Source of the DNA: a virus
Strand: one strand, 5' to 3'
IMG/VR virus record: IMGVR_UViG_3300045988_180190
DNA: 64,000 nucleotides
A program made the translations under genes and the position numbers. Under the pieces are notes generated by a model. The model did no database searches, had not been told where the DNA came from, and worked only from the letters and a program-made list of their open reading frames with translations. Shown here piece after piece: positions 1 through 64,000 of the stretch (its first letter is position 1; every line of letters begins with the position of its first letter).

Positions 1-551
1 CATCCCGTAAACAATCCCTTTACTTCACGCCCAGGACAACATTGTCGAATGGTATCCATTGTCTGCGGGAGTAGGTCAATTCCGGGGGCTAGCACTACAG
101 TTGAAACCCCCGGAAACGCGTTAATAGTATTTGTGATTAACCTGGTCTTTCCATAACGAGTTGGACATTTAAATAATCCGCTTCGATTTTTATCCAAACC
201 TTTTTTAAGCACTTCTTCTTGATTGAACCTTAATCCTCCTAGTTTATCGTATTGTGGCTTTGGAAACGGAGCTCTTTTGTCTATAACAACACACTCAGGA
301 TAGTCTTTCCGTACTATATCAACTACCGTATCAAGCATGCCTTGAAATGTTTGATAGATGATTGTCCCATTCTTAGAATCTGGCACGCAATTAAATATGT
401 GTTTAGTTGTCTTTCGCGTGATTCTTTTTCTTTGTGCCGGATTATAGACTAAATCTTTTTTTGTGTACTTTAAGCTAGCTTCCAGTTCTCTGTTACGCTT
501 GGGAAGTTTTACAACTAGATCATTGTTAGTCCAAATAATTTCACCACACAT
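1..551 (-). CDS. Partial P-loop helicase/ATPase (SF2-like); C-terminal part lies beyond the window edge
   Basis: Absent from the ORF track because it runs off the window. My translation of the minus strand from the ATG at 551 stays open to base 1 (MCGEIIWTNNDL...NRSGLFKCPTRYGKTRLITNTINAFPGVSTVVLAPGIDLLPQTMDTIRQCCPGREVKGLFTG). PTRYGKT fits Walker A / helicase motif I, and VVLAP..LL.Q resembles motif Ia. Confidence 0.5.
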   Translation of the reverse strand, partial: MCGEIIWTNNDLVVKLPKRNRELEASLKYTKKDLVYNPAQRKRITRKTTKHIFNCVPDSKNGTIIYQTFQGMLDTVVDIVRKDYPECVVIDKRAPFPKPQYDKLGGLRFNQEEVLKKGLDKNRSGLFKCPTRYGKTRLITNTINAFPGVSTVVLAPGIDLLPQTMDTIRQCCPGREVKGLFTG

Positions 552-787
552 ACAATGTCCTTTGCACTATTCTTATTTGCTGCCTTCTGCTGATTACTTT
601 GAGGATTTGAAACGTCTAAAAAAGGGTTAACCCTCGCATGTTCCACCATTTTCAGGCAGGTGTTTTTTACAGCCTTTTGAACAGCTTCTTGCATAAACTT
701 ATCTTGTTTCATTTTATTTATATCGTTATAGTTGTGAGAATTATTTATTAGTATTATCATTTTCTTATAATATTGAGAATGTTCCAA
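515..787 (-). CDS. Hypothetical protein
   Basis: 90-aa ORF in the minus-strand gene train. No motif recognised. It overlaps its neighbours at both ends, so the start is uncertain. Confidence 0.35.
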   Translation of the reverse strand: MEHSQYYKKMIILINNSHNYNDINKMKQDKFMQEAVQKAVKNTCLKMVEHARVNPFLDVSNPQSNQQKAANKNSAKDIVCVVKLFGLTMI

Positions 788-1187
788 ATTTTAGTTTACT
801 TCCAAATTGTGATACTCCTATTTTGGTGCATACCTGACATACGCTATCAAGGATGAATTGCGGTGTCAGTATACCTTTAGGAGTAAACTCAATGGAAAGT
901 TTGCCGATAGTATTTTCGCTTATAGTTTCAAATTTTTGCGTGTGTCCATTTATATTAATTTCTTGTATTTTAAAGTTGCATATATTTTTTAGTTTTAATC
1001 CTGATGAAATATTTACATATTTCAAAGAAGGATGAACGCTGTAAAAGTAATCGAGAAATTGATCCAGGAATAATTTTACTTCTTTTTTTTCTATATTTTT
1101 GAATAGAATGGGTCTAACTCCCAATTCATTTACAGCGCCACTGCCTAAAAATACACTGTCCAGCTTTATACGTGGTGTTATTATCAT
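765..1187 (-). CDS. Hypothetical protein
   Basis: 140-aa ORF in the minus-strand gene train directly downstream of the Rad50-like gene. No motif recognised. Confidence 0.5.
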   Translation of the reverse strand: MIITPRIKLDSVFLGSGAVNELGVRPILFKNIEKKEVKLFLDQFLDYFYSVHPSLKYVNISSGLKLKNICNFKIQEININGHTQKFETISENTIGKLSIEFTPKGILTPQFILDSVCQVCTKIGVSQFGSKLKFGTFSIL

Positions 1188-1207
1188 TGTAATACATAAA
1201 TAAATTA

Positions 1208-3808
1208 CTAAAGTTTTATTGCCGTAGTAAAAGCTGTGTCAATGATACTATTATGATCAACAATCCACACCTGACCACCTTGACCCATGAGCATATTTCC
1301 GATATTTTCCAAAAGCTCTCCGAGTGCACGAATGGATTCTTTATCCAAGTGGGTTGTGGGTTCATCCAGTACCAGGAATCCTAAATCTGGGCATATAATT
1401 CTCTGAATGGCTAATTGAAAAGCTATAGATAATTTTATTTTTTGACCCCCAGATAATTGATACATTGGATACCAATACTTATCTCCAGGTTTATCAGTGC
1501 GCTGGAACTTAAACGATAAGTCTTCCTCAGAGGCGCGATCTTCTATTTGTATAATAAAATTAGCATTCATATAAGCCAAATATTCGGATATATATCCTGA
1601 AATTGACTTAAACAAATAGTTTATATAGTTTTTAATCACACCATCTTGAGGCTGTAGTAGTTGTTTGATTCGTGATAGTTCTTCTATATCACTATATGCT
1701 TTTGCGTTAGATGCTTCAAGTTTAGCAATCAAAGCTTTATCACTCTCGATTTGTTTTTCTAGATTCTGAATAACTTGATGTTCCGCTTGGAGTTGTCTGT
1801 ATGTTTCCATTGCCGCAGAAGCAATTTGCCCAACTTCAGAAACTGAGATGAATTGATTAAAGGTTTCTAGAACATAAGCTAGCTTAATATCACCTTCTAT
1901 ACTTGACCGAATTTGCATTAATTTATGCGTGCGAATACTATCATTTATTTGGGTAATATTCTTTTTTATATCTTCTAAAGAATGTTCCTGCGTGGATTTT
2001 GACGATTTGAGTTCTGTCAATTTTAGCAGGATGTTCTTGTAAGATTCTATTTTACCCTGTGTTTCGCGTAAGCTCAATCCAAGTGCAGCAATATCCCCGT
2101 CTAGTGACTCAATACTAAAATGCTCTACGTCTCCCACACCCATAGAGCGTAAAGACTCAATACTCTGCTGTACCGAAGTACTTAGAGGAGTAACCTGATT
2201 CTTTTCCCAAAGTGTTGAGTAATAGGGTAACTTAGATTTTATTTCCGTATAATTGGAAATAATATTATTATATTGTTGTCCAATTATATTTTCATTAATG
2301 GTCTTTGTAAGATTTTCTTGTTTACTCTTATGCTCATTTTCTTGTGTCTCAAGGTCACTTAGTTTTTGCTTATTGAATCTTATAGTACCTTCACATTGCG
2401 CTTTAATAGAAGTTAATTCGTTTAGTTGTTTAGTTATTGCAGGGAGTTCATTGGTTGTGATATGATCAATATTTTTATCAATCTCCGTTATATCCCCGTC
2501 GCAAACTTCTTGACCCAACATTAGTTTCAATCCACATATAGGACAACTTGCGGTATCTTTATTTACTTTATTTTTTAGCTTAAGCTTTGTTTGCTTTAAT
2601 GCATTTAGCTGAGACACCACTGTATTATGAACCGTCCTTTTCTGCTCTAGAGAAGTTATTGTAGGAATAATTTCTTTAATTCTAGCTTCAGAGGATTCTA
2701 TGCTATGAGCACAATTTTCTTTATCTTTACTTATTTGGTCTATCTTTTCCTTACAACGTTGAAGCTCCAAAGTAGCCGAAGTAGTGAGATCATATTTAGC
2801 GATAACATCCTTAACTTCATTAGGCGGAAATTCATAGAAAACTGTATCTCTTAATTGTTCAAATTGCTTTACGTCATTCCAAGCATTTTTTAAATTAGAC
2901 CAAGTGCTTTTAATGATTTCTTTATTCTGCAGTAAAGCATAACTTTGATTGAGATTTTTCTCCTCTTCTTCCAATTTTGAAGTTGCAATTTTGATCGCTT
3001 CTTCCTCATCTTCAGATCCTAGGTCTTTAGCTGTAAGTAAGAAGTTCTTTCTTATCTCAGCAAGCTTTTCCATTCCTGCTTGCAAGGAAGATTCCCATCG
3101 AGCATGCTCCGACTGTTTGTGTACATAGTCAGTCACCGCCTCAGAAATTTGTTTTACGAAGTCCTCATCTACATATCTCATATTAGCTTCTTGGATATTC
3201 TTTTCCCAGGTGTCAGTTTTGGCACTTAATTCGCTAAGTTTTACCTCGAGATTATTTTTGAAGCTTCCAACATCAGTAACTGAAGAACGCAGTTTGGTTA
3301 ACACCTGATCTACAGCATATGATCTCTTGGAAAGAAAATTCAAATTCAATAATTTCGAAAATAGACTTAATCTTTCAGATAAACGGGGACTGAGAATATT
3401 TGCAATTTCCCCTTGTGATATGAATATTGCACTCAAGATATTTTGCTTGTCCACCCCCAAAATCTGATCCATCATTAGGTCAAATTCTTTTGCCTTTGTT
3501 ATGGGCTTCTTTTGGTCTCCGTATACAAGGCTGCGAGTGGTACCCTTCTGTGTGATTCCTCTTTTTATAATACCCTCTTTACCATTCTTTTCAAAAATAC
3601 ATTCTATTTCAGCAGAAGCCTCACCTTTCTTAATGTAAGTTTGAATATTGTTAGTTGTATCCCCCGTAAAGGCATACTGTAGGGCTGTTACAATAGTGGA
3701 TTTTCCAGATCCATTTTTGCCAACAATACCCACAATGGGTCCATTAATCTGTAACTCCATGTTGGAATGTTGTCCAAAATTCTTTAATTTTAGAGTTTTA
3801 ATGATCAT
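1208..3808 (-). CDS. sbcC: Rad50/SbcC-family recombination ATPase (T4 gp46-like)
   Basis: 866 aa. N-terminal Walker A GKNGSGKST. Very long coiled-coil-type middle with a central CPICG zinc-hook-like CxxC. C-terminal ABC signature LSGGQK, Walker B FLVLDEPT and H-loop VDH. An Mre11/SbcD-like gene lies nearby. Confidence 0.85.
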   Translation of the reverse strand: MIIKTLKLKNFGQHSNMELQINGPIVGIVGKNGSGKSTIVTALQYAFTGDTTNNIQTYIKKGEASAEIECIFEKNGKEGIIKRGITQKGTTRSLVYGDQKKPITKAKEFDLMMDQILGVDKQNILSAIFISQGEIANILSPRLSERLSLFSKLLNLNFLSKRSYAVDQVLTKLRSSVTDVGSFKNNLEVKLSELSAKTDTWEKNIQEANMRYVDEDFVKQISEAVTDYVHKQSEHARWESSLQAGMEKLAEIRKNFLLTAKDLGSEDEEEAIKIATSKLEEEEKNLNQSYALLQNKEIIKSTWSNLKNAWNDVKQFEQLRDTVFYEFPPNEVKDVIAKYDLTTSATLELQRCKEKIDQISKDKENCAHSIESSEARIKEIIPTITSLEQKRTVHNTVVSQLNALKQTKLKLKNKVNKDTASCPICGLKLMLGQEVCDGDITEIDKNIDHITTNELPAITKQLNELTSIKAQCEGTIRFNKQKLSDLETQENEHKSKQENLTKTINENIIGQQYNNIISNYTEIKSKLPYYSTLWEKNQVTPLSTSVQQSIESLRSMGVGDVEHFSIESLDGDIAALGLSLRETQGKIESYKNILLKLTELKSSKSTQEHSLEDIKKNITQINDSIRTHKLMQIRSSIEGDIKLAYVLETFNQFISVSEVGQIASAAMETYRQLQAEHQVIQNLEKQIESDKALIAKLEASNAKAYSDIEELSRIKQLLQPQDGVIKNYINYLFKSISGYISEYLAYMNANFIIQIEDRASEEDLSFKFQRTDKPGDKYWYPMYQLSGGQKIKLSIAFQLAIQRIICPDLGFLVLDEPTTHLDKESIRALGELLENIGNMLMGQGGQVWIVDHNSIIDTAFTTAIKL

Positions 3809-3848
3809 AATATGTTCGTGTTATATTAAAATTAGCGCGTTAGTGTTA

Positions 3849-4112
3849 CTATTTTACTAATAATACTTGGTATGTATAATTAGCTATATCAAACTCCAGT
3901 GGATTATAATGCTCAACCTCCCATAATGCGTTAGGTAAAAAGAATTCTTTTAATTCTTTTTCTTTAGGCAGAGTCATTCCTCCAAAAAAATGAATTCCTT
4001 TTGTGCTAAGATTTTTAATCTTTATTATATATCTTGGATTTTCAATTATTTCTTTAGGGAATTGGATATGCCTATATACACTTATGTCGTCAACAATTTT
4101 TGCCATGCCCAA
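3849..4112 (-). CDS. Hypothetical protein
   Basis: 87-aa ORF in the gene train. No motif recognised. Confidence 0.45.
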   Translation of the reverse strand: MGMAKIVDDISVYRHIQFPKEIIENPRYIIKIKNLSTKGIHFFGGMTLPKEKELKEFFLPNALWEVEHYNPLEFDIANYTYQVLLVK

Positions 4113-4125
4113 TGCCCCTCAACTA

Positions 4126-4731
4126 CTATGTTTTAAATTGTGTATCTAAAAATACCCTAAATAAATCCAAAGCCTTCAAGACTTGATTCGCACTTATAAG
4201 CCCTTTAAACGATGAGTCATCGGTTTTCGTAATAAGCCTTAATGCAATGGTTGTGACAGCTTGCTTAAACCCATTTATAGTTAAAGCATAATATCCTAGA
4301 AATACCTTACGATCTTTGTTTCCAGAATACCATAATGCAAAATTGTGTGGATCAAATTTTGTAAGTGTATAATTTTCGAATTGAAATAAACTTTTACCCA
4401 CTTCCATTTTTGGAAGAATTGACGTAAGAGATTTTTGCGTCTTCTTCTTATCAGTTATAACCTCAGAAGTCTCCTGTAATTGTGTGTCTCTGAGAATTTC
4501 AACTTTTGTCCTACGTTTTCTTTTAGGTTTGTCGTTTTCTGATTTTAGATCAGATATTTTTTTAGCAATATTTTTATTGCTCGATAATTCCGTTATTTGA
4601 GATACAATTGGAATTTTACTTTTTACTGAGGGTTTTCTTCCACGCTTTTTAGGCGTGGAAGATTTAACTATTTCATTCTCAATTACTTGTTTTAATTTTG
4701 GTTTATTTTTTGAGCCTTTAGGTCGAGGCAT
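4126..4731 (-). CDS. Hypothetical protein with very basic N-terminal half (possible DNA binding)
   Basis: 201 aa. The N-terminus, MPRPKGSKNKPKLK...KKRGRKPS, resembles AT-hook-type GRP/RGRKP motifs. The rest is unrecognised. Confidence 0.5.
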   Translation of the reverse strand: MPRPKGSKNKPKLKQVIENEIVKSSTPKKRGRKPSVKSKIPIVSQITELSSNKNIAKKISDLKSENDKPKRKRRTKVEILRDTQLQETSEVITDKKKTQKSLTSILPKMEVGKSLFQFENYTLTKFDPHNFALWYSGNKDRKVFLGYYALTINGFKQAVTTIALRLITKTDDSSFKGLISANQVLKALDLFRVFLDTQFKT

Positions 4732-4734
4732 AAA

Positions 4735-5652
4735 TTAAATCCTTTCTGATATGGCAAATATTAAGAAAGTTTCAAATACAGGATAAAGCACATGTATGCC
4801 CTTTAGAATATCATTCGATAAATCTGCCTGGTCAATACCTTCTTGATATTTCTTTTTGAACTCAACAAACTCTTCAGGAGTCACATTTTCATAGGCAATA
4901 GCATTTTCTAATTTTTTGTTTAGTGGCATAGTAGCATATTTACTTGCTTCCGCAGATAGACATAGCGTACCTTGTAAAAGACTTAATGAAAATGCAAGTT
5001 GTCGCAATGAAGTCCTTTTTCCAGAAGAGTACCTATTGCAATGCCACATTTCCGAAAGATCCACTATTTGAATATTTGCTTCTATATTTGTAGTTCTAAG
5101 CCTATTGTGGAGGTATATGGATTCCATAGTAGGAATAACTTGCTGAGTATAAACTTCTTGAACACCCAATATTGCGCTACGTTGTAGTAAATAAGGTATA
5201 TCAAAGTAAGATCCTCCCCAGGTAATTAGATACACGGGAGTTGTGGCTTGAATAACGGAAGGTGCTAATTCTGCGCATGTTTGATAGAATGACTTTAGAA
5301 GTAACGATTCTTGGGAGTCCTTTTCTTGCTCACTCATATTATCTTCCATAGTCGAATTCCATGAGCACCAACTAAAATCATTATTACCCCAAGACACAAC
5401 TCCTAGAGATATTGCTATAACTCTTCCAGTAACAGCTTCAAGAGCTCCATCATTTAATGATTTCAATTTTGCAGCTTGAATTTTTTCCAGAATCTTGTCA
5501 GGATCTTTCAAATTACCAACTGCTACAGACTTTTCATCAAACGGAAAACTTCTGGAATAATCTGTGGAAGTTTTAATTTTTAGTATTATTTCTTTGATAT
5601 TGCCTGGATGGTTTTGTACACTAAAATTAGAGGAACTGTTAAAATATATCAT
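4735..5652 (-). CDS. Predicted RNase H-fold 3'-5' exonuclease (PolB-exonuclease-like family)
   Basis: 305 aa. The pattern VIAISLGVV ... ESLLLKSF ... ITWGGSYFDIPYLLQRSAILGV matches the N-G-x-x-FD-x-P-x-L signature I associate with the family of predicted exonucleases related to the PolB exonuclease domain. It sits between the Rad50-like and Mre11-like genes. Confidence 0.5.
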   Translation of the reverse strand: MIYFNSSSNFSVQNHPGNIKEIILKIKTSTDYSRSFPFDEKSVAVGNLKDPDKILEKIQAAKLKSLNDGALEAVTGRVIAISLGVVSWGNNDFSWCSWNSTMEDNMSEQEKDSQESLLLKSFYQTCAELAPSVIQATTPVYLITWGGSYFDIPYLLQRSAILGVQEVYTQQVIPTMESIYLHNRLRTTNIEANIQIVDLSEMWHCNRYSSGKRTSLRQLAFSLSLLQGTLCLSAEASKYATMPLNKKLENAIAYENVTPEEFVEFKKKYQEGIDQADLSNDILKGIHVLYPVFETFLIFAISERI

Positions 5653-6791
5653 ATATTTAAAAATTTTGTTAATGATTCTTCTGGGTTTATATTTTTGTCA
5701 GTTAGAGATTTAAGTAATTCTGCGCCTTTGATAGTTAGACCTAGACGCATGTTTTGCATGTCATTAAGTTCTTTTTCCACAAAAGCCGGTAATGACAAGA
5801 TATTGTCAGAGGATACTTCTGGTTCATTAGCCACACTCTTTTTGTCCTCCTCTGTGAAAACTACCTTTTTAGTTTTTACAATACTTTGTACTATAACATT
5901 TTCCTTATTATTAATTATCAGTTCATTAATTCTTGAAAGAACATTTGCAACTTCTGGCTTATAATATACAATAACAAAAGCGCGTGTTCCTTTTTGATTT
6001 ACACCGTATCTTGTAAGCGTAGCAATTAGGTTATCAAGGTCTTCTTCCGAACATATTAAATCCGAACGAATACGTACGTAATCGCAGAGAATTTCGATAG
6101 GTTCACAAGTATTAGACTGAGTATCAAATACAAAAAAATATTTTTTTATATCTTCATTTGATTTCGTCATCTCAATAGAACCTGGGGATACGAATGTCAC
6201 GTTATTTAAGACCTTTTTGTCAGTTACATGTGTATCCCCTATTACTACTAACTTTACGTTTGGAAAATGATTGAAGTCAAAATCTTCTTCTATACTCCAA
6301 TATTGCGTAGTTTTATCATTATACTGCACAAACTCTTTACATCTTGTATGCATCACAATTACGGTTACATTTGACGGGAGAGACGCCAACTGCTCCTGTA
6401 TTTCTTTTCTGGTATATGCAGTTATTCCAGCTACAACTTCTTCTCCTACAAGCCTAACTTGAGGATTTGACAAATCAATAAAACCTCCGGCATCTTCAGG
6501 GCGCCGAGTTATATTAAGCCAATGTTCCGGAGTATCGTCATGATTTCCAGGAATATAAAATGCGGACAGGTTGTGATTGCATAGCTTTAGATGCAAATCT
6601 TTAACAATACCCATTGCTTTTTCCGATGGGGTGCAGCTATCCAAAACATCTCCGGCTAATAAAATATCATACCCAGCCCCAATTGCAAAATCTACAATAA
6701 AATTTGCGGCTTTATAGATATCGGATTCACGTCTAGGATCCCCATATTGTTGCAGGCTCAAGTGCCAATCAGCGGTTACAATAAATTTCAT
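5649..6791 (-). CDS. sbcD: Mre11/SbcD-family nuclease (T4 gp47-like)
   Basis: 380 aa carrying the calcineurin-like phosphoesterase motif series in order: ADWHL, LAGDVLD, PGNHDD, VMHT, IGDTH. Confidence 0.85.
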   Translation of the reverse strand: MKFIVTADWHLSLQQYGDPRRESDIYKAANFIVDFAIGAGYDILLAGDVLDSCTPSEKAMGIVKDLHLKLCNHNLSAFYIPGNHDDTPEHWLNITRRPEDAGGFIDLSNPQVRLVGEEVVAGITAYTRKEIQEQLASLPSNVTVIVMHTRCKEFVQYNDKTTQYWSIEEDFDFNHFPNVKLVVIGDTHVTDKKVLNNVTFVSPGSIEMTKSNEDIKKYFFVFDTQSNTCEPIEILCDYVRIRSDLICSEEDLDNLIATLTRYGVNQKGTRAFVIVYYKPEVANVLSRINELIINNKENVIVQSIVKTKKVVFTEEDKKSVANEPEVSSDNILSLPAFVEKELNDMQNMRLGLTIKGAELLKSLTDKNINPEESLTKFLNI

Positions 6792-6797
6792 GTGTTT

Positions 6798-6832
6798 AAA
6801 AAAGTTAACCCTCCTTTTGGGAGGGTGGTTAA
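6798..6832 (-). terminator. Hairpin plus U-tract, rho-independent terminator-like
   Basis: On the minus strand, TTAACCACCCTCCCAAAAGGAGGGTTAAC is followed by TTTTTT. It lies downstream of the 6854..7504 ORF and only about 7 nt before the sbcD ATG. Confidence 0.55.
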
Positions 6833-6853
6833 AATTTAGTTTGGTTTAAATAT

Positions 6854-7504
6854 TTATCTTATGATAGGTTTTCTATTACTATTGTTTAGTACTGTACCAG
6901 TAGAGGTTTGTGGACTAGGAGTGGGGGGTTTAGGGGGTGGTACCTCTGATATTTGTGTTTCCACAAGTTCAGCTTTTGGATCTTCCTCTTCTCCGTCATC
7001 CAGCTGATATTCTTCGGGTACTTCTTGCCCATGTACGTCGTCTTCCACATCCTCCATCTCGACAATCAAGTTAGTTTCCTCACTTACTATAGGCTTAACA
7101 AGTATCTTTTGAGATCCTCCACTTCCTTGATCTAGCTCTAGTATAGCTTGGTCATCTTTAAGAGTATCAACTAGTGTCTTATGCTCCACAAATTTGTTTG
7201 TTGCATACATTTCGTCAGCTTTGGATAAGAAAAACTCCCTCACCATTCTTTCAAAAGTATCAACACCAAGCATCCGAACGATTCCTTCTACCGTTTTCGC
7301 TCCGTCTTTCACAAACATAGGTTCCAATATTGATGGAAGCGGAATACTTTGATCTACGGAAACTACGGGGTGCGAATTCTCATAACGCAAACCTAGATGA
7401 ATTTCCAAGACTAAGTTTCTAGATTTCATTAGTATTTCGCTGGATTTGTTTGGAGCTGTCTGCTTTAATTGTGGGGCTTCCTCTTCTGTATTTTTCTGTA
7501 TCAT
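6854..7504 (-). CDS. Hypothetical protein, acidic with a proline-rich C-terminus
   Basis: 216-aa ORF. An acidic stretch (EDDVHGQEVPEEYQLDDGEEED) is followed by PPPKPPTPSP. No enzymatic motif seen. Confidence 0.55.
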   Translation of the reverse strand: MIQKNTEEEAPQLKQTAPNKSSEILMKSRNLVLEIHLGLRYENSHPVVSVDQSIPLPSILEPMFVKDGAKTVEGIVRMLGVDTFERMVREFFLSKADEMYATNKFVEHKTLVDTLKDDQAILELDQGSGGSQKILVKPIVSEETNLIVEMEDVEDDVHGQEVPEEYQLDDGEEEDPKAELVETQISEVPPPKPPTPSPQTSTGTVLNNSNRKPIIR

Positions 7505-7619
7505 ATTTACGATAGATATCTCTTAGTCTAGCTCTAGAGTAGACATTAGGATTACATTCTTTAGATATGGCTTTTGCCTGTTCTAAGAAATAAGTACTGG
7601 ATAAACTTTGTTTTCTCAT
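7419..7619 (-). CDS. Hypothetical small protein (uncertain)
   Basis: 66-aa ORF whose 3' 86 nt overlap the next ORF in another frame. Only the N-terminal ~40 aa look protein-like. Confidence 0.3.
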   Translation of the reverse strand: MRKQSLSSTYFLEQAKAISKECNPNVYSRARLRDIYRKYDTEKYRRGSPTIKADSSKQIQRNTNEI

Positions 7620-7638
7620 CTCATATTTTTAAAAATCG

Positions 7639-7722
7639 TACCCAAAGAGGGACTCGAACCCTCACGCTCATACGAGCATCAGATTTTAAGTCTGATGTGG
7701 CTACCTATTACACCATTTGGGC
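7639..7722 (-). tRNA. tRNA-Leu (anticodon UAA)
   Basis: Hand-folded cloverleaf. Acceptor GCCCAAA/TTTGGGT. Anticodon stem TCAGA/TCTGA with loop CTTAAAA. Long variable arm GCTC-GTAT-GAGC. T-arm GAGGG-TTCGAGT-CCCTC. Confidence 0.85.
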
Positions 7723-7735
7723 ATTAAAGTTAAAA

Positions 7736-7806
7736 TAGTTGCACCAGGACTTGAACCTAGACCAAAAGAACCAAAATCTTTTGTGCTGCCATTACACTAT
7801 GCAACT
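7736..7806 (-). tRNA. tRNA-Gln (anticodon UUG)
   Basis: Hand-folded cloverleaf. Acceptor AGTTGCA/TGCAACT. Anticodon stem AAAGA/TCTTT with loop TTTTGGT. T-arm CTAGG-TTCAAGT-CCTGG. Confidence 0.8.
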
Positions 7807-7816
7807 ATGGATTGAT

Positions 7817-8092
7817 TCACTCAAAATTAAACGTAAGCTGTGTGCCTACATCTGATTTTGATTTACGTCTATTATTCGTAAAGTCTTTTGGAACTTCAAG
7901 AAAATAATTATTTATAATTATAGTCTGAATCTTTTCTGTTAGTTCTTTTTTATGAGTTATTTGACGTGACTTTGCACGGTTTTCCGAACCTCTTTTTCCT
8001 AAAATACTGCAAGCTTCTGACTCCGTAATCCCGGGATTCTCCAGCATAAATTCTCTTAATCTTTTCCTAAAGGTTGCAACAGTCCATTTCAT
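7817..8092 (-). CDS. Hypothetical protein
   Basis: 91-aa ORF downstream of the deaminase gene, overlapping it by 26 nt. No motif recognised. Confidence 0.45.
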   Translation of the reverse strand: MKWTVATFRKRLREFMLENPGITESEACSILGKRGSENRAKSRQITHKKELTEKIQTIIINNYFLEVPKDFTNNRRKSKSDVGTQLTFNFE

Positions 8093-8504
8093 AAGGTTTA
8101 AATTCTTTAAATTGGTTATAGTTTGTTGAGTATAGAATACGTTTAAAGTGAAACATATTTAATACTCGTTGGCAGTTTACACACGGTTTGGCGTTTGCCA
8201 GTAACCCATTGTTGTCTATCCTAATATTAACTAATGTTAATTTATGATAGTCGTTTCTAAATAAAATTTGTTTTATACAGGCAATCTCTGAATGTAAACC
8301 TATGGTATGTGTATACGCAATAGGTTTATATTCATTATACTTGCCAAAAATTTGGTAAGGATGCAACTGTGTATAATCGTTATACCCAATTGCTATTACC
8401 TTACTTCCTCTCAAAGCTACTGTGCAATGAAATGCCCTTCCTGTCTGTAACGCTTCCTTTGCTAGTTTAGCTTTTTTGACAAGCGTTCTTAGAATTGGTT
8501 TCAT
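8067..8504 (-). CDS. Cytidine/deoxycytidylate deaminase-family zinc enzyme (dCMP deaminase-like)
   Basis: 145 aa with the two zinc-ligand motifs of the CDA fold at the expected spacing: HSEIACI (H-x-E) and PCVNCQRV (PCxxC). Confidence 0.8.
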   Translation of the reverse strand: MKPILRTLVKKAKLAKEALQTGRAFHCTVALRGSKVIAIGYNDYTQLHPYQIFGKYNEYKPIAYTHTIGLHSEIACIKQILFRNDYHKLTLVNIRIDNNGLLANAKPCVNCQRVLNMFHFKRILYSTNYNQFKEFKPYEMDCCNL

Positions 8505-10665
8505 GCAAATATTGCTTTCTTACTTCAATAATACTATGGTTAGCGGCATAGTCTTGGCTTTTGGTTTTTAGCCAATTTACAAATAAAACTTCATCTTGGT
8601 CGATAAATGTTTGTTTTAAATTGTTTCTAGCGTAACCTTGCATTATACCTCTGAAACGTTTCCACTTTTTATAGAAATTGGTTTTAAACTTAAACCTAAA
8701 GTTGTTTGCATCCACAAACACAAAGCCTTCGTGTCTTAGTCTCTTTTCGTTTTCCAATTTCGTTAATTCCTTTTCCAAGCTACTCCAATTATCATAGGTC
8801 TTATACAATTCCTTATATGGCATACCCCAAGAATCAGCAAGCTTTACCAGCTCAGGATAAGGTACATACGTTTCAGAAAAATCATTGCTTATAATATCCA
8901 AGAGAACAATCTTTGGGACATCATATTCAATTATATGGGGATCATTCTTAGGATCAATGACTTCGAAAATTAGCGTTACATTATTTTCCTTTGCATACTG
9001 TAGTGCATTTTCACAGAATATATAGCTATAAAACAAAAGCTTAAACCAATCTGCGTGCTCTCCTTTATTTGTTGATTTTGAGGAAATAAATGGTTTTTGC
9101 TTTTCTTTATCCCAACTTACTAATCCCAAGAATCCATTTTCTTTTTTGTAAGCAGTTACAGGAAACACTAAGTTTTTGCTCAAAGCAGCTAATGAGGTCG
9201 TATTGTTCTCTTTGAGGTTAAAAAACTTCTCATAGCTTCTTGCTATGATTTCATCACCTCTGCAGAACAAGCCCCTAGCTTTTACACGCATTGTATCCCA
9301 GGCTTTTGACAGAAACACGTCTCTGCTAAACTTGTAGGATACTATGTCATCTTCAAGCTTCTGTTTTAGTATATGCTTATCATTGTTTAACGATTTAATT
9401 ATTTCATTATTAGATTCCGGGTCATTTAATTGCCTTACTGTAACTGGAGCGGGCTTATGCACAGGGTTTTCAAAACTAAGAATTCTCGTTTTGCATTCCC
9501 CACACACTTCTCTGAGTTCTAGCACTCGCAAGGGTTCTCCATATTCTACCGCTGAGTTCAAGTTAATAACTTGATCCTCTGCATTGGGAACAGTATGTTC
9601 AAGATTCCTATGCCCATGTGCCTGGCATATGAAATCTGGATATCTTGACTTCCAAGCTTCCGCTACTTGCGATACGTCCTCATACTTCCCGACTCCCTTT
9701 ATGTACTCTACAGTCGATAGCTTAAGACTCGGCAGCACAGGAATACCCCCATGGGTTACTAGCCAGGTTTTATCATGATAATTGAAAAACGCTAGTTGAC
9801 CTAGAGACCTGCAGAATTGCCTAATGTCAGATACATCTATAGATTTGATTTGTGGGAGCGTATTGTCCCTAAACTCACTAGATCTAATCTTCTCAAAATC
9901 TTTTGGATCTTTCGAAGAATAATACCTAAGCCAAGCTTCGTGATTGCCTTCCAGACACAATACGTTTTTATTTTTGGAAATCTCTATGAAAAATTCCAAG
10001 GTTTCCTTGTTTTGGATACCCCTATCTATGTAGTCTCCTACAAAGATATATTTATTGTTTTCACTGAAAGGATTTTCCTTGAAGAACGCTTTTATAGGTT
10101 CTACGCAACCATGTATATCTCCAAATATATAGATTTTTTCAGCACTGCTATAATCTATTGGACTGAACCTCGAAATCATATCCAATGCTGCTTCAGGAGA
10201 TACAATGTGATATGCAGACTTCACTTGGTTATTCTCCGAGTTAAATACCGCATACATTTTGCGGATAACATGCTCAGGAACTACTTTATATCCAGTTCTA
10301 CCCGCATTTCTTCTGATGCATTCCTCCTCGGATATGTTCGTAAAATCTACAACAAAGACTCTATACCTATATTTTTCGATTAGATGCTTGTAAGCATTAA
10401 GCAACTCCCGTTTATAATGGGTGGCACCAATGATCACCATGTCACCATTTGACATTCTAAGCTCTAGGGTTTCTTTTAGCAAAGCCCATACCTTACTGTC
10501 CATTCTCTGGCTGATTCCAAGTTCTCCCGATGTATTAAGCACGGGAGAAGACATCATTGTGCGGATATTATCAGCACAAAGCGTATATGGCTCCAGCTCA
10601 TTATTCTTTATCCAAGTTGATTTTCCAGAGCCAGGAGCTCCTCTTAGCAAAAACAATGTACGCAT
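8467..10665 (-). CDS. pnkp: Trifunctional RNA repair enzyme: polynucleotide kinase, metallophosphatase and ligase (bacterial Pnkp-like architecture)
   Basis: 732 aa. N-terminal P-loop kinase GAPGSGKST. Central PPP-type phosphoesterase motifs GDIHGC, GDYIDRG, GNHE, THGG, GH. C-terminal domain has a nucleotidyltransferase motif-I-like YKKENGFLG (KxxG). Confidence 0.75.
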   Translation of the reverse strand: MRTLFLLRGAPGSGKSTWIKNNELEPYTLCADNIRTMMSSPVLNTSGELGISQRMDSKVWALLKETLELRMSNGDMVIIGATHYKRELLNAYKHLIEKYRYRVFVVDFTNISEEECIRRNAGRTGYKVVPEHVIRKMYAVFNSENNQVKSAYHIVSPEAALDMISRFSPIDYSSAEKIYIFGDIHGCVEPIKAFFKENPFSENNKYIFVGDYIDRGIQNKETLEFFIEISKNKNVLCLEGNHEAWLRYYSSKDPKDFEKIRSSEFRDNTLPQIKSIDVSDIRQFCRSLGQLAFFNYHDKTWLVTHGGIPVLPSLKLSTVEYIKGVGKYEDVSQVAEAWKSRYPDFICQAHGHRNLEHTVPNAEDQVINLNSAVEYGEPLRVLELREVCGECKTRILSFENPVHKPAPVTVRQLNDPESNNEIIKSLNNDKHILKQKLEDDIVSYKFSRDVFLSKAWDTMRVKARGLFCRGDEIIARSYEKFFNLKENNTTSLAALSKNLVFPVTAYKKENGFLGLVSWDKEKQKPFISSKSTNKGEHADWFKLLFYSYIFCENALQYAKENNVTLIFEVIDPKNDPHIIEYDVPKIVLLDIISNDFSETYVPYPELVKLADSWGMPYKELYKTYDNWSSLEKELTKLENEKRLRHEGFVFVDANNFRFKFKTNFYKKWKRFRGIMQGYARNNLKQTFIDQDEVLFVNWLKTKSQDYAANHSIIEVRKQYLHETNSKNACQKS

Positions 10666-10673
10666 AGTAATAG

Positions 10674-11561
10674 TTATAGTTTTAATATGGTTAATACTAT
10701 ATGAGATTGGTCTGATTCTATTAACCCTATTTTTGTTTCTTCTTTTGGGTCATTAGTAAGCCAATCATATAGTTTTTGAGTGTTTAAGGTAAAGCTTTCT
10801 GGGTCTTCTGCAGGAGGTTTCAACAATCTGGTTGCTGCCTCTTTTTCCCAAGCTTTCATCAATTCCGTTTTAAACTCAGGTAGAGTACCTTTGTACTTGT
10901 GCATTTCCCCTACAAAAGTATTGCAAGGATCAGACAAGTCTGAAATCTGATACACAAATTGAAATAGGCGTCTGTCACTGACAGGGCATTTGTCCATTGC
11001 TTCATAGCTTGATTTACACTCCGCAATACACTCTTCTTCAGACAGAAACCCACAGCAACCATCTACGATATCTCCGGTTTCTAGGTCTTCGATTGTGTAT
11101 TCCCAGATGTCCCCTTCAACATACCTGAAATAACTCGAGACAATTCCTTTGAGTGTTTGTTCTAGGCATCTCAAGTCTATGATCCCAATTTTATCCGCAA
11201 GTGTTTGATCATTGTAATACACAAGGAAGCCTAATAGACCAGAATCAAAATAATCATTGAATGGAGTCCAGGACAATGCTATACCACTGTGCTCATACAT
11301 GTATATAGGCACAAACCTCCATTTAGATTCAGGATTTGCCTCTTCGGATTCCTTCCAATCTACAAACTCCCCAACGTCTTTAAATCTTGAAGGAAGATTC
11401 CAACTCATATCATATCTGCTGTGTGCAGCTTCTATGAAAAACATTGGAAGCTCAGATTCTGCTTCCGTGGGAGGAGTGTCCCACCAACTCCTTGGGTCTT
11501 CTGGTTCTGTATCTGGTCTTACAGAAAGTTTATATCCGTCTTTTGTTATTAAATTAAACAT
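10674..11561 (-). CDS. Hypothetical acidic protein
   Basis: 295-aa ORF. It contains a conserved-looking block, PIYMYEHSGIALSW...FDSGLLGFLVY, that I cannot assign to a named family. Confidence 0.55.
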   Translation of the reverse strand: MFNLITKDGYKLSVRPDTEPEDPRSWWDTPPTEAESELPMFFIEAAHSRYDMSWNLPSRFKDVGEFVDWKESEEANPESKWRFVPIYMYEHSGIALSWTPFNDYFDSGLLGFLVYYNDQTLADKIGIIDLRCLEQTLKGIVSSYFRYVEGDIWEYTIEDLETGDIVDGCCGFLSEEECIAECKSSYEAMDKCPVSDRRLFQFVYQISDLSDPCNTFVGEMHKYKGTLPEFKTELMKAWEKEAATRLLKPPAEDPESFTLNTQKLYDWLTNDPKEETKIGLIESDQSHIVLTILKL

Positions 11562-11564
11562 ATT

Positions 11565-11795
11565 TTAAATCTTCGTAGTTGTGCGTTTAATTAATTCTTC
11601 ACATTGTCTTGTGGGCAAATACGCCCATAAGACGACATTATCGATATAAGTATCAATCATGCTATCATAGAATTGCCCTTCATATTCGTCCCAGAGCAAG
11701 ACTTTAAACCCATTAGATGGAGAGTATGTTAGACATTCCTCCCCATCTACGGGGGCTTCAAACAATAGCTGATGAAAGTCTATTGTTGTCTGCAT
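11565..11795 (-). CDS. Hypothetical protein
   Basis: 76-aa ORF, tightly spaced with its neighbours. Confidence 0.5.
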   Translation of the reverse strand: MQTTIDFHQLLFEAPVDGEECLTYSPSNGFKVLLWDEYEGQFYDSMIDTYIDNVVLWAYLPTRQCEELIKRTTTKI

Positions 11796-11796
11796 T

Positions 11797-12645
11797 TTAT
11801 TCTTTATGGTTATTGATGCGATAATTTTCTATTAGCTGCTTAGTTTCGGTTGCAGCTTTAATCAGACTGTCCAACCAATCAACATGAAATCTTGTTTTAT
11901 GATAGAAATGCCCATCGTCTTCTATCAGTAGCTCCACTATACGTGGGACCTTATGACTTCCAACTACTCTAAAAGCGAAGACATCTTGCAAAGATGTAAA
12001 CTCTTTTCTGTAATCATCTAAGTCATCCGGTTCTGCACCTTCCTTATCCTGAATCCTTAGTGCAGGATTGAAGTTGCTAATCTGGTGATATCTTTGCTCT
12101 TGGCTATATACAAATTTTTGAGCGGGCTTATCCTCAAGTAGTTTCCACATTTGAGAGCATGTCTCTTCAAAATCTTCGTATCTTTCTGCGTCAATTAGAT
12201 CTATCGCTTCTTTATAGGCATCGTAATTGTCCTCATGCGTTTTCTGTGCAGTTGTGTCTAGAGATCCCTTGATCCACAACCATTCGTTTTCAGCTGCCTC
12301 AACCAGCTCTGCTCTCAGTAGCTGATATTCTTCTTTGGAATGTGTCTTTTCCTTACTCATAATATTCTCCTTTTGCGCTTGCGTTTGCGTGGTTATTGTT
12401 TGCTCATTCTGTTCATCTTTATAGATGTCTGATTTGCAAATAGAAATTTTATTTAGTTTAAATGTATCATCACATATGTCATTGTCATACGTGAACTTAT
12501 ATTCTACGTCCGGGGAGGTTTTTCCCTTACGTATAGCTTCACTAAATTTCTTCATTGCCTCCTCTATAGAGTCGGCTTTAACTTTAGCAACGCCCCCTGA
12601 AAACATAAGCGTTGATGCATCAAATGTTATTTTATATGTATTCAT
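11797..12645 (-). CDS. Hypothetical protein; N-terminal ~70 aa belong to a small domain repeated in two neighbouring genes
   Basis: 282 aa. The N-terminus, YKITFDASTLMFSGGVAKVKADSIEEAMKKFSEAI, resembles the products of 12651..12890 and 13550..13765. Confidence 0.55.
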   Translation of the reverse strand: MNTYKITFDASTLMFSGGVAKVKADSIEEAMKKFSEAIRKGKTSPDVEYKFTYDNDICDDTFKLNKISICKSDIYKDEQNEQTITTQTQAQKENIMSKEKTHSKEEYQLLRAELVEAAENEWLWIKGSLDTTAQKTHEDNYDAYKEAIDLIDAERYEDFEETCSQMWKLLEDKPAQKFVYSQEQRYHQISNFNPALRIQDKEGAEPDDLDDYRKEFTSLQDVFAFRVVGSHKVPRIVELLIEDDGHFYHKTRFHVDWLDSLIKAATETKQLIENYRINNHKE

Positions 12646-12650
12646 TGTGT

Positions 12651-12890
12651 TTACTCCTTTATTGTATTATTTTTTTCTATTCTTATTTTGTTTACCTTAT
12701 AGGTATTGGCACAATACTCGGGGTCGCTTGAAAAGTAGGCTTCAACATCTTCATCAACATTGTCGCAATAAATCACTGTCCTAAGCTTTTCCTTAGCTTC
12801 TTTTAACGATTTTGCTCTCACCTGTGCATGTCCTCCAGATAGAATCTTTTCCTCACAGAAAAATTCTAAATTATAAATTTTTGTTTTCAT
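12651..12890 (-). CDS. Hypothetical small protein, member of the same small-domain family
   Basis: 79 aa. ILSGGHAQVRAKSLKEAKEKLRTVI parallels the N-terminus of the 11797..12645 product. Confidence 0.5.
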   Translation of the reverse strand: MKTKIYNLEFFCEEKILSGGHAQVRAKSLKEAKEKLRTVIYCDNVDEDVEAYFSSDPEYCANTYKVNKIRIEKNNTIKE

Positions 12891-12896
12891 AAATTA

Positions 12897-13253
12897 TTAA
12901 AAATCTGGTAGTTGTACAAATTTAAGGCAAATATATGTCTTTGCTATATAACCGTTTGGAAGCAAATCATATTGATTGCCAGTATATTGCTCAAGTTGCT
13001 TAATGACTTTTAATCCTATTTGTTCGTCAAAAGGAATTTTGCTTTTAGAAAGCAAACTTAATGTTGCCTCAACTGTTTTTACTTTCGTTATGTTTAAAGA
13101 AAAATTGCAAGATTCACAAAGTAGTAAATCTTGCAATTTGTTACGCTTTATGTTTAAGCGTGCTGTATGGATTTCCCATAAGTGTTTTCCGCATTTAGGA
13201 CATCTACAGGATTGCAATAACCGTTCTACAACCTGCAAATCTTTTCTGTTCAT
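12897..13253 (-). CDS. Hypothetical zinc-ribbon protein
   Basis: 118 aa with CPKCG ... CESCN, two CxxC pairs. Confidence 0.5.
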   Translation of the reverse strand: MNRKDLQVVERLLQSCRCPKCGKHLWEIHTARLNIKRNKLQDLLLCESCNFSLNITKVKTVEATLSLLSKSKIPFDEQIGLKVIKQLEQYTGNQYDLLPNGYIAKTYICLKFVQLPDF

Positions 13254-13540
13254 ACGTCTAATATATATTCCTTTAAAAAGTTTTGCTGAAATTTGCTTAG
13301 TGGTTTTAGCGCTGTATAATAAGCATACATTTTCTTGTTAGTCCCAAAAAGTTCACACGGAAAAAATACGTCGTATTCATCTTTAATTGTAATTTTTTCT
13401 GCAATATCTCCCATTTTTACAATCATTGGAAGACTTGTGAAGTGTACGTCTTTTTTGTTTTCTGTGTATGATCCATATAAAACAAACAAATCACCTTTGC
13501 GAATTGGAATTCCGTTGCTATGTCGATCTTCTAATTTCAT
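13250..13540 (-). CDS. Hypothetical protein
   Basis: 96-aa ORF with a 4-nt overlap with the downstream gene. Confidence 0.5.
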   Translation of the reverse strand: MKLEDRHSNGIPIRKGDLFVLYGSYTENKKDVHFTSLPMIVKMGDIAEKITIKDEYDVFFPCELFGTNKKMYAYYTALKPLSKFQQNFLKEYILDV

Positions 13541-13549
13541 CTTTACAGC

Positions 13550-13765
13550 TTAAAGTTTTTCTACGTTGTCTATAGAAAAATCTCCCGTGAGATAATCAGG
13601 ACTGCCATAAAGGTCATCCAACTCTCCATCTTCTTCCATTTTATTCACCTTATCAATAGCCTCCTGAGCTGTGGAAGCTTGAATCTCTATTTGACCATAT
13701 TGTACACTTGATTGCTCAAGTGAGAATCTTACAATAAATGTTGTTTCTTTGTCTTTCTTTTTCAT
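13550..13765 (-). CDS. Hypothetical small protein, third member of the small-domain family
   Basis: 71 aa. VQYGQIEIQASTAQEAIDKVNKM parallels the GG.A.V.A.S.EEA..K pattern of the other two members. Confidence 0.5.
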   Translation of the reverse strand: MKKKDKETTFIVRFSLEQSSVQYGQIEIQASTAQEAIDKVNKMEEDGELDDLYGSPDYLTGDFSIDNVEKL

Positions 13766-13778
13766 AGCCTAATGTAAG

Positions 13779-14081
13779 TTAAAAACGCAGCCTCACTTCA
13801 AATCCTATATAGTTTTTACTAAAATCAAACTTAGGGTAAACTAATACGTTTAAATTTTGCAAGTTTGATTTATCAAGTTTTTGTTCCACGGCTTCTTTTA
13901 TCTTTGAATAAATGTCAACTACATTTTTATCTTCAAGGTTTCCGTCTTTAGAAAAATAATTTTTACTCGATAAATAGTAGCTACGAGTATCGTTAGGATT
14001 TTTTACAATTGCCTCGCCGACTTGTTCAGCCTCCTTAACAAGTCGCTTAGTGGCAAACATTCGTTTTATAGTTTTTATCAT
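13779..14081 (-). CDS. Hypothetical protein (start moved to an internal ATG)
   Basis: The track ORF 13779..14159 overlaps the upstream phosphoesterase gene by 82 nt. The ATG at 14081 (MIKTIKRM...) reduces this to a 4-nt start/stop overlap with that gene's stop (14078). Confidence 0.45.
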   Translation of the reverse strand: MIKTIKRMFATKRLVKEAEQVGEAIVKNPNDTRSYYLSSKNYFSKDGNLEDKNVVDIYSKIKEAVEQKLDKSNLQNLNVLVYPKFDFSKNYIGFEVRLRF

Positions 14082-14974
14082 ATTGAAAATGTGGTGTTTA
14101 ACGATTTTTTTGCAGTTTTTATCTCGGCAAGATTTCTTGGGTTTATATAGCCTAAACAAGACTTAAATAGTTTTGTTTGTCCAATTTTATATTTCCCTAT
14201 CCCGTGAGCATGTCCGCACACCCAAGCATTAGGTTTCATGTCTTTTATCAGATCACTTAAATCTGAAGCATACGCATGATTTATTTCTTTGTAAAACGGA
14301 TTATTATATTTATCCGACAGCAAGTCCGGGCTAGGCAAGTGATGAGTTACAATAACAGTCTTTATATTTTTAGAAAGGGATTTAGTAAAGTAGCAATTTT
14401 GCAGAAAGTCCAATGCTCCATAGTGGAGCTCTATGACTCTTCCAATCGAAATACGGCTATTCTTGTCCCACCAACAATTTATGTAATCATTCATGTAAGT
14501 CATAATTTGACCATATGCCTCATAAGGTATGAATGACCACAGAGTTGTACACATTATATAGGCTATTTTATAATTTAACTTTAGATGAACATCTAACATC
14601 CATGGATCGATAACCTGTATATCTTCACCCTTGCCATAGGCTATGTATACACTTCGATTGTTCAATAGTCTTACGTTGGGTCGAAGACTAACGTCTAAAT
14701 ATTGCCTTTCACCTAGGTAAGGGGAGTCTATACCTCCGTAGTACTCATGGTTTCCTGGAACAATAATAGTATATTTCCAATTTTTAGAAAAATAATCTAA
14801 AAATTCGTCAGCATAATCTTGATAGGTACAAACATTTTCTGTGTGCCTAGTGAGATAAGCCAAATCTCCAGCGATAACTAAGATATCACCAGATGGCTTT
14901 ATTGGGTTTTCTCTAAGGAATTTTCGGTTATCACTGAATTCCAGATGTAAGTCCGATATGTATTGTATTTTCAT
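14078..14974 (-). CDS. Calcineurin-like metallophosphoesterase
   Basis: 298 aa with the ordered motifs SDLHLE, IAGDL, PGNHEYY, THH, CGHAHG. Confidence 0.75.
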   Translation of the reverse strand: MKIQYISDLHLEFSDNRKFLRENPIKPSGDILVIAGDLAYLTRHTENVCTYQDYADEFLDYFSKNWKYTIIVPGNHEYYGGIDSPYLGERQYLDVSLRPNVRLLNNRSVYIAYGKGEDIQVIDPWMLDVHLKLNYKIAYIMCTTLWSFIPYEAYGQIMTYMNDYINCWWDKNSRISIGRVIELHYGALDFLQNCYFTKSLSKNIKTVIVTHHLPSPDLLSDKYNNPFYKEINHAYASDLSDLIKDMKPNAWVCGHAHGIGKYKIGQTKLFKSCLGYINPRNLAEIKTAKKSLNTTFSI

Positions 14975-14977
14975 TTA

Positions 14978-15370
14978 TCAATTTCTACCTGTTAGTGCTT
15001 TGATATCGTCTTCTATGTCTTTTACAGTATCCCCCTCATTCACACGCTGTTGCAGCTCCCATATTTTTTCTTGGGCTTCTTCTGATATAGTTTGATCTTC
15101 TGGACTAAGAAAAACACGAGTCTCTTCAATTAAATTTTGGGCCTCTGCCCAATTCTTTATCCATGATTCAATCTCTGGAGATACCTCATAGTCCATGTTA
15201 CCTTTGTAACTTGCAGATTCTTCAGCTTCTAGACTTTCCAAAATATCAGAAGCCATTTGCATTCTTATTCCACTTGTTTCGGGGACCCAATCCAGAAATG
15301 AGTTTTTCTTGTAGATTTTCAATAGCGATGCGACATCATTAACGTTTAATACAATCAATTCTTCATCCAT
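14978..15370 (-). CDS. Hypothetical acidic protein
   Basis: 130-aa ORF. No motif recognised. Confidence 0.5.
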   Translation of the reverse strand: MDEELIVLNVNDVASLLKIYKKNSFLDWVPETSGIRMQMASDILESLEAEESASYKGNMDYEVSPEIESWIKNWAEAQNLIEETRVFLSPEDQTISEEAQEKIWELQQRVNEGDTVKDIEDDIKALTGRN

Positions 15371-15384
15371 AATTTTTTTCCCAT

Positions 15385-15422
15385 ATACACGCCAAATAGG
15401 TTACGTCTTCTATTGGTAGTTT
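15385..15422. repeat. Left copy of a 38-bp perfect direct repeat flanking a 373-bp insert
   Basis: ATACACGCCAAATAGGTTACGTCTTCTATTGGTAGTTT recurs identically at 15796..15833. Confidence 0.9.
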
Positions 15423-15452
15423 ATTCATTGATAATCCCGAAAGGATACGTAA

Positions 15453-15476
15453 TAGCTTGTCTAGTGAGTAGTTGAC
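15453..15476 (+). repeat. Solitary IS200/IS605 right-end-like sequence
   Basis: TAGCTTGTCTAGTGAGTAGTTGAC is identical over 24 nt to the right end of the tnpB-only element (28816..28839). The left arm of the hairpin is degenerate here. Confidence 0.7.
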
Positions 15477-15739
15477 TTAATTTTGCAAGGACAAGATTCT
15501 GCATGAATAATGTGGACACCACCATCAGTTGTTCCTGCTCTTACAATAATATATTCATGGCCTTTGATTATGTATAGTTCTACTACCTTGATGCGACCAT
15601 TCCACAAACACATTGCATCAACGCGTTTAATGTGTTTTGTTTTATTAGTGTTATTAGTAGGAGTATTATTGCACTTGGGACAACCCCATGTAACAGTGCA
15701 CAGTGCAATAGTGCATATAAGTGTAATTATTGATTTCAT
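15461..15739 (-). CDS. Small Cys-rich secreted protein or lipoprotein candidate carried by the 373-bp insert
   Basis: From the internal ATG, MKSIITLICTIALCTVTWGCPKCNN..., there is a hydrophobic signal-like N-terminus followed by Cys. The last codons and the stop are supplied by the IS-end-like sequence. Confidence 0.4.
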   Translation of the reverse strand: MKSIITLICTIALCTVTWGCPKCNNTPTNNTNKTKHIKRVDAMCLWNGRIKVVELYIIKGHEYIIVRAGTTDGGVHIIHAESCPCKIKSTTH

Positions 15740-15795
15740 TTCTTTTCTTTTGATTTTGTTTAAAGTTGGTAGACCTGGTGGGACACGACCCCACA

Positions 15796-15833
15796 ATACA
15801 CGCCAAATAGGTTACGTCTTCTATTGGTAGTTT
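15796..15833. repeat. Right copy of the 38-bp perfect direct repeat
   Basis: Identical to 15385..15422. Confidence 0.9.
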
Positions 15834-15837
15834 TCCA

Positions 15838-16125
15838 TTAAAGCTCCTTAATGATTTCAATGCGGCTAAATCTAGCATTTTCGCCAAGGAGCCATCTCTT
15901 AGGAACGAAAACCTCTTCAGGCAGCCAATGTACTGCATCAGAACCTTCAGGATCCCGAATTTCAATTTTATAATAACGTTCATCCTTACTGACTTCAGCT
16001 ATTTGCAATACCTTCACTTCTAAATATATGACAATATTAATGCGTTCGCCTCTATCTTTGAAATACAGTTCACTTTCATCTACGCTTGCTAAATATGTCT
16101 TTCCTTCTTCTAGTAGTATTTCCAT
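15838..16125 (-). CDS. Hypothetical protein
   Basis: 95-aa ORF downstream of the tRNA cluster. No motif recognised. Confidence 0.5.
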   Translation of the reverse strand: MEILLEEGKTYLASVDESELYFKDRGERINIVIYLEVKVLQIAEVSKDERYYKIEIRDPEGSDAVHWLPEEVFVPKRWLLGENARFSRIEIIKEL

Positions 16126-16164
16126 TTTAACGACTCCTTTTTTAGTTTAGGTTCATCAAATAAA

Positions 16165-16237
16165 AGCCAGCTGTCGGGGTTGAACCGACAACCTTCGCTT
16201 TACAGGAGCGTTGCTCTACCAATTGAGCTAAGCTGGC
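16165..16237 (-). tRNA. tRNA-Thr (anticodon UGU), with an unusual C at position 33 in my fold
   Basis: Acceptor GCCAGCT/AGCTGGC. D-arm GCTC-AATTGGTA-GAGC. Anticodon loop CCTGTAA. T-arm GTCGG-TTCAACC-CCGAC. Confidence 0.7.
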
Positions 16238-16621
16238 GTTAAAGGGTTAACCCGCAGAGAAAACCGAAAACTGCGGGAGCAGCTTAGGGGACTGGCTGCC
16301 ACAGTCGTAGGAAAAAATAAATTGGGGATTTATTAGCTTATTAAAACATTAAAGTTTCTATCACCCTGAACCGCTTAAAGCGATCAGATGGTGTCCCCGA
16401 AAGCTACTTGCCTAACCTAATTACAAGCCCGTGGAAGTTGAGGGTTTTTGTGTGCAATTTCAGTCTTCATCCGAATTTGCCCTTGTTTATTGCATTTAAA
16501 CTAAATATTCAAATGCAACTATTTAGACTATCTCCACTTTCTCCGACTCTCACCCTGAAGATAGGTGGTTTCATCCCTCGGAACAAGGATTAGCGAAATG
16601 CTTGAAAATGAACTAAAATAA
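16238..16621 (-). ncRNA. Candidate structured non-coding RNA, class not identified
   Basis: 384 bp with no ORF of 60 aa or more on the gene strand. It lies exactly between two same-strand tRNAs. It is locally GC-enriched for this genome and contains several stems, for example CCCGCAG/CTGCGGG, GCAGC/GCTGC and CACCCTGA/TCAG-ATGGTG. Strand is assumed from the neighbours. Confidence 0.3.
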
Positions 16622-16696
16622 TCGAGTAGGAGGGATTTGAACCCCCAACCCCATGCTCCCAAAGCACGTGCGCTAGCCAGATTGCGCTACTACTCG
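16622..16696 (-). tRNA. tRNA-Pro (anticodon UGG)
   Basis: Acceptor CGAGTAG/CTACTCG. D-arm GCGC-AATCTGGCTA-GCGC. Anticodon stem CGTGC/GCATG with loop TTTGGGA. T-arm GGGGG-TTCAAAT-CCCTC. Confidence 0.85.
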
Positions 16697-16743
16697 TTAA
16701 AGAAACCCCGAACATTTGGGCATTACAAAGAGGCCTTCGGGGT
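16697..16743 (-). terminator. Possible terminator hairpin with a large loop
   Basis: On the minus strand, ACCCCGAA ... TTCGGGGT forms an 8-bp stem with a 23-nt loop, followed by TTCTTTAA. It lies downstream of the pentapeptide-repeat gene. Confidence 0.35.
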
Positions 16744-16772
16744 GTGTTATGAATCAATCAACACTATTGTAT

Positions 16773-17498
16773 TTATAATGTCAAAGCATTTTTATGCTTT
16801 TTATAGATTTTTTTCATATCTTTTAGAAAAGATACTGCTTTATCGTATTTACGTCGCACTATACTGCGTTTGTTAGGGTGCTTTATTTCAAGTTCAAACA
16901 TAAAGTCTTCTAAGGTTCCGGAGAAATTTTCATGCCAAATTATGTCCAAAGTAATATCGTACGTCAGCATTTCATTATCTTCCCCTAGACGATTTATACT
17001 TACAATGGTGTCGTCTATGTATGCACAACTTAGATTAGTATTCCTAAACTTTACGCTCTCCAAATTTACTCGTTGCAGTTTTGCATAACTTAAATCTGCA
17101 TAGGATAGTTCTGTATTTTCCATTACAGCTCCTTCCAGTGTTGCCCCATTTAATTGGGCTCCAAGTAAATCTGTTTGTTTTAGATTTGCACCTTTTAAGT
17201 TAACGTGACTTAAATTTGCGTAATTTAGATCTGCACCTCCTAAATCTGCCCCGCATAATATTGCATATTCTAAATTTGCATTGTAAAGATATGCTCCGCA
17301 CAGATTTGCATTTTCTAAGTTCGCATCACGTAAATCGGCATTATCCAGTTCAGCATAACTTAAATTAGCACCACGAAGATCAAGTCCCCTTAAGTCTGCA
17401 TAGCTTAAATTTGCGCATTGTCCCTTATTGGCATTTTCAACCCATTTTTCATGACGTTTGAGTATTTTACATAATTTCGTTCGAGTCATAACTCCCAT
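16773..17498 (-). CDS. Pentapeptide-repeat protein (canonical A[D/N]LxX type)
   Basis: 241 aa. About 130 central residues form an uninterrupted 5-residue periodicity (ANLSYADLRGLDLRGANLSYAELDNADLRDANLENANLCGAYLYNANLEYAILCGADLGGADLNYANLSHVNLKGANLKQTDL...). Confidence 0.85.
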   Translation of the reverse strand: MGVMTRTKLCKILKRHEKWVENANKGQCANLSYADLRGLDLRGANLSYAELDNADLRDANLENANLCGAYLYNANLEYAILCGADLGGADLNYANLSHVNLKGANLKQTDLLGAQLNGATLEGAVMENTELSYADLSYAKLQRVNLESVKFRNTNLSCAYIDDTIVSINRLGEDNEMLTYDITLDIIWHENFSGTLEDFMFELEIKHPNKRSIVRRKYDKAVSFLKDMKKIYKKHKNALTL

Positions 17499-18021
17499 AT
17501 ATTTTTTCCCAGGTATAAGTTACAACTGGACCAAATTCTTCTTTGATTGGTCCACGGCATGTCTTAACTGGAGAAACAACGCTCCAAGCTTTCAACATAG
17601 TAGGGTTTGATGAATCTTCATCAAAAGGCTTTGTAATATGATACCACCTATCGTTTAATCGCAGTTTCCCCAAGTATATTGCAAGCTCAAACTTACCTGT
17701 GGTAGTATTGTTATCTACCTTGCATGGTTTATTGAATTCAAGTTTTTCGTCTGCAACAAAAAGTTCATCTGTGATTGCGTTGACAACTTTGTCCAAATAA
17801 GCATCGCGCTCGGAGTTGTTGCTAAAATCTTTTGACACAATTTGATTATCAGCAGCCCAGTAATTGCCCCTTAGGTAAATCCCCCAATCTTCAAGATAAG
17901 GTGAAGCTTTAATTCTCACAAACCCTGTTTCTTTAAGATGGGGCAAACCGGTTTGTTCTACTATTTTCATGGCTAAGGTTTTATCTGTTAGCCAAAAAGC
18001 CAATTTTAATTTTTTGCTCAT
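17467..18021 (-). CDS. MSKKLK...TWEEK family paralog 1 (long form, stop lost; reads into the pentapeptide gene start)
   Basis: 184 aa. Contains MSKKLKLAFW..., SERDAYLDKVVNAITDELF and VTYTWEK, then a 13-aa extension that overlaps the next gene by 32 nt. Confidence 0.7.
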   Translation of the reverse strand: MSKKLKLAFWLTDKTLAMKIVEQTGLPHLKETGFVRIKASPYLEDWGIYLRGNYWAADNQIVSKDFSNNSERDAYLDKVVNAITDELFVADEKLEFNKPCKVDNNTTTGKFELAIYLGKLRLNDRWYHITKPFDEDSSNPTMLKAWSVVSPVKTCRGPIKEEFGPVVTYTWEKIYGSYDSNEIM

Positions 18022-18040
18022 GTTTATTTTCCTTTCTTAG

Positions 18041-18373
18041 TTAAGCCCTCCAAATGAGGGTCAACGTTTCCCCACTTCGTATTTCACGGGGTCTTTCCTT
18101 GTTAAATAGCTCCTCGGAAATGGCACGTGTATAATGAGTTAAAGCGCGATCGCGCTCTTCATTATCCTCATAAAAATAGGACGGGATTGCCCGAAATGTT
18201 CGGGTATCTTGCTCCCACCCCCAGAGACCAATTTTATACCTCTCTAAAAATTGTCCGTTTGTTATACGGACATTTCCAAAGTCCTTAAAATGAGGCAAGC
18301 CCCGTTGTTCAAGTACCTGGAATGCAAGTGCTTCATTTGCTATCCAGAATTTTACTTTTAATTTTTTACTCAT
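18041..18373 (-). CDS. MSKKLK family paralog 2 (short form)
   Basis: 110 aa. Contains MSKKLKVKFW..., EERDRALTHYTRAISEELF and ends LTLIWRA. Confidence 0.7.
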   Translation of the reverse strand: MSKKLKVKFWIANEALAFQVLEQRGLPHFKDFGNVRITNGQFLERYKIGLWGWEQDTRTFRAIPSYFYEDNEERDRALTHYTRAISEELFNKERPREIRSGETLTLIWRA

Positions 18374-18451
18374 GTTGCATTTCCTATCAATTGTTTATAA
18401 TCTTTGTGGTTATACATAGGAGTAACCTTACGGCACCCTCTATGAAGTTTC

Positions 18452-18787
18452 TTATTTCTCTTCCCAAGTATATATTGTTACGGGACCATCAACTTTTACT
18501 GTAGGTTGACTTGTGAATAATTCGCTAGAAATTTGTTCAACAATTTTCTTTAAGTCCCTATCTCTTGATTCTTTACTTGTATAAGTTATGGAGTCCACGT
18601 CGTGAGCTACCCATTTACTTTCTGGTAAAAGTAGGCGAAAGTCGTCATAGGTAAATACAGTTAGACAATCCCCACCTACACGAATATACCCATTTTCTTT
18701 GCTTTTACGGAATCCTACGCTTTCCACTAGTTTGATCACTAGTGTTATGTCATCAGCCTTCCAAAAGGCTAGTTTCAGCTTTTTCAT
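18452..18787 (-). CDS. MSKKLK family paralog 3 (short form)
   Basis: 111 aa. Contains MKKLKLAFW..., ESRDRDLKKIVEQISSELF and ends IYTWEEK. Confidence 0.7.
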   Translation of the reverse strand: MKKLKLAFWKADDITLVIKLVESVGFRKSKENGYIRVGGDCLTVFTYDDFRLLLPESKWVAHDVDSITYTSKESRDRDLKKIVEQISSELFTSQPTVKVDGPVTIYTWEEK

Positions 18788-18986
18788 ACTTCTTCCTTTC
18801 GGTTAAAAGCCATTTTTTAAATTCTTCATTATCGTCCGCTTCTGGAATGTCATATATTCCATTATCTTCCCACTCTCCGAAAAACTGCATCTTGCCTTGT
18901 GGCTTCTCCTTTATCCAAAGTTTAAAGGGCTGTTTGATTTTAGCGATTCGGTGGTAGTGCCATGCTTCGTAGCGATTCAGTTTCAC
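18753..18986 (-). CDS. Hypothetical small protein with a putative GTG start coupled to paralog 4's stop
   Basis: GGAGGAGAA-GTGA: a GTG overlaps the TGA of the upstream gene and is preceded by its WEEK-encoded SD. The product is 77 aa (VKLNRYEAWHYHRIAKIKQPFKLWIKEK...). Its 3' end overlaps the start of paralog 3. Confidence 0.35.
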   Translation of the reverse strand: MKLNRYEAWHYHRIAKIKQPFKLWIKEKPQGKMQFFGEWEDNGIYDIPEADDNEEFKKWLLTERKKYEKAETSLLEG

Positions 18987-19486
18987 TTCTCCTCCCAAGT
19001 GTAGGTGACTACGTTCTCCCACTCATCAATAAGAGGCTTTGTTTGTTTCGCTATCGGGCGGGCGTATGTACAAGTACACCAACTCAGTGTTCCATTCTCT
19101 ATAATGAATCTCATTTCATAACGGTCGGGCAATATAGCTAAGAGTCTATATTTGCGCCAAGATACACCATCATCACTAACCTCACACATCTCGCCGATGT
19201 TAAGCTCATCTTTGCCCGTGAACAGCTCGTCCGTGATTGAGTTGACTACTTTCTGCAAATACTCGTCTCGCTCGGCGTTAGTTTCAAAGTGTATTGGGGT
19301 TAATTTAAGATTTGCATAGTGAAGATAACCTCTAAGCCAGACGACATTGTCAGAAATCAATGCCGGCGAATCATTTATCCTAACATAACCGTCCCCTTTT
19401 TCTTTCGGCAACCCCTCTTGCTCCAATATTTGCATTGCCAGTGCTCGTTCTGCTTTCCAAAACTGAATTTTCAATTTTTTACTCAT
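18983..19486 (-). CDS. MSKKLK...TWEEK family paralog 4 (long form)
   Basis: 167 aa. Contains MSKKLKIQFWKAERALAMQILEQEGLPK, NAERDEYLQKVVNSITDELF and GEMCEV...ARPI, and ends VTYTWEEK. Confidence 0.75.
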   Translation of the reverse strand: MSKKLKIQFWKAERALAMQILEQEGLPKEKGDGYVRINDSPALISDNVVWLRGYLHYANLKLTPIHFETNAERDEYLQKVVNSITDELFTGKDELNIGEMCEVSDDGVSWRKYRLLAILPDRYEMRFIIENGTLSWCTCTYARPIAKQTKPLIDEWENVVTYTWEEK

Positions 19487-19488
19487 AA

Positions 19489-19653
19489 TTATTTCTCCTC
19501 CTTTTGTTTAAGTTCTTCGAGTTCCGTCTCCAAATCAGTAATCTTCTCTCTTTGACATTCGCAAGGAGATACATATATCGTATTGCCATGAACAGAAGCA
19601 TCTAATTTAGCTCCGCATTCATCGCATTGAACTTCGATTTCAATTTCAACCAT
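19489..19653 (-). CDS. Small zinc-ribbon-like protein inside the paralog array (not in the ORF track, 54 aa)
   Basis: My translation is MVEIEIEVQCDECGAKLDASVHGNTIYVSPCECQREKITDLETELEELKQKEEK. The ATG follows paralog 5's stop by 1 nt. Its own 3' end, AAGGAGGAGAAATAATTATG, supplies the SD for paralog 4. Confidence 0.5.
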   Translation of the reverse strand: MVEIEIEVQCDECGAKLDASVHGNTIYVSPCECQREKITDLETELEELKQKEEK

Positions 19654-19654
19654 A

Positions 19655-20164
19655 CTATTTCTCCTCCCAAGTACAGGTGACTATATTCCCAGATTCCTCG
19701 ATAGTAGGCTCTGTGTGCTTGACAATAGGGCGGGCGCAAGTCCAAGAAGAGTACTCAGCAGGGCAATCCGCCCATTCAACAATAAATCGGTTTTTATATT
19801 GCTCTGGAAGAATCTCCAGAAGTTTTCTTTTCCGCCACCGTTCGCACTCATCGTCTCTCACCTCGCACATCTCACCGATTTTAAGCTTCCCTTCGCCCGT
19901 GAAAAGCTCGTCCGTGATGGCGGAGACAACCTTCTGTAAATACTCGTCGCGCTCGGCGTTGCTATTAAAACATCTGCCTTGAGGATGATAATTATACTTA
20001 TCTGCTTCTCCGTGAAGAAATATAATGTCTCCTTCAAACGCTGGTTGTATTACAATTCTAACGCGTCCATCAATCTTTCGTTTCGGCAAACCCTCTTGCT
20101 CCAATATTTGCATGGCAAGAGCCTTTTCAGCCTTCCAAAACTGAATTTTCAATTTTTTACTCAT
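19655..20164 (-). CDS. MSKKLK...TWEEK family paralog 5 (long form)
   Basis: I use the MSKKLK start at 20164; the track ORF begins 18 nt upstream. The N-terminal 27 aa are near-identical to paralog 4. Contains NAERDEYLQKVVSAITDELF and ends VTCTWEEK. Confidence 0.75.
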   Translation of the reverse strand: MSKKLKIQFWKAEKALAMQILEQEGLPKRKIDGRVRIVIQPAFEGDIIFLHGEADKYNYHPQGRCFNSNAERDEYLQKVVSAITDELFTGEGKLKIGEMCEVRDDECERWRKRKLLEILPEQYKNRFIVEWADCPAEYSSWTCARPIVKHTEPTIEESGNIVTCTWEEK

Positions 20165-20166
20165 GT

Positions 20167-20658
20167 TTATTTCTCCTCCCAAGTGTATATATCTTCGTTG
20201 ATTTTCGGTTCTATCCGACGCTCAATCGGACGGGCATACATAAAACCCGTCCAATCATTGTCCTGACCGTTTTCCATGATATAACGGTTTGCAAATCTTT
20301 TAGGCAAAATTGTTATAATTTTTCTTTTTTCCCATTCATCATTCTTGTAATTTCGCACTTCACACAACTCCCCTGATTTCAGCATTCCTTCATTGTTTTT
20401 TCCAAACTGTTCTTCGCTTATCCAGTGGATAACGTTTTTAAGGTATTCGTCGCGCTCGGCGTTTGTATCAAAATGTTTTACAGGAATGCTCAAATTGCCG
20501 CGTAAATCTTCATCACAAAGATAAATACGGTCGCAACAAAGTTCGGGGAATCCCGTACCTACATGTTCAGAATCTCGAAAGCTCCCCTCTTGCCCCAATA
20601 TTTGCATTACGAGGGCTCTTTCAAATTTTACGAATCGGATTTTTAGTTTTTTAGTCAT
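20167..20658 (-). CDS. MSKKLK...TWEEK family paralog 6 (long form, most divergent)
   Basis: 163 aa. Contains MTKKLKIRFVKFERALVMQILGQEG, NAERDEYLKNVIHWISEEQF and GELCEV...ARPI, and ends IYTWEEK. Confidence 0.7.
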   Translation of the reverse strand: MTKKLKIRFVKFERALVMQILGQEGSFRDSEHVGTGFPELCCDRIYLCDEDLRGNLSIPVKHFDTNAERDEYLKNVIHWISEEQFGKNNEGMLKSGELCEVRNYKNDEWEKRKIITILPKRFANRYIMENGQDNDWTGFMYARPIERRIEPKINEDIYTWEEK

Positions 20659-20680
20659 AGTTATTTTTACCTTTTTCTTT

Positions 20681-20740
20681 TTATATTTATCTTCTTCTTT
20701 TTATATTTATCTTCTTCTTTTTATATTTATCTTCTTCTCT
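20681..20740. repeat. Tandem direct repeat, 3 x 20 bp
   Basis: TTATATTTATCTTCTTCTTT occurs three times, with the third copy ending ...CTCT. It spans the 3' end of ORF 20687..20884 and lies 22 nt upstream of the paralog 6 ATG on the gene strand. Confidence 0.9.
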
Positions 20741-20884
20741 TTGTTCTTTTATTTTTAAAGCAGCACGATAAATAGCATCGCACCTAGGATTATTTTCTCT
20801 TAGCGACTCGTATGTCTCAATAGTTGAGTCTAAGTGCTTATCGTTTAGCGACATTAAATCTCTTACGATTTCCCAAGCTTCCAT
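20687..20884 (-). CDS. Hypothetical small protein with a Lys/Arg tail encoded by the 20-bp repeats
   Basis: 65 aa. The C-terminus REEDKYKKKKINIKRRR comes from three 20-bp units read in three different frames. Confidence 0.45.
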   Translation of the reverse strand: MEAWEIVRDLMSLNDKHLDSTIETYESLRENNPRCDAIYRAALKIKEQREEDKYKKKKINIKRRR

Positions 20885-20899
20885 TTGTGATGCTCGTTA

Positions 20900-21079
20900 C
20901 TATACATCTTTGTTCTCGGATGCTTTTGGGTAATTTAATACCTCTATGTCTCTTTTGCTGAGTGAGCGTCTATAGTCTATTATTATTGGACGCACCGCAT
21001 ACAGAGTTAATGCCATCCCAAGAAAAGCTCCTGCTATGGCTATTAAAACAGCTATTACACAATAAATTGCGATATTCAT
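20900..21079 (-). CDS. Small single-pass membrane protein (59 aa, below the track threshold)
   Basis: My translation is MNIAIYCVIAVLIAIAGAFLGMALTLYAVRPIIIDYRRSLSKRDIEVLNYPKASENKDV. It fills an otherwise empty gap, and its ATG lies directly after the upstream stop. Confidence 0.45.
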   Translation of the reverse strand: MNIAIYCVIAVLIAIAGAFLGMALTLYAVRPIIIDYRRSLSKRDIEVLNYPKASENKDV

Positions 21080-21080
21080 C

Positions 21081-21314
21081 TTAGTTGACTTCCTTTCTTA
21101 TTTCTTTAGTAATTCTTCTTTTTAAAATTGCTCTACGGCGATGAGAGCCTCGCTTTTGAGCATTGCGACGAGACCTATTGCACCTACCGGTCTCGTCCCA
21201 ATATCCTAATGGCTTTCCATTATCACGCACGTCTGCACAAGAAAAGGCGCCGCCATCACTTTTTAATAATTTAGCATGTTTTGCCTTAGGCGTATCTTTG
21301 CTTGTTCTACTCAT
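21081..21314 (-). CDS. Hypothetical very basic small protein
   Basis: 77 aa, Arg/Lys-rich (RSRRNAQKRGSHRRRAILKRR). Confidence 0.45.
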   Translation of the reverse strand: MSRTSKDTPKAKHAKLLKSDGGAFSCADVRDNGKPLGYWDETGRCNRSRRNAQKRGSHRRRAILKRRITKEIRKEVN

Positions 21315-21642
21315 GACATAGATTTTTTGCAGCCTCTTCGGTTAGCTTGATTGACATAATCTGCAGAGATTTCGCCTCATTTTTCCAAATGTAAAGCTTT
21401 CGATTTATCTCTTTTAAGAAATCTCTCAGCTCTATATTCTTTTTCCTCAACCGAATGGCTTTACCTTTATACTTATCGTTTTCAGCTTGTAGCTCTTGAA
21501 TGCGACTTTTGAGTGATTCCTCAGTTGGAGTAAAATATTCACCAACTAAGCAATCTGTTTTGGTGCATTTTGCTTCGCAATATTTCGAGTTATAAAATGC
21601 ACAGTTCTCACAATTAATATCTATACCATACTCATCTTTCAT
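21307..21642 (-). CDS. Cys-rich N-terminal domain plus coiled-coil protein, paralog of 22168..22620
   Basis: 111 aa. MKDEYGIDINCENCAFYNSKYCEAKCTKTDC...FTPTEESLKSRIQELQAEN parallels MKDKNGINIECQNCEAFEYCKDSSAYEQC...FSPSKEAYEARIQELQELV. Confidence 0.6.
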   Translation of the reverse strand: MKDEYGIDINCENCAFYNSKYCEAKCTKTDCLVGEYFTPTEESLKSRIQELQAENDKYKGKAIRLRKKNIELRDFLKEINRKLYIWKNEAKSLQIMSIKLTEEAAKNLCHE

Positions 21643-21857
21643 TTTATAACGTCTCCAAGTTTTTCGATAATAATAAGATTAGGTGCAACAGACGCTTTGA
21701 TAAGGGCTGGAATTACAGACATAATTAAGTGTGCCAATGCAAATGCGAGTCCAAAAATGGCTCCCCCAAGCATTACAATAAACACTGCACGTTCGTCGTT
21801 TTTATCAAACCACCACATGCGTCCACCACAACAAACATCTAGTATGGGTTTTTGCAT
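21639..21857 (-). pseudogene. Remnant of a SAM-dependent methyltransferase N-terminus fused to a hydrophobic tail
   Basis: From the SD-preceded ATG (GAGGAGGATTAATG), MQKPILDVCCGGRMWWFDKNDERAVF matches a methyltransferase motif-I region. It then continues as IVMLGGAIFGLAFALAHLIMSVIPALI and stops after 72 aa. No catalytic motif is present. Confidence 0.4.
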
Positions 21858-22168
21858 TAATCCTCCTCTTCTTTTAAATCTTTTATAATATCCATGCATT
21901 TAATAGACAGCCTTAATAACGAGCATCTATATTCATCATCTCGTTTAACAGAGTTTAGCTTAGCTTCAACGATATCTCTTAGGAGTTCCATCTCGCTAAG
22001 ACTAAATTGCTCTTGCCTTTTGTTCCAAGCTTCTTCTGCGTCATCCTCGTTAAGGAAGGGTCCTGATAACGCACCGCAATTTACACAAGCTGTGTGATAT
22101 ATACCGATAGGCAATTGTTTAGTATATATGCGGTTACTTCCACAGAATGGGCAACGCTTTGTTTTCAT
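21857..22168 (-). CDS. lar: Lar-family restriction-alleviation-like protein
   Basis: 103 aa. CPFCGS...(19 aa)...CVNCGALSGP...AEEAWNKR is the pattern I associate with the Lar family: a zinc ribbon followed by A..aWN.R. Confidence 0.6.
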   Translation of the reverse strand: MKTKRCPFCGSNRIYTKQLPIGIYHTACVNCGALSGPFLNEDDAEEAWNKRQEQFSLSEMELLRDIVEAKLNSVKRDDEYRCSLLRLSIKCMDIIKDLKEEED

Positions 22169-22620
22169 TAGTTATTCTCCTCGCTTTCTGCCTGTTTAAG
22201 CCGTTCTAAAACGTCTTTATTATCGTGCATCGTGCGGTCGAGAAGCTCCATTGAAAACTCCTCCACTCTTCTTTGAAGCACCTCATTGTGTGCTTTCAGC
22301 TCTTTTACTTCTTCCCTCAGTCTGTCCGCCTCCTGCGCTTCCGCGCGTTCGGACTCTTGGACAACGTATAGCTCCTTTTGAAGCTCTGCAATTCGCTTGT
22401 GCAACAATGAGGTTTCATGCCTGCGCTCTTGTTCCTTCTTCGTTAGCTTTTGCTTTAAAGTTGATACAAGTTCTTGCAACTCTTGAATGCGGGCTTCATA
22501 TGCTTCCTTGCTCGGAGAAAATGCCCTATTTTGGCATTGTTCATATGCAGAACTATCTTTGCAATATTCAAATGCTTCACAATTTTGGCATTCAATATTG
22601 ATTCCGTTCTTGTCTTTCAT
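22168..22620 (-). CDS. Cys-rich N-terminal domain plus long coiled-coil protein, paralog of 21307..21642
   Basis: The start is moved to MKDKNG (22620) to match the paralog. The C-terminal ~100 aa are heptad-rich and charged. Confidence 0.6.
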   Translation of the reverse strand: MKDKNGINIECQNCEAFEYCKDSSAYEQCQNRAFSPSKEAYEARIQELQELVSTLKQKLTKKEQERRHETSLLHKRIAELQKELYVVQESERAEAQEADRLREEVKELKAHNEVLQRRVEEFSMELLDRTMHDNKDVLERLKQAESEENN

Positions 22621-22813
22621 CGTTATCCTTTTTCCTTTTTTTATTTTCTGCTTCACAAGGTGGTTCTAAAAACCAAGACACGGGTATTTCAAAACCCTCC
22701 TTTACGCAGGCTTCGTTGTACTCATTCTCGTCGAAAAATCGATCACATTGAATACATTTAGAATTGTTTTTATCTGCTTTTGGACAAAATGTTTTATCTT
22801 TATAGGTGTTCAT
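22592..22813 (-). CDS. Hypothetical small Cys-rich protein
   Basis: 73 aa (FCPKADKNNSKCIQCDRFFDENEYNEAC). Its basic C-terminal tail overlaps the next gene. Confidence 0.45.
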   Translation of the reverse strand: MNTYKDKTFCPKADKNNSKCIQCDRFFDENEYNEACVKEGFEIPVSWFLEPPCEAENKKRKKDNDERQERNQY

Positions 22814-22864
22814 TATGTTTAATCCAGAAAACTCACCAGTTTATCTGGTGAGATGAATGGCTTG

Positions 22865-23266
22865 TTATTTAGATTTTTGTTGTTCAATATAATTTTTAAT
22901 ATTTTCTTCCGAAGTGCTTCCGACCGTCCCGTAAAAAGTACCCTTACTCCACAATCCTGTACCCCAAAACTTTTTCTGTTTTAGGGAGGGGAAGGCAAAA
23001 AATAACCTCACGGCACTAATTGATTTTAAGGTTTGTGCTATGGTTACGGGAGCTACTGTATGAGGTGCCTCTATTAAAATATGTACATGATCGGGCATAA
23101 TTTCTAAAGCTCCTATTTTCCAACCATAAGCTATAGCTGTTTCATTTAAAATGAGCTTTAAAACTACAGATTCTTTTTCTTTTAAAACAGGGTGTCTAAA
23201 TTTTGTACACCACACAATATGATATGCCAGTTGACAAATAGAATTATTTTGTTGACTTTTTTCCAT
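22865..23266 (-). CDS. tnpA: IS200/IS605 Y1 (HUH) transposase TnpA
   Basis: 133 aa with the HUH motif PDHVHILIE and C-terminal catalytic Tyr context IKNYIEQQ. Confidence 0.85.
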   Translation of the reverse strand: MEKSQQNNSICQLAYHIVWCTKFRHPVLKEKESVVLKLILNETAIAYGWKIGALEIMPDHVHILIEAPHTVAPVTIAQTLKSISAVRLFFAFPSLKQKKFWGTGLWSKGTFYGTVGSTSEENIKNYIEQQKSK

Positions 23267-23287
23267 AATTAATAATCATATAAAATA

Positions 23288-24385
23288 ATGATTAAAACAA
23301 TGTCAATTAAAGCACCCTTAAACCCTGAAGATTATTTTCTGTGGTTTAATCAGTGTGCTGATATGTTTAATCAATATGTTGATTGGGCGTTTAAAGTTAA
23401 ATCTTATAATAAAAACAAAGCTCATAAGGAACTTTATCAAAAATTTCGTTGTGATTATCCACAAATTCCTAGTGCACTTGTCCAATGTGTTAGAGACATG
23501 GCTCTAGAATCTGTAAAAAGGGATAAATTTAAATCAAAACCCAAGAAAAAGAATAATTCCAGCTTAAGGCTAAATAAGTGTCTAATAAACTTAAAAGGAA
23601 ATTCTATTTCTGTAATTCACCCTAACAAACGAATTAAATTTAATTTTGATTATGCAGATTATTTTTCTAACTATAAAAATGCCAAATTTCGTAGCGCAAC
23701 TTTACAGTATAAAAAGCTAAGTCATACAATCGTTTTAAACTTACAATTCGAGTTTCCGGACACTCCCTTGAAAGCAGAAGGGGAAATAATAGGTATAGAT
23801 AGAGGTATTTACAACCTTGTGTCTTGTTCTAATGGACTGCAAATTAAAGGTAGTCAGATAAGAGCAAGACAACGAAAAGATTTGTTTAATAAAAGAAATA
23901 TTCAATCAAAAGGAACAAAATCTTCCAAACGTAAGCTTAAAAAGCTAAGCGGAAGATATGCTCGGTTCAGTGCGAATATTAATCACTGCATAAGTAAACA
24001 AATTGTTTCGATTCCTAATCTAAAAACCATTGTATTTGAAAATTTAAAAAACATCGGTAAAAAGCGTAAAGGAAAAAAGCTTAACAAATGGATTCATTCC
24101 TGGTCTTTTTACCAACTTCAAATATTCACGGAATACAAGGCTTTAGAAAAAGGAATCGAAGTAAAATATGTTGACCCAAGGTATACTTCGCAAAAGTGTA
24201 GTGCTTGTGGTTTCACGGACAAGAATAACCGGCATAAACATAAATTTGTTTGCAGACATTGCGGACATACTTGCGATGCCGATTTAAATGCCGCTGTAAA
24301 CATTAAACAAAACTATATTCTCTCTTTAACTAATAAAGAGCAGGCTGCTGTCAACCAGCCTATTGTAGCAAGCAGCAATGCTTAG
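23288..24385 (+). CDS. tnpB: TnpB RNA-guided nuclease (OrfB/IS605 family)
   Basis: 365 aa. RuvC-I IGIDRGI and RuvC-II VFENLKN. Zinc finger CSACG...CRHCG. RuvC-III DADLNAAVNI. Confidence 0.85.
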   Translation: MIKTMSIKAPLNPEDYFLWFNQCADMFNQYVDWAFKVKSYNKNKAHKELYQKFRCDYPQIPSALVQCVRDMALESVKRDKFKSKPKKKNNSSLRLNKCLINLKGNSISVIHPNKRIKFNFDYADYFSNYKNAKFRSATLQYKKLSHTIVLNLQFEFPDTPLKAEGEIIGIDRGIYNLVSCSNGLQIKGSQIRARQRKDLFNKRNIQSKGTKSSKRKLKKLSGRYARFSANINHCISKQIVSIPNLKTIVFENLKNIGKKRKGKKLNKWIHSWSFYQLQIFTEYKALEKGIEVKYVDPRYTSQKCSACGFTDKNNRHKHKFVCRHCGHTCDADLNAAVNIKQNYILSLTNKEQAAVNQPIVASSNA

Positions 24386-24542
24386 TTACAAGCTAATCAG
24401 TTTATCTGGTGAGTAGTTGACAGATCAACTTCATAGGTTACAATTTTCTATGTTGCTATATATCATTAGGTTACACCCAGTTATTAAGGTATACTTAACA
24501 ACTGGGTATGTAAGTGTTACTAAACACACAGGGGTTCCAGCA

Positions 24543-24974
24543 TTATTTACCTAAAATAATAGGTTTAGCTGTACCCTCTACTTCGATTTTTAAACAAGCT
24601 TGCCTGATTCCCATGAAGTAACAGTTTTTAATTTCAGGAGCTGCAATATCAGGGCGTTCAAATTTGTCGATTAAATTTTTCCACCATTTTTTCAGATTTT
24701 TAATATCTTCAGCGTCCCCAAAATCCCTTAAGTCTCCCCATAGCAATACAGCATATGCCGCTAAGGAATGTTCCTCCCCAGGGACAATCTTTACCTGAAT
24801 AGAACCTTCGGATCCATAGGGAACATTACACTTATATCTTTTAGACCAACGGTCTCCATAAGACCAAGTACGAAATAATCCCTTTAAAGCTTTCTCTTGC
24901 TGTATATCTCTTTCGTCGCCATCTCTTAGGGCATCAATCCTAATTACCCCGGCTATATGTGTCCATTGTGACAT
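24543..24974 (-). CDS. Hypothetical protein
   Basis: 143-aa ORF, the first gene of the IS-bracketed cassette. No motif recognised. Confidence 0.55.
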   Translation of the reverse strand: MSQWTHIAGVIRIDALRDGDERDIQQEKALKGLFRTWSYGDRWSKRYKCNVPYGSEGSIQVKIVPGEEHSLAAYAVLLWGDLRDFGDAEDIKNLKKWWKNLIDKFERPDIAAPEIKNCYFMGIRQACLKIEVEGTAKPIILGK

Positions 24975-25156
24975 ACGTTGTCCTTTCTTTTATTGTTTAA
25001 AATTTTTTTATATTGTTTACACTGATATAGGCATTTAATTGTAACCTTGCTGCTTCTGCATCACAATTGCCGTTTAGTGCTTTTTTTAACGTCTTGCCAT
25101 ATCAAGGAGTATTTTTCCCTACGGCGCAAAATAATTTTGTACCGTAGGGAAGTTAT

Positions 25157-25675
25157 TTAATGTTTCGAGGGATTATATGAATGTTCTTTTATCGCCTGCA
25201 TTAGATCCAAACATCTGTTTCTAGTGGCTATATTGTTACATCCGAAAACCATATACAACTTTGTATCTTCATGAATTACATGGATACAAGGCAGAGTATC
25301 ACTGAGCGTATTCTCAATCTCAGCAGAGTACTTAGGATCCCACTGATTATCTGATAGTGTAATTTTAAGAATTACTCTGTACTTAGTTTTTAACAGCTTA
25401 TTAAATTTATAAGCTGTTAAAAATTTTTTCAATTTACTGCGCATATAGCTAGTAAAAGATAACCTTTGTACATCAATAACTCCAGAGCTGCCTCGTGTAC
25501 GGGTTGTTTCTTTTGTGTCTAGAATCGAATCTTTTTGAGATTCTTTTACAAATTTCAGTACTTCCAAAATGAGCATCCAAGACATTATGACCACCACTAC
25601 TAAGACCGTAGCGTGTATAACATTGAAGTCTCCAACTAATGGTTTGTTTAAAATATTCATTATTGCGTAATTCAT
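25157..25675 (-). CDS. Hypothetical membrane-anchored protein
   Basis: 172 aa with one N-terminal hydrophobic helix (VIHATVLVVVVIMSWMLILEVL). Confidence 0.55.
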   Translation of the reverse strand: MNYAIMNILNKPLVGDFNVIHATVLVVVVIMSWMLILEVLKFVKESQKDSILDTKETTRTRGSSGVIDVQRLSFTSYMRSKLKKFLTAYKFNKLLKTKYRVILKITLSDNQWDPKYSAEIENTLSDTLPCIHVIHEDTKLYMVFGCNNIATRNRCLDLMQAIKEHSYNPSKH

Positions 25676-25701
25676 AAGTGTTTTCTTTCTAATAATTTAT
25701 C

Positions 25702-25866
25702 TTATTTACCACTGTATACCCATACCAGGCATGCCATTGACATAACTAAAAATACTGGCTCAACACCGCTAAATGTATCTCCACCAGCAATAGTATTAAT
25801 CAAAATTAGCCCAATTAGAGATAATGCCGTAATTAAAATAATGATCTCAATAAGCATTTTAAGCAT
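25702..25866 (-). CDS. Small two-helix membrane protein (54 aa, below the track threshold)
   Basis: My translation is MLKMLIEIIILITALSLIGLILINTIAGGDTFSGVEPVFLVMSMACLVWVYSGK. It fills the gap between neighbouring genes. Confidence 0.45.
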   Translation of the reverse strand: MLKMLIEIIILITALSLIGLILINTIAGGDTFSGVEPVFLVMSMACLVWVYSGK

Positions 25867-25885
25867 AGACTTTGCCTGACTGTTT

Positions 25886-25920
25886 ATAAATTAAAAGCGC
25901 AAGGTATTGAACCTTGCGCT
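25886..25920 (-). terminator. Rho-independent terminator-like hairpin
   Basis: On the minus strand, AGCGCAAGG-TTCAATA-CCTTGCGCT is followed by TTTAATTTAT. It lies 26 nt downstream of the lipoprotein gene's stop. Confidence 0.55.
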
Positions 25921-25946
25921 GAAAGAATGTTTGCGTTTTATGGAAT

Positions 25947-26528
25947 TTACTCAATGCAAATTCCAAACTGGCTGCAGGTTTCACGCAACTCGTTTACCGC
26001 TGCAATTTCTTTTGCCTTAACTTGTACGTACGCTTCAGAAGCAACCTTGGACGTGGATGCCGCAGTACTCATTTCAGCACCTTTGATTACTCCATTTGCT
26101 AGCCCTGTCAATATAAGATTAAATCCTTGCAAGCAAGTATTATCTTCTATATCGAAAAACTTGGTGTAAATGGCGTCGTACCAACTAAGCATGGTCTGCA
26201 TAGATGTTTCTATAAGCGGCCACCAGGTATTCACGTTGTCCCCAAGTCCTTGCTTAATATATTTTTCTATTTCTTCTGTGGAATAGTCTGAGGCATTGAC
26301 GGAAATGAGAATTCCATTACCGCTTGCCTTAAATATATTTGTAAGGTCCGGGTTCTTTTTACACACAGCGTTGACCGTATACTGTGCAGCCGTTTCCAAG
26401 GACGGTGCAATCACAGAAGCTACAGTGGTAAAATCTGCGGAGTTAAACCATCCTTTAATTTGTGTGCATCCACACAAGGTAGCTATGGACGCAATCGCAA
26501 TAAGTATGCTTGTTTTTATATGTTTCAT
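25947..26528 (-). CDS. Predicted lipoprotein
   Basis: 193 aa. MKHIKTSILIAIASIATLCGC is a signal peptide with a lipobox-like L-C-G-C. Confidence 0.65.
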   Translation of the reverse strand: MKHIKTSILIAIASIATLCGCTQIKGWFNSADFTTVASVIAPSLETAAQYTVNAVCKKNPDLTNIFKASGNGILISVNASDYSTEEIEKYIKQGLGDNVNTWWPLIETSMQTMLSWYDAIYTKFFDIEDNTCLQGFNLILTGLANGVIKGAEMSTAASTSKVASEAYVQVKAKEIAAVNELRETCSQFGICIE

Positions 26529-26570
26529 TGTATTTTTTCCTTTTGTTAGTTATTTAGTTGAGTGAAAAAT

Positions 26571-27455
26571 TTATTTTTTCTGAAATACTGATTTATTGCT
26601 CTTCAGCTTTCTGTCGAAATCTGCCTTGGATATGCCGGTTATCTCTTCGAATATTTTATAGTCAAAGTTTGGCAACTCAAGTGTTAGAATCACGTCTTGA
26701 ACCGTAGCCCTTGAAAATTCGCGTTTAAACATCTCCTTTTCAGGATGCTTTACCCTCAAAATCCAAAGAGGCCAAGGAATACTACGGGCATCTACGTCTG
26801 TTTCTTTGTTAAAGAAATAACATTTAGGGGATATGGTATTGAAACAACCACAGTTACGGTCCCCAATGTTAAAGGAACCAGTATTGTAGTTACCTATGTT
26901 CTTATCCCCCGTATTTTCGTTGCCGATGTTATATGCTCCACTGTTTCTGTACCCCACGTTAGATACTCCAGTATTATGATCGCCTATATTACCGTGACCG
27001 GTGTTGTAATTTCCTTTATTGCGGGTTCCAGTGTTAAGATTTCCCACATTTGGTCCCCGACTATTTTGGTATCCAATATTGTAATTGGGTCGCGGGGGTA
27101 GGTTATCTAAAGCACGATCTTCATAATACTTTATCCTACGCATGCAGGTTTTAGTAATTTCTTTGACCAGCCTTATCGTTTGACATAATATTTCAGGCGA
27201 GGTTCCCGCCACGTGTTCAATGCAAGTTTTCCCCTTAACGTCTACTTCGAATATTCTCACCTCCTCAAGTATTTCACCATACAAGGCAAAAATCCAGTTG
27301 GTAGAAACTTTATAGTGTGAGTCTTCAATTTTTGCAGCCGGAATCTTGGGAGTCCACTTTCCAGGCTTGTTACCTTGTGGCAAATAATCCGTGTAGTCAA
27401 ACCCGGAATTAATTACTTGATTATCTTCTACTCTAAGAACTATGTAGTTTTTCAT
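26571..27455 (-). CDS. Beta-helix-type repeat protein with non-canonical pentapeptide repeats (x-N-[ITV]-G-x)
   Basis: About 14 consecutive 5-residue units (PNVGN LNTGT RNKGN YNTGH GNIGD HNTGV SNVGY RNSGA YNIGN ENTGD KNIGN YNTGS FNIGD RNCGC). I moved the start to MKNYIVL (27455) because the upstream 22 codons are the translated IS left-end hairpin. Confidence 0.6.
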   Translation of the reverse strand: MKNYIVLRVEDNQVINSGFDYTDYLPQGNKPGKWTPKIPAAKIEDSHYKVSTNWIFALYGEILEEVRIFEVDVKGKTCIEHVAGTSPEILCQTIRLVKEITKTCMRRIKYYEDRALDNLPPRPNYNIGYQNSRGPNVGNLNTGTRNKGNYNTGHGNIGDHNTGVSNVGYRNSGAYNIGNENTGDKNIGNYNTGSFNIGDRNCGCFNTISPKCYFFNKETDVDARSIPWPLWILRVKHPEKEMFKREFSRATVQDVILTLELPNFDYKIFEEITGISKADFDRKLKSNKSVFQKK

Positions 27456-27482
27456 ATTATATCCTTTCTTTATTAGGAGTGT

Positions 27483-28839
27483 CAGAAAACTCACCAGCTC
27501 GTCTGGTGAGCTGAATGGCATCTTTGGTTATTTTGTTTTTTGTTCTTGACATAAATTTAAGTTAGTTGAAAATTTACTTAAACAATGCCTAAAAAGACAA
27601 TATTTAAATCTTATAAATTTCGTCTTTATCCTGAAGATAAAGACAAAGCTTTTTTATCTCAACATTTTGGGCATTGTAGGTTTGTATATAATTACTTCCT
27701 AAAAGAAAAGCAGAATTTTTATCTTAAAAACAAGAAAACTTTAAATTATAACAATTGTTCAGCCGCGTTAACTACTCTTAAAAAACAAAAAGAATACTCG
27801 TGGTTAAAAGACGTGAACTCCCAAAGCTTGCAACAATCTTTAAAGCATTTGGAAACTGCATTTGGAAAGTTCTTTAAAAAAGAAACTAAATTTCCCGTTT
27901 ATAAAAATAAACATTCTTTTAATTCTTTTTCGATACCTCAAAATATTCGCATTGTTAAAAATCGAATTTTTATTCCCAAATTTAAACAAGGCATTCGATT
28001 TGTTAAACATAGGGAATTGAAAGGTAAGATTCTTAGCGCCACAATATCCCTAAACCCGTCGGGAAGATATTTCGTATCTATTTTAACATCACAAGAAATT
28101 GACGTTAAGAAATCTGTTAAAAATCCAAAAATTATTGGGCTGGATTTGGGGATAAAAGACTTCCTTATAACTTCTGACGGATCCAGATTTTCTAATTTTA
28201 AGTTTAAAAGACAGTATCAAACTAAGCTATCTAAGCTTCAAAAATATCTAAGTCGCAAACCCCAACCCAGTAATTCCAAAATAAAACTAAAACAAAAGAT
28301 TGCCAAACTTCACGAGAAGATAGCCAATTCCCGTGAGTATCTGCAACATTGTATTAGTAAACAACTGGTTGAAGAAAACGATGTTATATGTTTGGAAACA
28401 TTATCAGTTAAAAATATGATGAAAAACCACAAGCTCGCTTATGCTATAAGCGATAGTGCATGGACATCTTTTGTTTCCAAACTGGAATATAAATCGAAAT
28501 GGAAGGGAAAAGATATAGTTAAAATAGACCATTTCTTTCCTTCGTCCAAAACTTGCAATAGTTGCGGGTATATTAACCAAAAACTAACGCTTAAAGACAG
28601 GTCTTGGATTTGTCCTAAATGCGGCAAGCTTTTAGATCGAGATATAAACGCGGCTAAAAATATTTTAACCCGAGGATTGACCATAATCCTATCGTCCGCA
28701 ACAGACGATTACAGACATGGAGCTGAAATAAGACTTGGCTTGGATAATTTATCCAAGCCAAGCATAAGCAATGAAGTGTTTAAAATTGAATAGCTTTAAT
28801 GCTTTTCAAGCTCACTAGCTTGTCTAGTGAGTAGTTGAC
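27483..28839 (+). mobile_element. IS200/IS605-family element carrying tnpB only (IS1341-like, non-autonomous)
   Basis: The left-end hairpin CTCACCAG-CTCGT-CTGGTGAG (27490..27510) is followed by CTGAATGGC. The right-end hairpin CTCACTAG-CTTGT-CTAGTGAG is followed by TAGTTGAC, ending at 28839. Orientation matches the first element. Confidence 0.8.
27585..28793 (+). CDS. tnpB: TnpB RNA-guided nuclease
   Basis: 402 aa. RuvC-I IGLDLGI and RuvC-II CLETLSVKNM. Zinc finger CNSCG...CPKCG. RuvC-III DRDINAAKNI. Confidence 0.85.
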   Translation: MPKKTIFKSYKFRLYPEDKDKAFLSQHFGHCRFVYNYFLKEKQNFYLKNKKTLNYNNCSAALTTLKKQKEYSWLKDVNSQSLQQSLKHLETAFGKFFKKETKFPVYKNKHSFNSFSIPQNIRIVKNRIFIPKFKQGIRFVKHRELKGKILSATISLNPSGRYFVSILTSQEIDVKKSVKNPKIIGLDLGIKDFLITSDGSRFSNFKFKRQYQTKLSKLQKYLSRKPQPSNSKIKLKQKIAKLHEKIANSREYLQHCISKQLVEENDVICLETLSVKNMMKNHKLAYAISDSAWTSFVSKLEYKSKWKGKDIVKIDHFFPSSKTCNSCGYINQKLTLKDRSWICPKCGKLLDRDINAAKNILTRGLTIILSSATDDYRHGAEIRLGLDNLSKPSISNEVFKIE

Positions 28840-28847
28840 TGTATTGA

Positions 28848-29381
28848 TTATTGCTTATTGCCTGCAGAATGCATGGCAAAAAATTTTTCAATGGGCATTT
28901 CAATTATTTTTCCTGTTTTTTTATGCCTAAACTTACATACAGTATTTGCTCTGCAGCATTTGGATATTTGGCGACTCCCTCTAAATACAGTAGAACAAGT
29001 TGGACCTATATTTAAGTTATAAAATATATGTGCGAAGGGAAAGTCCTTTAAAGACAATGGCGTTCCCAACGGATACGTAGGGTAATAGTACCCCAGTAGT
29101 GGAGAAATACTAAAATGCGTTAATTTTAGATAGTCAAAAAATGCTTCTTTATAAAGCTTTAAATTCTGATCACTTGCCGAAGTTTTTAACTGCTCATGCA
29201 TTTTGATAAGTCTCTTTACTGCCTTTTCCACCTTATCAAAGAAAAAGCTATCTGTTCGTAGCAATTTCTCGATGTCAAAGAATCCTCCTGCGTAGTCATA
29301 TGTAGCAGGGGGTAGCACTGTCGAACTGTTATCAGAATTATTCATATCAATAGCAGTCCAACAAAACTTATCCAAAAACAC
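28848..29381 (-). CDS. terL: Terminase large subunit, N-terminal fragment ending in half a Walker A loop, fused to a 36-aa split-intein N fragment
   Basis: 177 aa. ...TVFRGSRQISK is followed by CCRANTVCKFRHKKTGKIIEMPIEKFFAMHSAGNKQ-stop. The Cys-initiated segment resembles intein block A. Confidence 0.7.
   Translation of the reverse strand: MFLDKFCWTAIDMNNSDNSSTVLPPATYDYAGGFFDIEKLLRTDSFFFDKVEKAVKRLIKMHEQLKTSASDQNLKLYKEAFFDYLKLTHFSISPLLGYYYPTYPLGTPLSLKDFPFAHIFYNLNIGPTCSTVFRGSRQISKCCRANTVCKFRHKKTGKIIEMPIEKFFAMHSAGNKQ
28851..28958 (-). other. Split-intein N fragment (IntN, 36 aa) coding segment
   Basis: It starts at Cys142, immediately after SRQISK. The pattern C-x3-T-V-x7-G-K-I-x-(M)-P-I-E-x-F is typical of the first beta-strands of Hint domains. 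Confidence 0.6.
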
Positions 29382-29390
29382 AAGTTTTTT

Positions 29391-30182
29391 TTAAAACACC
29401 CAATTAGTCCAATCAAATTCTGAACCTTTTGGAAATGTGGTATCTAACTCAAATCTTAGTTTTTCAGGAACTTCAGTCCAACCAGACCAAAGAGATTCAC
29501 CAAATTCTTGGGTAGTGGAATGGATTTCCTTCCCCAACAAGTTATCCTCATCTTTTATATCTCTGTGGGGACTAACGAGATATATGCCTTGATTTCCATT
29601 GCCCGTATCTTCATCGGCAAATAATAGGATGAACCTGTTTGAAAAATGTTTTTGAAATTCCAATAACCATCCTATAGGCGTAACCCAAGGCGTAGTAAAT
29701 ATAATTGAACAGTCTGAAACCGCTTGCAATGACGCATTCCATTTACACCCCCAATTAACAACCGACCAGTCATACCAGTCCTTAAATTTACATAGAGTCT
29801 TACAACAAAATTCGATTAGCTCTTGTTTTTGATCTCGTGTGAGATCTTCTACTTTATGAGCAATATCTTTTTGTGTATCCTTAATATATGACTGCAGTAT
29901 ATCAAAGAATTTATCCGGGTCGGTATCTTGGGTAATACGATTGTTTTTACAGCACTGGAGAACTAATTCTTTCCATCTTGTATTTTTTGGGAATTCAGTT
30001 GTTTGACAATATACCACACTGGGATGCTCTAAAATCTTGGGCATAGGTACCAGCTTATTGAAATCCATTTGCATTTTCGGATTCTTATCTGCAGATTTCG
30101 TATTTATGTCGCACAACTTTAATGCTTCCTTTAGCTGAGATTGATTTTTAAACACTAGTTGGTTAAGTACTTCATTGGGCAT
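29391..30182 (-). CDS. Hypothetical protein, tentatively DUF1281/Api92-like
   Basis: 263 aa. The motifs FNKLVPMPKIL, WYDWSVVNWGCKWNA, FTTPWVTPIGW and LFADEDTGNG resemble that family as I remember it. It sits between the two terL halves. Confidence 0.45.
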   Translation of the reverse strand: MPNEVLNQLVFKNQSQLKEALKLCDINTKSADKNPKMQMDFNKLVPMPKILEHPSVVYCQTTEFPKNTRWKELVLQCCKNNRITQDTDPDKFFDILQSYIKDTQKDIAHKVEDLTRDQKQELIEFCCKTLCKFKDWYDWSVVNWGCKWNASLQAVSDCSIIFTTPWVTPIGWLLEFQKHFSNRFILLFADEDTGNGNQGIYLVSPHRDIKDEDNLLGKEIHSTTQEFGESLWSGWTEVPEKLRFELDTTFPKGSEFDWTNWVF

Positions 30183-30292
30183 GATCGTTCTCCTGTAAGT
30201 TTAATATGTTCAGATTTATAGAATTGTTATTTAAGATTATTATTGACCTTTAGAGTTTTTGTAATTTACATTTTTTTAGCTTATTCATAATT

Positions 30293-30664
30293 ATGCCTGA
30301 AAAAATTGAATCCAATAATCCAAAGTTCATAGAAAGCTATTCTGTTGAGGATTGGCAAATTGAAACTCCCAATGGTTGGGAGGATATTGAAAGTGTGCAC
30401 AAAACAATACCTTTCGATGTATGGCAGATTGTTACCGCTAACAAGAAAGTGTTGCACTGTGCAGATGAGCATGCTGTCATAACAGAAAACGGGGAGAAGA
30501 CACATGCTAAAAAATCATTGGATAATAATATTATTACCTCAGATGGAATCTCTTCAGTGGTGTCAGTAGATAAATTACCATTACCACCGGAGCATATGTA
30601 TGACATCACCTTAAAAAGTGATACCTCCCATGTATATTTTACTAATGGTATTTTAAGCCATAAT
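30293..30664 (+). other. Split-intein C fragment (IntC, 124 aa) coding segment
   Basis: Contains a block-B-like histidine context (VLHCADEHAVITENG) and ends in the block-G-like VYFTNGILSHN, followed by Thr as the +1 nucleophile. Confidence 0.65.
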
Positions 30665-40900: not shown

Positions 40901-40978
40901 GATAGCAAAGCCCAGATCCTTTAAAATAAAGTAGGGGTCAACGCTATCAATAATGTTTTCAATAGTTTTTATTCTCAT
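37913..40978 (-). CDS. Large hypothetical protein (1021 aa), function not recognised
   Basis: Uninterrupted 3-kb ORF in very AT-rich DNA. I found no P-loop and no polymerase, primase or nuclease motif I can defend. Confidence 0.75.
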   Translation of the reverse strand: MRIKTIENIIDSVDPYFILKDLGFAISKDTVDQAANSSRTHQVPEEAEDSFILKDSTLEELPVESPGSMERYYSRINGSLLRILPFGYLNINALKQLEESSGISEEQLRSNLFIAGTSIDMLAHYMHGDYAKAFRIFFKYYGVQLKTKLLHEPAYIEKALHHILVKRRNVLNLVVASLFSTPADPSILVETQKWMRRGNIRSLKGIGFAMDSVHLFYMLKFISDNNILSYTPEVVSIEQGDLKIKNDNNSFASFINGKLFNDSKEWIVIPYFADYHIINSLKFINPKTNNCYQVYLNNYKNSFAGIYALSQHIDFNNTKIRVIENIYEAIVLHNYAKECLELEDQRYLAVDINLNEPNNLRSNLGTFRKLIFLNDHNSSLQTIKSLHDSLVLKDCSESDLYVCNYHAYKEDDYLYTFNAFVENKYKALITEASKTTSTGVSSELQYLMDIFDVNQLPFKRRLMDWAKSNNYIGALNKISTMSRDMVDFNNFIIWETSDGYILEPKDDPSNTQILSNFIIKVDQNIIFKDSEEIIHKGRLIMGGSQEYAIAFSKKDLLKKSAIEDLALKAYTRFTVTNLIEDDENIKLSLPTLFDGSDNPFYKNLLSVIRHNINKAPCKYGTLSLGWDKSNGVYTAMAWQATALKFNLKSQNIFAFLSYNNTDATNCMSKDLKLCFSSDIPVRMSYKKYSKFLNSGVRDVISYIISVLYRQYLGYETKPLLIHDSVNARNLVKFVFLALGQIAPFNIPNNDRFIRSKKLFDGLNDYPVYVRCKNLKLMLNNYSNNPYVVFVTQDNVTEENEKDIYSVNYGLSAQAYKQVTKFTLDTISRFFKWLFSVNIEEFALDDQIAENGTQLIYEGNLIFSYLWWDNVIVACKSEINPTSALRDLLMSMTLQQVNRHLSFDPTGDGGNGQYIFRKTMLPENVMSKVYTLTYCCKKHKLGHVRRNSSGEAERSTIYYALNRDFVEDVLQDVMTKDGYPIKPEELKIFVDAGVVLQMTSWNQPARTVDRELFEQSQQVVKK

Positions 40979-41007
40979 TTCTTTATTTATGTTTTGTTTA
41001 TGATCAT

Positions 41008-43545
41008 CTACACATCGTAAACATCATTCCATTCTTCTTCAGAAATATATGTCGGCGTTACATTGCCGTTGCTATCTTGTGAAAATACTAGGCGCATATA
41101 TTGTCCTGGTATTATTTTCTTGTCTGTGCCATACACATTAAATTGCAAAGACGTTAGTGGTGTCTGAGTTTTGATTTCATCGACAAAAACTTTTATTGAC
41201 TGGTCGTTGTCGCCAGCAACTGTGCCGCTTCCTTGCACTGTCGCGTCATTGGAATTGCCCGAAGCGTCCTTCACAAGCTTAGTAGTTGCATTGCGCGCGA
41301 TTGTGTAGTTTTCGAGCGCGAGCGAAACTTGCGAAGGCTTTAATGCGGGCGGGATAAGCCTGCCTGCCACATAGTCCGCAATGCTGTACGGCGAGCCTTC
41401 CGCGCTTACGTCAAAATTAAAAACGTACAAATTGCGCAACATCATCGGATGCGCCGAGGCAGGCTGTATCGAATAATTCTGATTGTAAGTATTTACAGCG
41501 TAATTAACAGTTCCGCTTAAAGAATCTAACGTTAATCCTTTGTAAGGACTTGTAGCTACTTTTGTTCCGTCAACGTATATATCAAAATTAACAGGCGTTG
41601 ATTCTAATTCTCTGCAAACTCCTATAATAGTATGCTCTTTGCCTAAAAATGTATCCTTGTCAAAAAGGTAAGATACTTCTGAATATGATATAGTTCCGTC
41701 TGTATTTTTGGAAATTCTTAACTGAATATTAGGGTTATTTATTACGTTGTTAAAACTTATTGAACCCCATAGTGCACCATTTCCGTTGTCTCCAAACTGA
41801 AATATTGTTTGAATTCCCTGGGTCGAGCCTTCCCACGAATCAACCCGCACAGTTGCGCAAATTGAAAACGGGAAATTGGGAATCGCAAAATTCGAACCAA
41901 AAAGTTTGGCGTTGTCAAAATACAAAGTGCCATACGGAAGCTTGGAAAGGTGTGAATCTAAAACTTTATTTTCTATTTCGTTAATAGCTCCTACAATAGT
42001 TTTGTCAGTAGTTTCAAGAGTATTATCCGTAATGTTTTGCTTTAGGATTAACTGATTATTAACTGCTGCAGCTGTGGGAAATTGGGCATCTGTAGCCGAA
42101 GTGGATAGGTCTTTTGTAACGCCGGTGCCGGCTAATCCACGACCTGTGTTTAGAGTTAGGAGCACGCCATCCCGGGCATTTCCAATGGTAACGTTATTAT
42201 TACTTCCACAATTTTTTGTACCGATATTTATATTTCGTGTATTTGAGCTACCTCCAATATTAATGGTTTGAATTCCATTACTAGTTTCGAATCCTAAGTT
42301 TAAAGTTGTTTGATAATCAGAACTTTTCAATATGGAAACCTGCGCATTATTACTGCTGGGCTCTGTAGAAGAGTCTGACTCACTATAATATTTTAATGTG
42401 TTTTGTTTATCTGCTGATAATTCATTGATAGCACCCACTACAGTTTTAGCAGTCGTGGCAAGTGTATCATCTGACTTGGTTTGATATCCACTAAGGTCTA
42501 CCGATCCACCAAGTGCGTCCCAAGCGCTTCCAGTCCACGCATAGTTTGTACCTGCGGGGTATGTTTGATATGCTTGCGCAACATTCCATGTGTCGCCTAC
42601 CGCAGCTTCTTCTGGGAGTTGATCATAGGTATCAACACTGCCTTTGTAAGTTAGTGCTGATCCTAAGTCAGTTTTTATTTGGTTAACCGCAACACGCACG
42701 GCGCTTGCAGTAGGTAATGCATTTTCCCCACCACTTTGCAAGTTTATGCTATCAACAATTGCAGTAACGTTAGGTGTAGAGTTATTTATTTTGAATCCAC
42801 CAGGAGCTGTAATATCGACGCGTCCCGTTGTTACAGTGAGTCCCTGGGTCACTGTGTCCTCGCGGAAAACACCAAGCTTCACTGCTGCTGAGGTACCCGA
42901 GGAATCACGCCCCATTTCTAAACCAGTAATACCGGCTTTGATGGATATATTGTTATTTGGCTGCTCTGCTGTCTCAATTGTTACAGTATTATCTCCTTCA
43001 GAATAATACTTAAGAGTATTTTGCTTTGCTGCTAAGCTGTCAGCAACAGCTTTTTCTGAAGCAACCTTGGTGTTAACCGCGCCTGCGCTTGGAATTGTTG
43101 TGGATATGTCAGTCTTTAATACTACGTCAGCAGTATTTGCTTTTGTAGCTAATTCGCCATCAATAGAAGTTTCTAAACCGGAAATAGCACTAACCAAGGT
43201 ATCTTCTACTAATTTAGATGTCGGAACATGCGTATCGTCATCTGTAAGTTTAATGGTGTCGATACCTTCTATAGTAACATCGTCTACAGTAATATCCGCT
43301 ACTGTAATGGTTCCTGTATTAAAGGTCTTAGCTCCGGTAATTGTTTGAACGCCATTGGTTGTTAAGAAACTACTGGTATCGACATTATTTATAGCTTCCC
43401 ATATTCCGGTACTATTATAGTATCTTAATACAGGAGTCGTTTCAGAAATATCTAACCATAAATATCTTAATTGTTCCAAAGATGTTGGAGCAGTGGGAGA
43501 AACAATTACAGGTCGTTTATCGTAAGTGATAATAGGAGTACTCAT
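41008..43545 (-). CDS. Tail fibre protein with a C-terminal concanavalin/LamG-like domain
   Basis: 845 aa. It shares long modules with the next gene (VLKTDISTTIPSAGAVNTKVASEKAVADSL; TYKGSVDTYDQLPEEAAVGDTWNV...YPAGTNYAWTGSAWDALGGSVDLSGYQTK...TAKTVVGAINEL). The D/AKTIVGAINEI motif is repeated. The C-terminal region FSICATVRVDSWEGSTQGIQTIFQFGDNGNGALWGSISF is LamG-like. Confidence 0.65.
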   Translation of the reverse strand: MSTPIITYDKRPVIVSPTAPTSLEQLRYLWLDISETTPVLRYYNSTGIWEAINNVDTSSFLTTNGVQTITGAKTFNTGTITVADITVDDVTIEGIDTIKLTDDDTHVPTSKLVEDTLVSAISGLETSIDGELATKANTADVVLKTDISTTIPSAGAVNTKVASEKAVADSLAAKQNTLKYYSEGDNTVTIETAEQPNNNISIKAGITGLEMGRDSSGTSAAVKLGVFREDTVTQGLTVTTGRVDITAPGGFKINNSTPNVTAIVDSINLQSGGENALPTASAVRVAVNQIKTDLGSALTYKGSVDTYDQLPEEAAVGDTWNVAQAYQTYPAGTNYAWTGSAWDALGGSVDLSGYQTKSDDTLATTAKTVVGAINELSADKQNTLKYYSESDSSTEPSSNNAQVSILKSSDYQTTLNLGFETSNGIQTINIGGSSNTRNINIGTKNCGSNNNVTIGNARDGVLLTLNTGRGLAGTGVTKDLSTSATDAQFPTAAAVNNQLILKQNITDNTLETTDKTIVGAINEIENKVLDSHLSKLPYGTLYFDNAKLFGSNFAIPNFPFSICATVRVDSWEGSTQGIQTIFQFGDNGNGALWGSISFNNVINNPNIQLRISKNTDGTISYSEVSYLFDKDTFLGKEHTIIGVCRELESTPVNFDIYVDGTKVATSPYKGLTLDSLSGTVNYAVNTYNQNYSIQPASAHPMMLRNLYVFNFDVSAEGSPYSIADYVAGRLIPPALKPSQVSLALENYTIARNATTKLVKDASGNSNDATVQGSGTVAGDNDQSIKVFVDEIKTQTPLTSLQFNVYGTDKKIIPGQYMRLVFSQDSNGNVTPTYISEEEWNDVYDV

Positions 43546-43598
43546 TTAGTTTTAATGGAATTTATTTTTAGCTTGTCATAGTCATAATCAGAATGCAA

Positions 43599-43629
43599 CA
43601 AAAAAACTCCGAGAGAAATCTCTCGGAGT
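43599..43629 (-). terminator. Rho-independent terminator
   Basis: On the minus strand, ACTCCGAGAG-ATTT-CTCTCGGAGT is followed by TTTTTTT. It lies between the two large tail fibre genes. Confidence 0.7.
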
Positions 43630-43653
43630 TGTAAGAAATAATATGATTTACGT

Positions 43654-45807
43654 TTAAAGCATTGAAACTGCAATATTAGCGCTGCTAACAGCAACACCTA
43701 AATCATAGTTTACAGTGTCACCGCTCATCGAAGTGATTGAAGCACCTGTTCCAAATATTACTTCGCGATACCAAACGTTATTAGTTGCATCATATTCAAA
43801 GACCGTACGGGACTTGGCGCCACCCTCTGACGCTATTGAGTCAAATACGACTTTATATCCAGCCAAGCTACTAACATTTGATGGTATGGTAATCGACCCT
43901 GTTTTACTCGTCGATTTAAAAGCAGTTTCACGATTTAATATGCCACCATTTGTGTTAATTGTATCTAACGTTGAGGTGGTTAGCTGTACGCTTATATTAG
44001 CATTAGCTACTGTTACAGCACTCGGAGGAGTACCAGCTTGTGTAGTAGCACCTAATTTTAGAGACCCACCACTAGCTGTACTTTCTTCATAATACGTAAG
44101 CGCATCTTGCTTTGCAGCTAAACCGTCATATACAGCTTTCGCTGATGGCAGTTGCTGATCGGTTGAAGAAGCGCTTAGCGTGGTCTGAATGGCAGAACCC
44201 GTTACTGATCCATTAACAGTTAACTGGTTAGCTACTGTAAACGTTTGTCCGGTAAACGTGGGGGCTGAAAACGATCCAGCTCCAACTTCGCCAGTAAAGT
44301 AAGTCTCTCCAGACGAAACTGAGCCTATATTCTGCGTCTTATTTTGCAATGCAGATATATCAGTATCAAGTTCAGTCAAAGCACCTTCAACAGTGTCAGC
44401 AGTTATACCATCTATAGAAATGCTGCTGTCTTGTTTTCCAGAATTGCTGGTATTGATTTCATTAATGGCACCTACAATTGTCTTGTCCGTGGTATCCAGA
44501 TTGTCATCATAGGTATTGGTTGTAACACCCGCAATGACAGCTGCACTTACATCACTGGCTGACTGATAACCTAAAACGCCTTTCCACGTAGCAGGTACGA
44601 TATTGGACGCATCAACTTTAGCAGCACCATCGGCAGTAGTTTTAACTGCGGTAAGAGCTGTATCTAAGGAAGTTAAAGCATCAGGGATTGTAGTTTCTGT
44701 CTCACCTTGAATGTTAACCGATATTGTAGCATCTTGCTTGCCTGCAAGTGAAGTTTGCAAGGTTCCAATTGCCGCAGTATTATCAGCAACGTCTTTTACG
44801 AGACCGGATTCTGCATTACCGACAGTGGTTTGCAGTGTCCCTATGTTTGTGGTGTTAGTTGCAACTTCACCGTCTAATTCGTTAATAGCGCCGACAACCG
44901 TTTTAGCGGCAGTAGTTAGCGAATTGTCATTTTTCGTTTGATAAGCGCTTAAATCAACCGAACCTCCAAGAGCATCCCATTTGGTTCCATCCCAAGCATA
45001 GTTTGTACCTGCGGGATAATTGCCATAAGCTGCCTCGACGTTATAAACGTCACCAACCTCTGCATCATCCGGAAGAGCATCATAAGTCGCAACGCTTCCT
45101 TTGTAGGTATAAACCCCTGAAATGCTGGACTTAACTTCGTTGATAGCAGTTACAACCGCATTGGTGCTGGGTATGCGTCCCGTATTTCCCGTTGAAGATG
45201 GAAGTGTTTCATCAATGACGGAACCGGTAATACCGTTAGTAGTATCTAAGGTGACTGTTGCAGCACCTGTGCCATTCCCAATCGTCAGCGTAGTAAGTCT
45301 GGCGCTGGAACCTGTTTCAATGAAGTTTCCTATAGCATCCGCAACAGCTTTTTCAGACGCAACCTTTGTATCAACTGCGCCTTCCTCCGGAATGACTGTG
45401 GAAATGTCAGTCTTTAAAACTACATTGTCTGCAGTTGGAATATTTTCCAGTTCAGACTGAATACTATCTATATCGCTTTCAATAGCATTAATGCGGGTGT
45501 CGGTTTGTGAAATGCGTACCCAGTTTGCACCAGAATTTGCAGTAGCATCTTTATTAGCATCATTAGCACCACTATTTTGCAGAACATATAAGCCATTGTT
45601 CTCTGGAGTGTCATTACCGACATATACCAGCATGCCATAGTAGCAGAACATTTTGCCCGCATTTGCTCCTGCAGCAGATGGGGCTTGCCAAGTGGAAGCT
45701 GTATATAGATCCGCCTTGGTGTCCACCAGCATCTTTGCATCTACTGGCGCTCCTGAGGTTAATTCGATGGGTGCACCCGTTACATTTGTACCTTTAACTC
45801 TCGACAT
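43654..45807 (-). CDS. Tail fibre protein, paralogous and mosaic with 41008..43545
   Basis: 717 aa, Ala/Thr/Gly/Ser-rich, with shared modules and three copies of the ..KT(V/I)VGAINE(L/I) motif. An SD (AAGAGGAA) precedes the ATG. Confidence 0.65.
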   Translation of the reverse strand: MSRVKGTNVTGAPIELTSGAPVDAKMLVDTKADLYTASTWQAPSAAGANAGKMFCYYGMLVYVGNDTPENNGLYVLQNSGANDANKDATANSGANWVRISQTDTRINAIESDIDSIQSELENIPTADNVVLKTDISTVIPEEGAVDTKVASEKAVADAIGNFIETGSSARLTTLTIGNGTGAATVTLDTTNGITGSVIDETLPSSTGNTGRIPSTNAVVTAINEVKSSISGVYTYKGSVATYDALPDDAEVGDVYNVEAAYGNYPAGTNYAWDGTKWDALGGSVDLSAYQTKNDNSLTTAAKTVVGAINELDGEVATNTTNIGTLQTTVGNAESGLVKDVADNTAAIGTLQTSLAGKQDATISVNIQGETETTIPDALTSLDTALTAVKTTADGAAKVDASNIVPATWKGVLGYQSASDVSAAVIAGVTTNTYDDNLDTTDKTIVGAINEINTSNSGKQDSSISIDGITADTVEGALTELDTDISALQNKTQNIGSVSSGETYFTGEVGAGSFSAPTFTGQTFTVANQLTVNGSVTGSAIQTTLSASSTDQQLPSAKAVYDGLAAKQDALTYYEESTASGGSLKLGATTQAGTPPSAVTVANANISVQLTTSTLDTINTNGGILNRETAFKSTSKTGSITIPSNVSSLAGYKVVFDSIASEGGAKSRTVFEYDATNNVWYREVIFGTGASITSMSGDTVNYDLGVAVSSANIAVSML

Positions 45808-45826
45808 ATAAAATTCCTCTTAACGA

Positions 45827-47122
45827 TTAATTAAATTGAACTCTTAATTGTGATACACCTTGCAGAGCTCCGTTAAACGTATATTTTTTATACGCAACTT
45901 GCGTAGCTGTGCTATTAACATCTTTATTAATGTCCGAAGTCGTCCACTGTAAAAGCGACTCGGCTTTACCGCCGCCCATATAGTTCCAATTGCTAGCGCC
46001 AACGTCTGCAACTTGGAAACCAGTGATAGCATTCCATGTAGCGGGCACTTCCACGCTCCATTTTTCTGTAGCGGTTTCACCAGCCATAGTGTAAGTTAGC
46101 GTGGAATTATTTGAAGCTAATGATTGCTTTGTCATTGTTGATATATCGCCGTTTTGCGTATTGGCATAAACCGGATATACGCCATTTATAGTGAGCGATT
46201 TAGCTCCAATGGAACCCGATGCTAACGGTGTTTGATAATTGTTACCCTTATTGGATTTCGGCTGAACACCGGCGTCATAAGACACATTCATCGTCCAACT
46301 TTGTGCACCGGCAAGCACCGTATAAGATTCTACAGTTTGCGTATCGGTAAGGTTAGTAGACGAAACCGCTTCCCCTGGCAACCCTGTGCCTGTATAAGTG
46401 TACGAGTTCGGCAGACCAGAACGATACTGCGAGTCAGACTGATATTGCGGGTTAATCGAACCGCGATTAAATTTTGCCGTAAAAGTTAAGGGCGCAATGG
46501 TGCTGCCAATTTCTTTTAATACATTATTTGATCCGGTGTTAAATGTAAAGCTAGACGATGGATTGGTAAGCGTTGGGAATAATTCTTTTACTAAAAGCAG
46601 TTCCCAAAGTTCTTGGTTGGTCATATCCGTTACGGACGTACCTGCGTTAATACCACCTACCGTAATCGATGCCGCTGCGCTTAGGGTAATCTTTTCCTGC
46701 GTGGAGACCCAAGCCGAACCACTGTAGTAATAGAGGATATTGGTATCTGTGGTGATGGCAATATTGCCTGCTTCTGCGTCTTCCGGAAGATTTTCTTCAG
46801 AAGCTACTAGCGTGATACTACCGCCTCCGCCTCCGCCTATTTCTATCCAGGATGATCCAGTATAAGCATAAAGGATGACATCGCCGCTGCTGTTAACGAC
46901 ACCTAAGCTACCGGTTGAAGCTGTGGTAGGAAGGGATTCAAACGAAGTAGCGTAAAATACATTAGCTACTATCGGTTGCATCGCCGATCCATTCCAGCGC
47001 GCTAAAACATTCGTAGCAGGGTCAAGGTATAATCTATCCGTTGTTTTTAGTGCTTCGGGCAAAGAAGCAAAAGAGTAGATAAACACCGGAGTTTTACTAA
47101 TTGATATAGAACCAGTTGCCAT
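45827..47122 (-). CDS. Tail fibre or virion structural protein
   Basis: 431 aa, Ser/Thr/Gly-rich, with a GGGGGGS linker. It lies within the fibre gene cluster. Confidence 0.5.
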   Translation of the reverse strand: MATGSISISKTPVFIYSFASLPEALKTTDRLYLDPATNVLARWNGSAMQPIVANVFYATSFESLPTTASTGSLGVVNSSGDVILYAYTGSSWIEIGGGGGGSITLVASEENLPEDAEAGNIAITTDTNILYYYSGSAWVSTQEKITLSAAASITVGGINAGTSVTDMTNQELWELLLVKELFPTLTNPSSSFTFNTGSNNVLKEIGSTIAPLTFTAKFNRGSINPQYQSDSQYRSGLPNSYTYTGTGLPGEAVSSTNLTDTQTVESYTVLAGAQSWTMNVSYDAGVQPKSNKGNNYQTPLASGSIGAKSLTINGVYPVYANTQNGDISTMTKQSLASNNSTLTYTMAGETATEKWSVEVPATWNAITGFQVADVGASNWNYMGGGKAESLLQWTTSDINKDVNSTATQVAYKKYTFNGALQGVSQLRVQFN

Positions 47123-47196
47123 AATGTTATAATGTTATTATATTGAAAAGTTTTTATTTTAAAGATACATATTTTCCGATAAAACAAAAGCAAAAA

Positions 47197-48018
47197 TTAT
47201 CCATTAGAGGCAAATTTCTGCAAATATGTTGTAGATAGCAACGTATAATTTCTATCATCCTCATTTACAACCTGCAATTGCACGGATTGATCGGAAGATA
47301 ATAAATTAAACGTAATATGCGTAGCTTCACCATAAGACAGTAATCTTTCGATAACTTTTTCGGATACAATATGGTTATCTCCTAATAAACCTATATTAAA
47401 TGTATATGAATATTTATTTAATATATTTATATTATCTGTAACCAATAATGTAACCGTAATATCCGTTAAAGTGCCTGCTTCAAAGAAAATTTCTGAGGAG
47501 TTGGACATTAAGGGTAACACGACTTCTCCATTTGCGGATACGTTTGTTTTGCCTTCAAAAATTGAAATTTTTGCCGATTGATTATCTAATAAAGCCTTTA
47601 GTTCATTAATTGCGCCGACAATTGTTTTAGCCTCAGTCTCCAAACTATCGTCAGTAATATTTTGCTTTAAATCTAAAGCTTCCTGCGTCGCCGTTGAAAT
47701 CGGTTTATCAATATCGGCAGTATTGTCTACATTAGATAAATCAATAAAGTTTTTATCTACAGTTACATCGCCTTTATGGTTGTCACCTTTATAATCAATT
47801 ATAGAAGTAACGACATCCGTGGTAGGAACTAAAGCAGCAATCTTTTCTATATAATCGCGAAAAGGCAAGTCCTCAGGCACATCTTGACCTTTGGAAATTA
47901 ACATTTTACGCATTAAATCTTTAGTCTGCATCAGGTATGCAAACTTTTCAGACACGCTTCCGCATTTTGTTACTAAAGACTTTGCTTTACAATTTGTTGG
48001 AGTTAAACATTCGGACAT
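47197..48018 (-). CDS. Short tail-fibre-like protein
   Basis: 273 aa. Contains ...TATQEALDLKQNITDDSLETEAKTIVGAINELKALLDNQ, the motif shared with the large fibres. Confidence 0.5.
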   Translation of the reverse strand: MSECLTPTNCKAKSLVTKCGSVSEKFAYLMQTKDLMRKMLISKGQDVPEDLPFRDYIEKIAALVPTTDVVTSIIDYKGDNHKGDVTVDKNFIDLSNVDNTADIDKPISTATQEALDLKQNITDDSLETEAKTIVGAINELKALLDNQSAKISIFEGKTNVSANGEVVLPLMSNSSEIFFEAGTLTDITVTLLVTDNINILNKYSYTFNIGLLGDNHIVSEKVIERLLSYGEATHITFNLLSSDQSVQLQVVNEDDRNYTLLSTTYLQKFASNG

Positions 48019-48722
48019 TAAGGATTGGTCTCCTGATCGTTAGGTTGCTCACCATTTATTTTATCCAATTCTTGGCTTACTTTACAATATCCTAAAGCCA
48101 TCAACTGTTTAGAAATATCTGTACTGCTACATCCACATGATTTATTTGATCCACAACCATTTCCCTTTGCTATAAGATTCCCACCTTGAAATGCTGTTGA
48201 TAGGTATTTATTATTTATACAATATCCTTGGATAGGATTGGATTTAACGGTTAGGGTAAATACACGAATTTGCTCATAACCATCCGTAGTATCGTCTTCT
48301 TCATTAGCATCTTCTATGACCTTCTTAAATACCCTTACAACATACGTACCTCTTGCCAACATTAATTGGTGGTGTTTTATTCTTAAATATAAATTTTCGT
48401 AGGCATCGTTATTGTCATCGGTTTCGTAGTAGATAATTACTTCTGTAGGATCTATGGAATCATCATCCATAGAAGCTGCCGCAGAAGTTTTATCTAGCAC
48501 CACACATTTATTTCGGGCATCCTCTTTAGAAATAAATACCTTAAATCTCAAAGCATCAAAATCAGTCGTCGCAGCGTCATATGGTCCATCAATAAATATA
48601 TTTAAATCCCCATTAGGGTCAGTATACTCTTTGTCATCGGAATTTTTTGTGGATTCTCCGTTTTCCGATGGATCCATAATTCCGGGCAAAGCGGTAACAT
48701 AGCAAATTTCTTTGTTGCTCAT
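48018..48722 (-). CDS. Virion-module hypothetical protein
   Basis: 234-aa ORF with a 1-nt overlap with the downstream gene. Acidic, with a Cys cluster near the C-terminus. Confidence 0.5.
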   Translation of the reverse strand: MSNKEICYVTALPGIMDPSENGESTKNSDDKEYTDPNGDLNIFIDGPYDAATTDFDALRFKVFISKEDARNKCVVLDKTSAAASMDDDSIDPTEVIIYYETDDNNDAYENLYLRIKHHQLMLARGTYVVRVFKKVIEDANEEDDTTDGYEQIRVFTLTVKSNPIQGYCINNKYLSTAFQGGNLIAKGNGCGSNKSCGCSSTDISKQLMALGYCKVSQELDKINGEQPNDQETNP

Positions 48723-48724
48723 AC

Positions 48725-49174
48725 TTATGAAATAGTTACTGTTTCGGAGGGTTGTACTTCATCCATTAATTTTAGATTATCTACAAGTAATTGTGCATCA
48801 GATTTAATTATTTGCCAACCTCTTTCTGCTAAATCCGGGGTTTCAAAAAATAATTCTATCTGATTTGTGCGGTAAAATGGGGATATTAACCCTTGAATGT
48901 CAGCCTCATTCATTTGGTCAATAGTTTCAATTGTAGGTAAATCTGTAATATCTTGAACCGAAGCAATACGGTTAAACATATCTCCCTGATTAGGGTCTAG
49001 TCCGGTACCTGTAAGCTGCATTACAAAAATGTACCCTCCATCTAGCAATCCTGTGCCAGAGGCATTTACTTTTACTGGAAATCCGCTGATATTAGCTAAC
49101 CAAGATAAATCTGTCTTGTTTGTGTCAAATTTAGTTAAAGTTATGCTTGTGTTATCTGAACTTGCACTGCTCAT
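48725..49174 (-). CDS. Virion-module hypothetical protein (start moved to an internal ATG)
   Basis: The ATG at 49174 (MSSASSDNT...) lies just after the upstream stop. The track start at 49216 would overlap by 37 nt. Confidence 0.5.
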   Translation of the reverse strand: MSSASSDNTSITLTKFDTNKTDLSWLANISGFPVKVNASGTGLLDGGYIFVMQLTGTGLDPNQGDMFNRIASVQDITDLPTIETIDQMNEADIQGLISPFYRTNQIELFFETPDLAERGWQIIKSDAQLLVDNLKLMDEVQPSETVTIS

Positions 49175-49179
49175 AATGA

Positions 49180-50901
49180 TTAACTTTCTGGTGTATAAAA
49201 TTGGGGATCCACCCACTGGTAATTTCCTTTATTAATTTTAAAAATCGGAAGCATACTAATTGGGCAAATCGAAATTGCTGCCTGCTGTATTGCATTTAAA
49301 ATTTTTGAGATATTATCATATAACGTACTTAAAACCTCAACATTAATTTCTATAATTACTGCATTTGGAATGATATATTTAAAAAACCAATCGATTTGAG
49401 GCAAATTTTCATAATCATTCATTATATATTGTAATTTAGAATCGCTCCAATCAACGCCATTCCTAAAACTTATCCCGTAACTCGCATACCCTTGACCTCC
49501 GTCCCGAGCGCCAGGCAATAAAAAAGCTTTATATCTTTCACCTACGGTGGTAAGTTGATAACCCTTCTCAGGTGTAATATAGGCGGTAGCATTTTGCTGG
49601 ACCACAGAGTGCCAATAACCATTATTCTTCCATACGATGTCCCAAGAGGAGCTTATGCTTTTAAATGGCAATCCTCTAGACCTGCTTGAGTCCCCCATAT
49701 TAGGTGTTGTCCAGCAGGCACCAGGAACATTTGCCTCAGTACGACTTGGGTCCCACCAAGCTTCCTTCCCATTATTATAATACACATTAATTGGATTTAC
49801 TAGGTAGTCCCCTGGGTATAGTGTTGTGGATTGGGTTAGGTTTGTTTTCCCTTTTGTTATAATGGTAAATTGTTTTATTTTATTGGATGTGTCACCTTGA
49901 TATGAAGGTTGTGCAACATTAGTTAATTTATAGGCATAAAATCCATTTCCCAGTTCATTTACTCCTTCAATATTTTCTTTCGTAATGTCGCACTGGACAC
50001 TCACAGCAGTTCCGCCAAACATAGCATTTAGCGTCTTTCCAAAATTTTCAACACTCTGATCAGATCCCTTAACGTAATTACTTGCCTGCTGTGCTTCAAT
50101 ACCTACTGGTATATTATTTAATCCAAGTATAGCATTATAAATAGACTTACGCTTTTTATTCTGACCCCTGACTTTTGCATTAAAAATAAATGATCCGGTT
50201 ATACCGTCATATTGAAAATGTGTAACAAAAAAATTCCATAATGAGTCAATACGCGCTGACTCGTCTAGAGATTCATCAGTAAAATGACTCAAGTTTAGCC
50301 CCATGGAGAAAGGCAATAAGAACCCAACATACTTCTCAGATTGTCTGAAGTGTACTCCAGAGGTAAATTGCTTTATGTCGGAACTACTTTGGTTAAGAGA
50401 ATTCCAAGTCTGAATAGTAAATATCTCAAGGTCCTTTAGGTCTGAATCCTCTGTTGAGGTATCAAAAGGTAATAGTAATAGGATAGATTGTGATGAGACA
50501 AACTGGTCTGGTTTACCTAGATATTTCTTTAAAGAATCTCTTGTAAAGGAAGTAAAGGTAGAAGTATCTAGATTAATTGCTGTATTTAAATCCAAAGAAT
50601 CGGTAGAATCGGTGGAATCGGTATTTTCGCAAATAAGCAATTTAGCATCTTCCAGTAAAAATGTATGTTCCCTATTTGTAATATATAAGTTGTTATCTTT
50701 ATTATAAATGTTATCCCATATATTGTTTAAGCTAGTAAACACGGAGGACAAGATGGGCATTTTAGACATAGCTTTTGCCGCCTGCCTTGTTTTACCTTTA
50801 AGTAATTGATACCAGAATGAACCACATTCCGCAAAGTTCGTATCGGAATTAACCGCTAAATTTCTTGCAAAATATGATTGTAAAGTGTTGTCTTTTTCCA
50901 T
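49180..50901 (-). CDS. Baseplate/tail structural protein candidate
   Basis: 573-aa ORF directly after the putative baseplate-J-like gene. The assignment is positional only. Confidence 0.4.
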   Translation of the reverse strand: MEKDNTLQSYFARNLAVNSDTNFAECGSFWYQLLKGKTRQAAKAMSKMPILSSVFTSLNNIWDNIYNKDNNLYITNREHTFLLEDAKLLICENTDSTDSTDSLDLNTAINLDTSTFTSFTRDSLKKYLGKPDQFVSSQSILLLLPFDTSTEDSDLKDLEIFTIQTWNSLNQSSSDIKQFTSGVHFRQSEKYVGFLLPFSMGLNLSHFTDESLDESARIDSLWNFFVTHFQYDGITGSFIFNAKVRGQNKKRKSIYNAILGLNNIPVGIEAQQASNYVKGSDQSVENFGKTLNAMFGGTAVSVQCDITKENIEGVNELGNGFYAYKLTNVAQPSYQGDTSNKIKQFTIITKGKTNLTQSTTLYPGDYLVNPINVYYNNGKEAWWDPSRTEANVPGACWTTPNMGDSSRSRGLPFKSISSSWDIVWKNNGYWHSVVQQNATAYITPEKGYQLTTVGERYKAFLLPGARDGGQGYASYGISFRNGVDWSDSKLQYIMNDYENLPQIDWFFKYIIPNAVIIEINVEVLSTLYDNISKILNAIQQAAISICPISMLPIFKINKGNYQWVDPQFYTPES

Positions 50902-50903
50902 TG

Positions 50904-52835
50904 TTATGATAATTTTTCTACAAGATTTATATTCTCCTTAGGAAGTATTACAGACAATGATCGAGCCCCAGCGCCATATAGTTGTAATTTATAATCTATC
51001 TCTTGTGGATCGAACGTAGTTAATTGCTGCTTTGTAGTAGTGCCTGTAAGCTGTACGCCCTTTGCATCCAAGTATGTTCCAGCACTGCCCAACATTAATG
51101 TAGACTGCATGCTTATATTTTGTACGCCAGTCGCTCCCATAGAAATCATTATATCAGAAATATATGCGTCTGAATAGCTAAGAGGGAATACTAAACTATT
51201 CATTAACTCATAAATCTTCTCAATTGCCGCCTGACGATCAAAAAATTTATTTGTTTCCTTCGTGTAGTTAACTGTAAAGTTTTGCACAAAGTAATAGTAA
51301 CAGGATTTCACCTCTGTAGATATCGCTGGGTCACAGGCTGGACTTGCCACAAAAGTAGCTAAAGATTCTACTATTGGATCATACTGATAGTCATACCGCA
51401 TCCAGATGTAGCTGTCTACTGTACCATCTTCGTTTTGCTCCTCAGTGACATAATCAGTAAGATCCATTTGTTTAAAGCTACTCGGGAACGTAAACTGTGT
51501 CCCTCCTTGCGTTGGAGAGAAATTAAATGCGGTATAAAAATTTTTATCTGAGAAATTATAGAATTGATAAGGTATGTCATCGGAAAGTGGAGGTGCAGAG
51601 CTACCTTCCGAGTAATCGGCTGTGGGTGGGAATGTAGAATTATAGCTTTTACGCACAATCGCTGGATTAAGTTGCACACTAAGAGTGGCTGCGTCTATTT
51701 CTGTAGAAGTGGAGAAAGCATCCTCCCCCTCTCCGGCAATATTTAAGTTTAAACTACATACAGGATAGTGATTTAATCGAATAAAGGTTAAATCAGAAAG
51801 CGAAGGTGATTTATTTAATATACTCGGTTTTGTAGTGCCATAAAATCGATTAAATCCTGCATTGGGTGATACATAGCATTTAAAATACTCTGAGCACGTA
51901 GGTAGAGTTGACATCCCTCTCGCCCAGATATCAATAGCTGGAGAAAATGCGTATAAAGGATTATTTTCTGTCCTTACCATTTCAGCATCTCCCACTTTTG
52001 TAGGAGACACACCCGTAATCCCGGGGTATTTTTGCTCCACAAACGATATAATATTATTTCTAGTAGCAAAATTTGCAGATGGCTGTATTTTTTGCGCAAT
52101 TGTAATTAATTCAGCAAGAGTGGTGGGTGTTGTATAAGGGGCTATATCATAAGTCGCCACTACAGATTCTACGTCATCAAAAAAAGATAAATGCTCATTA
52201 ATCCCAGCTTCATCACCTGCATTAACTTCTGCATTCGAAGGTCCGACTATCGGTATATCGACAAAATATAAATTTGGTTGAAAGTTATTTGAGGACTCCC
52301 CAACATTTACAGTATTGGATACAGACAAAAAGAAATAATTACTGCTTGTATCAACGTATCCAGTATACCCATAAGGATAAATTTTAATGCTTGCATTTTT
52401 AGGAGTTGCATAATTAAAGATATAATTGTCGTTAAACTGCAATAATTCACCTTTGTCCATTACATAGGGTTCCCTGCCAGTATTTCCAGGTCCATTGTAA
52501 ATAAAGGATAAACGCGCAACACCCGTGGTATTTGCATCTACAAGGCTATCAACACCCAGTCCCCTTAGAAATTCAGTGACAAAACCACAGTCACAAACTA
52601 CGCCATTAATAACATTTAATAAATCCATATCGGACAAAACACATTCTAGTGCTGTCTCGATCTGAGCCACAATCTTACCAAATCTTTCTATCAAGAATTT
52701 GCCCACTACGGAATTAGGGGAAAATCCGGTATCTGGAAATGATTGAATTAATAAGATGCGCATTCTATCTTCACATTCTTGTAGCTTCGTGGGAGATAGA
52801 GTATCTGAGGAGGATATATAGTCGGTTAAATTCAT
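50904..52835 (-). CDS. Baseplate wedge protein candidate (gpJ/gp6-like by size and position)
   Basis: About 643 aa from the ATG at 52835; the track start is 52868. It follows a gp25/W-like small protein. The assignment rests on gene order, not on motifs. Confidence 0.35.
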   Translation of the reverse strand: MNLTDYISSSDTLSPTKLQECEDRMRILLIQSFPDTGFSPNSVVGKFLIERFGKIVAQIETALECVLSDMDLLNVINGVVCDCGFVTEFLRGLGVDSLVDANTTGVARLSFIYNGPGNTGREPYVMDKGELLQFNDNYIFNYATPKNASIKIYPYGYTGYVDTSSNYFFLSVSNTVNVGESSNNFQPNLYFVDIPIVGPSNAEVNAGDEAGINEHLSFFDDVESVVATYDIAPYTTPTTLAELITIAQKIQPSANFATRNNIISFVEQKYPGITGVSPTKVGDAEMVRTENNPLYAFSPAIDIWARGMSTLPTCSEYFKCYVSPNAGFNRFYGTTKPSILNKSPSLSDLTFIRLNHYPVCSLNLNIAGEGEDAFSTSTEIDAATLSVQLNPAIVRKSYNSTFPPTADYSEGSSAPPLSDDIPYQFYNFSDKNFYTAFNFSPTQGGTQFTFPSSFKQMDLTDYVTEEQNEDGTVDSYIWMRYDYQYDPIVESLATFVASPACDPAISTEVKSCYYYFVQNFTVNYTKETNKFFDRQAAIEKIYELMNSLVFPLSYSDAYISDIMISMGATGVQNISMQSTLMLGSAGTYLDAKGVQLTGTTTKQQLTTFDPQEIDYKLQLYGAGARSLSVILPKENINLVEKLS

Positions 52836-52839
52836 AAAT

Positions 52840-53400
52840 TTAAAATTCTGTTGATAGTTCAATTTCACCTATTACCGTTTGGTCGTCAAACGTGAATTGC
52901 AAAGTTAATATAGCTTTATCGTAGGAAAATTTATAAGGTGTTACAACGATATTACTAATAGTATTTACGTAAGTAGTATTAGGTGTTACCGTTGAATCTA
53001 TTGTATCTTGTTGTGAGGAAAAGTAGTTAGCAAGAGCATTATTTAATGCTCCAATAGCTTGATTCTCAAAAAATTTAGTATCTGAACCTGCAAAATTACA
53101 AGTATGCGTAAGATAACTGGAATTCACTAATGCATAATTTAAGGTATCTTCCTGTAGGGTTGTGCCCTCATCCTCATTTAGAGGATTACTTCCCTGTCTC
53201 GTACCTATGTTTACCATGGAATCCTGAATAGTCGAGTCTTTTCCAGAATTTAAATTGTCGAAATCAAATGTTATATCTTCTGTCTTACCTGGTTCTACCG
53301 CACTAGCAAAATTTAATTTAACTCCCCTATTATATATTGGGGAGCTTGATTCTGCAGGGTTGGAAACATTACAAAGATACTTAAATTGTTGAGTTATCAT
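52840..53400 (-). CDS. Baseplate wedge gp25/gpW-like protein candidate
   Basis: 186 aa. IGTRQGSNPLNEDEGTTLQ loosely resembles the G-x-R-x3-P-x-(F/E)G core of GPW/gp25 proteins. Confidence 0.3.
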   Translation of the reverse strand: MITQQFKYLCNVSNPAESSSPIYNRGVKLNFASAVEPGKTEDITFDFDNLNSGKDSTIQDSMVNIGTRQGSNPLNEDEGTTLQEDTLNYALVNSSYLTHTCNFAGSDTKFFENQAIGALNNALANYFSSQQDTIDSTVTPNTTYVNTISNIVVTPYKFSYDKAILTLQFTFDDQTVIGEIELSTEF

Positions 53401-53405
53401 TACTG

Positions 53406-53732
53406 TCAGCTCTGGTTCATTTGGTTATTTAACATAGAAGTTGCTTGAAGTAAGTTGCTATTGTACAGTTTTTTATCAAGAGCAGAAGCATATAGCAATT
53501 TTCTTGAAGCATATCTGCTGATCGCATCTCGTTTTAGTGCAAAAGCAAATTGGTACTCTATCGCGTCTTTCGATTGTTCTGCCTCAGAGGCTTGGGACCT
53601 TAAGCTTCCCAATGTACTCATTATATTTCCATTATTTCCGGATACGAGTTCACTGAATGACTTATAAGATTTTCCTTGTATAAAATCCGTTACATTGCTT
53701 ATGGTTTTCGAAGCTAAGTCATTAATTGTCAT
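53406..53732 (-). CDS. Hypothetical protein
   Basis: 108-aa ORF with a 4-nt overlap with the sigma-factor gene. Confidence 0.5.
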   Translation of the reverse strand: MTINDLASKTISNVTDFIQGKSYKSFSELVSGNNGNIMSTLGSLRSQASEAEQSKDAIEYQFAFALKRDAISRYASRKLLYASALDKKLYNSNLLQATSMLNNQMNQS

Positions 53733-54667
53733 GAGGCATATACCTCCTCTAAAGTTTGTGACATTTGATTTAAATCCTTGGCAAAACGATTAGCTAATCG
53801 AGAAATTGTAGGCAGGGAAACGTTATATTTCTGAGAAATTTGTTGAGGGGATAATACTTTAGCACCCCCAAATCCAGTCAAGTGTTCGAATACTTTTTTT
53901 TGCTTATGGTCTAGGTCATTATAGACATATAACTGAGCTTCATTTACAAAATCAGGTGCTTGTGCTGCGGTTTCATCCACAGCACCCTGAGATTCATCTT
54001 CAGCGTCTGCGGAAGTAAACATCTGATTTTCACTCACTTGTTTTACAGACTTATTGCGTATATCTACCAACTTTTTCAAAGATACCCCTGCGGCATCGGA
54101 AAGTTCAGTTAAGTCTGGATCTCTGCCATGCTTATCTATAAATTCTTGCTCTGCCTGATTTATAGCTTGAGCTTCGTAAATGTATCTCTCTGGTATTTTT
54201 ATAGGATTACGTAGGTCACGAGCAACTCGTGTCATTTTTCTTAATTGCGATGACACATATGTAGGAAGATTAACATTGTATCCGGGATCAAACTCTTTTA
54301 TTGCCTTTGCGGCTATAAGTTTAGCTTTTGATTCAAGCAGGGGATCCCCTATAGCATTGTTAGACGCAAGTGAATAATTAATAGTATCTTTCAGGCTGTG
54401 TAAAACTTGAGATAACGCTTTTTTGTTTGGATTGGATTTATAAATCCGGTAAGCTTCCCCATAAGTTAATTTTGAATTATCGTTAACAAACGACTCAGGA
54501 TCTTTATCCATGTAAGAAATAAAATCCATATTATCATTTAGGTCCTCATCGACCACTTTTATAGAGTCAAATGAGTCATTCTCTTTAGATTTTTTAGAAT
54601 CCAAAGTAGGAAATGGTGATAATATGGACATGGTAGATTGCGGAGTATCTGTTGATAATTTAGTCAT
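53729..54667 (-). CDS. Sigma-70-family RNA polymerase sigma factor
   Basis: 312 aa. Region-2-like LIAAKAIKEFDPGYNVNLPTYVSSQLRKMTRVARDL. Region-3-like IKIPERYIYEAQAINQAEQEFIDKHGRDPDLTELSDAAGVSLKKL. Region-4.2-like HTH LSPQQISQKYNVSLPTISRLANRFAKDL. Confidence 0.7.
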   Translation of the reverse strand: MTKLSTDTPQSTMSILSPFPTLDSKKSKENDSFDSIKVVDEDLNDNMDFISYMDKDPESFVNDNSKLTYGEAYRIYKSNPNKKALSQVLHSLKDTINYSLASNNAIGDPLLESKAKLIAAKAIKEFDPGYNVNLPTYVSSQLRKMTRVARDLRNPIKIPERYIYEAQAINQAEQEFIDKHGRDPDLTELSDAAGVSLKKLVDIRNKSVKQVSENQMFTSADAEDESQGAVDETAAQAPDFVNEAQLYVYNDLDHKQKKVFEHLTGFGGAKVLSPQQISQKYNVSLPTISRLANRFAKDLNQMSQTLEEVYAS

Positions 54668-54728
54668 GAGTAATTTAACTGTATACTACACAATGCTACT
54701 AAATAGAAGTCAAGAAAAATATCAAGCC

Positions 54729-54959
54729 TTATCCCCCACAGCACTTACGGGAAGAAGAAGACCATTTTCTACGATGAGTAACTGCGGGTTTTGATTTAAA
54801 CGCCGCAGGAGACTTGGGCTTAGACATTAATGTTTTAGCTTCCACTGGGGTTGTTGTAGTGCCATTGTATATAGCTTCTCTTAAATCGAAAGGTACAAAC
54901 GCACCGGTGGGAACATTAAAAACTACTTTTGGTGCATATTTTTGGTTTTTATTAGACAT
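54729..54959 (-). CDS. Hypothetical small protein
   Basis: 76-aa ORF with a basic C-terminus ending CCGG. Confidence 0.4.
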   Translation of the reverse strand: MSNKNQKYAPKVVFNVPTGAFVPFDLREAIYNGTTTTPVEAKTLMSKPKSPAAFKSKPAVTHRRKWSSSSRKCCGG

Positions 54960-55626
54960 GACTAGGATGTTTTAAAATTTCTTGAAGCTTTGCAACTATA
55001 ATATTATTATATTTTCTTCTTATAGTAAACTTAGAACAAGATTTACAAACTTTATCATTGCGGATTTCTGAAAAATATTTGGATAAAATATCAGACGCCT
55101 CTTTGGTTTTAATATTTATTTCAGGCGGGTAGTTTATTAGTCCAAGATTAATACAATTTACTAATATATTAAGTAAGTCTATAAATAGGTCTACCCTGTC
55201 TTTAGGATAAAAGTATGGTAACATTTTAAACAAAATCTTACGATTTACATTACCCAAAACACAACTCGGACATACTCCTTGATCTGGATGAGTATTCAAC
55301 CACTCTTTTTGCTCTTTGACTTTTAGTTCAGGTAGATCTTTTAAGATAATATGCCGCAATCCTTCTGAATAATTAACAAGTTCCTGCTCTGAAGATATCA
55401 TTAACTTGAACATATCCTTATAAACAAGAGGCACTAACTCAGGGGGAATTGAATCTATTGGTTTGAGTACTACGGGATTACTTGAATCGATACGTAATCC
55501 CTTGCTAGATATAATTTTTTCCTTTAGAGCCTCATCGTCTACCAAGATATTAAGTTCACCATTTACTATAACTACAGAAAAGTTTAAATCTTCTTTTGTT
55601 GATTTTAACTTAACACTTAGTTGCAT
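54952..55626 (-). CDS. Hypothetical protein, paralog of 56091..56711
   Basis: 224 aa. It shares the N-terminal pattern (...V..G..LNI...D.E) and the C-terminal C-x-x-C-x4-I-(R/K)-RKY-x3-I-x-KL with its paralog. Confidence 0.55.
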   Translation of the reverse strand: MQLSVKLKSTKEDLNFSVVIVNGELNILVDDEALKEKIISSKGLRIDSSNPVVLKPIDSIPPELVPLVYKDMFKLMISSEQELVNYSEGLRHIILKDLPELKVKEQKEWLNTHPDQGVCPSCVLGNVNRKILFKMLPYFYPKDRVDLFIDLLNILVNCINLGLINYPPEINIKTKEASDILSKYFSEIRNDKVCKSCSKFTIRRKYNNIIVAKLQEILKHPSHV

Positions 55627-55627
55627 A

Positions 55628-56089
55628 CTATTCCCCTTGCCTTTGAATCCGTTCTACTATGTTAAAAATCAAGTGTACCAGAATTGGTTGAGAGGCCACA
55701 AATGCTATCAATACAGGAATATAAAGTATGTACCCAGTTAGTATAAAGGCACATAGATTGACCCAAAAAACAATATGATAACATAAACAAAATCTACATG
55801 TTACCAATTCACCCCAAAAATTACCTAGCCTAGCCTGTGCCCAACCCTGAGTTGTGTCGCTCCCTTCCCAATCTTCCACACTCCAGGTTAATGGAGATCT
55901 CGCGGGATGAGATTCCCCCAAAAGCTCTACATCAGAGGGTGGCATCCAGAAAGTATTATCCATTTGCTTTATACCGATCCATTTTGCAAATGCACAAATT
56001 AATGTTGGCAAACTACTTTTAAACCAAGTAAATAATAATGAAGCAGATGCTAACAATGTTATAGCATAAAGAAATATTATATCCTTCAT
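55628..56089 (-). CDS. Integral membrane protein, tentatively DUF1360-like
   Basis: 153 aa with three to four hydrophobic helices. GELVTCRFCLCYHIVFWVNL resembles the GEL..CpwC...W core of DUF1360 as I remember it. Confidence 0.45.
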   Translation of the reverse strand: MKDIIFLYAITLLASASLLFTWFKSSLPTLICAFAKWIGIKQMDNTFWMPPSDVELLGESHPARSPLTWSVEDWEGSDTTQGWAQARLGNFWGELVTCRFCLCYHIVFWVNLCAFILTGYILYIPVLIAFVASQPILVHLIFNIVERIQRQGE

Positions 56090-56090
56090 T

Positions 56091-56711
56091 TTAGACCTCC
56101 AATTTTTCTATTAAACTTAAATATTTACGTTTTATGCTATTTAAAGCACACGTTGTGCAACCCTTGCCACGCTTTGCATTTGCCTGTTCATCCAGCATCA
56201 TTTTTGCTAAAGTTTTTGATTTCTCATAAAATAAATTATTAGATATTTCTTCTGCACTTTCAATTTTTGCAAAATTTAAAATATCGAGAATTTTCCGTGC
56301 ATAAGGCTCACCGTCTTTTGAGTTTAAAATAAATTCCCTGCAAATATCCGAGTAAATACGGTCTATTGCGAACTTTCTATCCAAGTTTAAAGTTTTTAAT
56401 TCTTGTTTGGTTTTTAAGATTTCCGACAAATCAATTTTTTTTAATAAATCCGGAAGACAGCTTAAATTCGAATTATCAAATAACCATTCTGTTACTGTTA
56501 AAATAGCATTATTTAAGAGTTTGGGTAATATGGTATCAAACTTAAAATTAAATAACAGGTTGTTTTTTGATAAGTCTTCTAGCGTATACCATTTAGAATC
56601 TAAAGGCTTTTGGCTTTCGTTATCAAAAAGATAAATATTTAATGTGTCTCCTTTAAATACAACCTCTGATGGATTTATTTCTTTGTTGTTTAAATATATT
56701 TGCAATTTCAT
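56091..56711 (-). CDS. Hypothetical protein, paralog of 54952..55626
   Basis: The start is moved to MKLQIYL (56711, an ATGA overlap with the upstream stop). The C-terminus is KGCTTCALNSIKRKYLSLIEKLEV. Confidence 0.55.
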   Translation of the reverse strand: MKLQIYLNNKEINPSEVVFKGDTLNIYLFDNESQKPLDSKWYTLEDLSKNNLLFNFKFDTILPKLLNNAILTVTEWLFDNSNLSCLPDLLKKIDLSEILKTKQELKTLNLDRKFAIDRIYSDICREFILNSKDGEPYARKILDILNFAKIESAEEISNNLFYEKSKTLAKMMLDEQANAKRGKGCTTCALNSIKRKYLSLIEKLEV

Positions 56712-57457
56712 TTTACAAACGGGGGTTCCGAGCAATAAGCTATCCGTGATTGTAAATCCGACAGCAATTTACTCCTTTGTTCTATTTTAAGGTTAATTAA
56801 AAATAATAAAGTAAACAAAAGCAAGATTTTTTCCGACTTAGGAGCTTGTTTACTATTATTCAAAATCGGTATAAATGACAATAAGTCTAAAATTGTAGTA
56901 TTTAACAAACACTGATGTATATCCCCGAACGCAAGTGCTATTTCCGCTATATCATTTGGGGAAATCTCCTGCCAATCCGTTGCAAGATTTCCAATGACAT
57001 TCGATGTATCGTATACATACTTCAATTCTTTATCTTTTAACAAATCAGCCGTGTTTGATGCAATTGCAGATAACTGGCTGGTAAAGGTTAAAAGTTTTAA
57101 CTGAGATATAAACTTTTTATATTTATTTTGAAAATATTCTGCAGTTTCCCTTGATATGGGTAACTTAATACATTGAAACGTATATGGAAGCAAAAGCTTT
57201 AGGGTAAAACATGAAAAATTTATTTTTCTCTTATTGTTGTCAAACAATATATTGATTATATTGTCCGGAAACAATGTCGTGACCAATTCTCTTTCAGTTT
57301 TTATATATGTGGGATATCCATCTGTAACAGCTTGAAATTTTTTCCAAATCTCTTCGATGTTTGTATTAGGAAAACTAATCATCAAAGACTCCGGTAAATT
57401 AACAGGTCGTAATTTTGCAATATAAGAAATAGGTGTAGGTATTTTAAAGCTAAACAT
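56708..57457 (-). CDS. Hypothetical protein (start moved to an internal ATG)
   Basis: The ATG at 57457 (MFSFKIPT...) lies 1 nt after the upstream stop. The track start at 57523 would overlap by 65 nt. Confidence 0.5.
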   Translation of the reverse strand: MFSFKIPTPISYIAKLRPVNLPESLMISFPNTNIEEIWKKFQAVTDGYPTYIKTERELVTTLFPDNIINILFDNNKRKINFSCFTLKLLLPYTFQCIKLPISRETAEYFQNKYKKFISQLKLLTFTSQLSAIASNTADLLKDKELKYVYDTSNVIGNLATDWQEISPNDIAEIALAFGDIHQCLLNTTILDLLSFIPILNNSKQAPKSEKILLLFTLLFLINLKIEQRSKLLSDLQSRIAYCSEPPFVK

Positions 57458-57458
57458 T

Positions 57459-60275
57459 TTAAGAGTAATCTCCAGATATTTGATATTGTACATCGCACTG
57501 TCCCCCGCCATAATCCACACCACATTCTCCGGGCATGGTGGAGCCGTCGGGGAATGTTACTGTCATACCCCTAGTAATGGTTTTTGTAGTACTAAAGGTC
57601 AGACTTGGAATATTATTTTGAGCGGGCAATGTCCATGTTGAAGTATCACCTGCCGATCCGGTCTCCGCTCCGGACCAATTCGGTTCCAGGTCTTCGTTCA
57701 ACACAGGGGTGGTTGTTTGTCCGTGATTATAAGTTAACGCACGTTGGCTTTGTCCATTTAAGGTTATCATGGAATTTGAGTAATACACTGAACCTCCTGA
57801 AGTTGTACATCTTATGTATATTTGGGTGGTGTCGGGATTATACCCAATTCCTGATAATCCCTGCTCGCAATAATCCGAACATGGCCTACTTCCCGTAAGA
57901 GTCCGTAAATTGTACGACTTAATGGGAAGACGCGTACCGGCGTCAACCCATTCCACCTGGGCGCAGGGGGTGTAACGAAAATCATATTCATTTTCCCACG
58001 TAATACGAATACCATCTTGAACAGGTCTTTTACCACTTACAATAACGGTTTTGTAACTTAAGCCATATGGAACCGATTGGCCTCCGCCGCCTCCGCCGCC
58101 TCCTGGCTTATTGTTATTGCTTCCACCGGAACCTGTAAGATCGGTTATTTTATCATCTTCAAGATTAGGGTTACCCGTAATCGTACCGTCGTACCATTCG
58201 CTGGATGACAAAGCTTGCTGTAATTCTTCTTTCCATTTTCCAAGCAGAAACGGCACTCGTTTAGTCGCACCATAATCCCCGCCGGTATTTTCCGTATAAC
58301 CTACACATTCTTCCGAATCTTGAAAAAACTCTTTAGCAGGTTCATAAAAAGAGTCTTGCTGAATTTGCAGTCGGCAATAATTGGAAGGCGTTACAGTCGT
58401 AACTGTGCAGGGCGTATAGGAATAAGATGGCTCACCCGCACCACAAACACACCCTGCAATAGGATCATAGACGCACCCACGCGCCGGAATGGAAATTTCC
58501 CCGCAACAATCCGCTAACTCCGATGACGCTACGGTCGGTTGACAGGTCTGTCCATTTGGGGCGTTGCACTGCGCTTGAATATCTAGAGTGGCTAAGTTTC
58601 TGGCGAAAACGATGCCCGCAAAATCATCATTATACATGCCTCCCGGATAAGAATATCCATTGCAAACGCTGACATTTGCTGACTCACAATTCATTAAAGC
58701 GTTTTTTACGGCAGGCTGTTTGATAAATTCGTCCGGAATATCCGTGTTAGGAAAAGTAGTGGGATCATCCATATCCACAACGCAAAAATATGCGGTTGAT
58801 GAATCTTCATAATAAACATTACAGCCTGCAAAGTTTGGATCGTCGGGCACTTCGCTTTCCGGAAGTTCTTCCTTCAAAGCCTCCCAGCACTCTTGAATAG
58901 CGTCAAATAAAGCACCGCTAACGATTAGATTGTCACGCATTACGGGAGAATTTAATAAAAACTGTGCATAAGAAGGGCGTATTACAACTAAAGTTTTTAA
59001 ATCTCCCGAAGGATCAGTCCAATTAGGTATAGAAAACATGCTATGCTTGGACCAGAGTTCGTCATCCTTCCAAATGACATCTCCTGATGGTGATGTATAT
59101 GTATTGATATCCTCGCAACATATATCCGTTGCTTCCGCACTCTCCTGCCACAAGGAACACAAAGCCGGTTCCACAACTTTGTAAACGTCGCTATCAGAGT
59201 CGGGAGACAACGTAGCTAAAACATTATAGTGCCATTGAAACACTTCGTTAAACGCCGCCAAGTCACGTTGAGACGGACCGAACGTTACCGTCATCGAGGT
59301 GTCAAATCTGTAAACGCAACAATCAAATACAATAGGACCGCTATCAGGATCATCTGGATTAACGGCGGTTGTACAAAAAATATCTGATACGCAAGGTTGT
59401 CCATTAGTCTGGTTAATATTATTTTCTATTGAAGTTATATCTTTAAAAGCTTCCGCCAATTTTTTTTGGGCTTCATCAGTGGATCTTCCAAGCCGTGCAA
59501 ATGCTGCAGCCGTAATAGCCGAAAGCGCGTTGCCAGAAGGTCTGCCGTTTGAATCTTTATCACGACTGAGACTAATTGAGTTGCCTCTCATTGGGAAGTT
59601 TTGATCATGCGTAGTTCCGGGCATTTTTACGGGAAACCAATAAGCAGGCAAATCATTGTAAAACGGCATATTACTAAAACTATTACCTGGATGAGATACT
59701 TCTGTCCAACTTCCTTGATCGTTTTCCTCCGTCAGCATCCAAAAACAATTTAAATCGGCATTACTTCTTATGGTCCGTCGCAAAACCTCATCCTTAGTAT
59801 ATGTTGTAAATGTTGTTTCGCCCGTTTCGCTATCTATGACCGCTTCCGGTTGTTGAATTGTGATCGTTGCGCATTGACACCCAGTATCCCCTGGAGTAAA
59901 TGTGATTCCATTACAATAATATAAGATATTTTGTAAAGTCTCTCCCAAGGTGCCGCTTATTCGTACTGGTACAGTTCCCTCCCATGTGCTCCCCGGTGTG
60001 AATTGTAACGAAGATAAAGCCTCATCGGAAATGCCCAGAAAAGTTTCACCGGTGTCCACCTGACTTAACACATAAACCCTTCCCACACTGTCGGAAGCCA
60101 TGGGGATGGTGATGGGATTAATTATCGTTTTCTTCCTGATAACCTGAAACGCAGGGGAACGGTTTAAGACAGTAACTTGAGAAATCTCCCCTTCTTCTGG
60201 CAAGTTAACATCAGAGTTAAACAGCCCAATGTCCGTAATTCTTTGAATATAATCTTCCCAACTTATGCAAGCCAT
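57459..60275 (-). CDS. Very large Cys-rich virion-module protein
   Basis: About 938 aa from the ATG at 60275; the track start at 60347 overlaps the upstream gene. It has many Cys residues and a GGGGGGG linker. No catalytic motif recognised. Confidence 0.6.
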   Translation of the reverse strand: MACISWEDYIQRITDIGLFNSDVNLPEEGEISQVTVLNRSPAFQVIRKKTIINPITIPMASDSVGRVYVLSQVDTGETFLGISDEALSSLQFTPGSTWEGTVPVRISGTLGETLQNILYYCNGITFTPGDTGCQCATITIQQPEAVIDSETGETTFTTYTKDEVLRRTIRSNADLNCFWMLTEENDQGSWTEVSHPGNSFSNMPFYNDLPAYWFPVKMPGTTHDQNFPMRGNSISLSRDKDSNGRPSGNALSAITAAAFARLGRSTDEAQKKLAEAFKDITSIENNINQTNGQPCVSDIFCTTAVNPDDPDSGPIVFDCCVYRFDTSMTVTFGPSQRDLAAFNEVFQWHYNVLATLSPDSDSDVYKVVEPALCSLWQESAEATDICCEDINTYTSPSGDVIWKDDELWSKHSMFSIPNWTDPSGDLKTLVVIRPSYAQFLLNSPVMRDNLIVSGALFDAIQECWEALKEELPESEVPDDPNFAGCNVYYEDSSTAYFCVVDMDDPTTFPNTDIPDEFIKQPAVKNALMNCESANVSVCNGYSYPGGMYNDDFAGIVFARNLATLDIQAQCNAPNGQTCQPTVASSELADCCGEISIPARGCVYDPIAGCVCGAGEPSYSYTPCTVTTVTPSNYCRLQIQQDSFYEPAKEFFQDSEECVGYTENTGGDYGATKRVPFLLGKWKEELQQALSSSEWYDGTITGNPNLEDDKITDLTGSGGSNNNKPGGGGGGGGQSVPYGLSYKTVIVSGKRPVQDGIRITWENEYDFRYTPCAQVEWVDAGTRLPIKSYNLRTLTGSRPCSDYCEQGLSGIGYNPDTTQIYIRCTTSGGSVYYSNSMITLNGQSQRALTYNHGQTTTPVLNEDLEPNWSGAETGSAGDTSTWTLPAQNNIPSLTFSTTKTITRGMTVTFPDGSTMPGECGVDYGGGQCDVQYQISGDYS

Positions 60276-60282
60276 ATTCCAA

Positions 60283-62688
60283 CTACAAATTATCGGGGAT
60301 AAAAACGCAATATTGATTTTCACACTGGCTTGAGCATTCGCCATCAAGAGTTATAGATAAAGACGAACCTCCGCCTCCACCCATCCAGTCTGCACACATA
60401 CAAACCGCCATAGCATTATGAGCAATGACCGCCTGCCTATCTGCATTTGTTGGTGTATCCGCAAAATACGTATTAGCTGGTATTTCAGGTGGATTTATAT
60501 TATTAGAAAAAGGTACACAGCTTCCAATTTTTACAGAACAGTCCTCCTCGTAAATTGTAATATTTCCATACAAGCAACTAATGCTAGATCTGGCTTGAGC
60601 TAGAGCCTGCTCGTTTACAAGTCCTTGAATATCCGAGGGAGTCATCACGGAACCTTCATCTATTGTATCCTGGTAAAGTTCTATAAAAGATTTTGCCGCA
60701 ACTGACGCAGAAACAATACCTACACTTTCATCTGCAAGACGCTCGGTAATTTGAGAGTAACCGCCTGTGTTCTGTTGGGAGTTAAACGGATATCCTTCTG
60801 ACTCAACGGAAGTTATGGAACACTGATCTGAACTTGAAGTAAAGTTATACTTGGCAGATATTGGACTATCCGCATTGTGAACACATGCGGAGGAAGAATA
60901 GCTATTAGCTCCTTCTCCGGTGGGATAATTCGCTATGCCCATTGGATAACATTGCCATGGGTCATATGTAACGGATACGTTCTCAGTGGGACCTTTAACT
61001 TTCTGATCCTGCGGATAATCATGCTCCCAAAGAAATACGCCGTCCGGATAAAATGATCTGCGATACTGCAATCCCGCATCGGAGAGATAATCCTGAACGC
61101 TCATTGCTAGCTTAAGTTGGCTGTCTGGAACGTCGGTATTCACTGCTTTTGCTATAATAAGATTATTAGCATTATTAGTGATATAAAATCTAAAGTAGTT
61201 TGTGGTGTCCCCTATGTTCTCGGTATCCCTAAATATTATAACGTCACCAGAATTCTCTGCGGCTGTCTGTGCTGTTAATTTATCGCAATATAGGTTAATC
61301 GTATTATTATAAATTCCGCAATTATATGAGGTATAAGCACTCTTTCTTTGGTCAATCTGTTCGTATATATTATTATAAATAGTCCGAGCACTACTGTTGG
61401 ATAACTCAAAATTTAATATATATGAATGTTTTCCAGAAGAAACCGGACTAGAAGGTGTCAGTGTCATGTCAGATGTATTTTCGGATATGACAAAGATATT
61501 TGAATCTATTGTAGAATTTATATCATCATCTATCATAGACTCATAACCCGTAGGGCAACTTATAGATAACGCAGTATTTCCGTAGTTACAAGTAGAAGCA
61601 CTTTGTAGTGCTGTCTTGGCTTGCTGATTTACCGAAGTTAATAAGTCGTAGGCAAGCTCTTTTAATTTTGTCTCAATTTCAGAGGTATCCCCATATAATT
61701 TTAAATTCCAGTTTTGATTCACAAAAAAAGCACTATAGAAAGTCGATAGGTTCTTAACAAAACTTCCTATAGGCATTATTTGGGGATCTCCTAAAACATT
61801 TTGAACTAAATTACCTTGATTTATTGAATCAGGCAAAGAACCACAGGAAACTTCATATCTTTCATTACCATAAGTACAAGATAGCCCACTTACGGCTCTT
61901 GCAAATAATTGAGATTTTAATGATTTATCGTAGGAATTAAAATTATTATTAGCTGTCCTTATATTTCCTTGGGCAGTTACTTCAAGATCATCTGAGTTAA
62001 AATTAACTGTAATATCTCCTTCAGGAATAATGGATTTCCTGGAACCTATGGTCAAAGATTCTAGATCAATCGAAGTCTGATCTTCTTCTGACTGCGCCTC
62101 AGAGGGACACTCTAACTCGTATGGGTTGTTCTCATAACCGCAGACTATCTGAGATAGAGCAAGTTCTTTAGCAAGAATATTCATTTCCAGCTGGGTTGAT
62201 TCCTGGCGGGAACTGGTTGGATTTCTAAGCGTAGTAATAAATGTTCCCTTCCCTATGGTTACGCTATCATTCAAAAATCCATAATATTTCGTGTCCGCTT
62301 GGCTAAAATAATCATCATAAGCTTCTTTGCATGTTATAGTTATTTCATCATTCCCTACTGGAACTATAACATCTGGTTTAATATTAACCTCCGGTGTGGC
62401 ATCCGGTACAACTAACCCTGTATCATCCAATACACAAGGATTATATGGATTTGGATCACAAGAATTATTCTTTCTTAATGCGCGAAATTCTTCTATAATC
62501 TTTTTCACCTTAGACCTTGGATAATTACCTGAAGGTGAAATAGCTGAGTCTATACCACAATCATTTAAAGCTTCTGTCTTTTCAGACAGAGTGGTGAGGT
62601 ATTTTAAATGCTTATTAGATTCAGATTTTAAGGTGTTATCTGAATCATTAAGATTTCCGTTTTGATTTACATTAAAACTCTTTGCCAT
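60283..62688 (-). CDS. Very large Cys-rich virion-module protein
   Basis: 801-aa ORF with a recurring ...C.YGN... pattern (SCTYGNERYEVSCGS, TCNYGNTALSISCPT, SCLYGNITIYEEDCS, VCGYENNPYELECPS) and a GGGGGS linker near the C-terminus. Confidence 0.6.
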   Translation of the reverse strand: MAKSFNVNQNGNLNDSDNTLKSESNKHLKYLTTLSEKTEALNDCGIDSAISPSGNYPRSKVKKIIEEFRALRKNNSCDPNPYNPCVLDDTGLVVPDATPEVNIKPDVIVPVGNDEITITCKEAYDDYFSQADTKYYGFLNDSVTIGKGTFITTLRNPTSSRQESTQLEMNILAKELALSQIVCGYENNPYELECPSEAQSEEDQTSIDLESLTIGSRKSIIPEGDITVNFNSDDLEVTAQGNIRTANNNFNSYDKSLKSQLFARAVSGLSCTYGNERYEVSCGSLPDSINQGNLVQNVLGDPQIMPIGSFVKNLSTFYSAFFVNQNWNLKLYGDTSEIETKLKELAYDLLTSVNQQAKTALQSASTCNYGNTALSISCPTGYESMIDDDINSTIDSNIFVISENTSDMTLTPSSPVSSGKHSYILNFELSNSSARTIYNNIYEQIDQRKSAYTSYNCGIYNNTINLYCDKLTAQTAAENSGDVIIFRDTENIGDTTNYFRFYITNNANNLIIAKAVNTDVPDSQLKLAMSVQDYLSDAGLQYRRSFYPDGVFLWEHDYPQDQKVKGPTENVSVTYDPWQCYPMGIANYPTGEGANSYSSSACVHNADSPISAKYNFTSSSDQCSITSVESEGYPFNSQQNTGGYSQITERLADESVGIVSASVAAKSFIELYQDTIDEGSVMTPSDIQGLVNEQALAQARSSISCLYGNITIYEEDCSVKIGSCVPFSNNINPPEIPANTYFADTPTNADRQAVIAHNAMAVCMCADWMGGGGGSSLSITLDGECSSQCENQYCVFIPDNL

Positions 62689-62759
62689 GTAACAAAAAAA
62701 TAAAGGTGGTATTATATCTCATACACTACCCAAAAACTCAATCGCCCACTTGTCAACTC

Positions 62760-63995
62760 TTAAATTTCTACTCGTGTAAATCCAAGTTCTGTACTTAAAT
62801 TTCCAGCCGACAAATTATGGCTTACAGTAGATAATATACCTTTAAACAATTTTCCTCCTCCCCGAGCACTGACTTGCACGAAATCTCCAATATCTGCATC
62901 TATATTTGACATAAATGGGCACACAAGCCCCGCAACCGAGGTGGAATACTTATGCTTAAAAAATTCCTGTCTAGCTAAATACGATAAAGTTTCATTGCTG
63001 GATTTTATATTTTTCTCTGCTTGTTTTATTGCTTTATTAGCTGTCTCGATTGTTTGACTAGGGTTCCTTGCTGCATCTGGATCTGTGGTAGTATTGCTAT
63101 CTACTCCTACAGTATACCCCACAGAAAACCATCCCGGAGCCTCTAAGTTATATACCCTTCCTAATTTTTCTTCTGCCTTTTCCGGATAGCTGGCTGAAAT
63201 CCAAGTAGTATAACCGTTTGTAATTTTATTTTGTTCAACAATAACAGGTGACTCAGCTACGACAATGGTTGGAGGAAGATCATTACCCAAAGCACGCCCA
63301 ACGGATAATTTTGCGGTAGTAACTGGTAATGACAATTCAGTTTGGTCACTTCCTTCATAGTCCCAACTCTTAAATATTCCCATATCCCCTGTTTTATGAT
63401 TTGGAATATACCACAATAAGAATTCAGAGGATAGTTGATTTAATAATTTCGAAAAAATTCCTCCACCCCTATCAAATATACAACTTGCTATCGTATTATC
63501 TATTGCGCGACTAACAGTATCATTTATATTAGCATTTCCGTTTAATATTGCAGTAGTGTCGTCGCTTTGGGTTAAAAATTGTCTAGCATATCTAAAAAAA
63601 GAATCATTAATACCCTTCTGGGATTCTAATGCAGCTAAAGTTCCGTTAGATAATCCCACTGAGGATATTTGATATTGATTCTTCGCGTTTGACACCAGAT
63701 CCAAGACACGCTTCGCCACGGAAGCATTATTCCCTCCTGTATTTTTTAGCTGCCACACCCAAAAGTGATCTTGAGACTTAGAACCTTTATAGTCTGAAGC
63801 TATATTGTACATTTCTTGATTCAAATCTATAAATTTCATGTACAGAGAAGGGTCCACTAAGTCTACTAGAATATCCGGGCTGGTTGCAGATATCGAAGCT
63901 ATTAAGCCTCCTGAAGTTGAAGCTACAATATCACAAGAGGTGACTACAAGTTTTGAATAAGAAATTTCACTTGACTCCCCATCGTACATACTCAA
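62760..63995 (-). CDS. Virion-module hypothetical protein
   Basis: 411-aa ORF at the start of the visible structural gene train. No motif recognised. Confidence 0.55.
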   Translation of the reverse strand: MSMYDGESSEISYSKLVVTSCDIVASTSGGLIASISATSPDILVDLVDPSLYMKFIDLNQEMYNIASDYKGSKSQDHFWVWQLKNTGGNNASVAKRVLDLVSNAKNQYQISSVGLSNGTLAALESQKGINDSFFRYARQFLTQSDDTTAILNGNANINDTVSRAIDNTIASCIFDRGGGIFSKLLNQLSSEFLLWYIPNHKTGDMGIFKSWDYEGSDQTELSLPVTTAKLSVGRALGNDLPPTIVVAESPVIVEQNKITNGYTTWISASYPEKAEEKLGRVYNLEAPGWFSVGYTVGVDSNTTTDPDAARNPSQTIETANKAIKQAEKNIKSSNETLSYLARQEFFKHKYSTSVAGLVCPFMSNIDADIGDFVQVSARGGGKLFKGILSTVSHNLSAGNLSTELGFTRVEI

Positions 63996-64000
63996 TTGCA

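Follow-up and report, generated by a model that had tools for sequence, protein, structure and literature searches.

We observed that a large uncultured human-gut phage carries a real tandem array of six paralogous genes, as the original prediction had noticed. The six-copy family is, judged from its sequences, a previously unannotated small-protein family, and comparison with related phages showed that the array is accessory and able to expand, a multigene family of small phage proteins built from two modules. The paralogs lie at 20658-17467 on the minus strand of the window (the whole 64-kb stretch of DNA that was analysed); four of them are long, at 163-184 aa, and two are short, at 110-111 aa. 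They and their surroundings are as follows.

20900-21079, minus strand: membrane-protein gene, 59 aa, single-pass, upstream of the array
21857-22168, minus strand: Lar-like restriction-alleviation gene, a context gene with a PF14354 match
20167-20658, minus strand: P1, long form, 163 aa, TWEEK end (from ORF and alignment)
19655-20164, minus strand: P2, long form, 169 aa, ATG at 20164
19489-19653, minus strand: zinc-ribbon-like gene (Zn54) within the array, 54 aa, CxxC...CxC, KEEK end
18983-19486, minus strand: P3, long form, 167 aa, the protein modelled in full
18753-18986, minus strand: 77-aa gene (sORF77), GTG start
18452-18787, minus strand: P4, short form, 111 aa, N-domain plus TWEEK tail
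18415-18451, minus strand: conserved non-coding motif directly 3' of the P4 stop, GAAACTYCATAG.GGGTG.CGTAAGGT.AC
18041-18373, minus strand: P5, short form, 110 aa, IWRA end
17467-18021, minus strand: P6, 184 aa, divergent C-module, conserved 12-aa tail
16773-17498, minus strand: pentapeptide-repeat gene (PRP), 241 aa, final gene of the unit, non-repeat C-terminal region of ~70 aa
16698-16743, minus strand: hairpin then UUUCUUU, between the pentapeptide stop and tRNA-Pro

The alignment of the six paralogs has 17 invariant columns at pairwise identities of 28-61%, in agreement with the claim of six related consecutive genes, and even the most distant pairs were significant in BLASTP (E 4e-8 and 1e-10). 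Both the N-terminal motif M(S/T)KKLK..FW and the central block ..ERD.YL....I(S/T).E(L/Q)F could be read from it as claimed, together with TWEEK plus a stop in four paralogs (P1-P4) and the division into long (P1, P2, P3 and P6) and short (P4 and P5) forms. At the DNA level, direct repeats were present at the 5' ends of the genes, in the ERD block and at the C-terminal junction. Searching the 64-kb window with an HMM of the six paralogs gave no seventh copy.

The family comprises at least 879 homologs in 290 clusters at 50% identity. Among the matches examined, these came from human-gut metagenomes, uncultured phages and two gut Verrucomicrobiota genomes; none was found in cultured-phage records. 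The original prediction could place the family in no named group, and searches of Pfam, PHROGs, NCBIfam, PADLOC, PDB sequences and Foldseek likewise gave no confident match to a characterised or housekeeping group. The 77-aa gene had no family match (PHROG and NCBIfam searches included), and the sole one of Zn54 was weak (PHROG 4875, E 7e-4, function unknown).

The genes are closely packed, with gaps of 1-2 nt or overlaps at the P1-P2-Zn54-P3-sORF77-P4 and P6-PRP junctions and wider gaps between P4 and P5 (78 nt) and P5 and P6 (19 nt). We observed the junctions GGGAGGAGAAATAAACATG (20180-20162), GGGAGGAGAAATAGTATG (19668-19651) and AAGGAGGAGAAATAATTATG (ahead of P3) exactly as they had been described, and also the GTGA overlap at 18986-18983, where the GTG of the 77-aa gene lies on the P3 TGA. 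This GTG start is peculiar to this genome; in relatives the gene begins with ATG at the same place, overlapping the stop (ATGA; AAATGAAGCTGAAT). Its 3' end overlaps the P4 start by 35 nt, and Zn54 starts 1 nt past the P2 stop. Shine-Dalgarno sites encoded in the paralog C-termini had been singled out as a linking device. They are present, the GGGAGGAG of P2 lying within the last codons of P1, but they are nothing special: a GGAGG-type site of the downstream gene is often found within the last codons of the upstream one, and this arrangement is common in this genome, for example in the gene before the Lar-like gene. These sites are ordinary operon coupling. A GAG/GAA codon test was confounded by shared ancestry. 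The tight spacing and overlaps are consistent with one coupled operon. The core of the non-coding motif after P4 is invariant in seven loci, even where the downstream gene differs, and inspection of the seven-locus alignment gave no convincing covarying hairpin. The hairpin at 16698-16743 (MFE -18.1 kcal/mol, z -1.8 versus shuffles), which was not called by the consensus scan, may be a terminator.

It had also been proposed that the last paralog lost its stop. This did not hold, because all P6 orthologs seen share both the 12-residue extension of P6 and the 32 nt by which it overlaps the start of the pentapeptide gene (motif ..KIYG(S/N)Y..EEI(M/I/V)), and the extension persists even in a genome without the pentapeptide gene. 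On the evidence of these orthologs, the overlap is an old arrangement with no recent stop loss.

Conservation of this overlap in several genomes, and the fact that the terminal gene does encode pentapeptide repeats as predicted (PF00805, E 1.7e-37), would suit a complex of the array proteins with the pentapeptide protein acting as a DNA mimic or on topoisomerase, which was the earlier Qnr/MfpA idea. We consider such a complex very improbable. The protein is a true pentapeptide-repeat protein like Qnr, MfpA and AlbG, but scored only 48 bits against the Qnr cut-off of 240 and 43 bits against the MfpA cut-off of 360, far below every curated Qnr and MfpA threshold; unlike them, it has the extra non-repeat C-terminal region and is not strongly acidic (pI 6.2, net charge -2). 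It is 94-98% conserved where present and dispensable in at least one relative, the gene being absent downstream of an intact P6 ortholog in L001. The low scores, weak acidity and absence from a relative leave the idea of a DNA-mimic partner unsupported. Arrays without a pentapeptide gene exist, and a second, unrelated pentapeptide gene is located elsewhere in the window.

The array is variable and not core, as had been anticipated. Among related genomes of ~165-175 kb we found 1 to 7 copies, the number at the same site being 1, 3, 5, 6 or 7; extra dispersed copies exist, and other lineages have 2-5 copies in the stretches examined. Whole paralogs were gained or lost between near-identical genomes. 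P5 is absent from L001, L004, L003, L030 and L032 and is 97-100% identical in L002 and L019.

The expected diversification was evident in the three upstream long paralogs, whose divergence far outpaces that of their flanks. Between the window and L002, flanking DNA is 98-99% identical at the nucleotide level, yet P1, P2 and P3 are only 68-73% identical in amino acids, whereas identity is 94-100% for Zn54, P4, P5, P6 and the pentapeptide protein; overall, the array genes besides P1-P3 are 87-100% conserved, including orthologs of P4 (89-95% in amino acids across genomes) and P6 (89-96%). P1 is the fastest-evolving member, with orthologs in near-identical genomes 72-75% identical in amino acids and dN/dS of 0.60-0.75. 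Its changes cluster within loops 26-66 and in the C-module (dN/dS 0.22 for the hairpin, 0.77 for loops 26-66, 0.21 for the helix and 0.52 for the C-module), and the C-module reached 1.18 between the window and L002. The positional ortholog of P2 in L002 is 68.5% identical in amino acids; because its dS is 0.64, against ~0.03-0.1 in most flanking genes (up to 0.29), the difference points to replacement of the allele. P3 orthologs are 61-72% identical in amino acids with dS of 0.7-2. Such high dS values in P2 and P3 favour recombination over positive selection as the cause.

The original prediction suggested a recent duplication or gene conversion from two paralogs, its fourth and fifth (P3 and P2 here), said to be nearly identical over ~80 nt. 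They are alike at the start, but the extent was overstated: identity falls from 97% in the first 30 nt to 77% in the 60 nt that follow, and is 82% across 125 nt. The duplication is not recent either. Orthologs of P4, P5 and P6 in other genomes (89-100% identical) are far closer to each other than the paralogs are, and hence the duplications are older than those genomes.

Zn54 is 95-98% identical in amino acids in relatives (dN/dS 0.07-0.48), and the 77-aa gene has dN/dS of 0.08-0.23 at dS 0.38-0.52 and is therefore under purifying selection. Across the array genes the orthologs gave dN/dS of 0.07-0.75, below 1 gene-wide, which by this measure showed that the genes are real and under selection. 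This purifying selection, the six intact reading frames, the scaffold residues invariant across 50 diverse homologs and the persistence of the family in distant phage lineages make it highly unlikely that the array consists of duplicates that are decaying or have no function, or of selfish cassettes spread by unequal recombination, despite the unstable copy number and the shared junctions (TWEEK-stop-ATG-SKKLK), which would favour unequal crossing-over.

The full-length AlphaFold2 model of P3 had a mean pLDDT of 82.2, and its N-domain modelled alone was confident, with a pLDDT of 90.4 and pTM of 0.80. The N-terminal module (~95 aa) is predicted to form a beta-hairpin, a short sheet and a C-terminal helix, for which Foldseek found no match in the PDB (best E 0.9, TM at most 0.32). 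The optional C-terminal module (~70 aa) is a predicted five-strand small beta-barrel with Tudor/SH3-type matches only (E 0.03-1, probability up to 0.97 for isolated Tudor domains). It appears to resemble a Tudor/SH3-type barrel weakly: its structural neighbours are Tudor domains only, such as 3qii (probability 0.97, target-normalised TM 0.63), but at E-values of 0.03 or worse and 6-22% identity, with no Pfam Tudor, SH3 or KOW match. This predicted likeness supports a fold class only, neither membership nor function. Small beta-barrels are a generic fold, and the matches are weak.

Binders of nucleic acids and of RNA polymerase are known from the Tudor/SH3-like fold class, among them KOW domains and the CarD/TRCF RNA-polymerase-interacting domain. 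It is possible, though unlikely, that the paralogs are adaptors or regulators for the phage's own nucleic-acid transactions, in which the barrel would bind DNA, RNA, polymerase or a repair protein and the copies would serve different modules (transcription timing, recombination/repair, tRNA repair). The predicted barrel, the strong conservation of P4, P5 and P6 and the family members found directly upstream of an SbcC-like ATPase gene and of a Pnkp/RNA-ligase gene agree with this. However, 1-7 copies with gain and loss between near-identical genomes are unusual for core regulators, P1 has a dN/dS of ~0.7, the proteins are not basic but near-neutral to mildly acidic, and Pfam and NCBIfam searches detected no DNA-binding motif in them.

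A membrane segment is missing from most of the family. An exception is P0139 (243 aa), which combines a TM segment like that of the 59-aa membrane protein, a linker and the family domains; matching ORFs of 245-249 aa, in which a homolog of the 59-aa protein continues in frame into a family member, are found in L003 and L019. Membrane anchors are frequent among the superinfection-exclusion proteins of phages (T4 Imm and Sp are examples), and poly-immunity loci of polymorphic toxin systems consist of paralogous immunity genes in tandem, as in the SUKH or Imm families. The array resembles the latter as a heterogeneous tandem set of small, binding-type paralogs with variable copy number and surface loops. 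A distant short form also lies in a Puniceicoccaceae chromosome beside ParB_N, DUF2786 and primase genes, which presumably mark the mobile-element early region of a putative integrated element. These features would fit an immunity-like or exclusion repertoire against competitors, each copy countering a different toxin, superinfecting phage or mobile element. We regard this as doubtful, since neither the DNA beside the array nor the annotated neighbours yielded a toxin gene or domain, and membrane-anchored members are the minority; the genome is of the lytic type (~170 kb), and the family has neither sequence nor fold relation to known immunity families. Such a repertoire would differ from counter-defence solely by the identity of the target.

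The array closes a series of small genes, among them the Lar-like gene, the predicted anti-restriction neighbour, ~1.2 kb upstream (TIGR03655 38.3 bits versus a cut-off of 39.6). The same variable region contains a tRNA-repair-type Pnkp/RNA-ligase gene and phage tRNAs. Hyperplastic or accessory early regions are known from large phages, such as the T4 internal proteins and non-essential early genes, the SPO1 host-takeover module and anti-CRISPR/anti-defence clusters. Like these, the array consists of small, co-oriented, packed genes of unknown function whose content varies between close relatives, lies in a region with the Lar-like gene and has some fast-evolving members. Unlike them, it is made of one unannotated family in six tandem copies of two length classes, and no member matches a characterised takeover or anti-defence protein.

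The original prediction of a host-takeover or counter-defence locus agrees with the data in its variable, unmatched family and nearby Lar-like gene; the function itself is still conjecture. We tentatively favour the possibility that the paralogs are variable-loop binding proteins directed against fast-changing, likely host partners, in host interaction or counter-defence. Copy-number change, divergence of P1-P3, the loop-biased dN/dS of P1 and the lack of a known-family match speak for it, as do the genomic context (Lar-like gene, Pnkp/RNA ligase, tRNAs), the Puniceicoccaceae locus and the membrane-anchored variant. Against it, gene-wide dN/dS is below 1, and relaxed constraint or recombination of old alleles could give the same pattern; half of the array (P4, P5 and P6) is strongly conserved, unlike a pure arms-race family; and the members upstream of SbcC-like and Pnkp/ligase genes fit phage DNA/RNA metabolism equally well.

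If the paralogs are such host-directed binding proteins, the conserved scaffold (hairpin, helix and barrel core) would present variable loops, which would give each copy a different, rapidly changing target of its own. This target would most probably be a host protein, for instance part of a defence or abortive-infection system, that the phage would disarm or divert at an early stage of infection. The zinc-ribbon, 77-aa and pentapeptide proteins would be co-expressed accessory genes and not obligatory partners. Gain, loss and allele swapping of the copies would then tune the repertoire of the phage to the local host population.

The six paralogs P1 to P6 belong to a real, moderately large and previously unannotated phage protein family, present here in a variable tandem array. 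We observed the following order of genes.

Genes of the array in order from 20658 to 16773 (all on the minus strand), with the spacing to the gene that follows
P1, starting at 20658, 163 aa, long paralog; 2 nt gap
P2, 169 aa, long paralog; 1 nt gap
Zn54, 19489-19653, 54-aa zinc-ribbon-like ORF; 2 nt gap
P3, 167 aa, long paralog; 4 nt overlap (GTGA, 18986-18983)
77-aa ORF, 18753-18986; 35 nt overlap
P4, 111 aa, short paralog; 78 nt gap, an exception to the tight spacing
P5, 110 aa, short paralog; 19 nt gap, also an exception
P6, ending at 17467, 184 aa, long paralog; 32 nt overlap
Pentapeptide-repeat gene, 16773-17498, 241 aa

The alignment of the six P proteins has 17 invariant columns and pairwise identities of 28-61%, and the two most distant pairs are matched by BLASTP with E-values of 4e-8 and 1e-10. 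In P1, P2, P3 and P6, the ~95-aa N-terminal module (N-domain) is followed by a further one of ~70 aa at the C-terminus (C-module), divergent in P6; P4 and P5 are without it. The end of P1-P4 is TWEEK. A repeat search of 16700-21200 gave direct repeats at the paralog 5' ends, the ERD block and the C-terminal junction, all of them repeats due to paralogy; the target of a diversity-generating retroelement would go with a reverse transcriptase and a template/variable repeat pair that differs by adenine-specific changes. An HMM made from P1-P6 found no seventh copy within the window.

Judged by gene spacing and Shine-Dalgarno (SD)-like sites, the array is predicted to be a translationally coupled operon: few-nt distances or overlaps were found throughout, except at P4-P5 and P5-P6, and in such an operon an SD-like site is expected 5-10 nt before each start. 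All the junction sequences quoted in the original prediction were recovered, at 20180-20162, at 19668-19651, as AAGGAGGAGAAATAATTATG before P3 and as GTGA at 18986-18983. The GTG-started small ORF is also genuine (dN/dS 0.08-0.23), but its GTG is not general, as the relatives use ATG at the same overlapping position. A GGAGG-type site lies before P2, Zn54 and P3, and probably also before the 77-aa ORF. The SD motifs encoded in the C-termini of the array proteins are real. An SD-like site lies within the upstream gene's C-terminus also at the gene before the Lar-like restriction-alleviation gene. Strong SD-like sites precede only ~27% of the window genes, compared with 6.5% in a within-gene control. 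We also compared codon usage at these ends: GAG was used at 25 of 31 junctions with an adjacent start and at one of six without (Fisher p = 0.005; genomic GAG share, 32%). On its face this choice fits selection for GGAGG, but the test is confounded by shared ancestry, since P4 orthologs make up all the cases without an adjacent start, and GAA is used too in two P4 orthologs that have one. Throughout the family the protein sequence TWE is conserved, and the E-K that follows is specific to the arrayed subfamily. We read the SD sites in the tails as ordinary translational coupling that shaped the C-terminal tail, with no special mechanism.

Several non-coding features lie at or near the borders of these genes. 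Immediately upstream of P1, a 20-nt unit, TTATATTTATCTTCTTCTTT (plus strand), is repeated 4.1 times at 93% match (20661-20742); it overlaps the 3' end of a 65-aa ORF (20687-20884), which several relatives do not have. After the P4 stop there is a conserved motif of ~37 nt (18415-18451) with the invariant core GGGTG.CGTAAGGT; seven loci retain it, including some with a different downstream gene, and its alignment, judged by eye, has no clear covarying hairpin. A hairpin with a U-tract behind it, located between tRNA-Pro and the pentapeptide stop (16698-16743, minus strand; −18.1 kcal/mol, z = −1.8) may be the terminator of the array unit. Sigma-70-like sites were no commoner in a promoter scan than in shuffled sequence, and the Rfam search returned tRNAs and nothing else.

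At the distal end of the array, P6 had been thought to have lost its stop codon. However, the extension ..TWEKIYGSYDSNEIM is kept in every P6 ortholog seen, and it persists in a related locus, L001, which is without the pentapeptide gene; the overlap is therefore old and not a recent loss of the stop. An A6 run (TGGGAAAAAATATATGGG) lies inside the P6/pentapeptide overlap (17467-17520), where a +1 shift would fuse P6 with the pentapeptide protein. This idea is purely speculative: upstream of the pentapeptide ATG the frame stays open for just 7 codons, and L001 has a broken A run.

The last gene does encode a canonical pentapeptide-repeat protein, as it matches PF00805 in four stretches (127 bits against a cut-off of 20.2 bits; E = 1.7e-37). 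The suggestion that it is a DNA mimic was not supported: it scores 48 bits against a cut-off of 240 for Qnr and 42.9 against 360 for MfpA, and lies far below the cut-offs of all the Qnr sub-models of NCBIfam too. The whole protein is not acidic (pI 6.2, net charge −2), which is not suggestive of a mimic of this type, expected to have a strongly electronegative, DNA-like surface and to bind gyrase; the gene is dispensable in L001. Neither a role as DNA mimic nor an obligatory tie to the array is supported; that the paralogs, one of which overlaps this gene, work in a complex with its product is very improbable. A second pentapeptide-repeat gene of another type (PF01469, Pentapeptide_2) lies ~9 kb from the first (26571-27521, minus strand).

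The window matches a 169,893-bp scaffold of a human-gut metagenome. Besides the array, it has genes for a terminase, an SbcC-like protein and a Pnkp/RNA-ligase fusion, insertions of IS605 type and four tRNAs. Against GenBank phages, megablast of 16-22 kb gave one tRNA match and nothing more, tblastn with P3 against cultured phages gave no match, and the terminase is at most ~33% identical to that of any cultured phage. From these results, we concluded that this phage has no cultured relative. The TnpB of an IS605-type insertion had matches among metagenome proteins only and identified no host. Other features around the array are as follows.

7638-7807 and 16165-16696: four phage tRNA genes (Leu, Gln, Thr, Pro), near the 732-aa fusion
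8467-10665, minus strand: 732-aa fusion (domains: AAA_33 kinase, metallophosphatase, T4-type RNA ligase) resembling a tRNA-repair enzyme
21307-21642 and 22168-22620: second paralog pair upstream of the array (BLASTP E = 9e-11, 28% identity), with a common N-terminal Cys-rich motif (GI.I.C.NC..) and then a coiled-coil-like region
21857-22168, minus strand: Lar-like gene (TIGR03655, 38.3 bits against a 39.6-bit cut-off; PF14354 match in the precomputed table)
23288-24385 (plus), 22865-23266 (minus) and 27585-28793 (plus): IS200/IS605-type insertions with two TnpB/Cas12f-like genes and a Y1 transposase, within the phage accessory region

The profile search collected at least 879 proteins, and an exhaustive search, whose library carries no annotation, gave 290 clusters at 50% identity. 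Among the matches listed from the profile search, none has a Pfam domain or a functional name. In Pfam, PHROGs, NCBIfam and PADLOC there was no match for any paralog or the 77-aa ORF, and for Zn54 only a weak one (PHROG 4875, E = 7e-4). Full-text literature search returned nothing on the paralog family, nor on pentapeptide proteins as phage anti-defence factors. Among the length variants, either module occurs alone, the N-domain occurs as a tandem double, helical extensions are present at the N-terminus, and a family member is fused to a homolog of the 59-aa membrane protein (20900-21079); Pfam gave no informative partner domain in ten longer variants. The membrane fusion, present in some relatives, is in frame with an extra family member (L003, 7249-7995; L019, 2789-3523; protein P0139) and makes a membrane-anchored paralog. 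In a genome scan, the family appeared solely in two gut Verrucomicrobiota (Puniceicoccaceae) assemblies, as a distant short form. This 93-aa homolog (Puniceicoccaceae bacterium Marseille-Q1082, locus L051, 8001-8282; also in L050) has as neighbours a PriCT_2/AAA_25 primase, a DUF2786/DUF7168 protein and two of ParB_N type, and its surroundings resemble an integrated mobile element or a prophage.

Next, we considered structure. The full-length P3 model has a pLDDT of 82, and that of the N-domain only reaches 90.4 (pTM 0.80), with a beta-hairpin, four short strands and a 20-residue helix. Foldseek found no neighbour of the N-domain in the PDB (best E 0.9, TM 0.32 or less), and its matches to PDB sequence profiles were at chance level (E 0.25 or worse); the predicted N-terminal fold is possibly new. 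The C-module has a weak Tudor/SH3-type likeness in Foldseek (E 0.03-1, best 0.035); against isolated Tudor domains, the probability was 0.96-0.97 and the target-normalised TM 0.63 over ~55 residues, with weak E-values. The C-module had no sequence-profile match in Pfam or the PDB profiles. A BFVD search with the full-length P3 model returned uncharacterised viral proteins only. The paralogs are near-neutral (pI 5.2-9.3).

We then compared the array between genomes. Related gut-phage contigs of ~165-175 kb have 7, 6, 6 (of another composition), 5, 3 or 1 copies at the same site and dispersed extra copies elsewhere, and other lineages have two to five. The array belongs among the variable accessory gene clusters of large phages. 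In the comparison with the related locus L002, the flanks are 98-99% identical in nucleotide sequence. Zn54, P4, P5, P6 and the pentapeptide protein are 94-100% identical in amino acids (dN/dS 0-0.33), and P1, P2 and P3 are 73% (dN/dS 0.71), 68.5% (dS 0.64) and 70.5% (dS 1.0) identical, respectively. Such high dS values suggest that P2 and P3 diverged through the exchange of old alleles and not through acceleration in place. For P1, dN/dS was 0.60-0.75 in four comparisons; by region, the hairpin and the helix gave 0.22 and 0.21, loops 26-66 gave 0.77, and the C-module gave 0.52, rising to 1.18 between the window and L002. That the paralogs are functionless duplicates is most improbable.

The likeness of P2 and P3 (paralogs 5 and 4 of the original prediction) had been ascribed to recent duplication or gene conversion. 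Their identity is 97% over the first 30 nt and 77% over the next 60 nt, and runs from 33-43% in the loop region to 80-87% in the helix block. Gene conversion is not required, as the identical first ~45 nt can be explained by the conserved N-terminal peptide and the ribosome-binding region; synonymous differences start again directly after this stretch. P4, P5 and P6 have orthologs of 89-100% identity, and so the duplications are old, not recent.

We tentatively favour the view that the paralogs are an accessory family of binding proteins, in which variable loops would sit on a conserved scaffold. Expansion and reshuffling of the array would fit it to partners that vary, most likely proteins of the host, whether of its defence or others. 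In favour of this view, copy number varies, the loops evolve fast, the array lies in an accessory context beside the Lar-like gene, and those members that are named or were examined are restricted to phages and mobile elements; it is weakened by gene-wide dN/dS below 1, by the strong conservation of half of the array and by the placement of members beside SbcC-like and Pnkp/ligase genes.

A role inside the phage, in nucleic-acid metabolism, is unlikely, yet it is kept alive by family members that adjoin SbcC-like and Pnkp/ligase genes. In some relatives, a family member lies just upstream of the 732-aa fusion gene, with one small ORF between. An immunity or exclusion repertoire is decidedly unlikely. 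In poly-immunity arrays of polymorphic toxin systems, an adjacent toxin-domain gene is expected, whereas the precomputed Pfam matches included no toxin domain in the array neighbours of the source contig and the relatives. Like the pentapeptide complex and the functionless duplicates, we rank it below the binding-protein and nucleic-acid readings.

A bolder form of the binding-protein reading, which we consider doubtful, is that these phage proteins are 'variable-loop' binders of a new structural class. Each would consist of an N-domain of novel fold, in some cases joined to a small barrel, and the copies would form a modular inhibitor repertoire in which every one disarms another host defence or toxin. 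In large gut phages the copies would multiply and be shuffled into arrays, and membrane-tethered and stand-alone versions would extend their reach. The composition of an array would then predict host-strain range.

Should the paralogs act in the DNA or RNA metabolism of the phage, what is gained is chiefly annotation within viral dark matter. If they are host-directed inhibitors, they would make up a sizeable new counter-defence or takeover family (at least 879 proteins, 290 clusters) of abundant uncultured human-gut phages, having an N-terminal fold without a solved counterpart. Near-identical genomes that differ mainly in array content offer a natural experiment, in which array variants could be paired with host defence repertoires.
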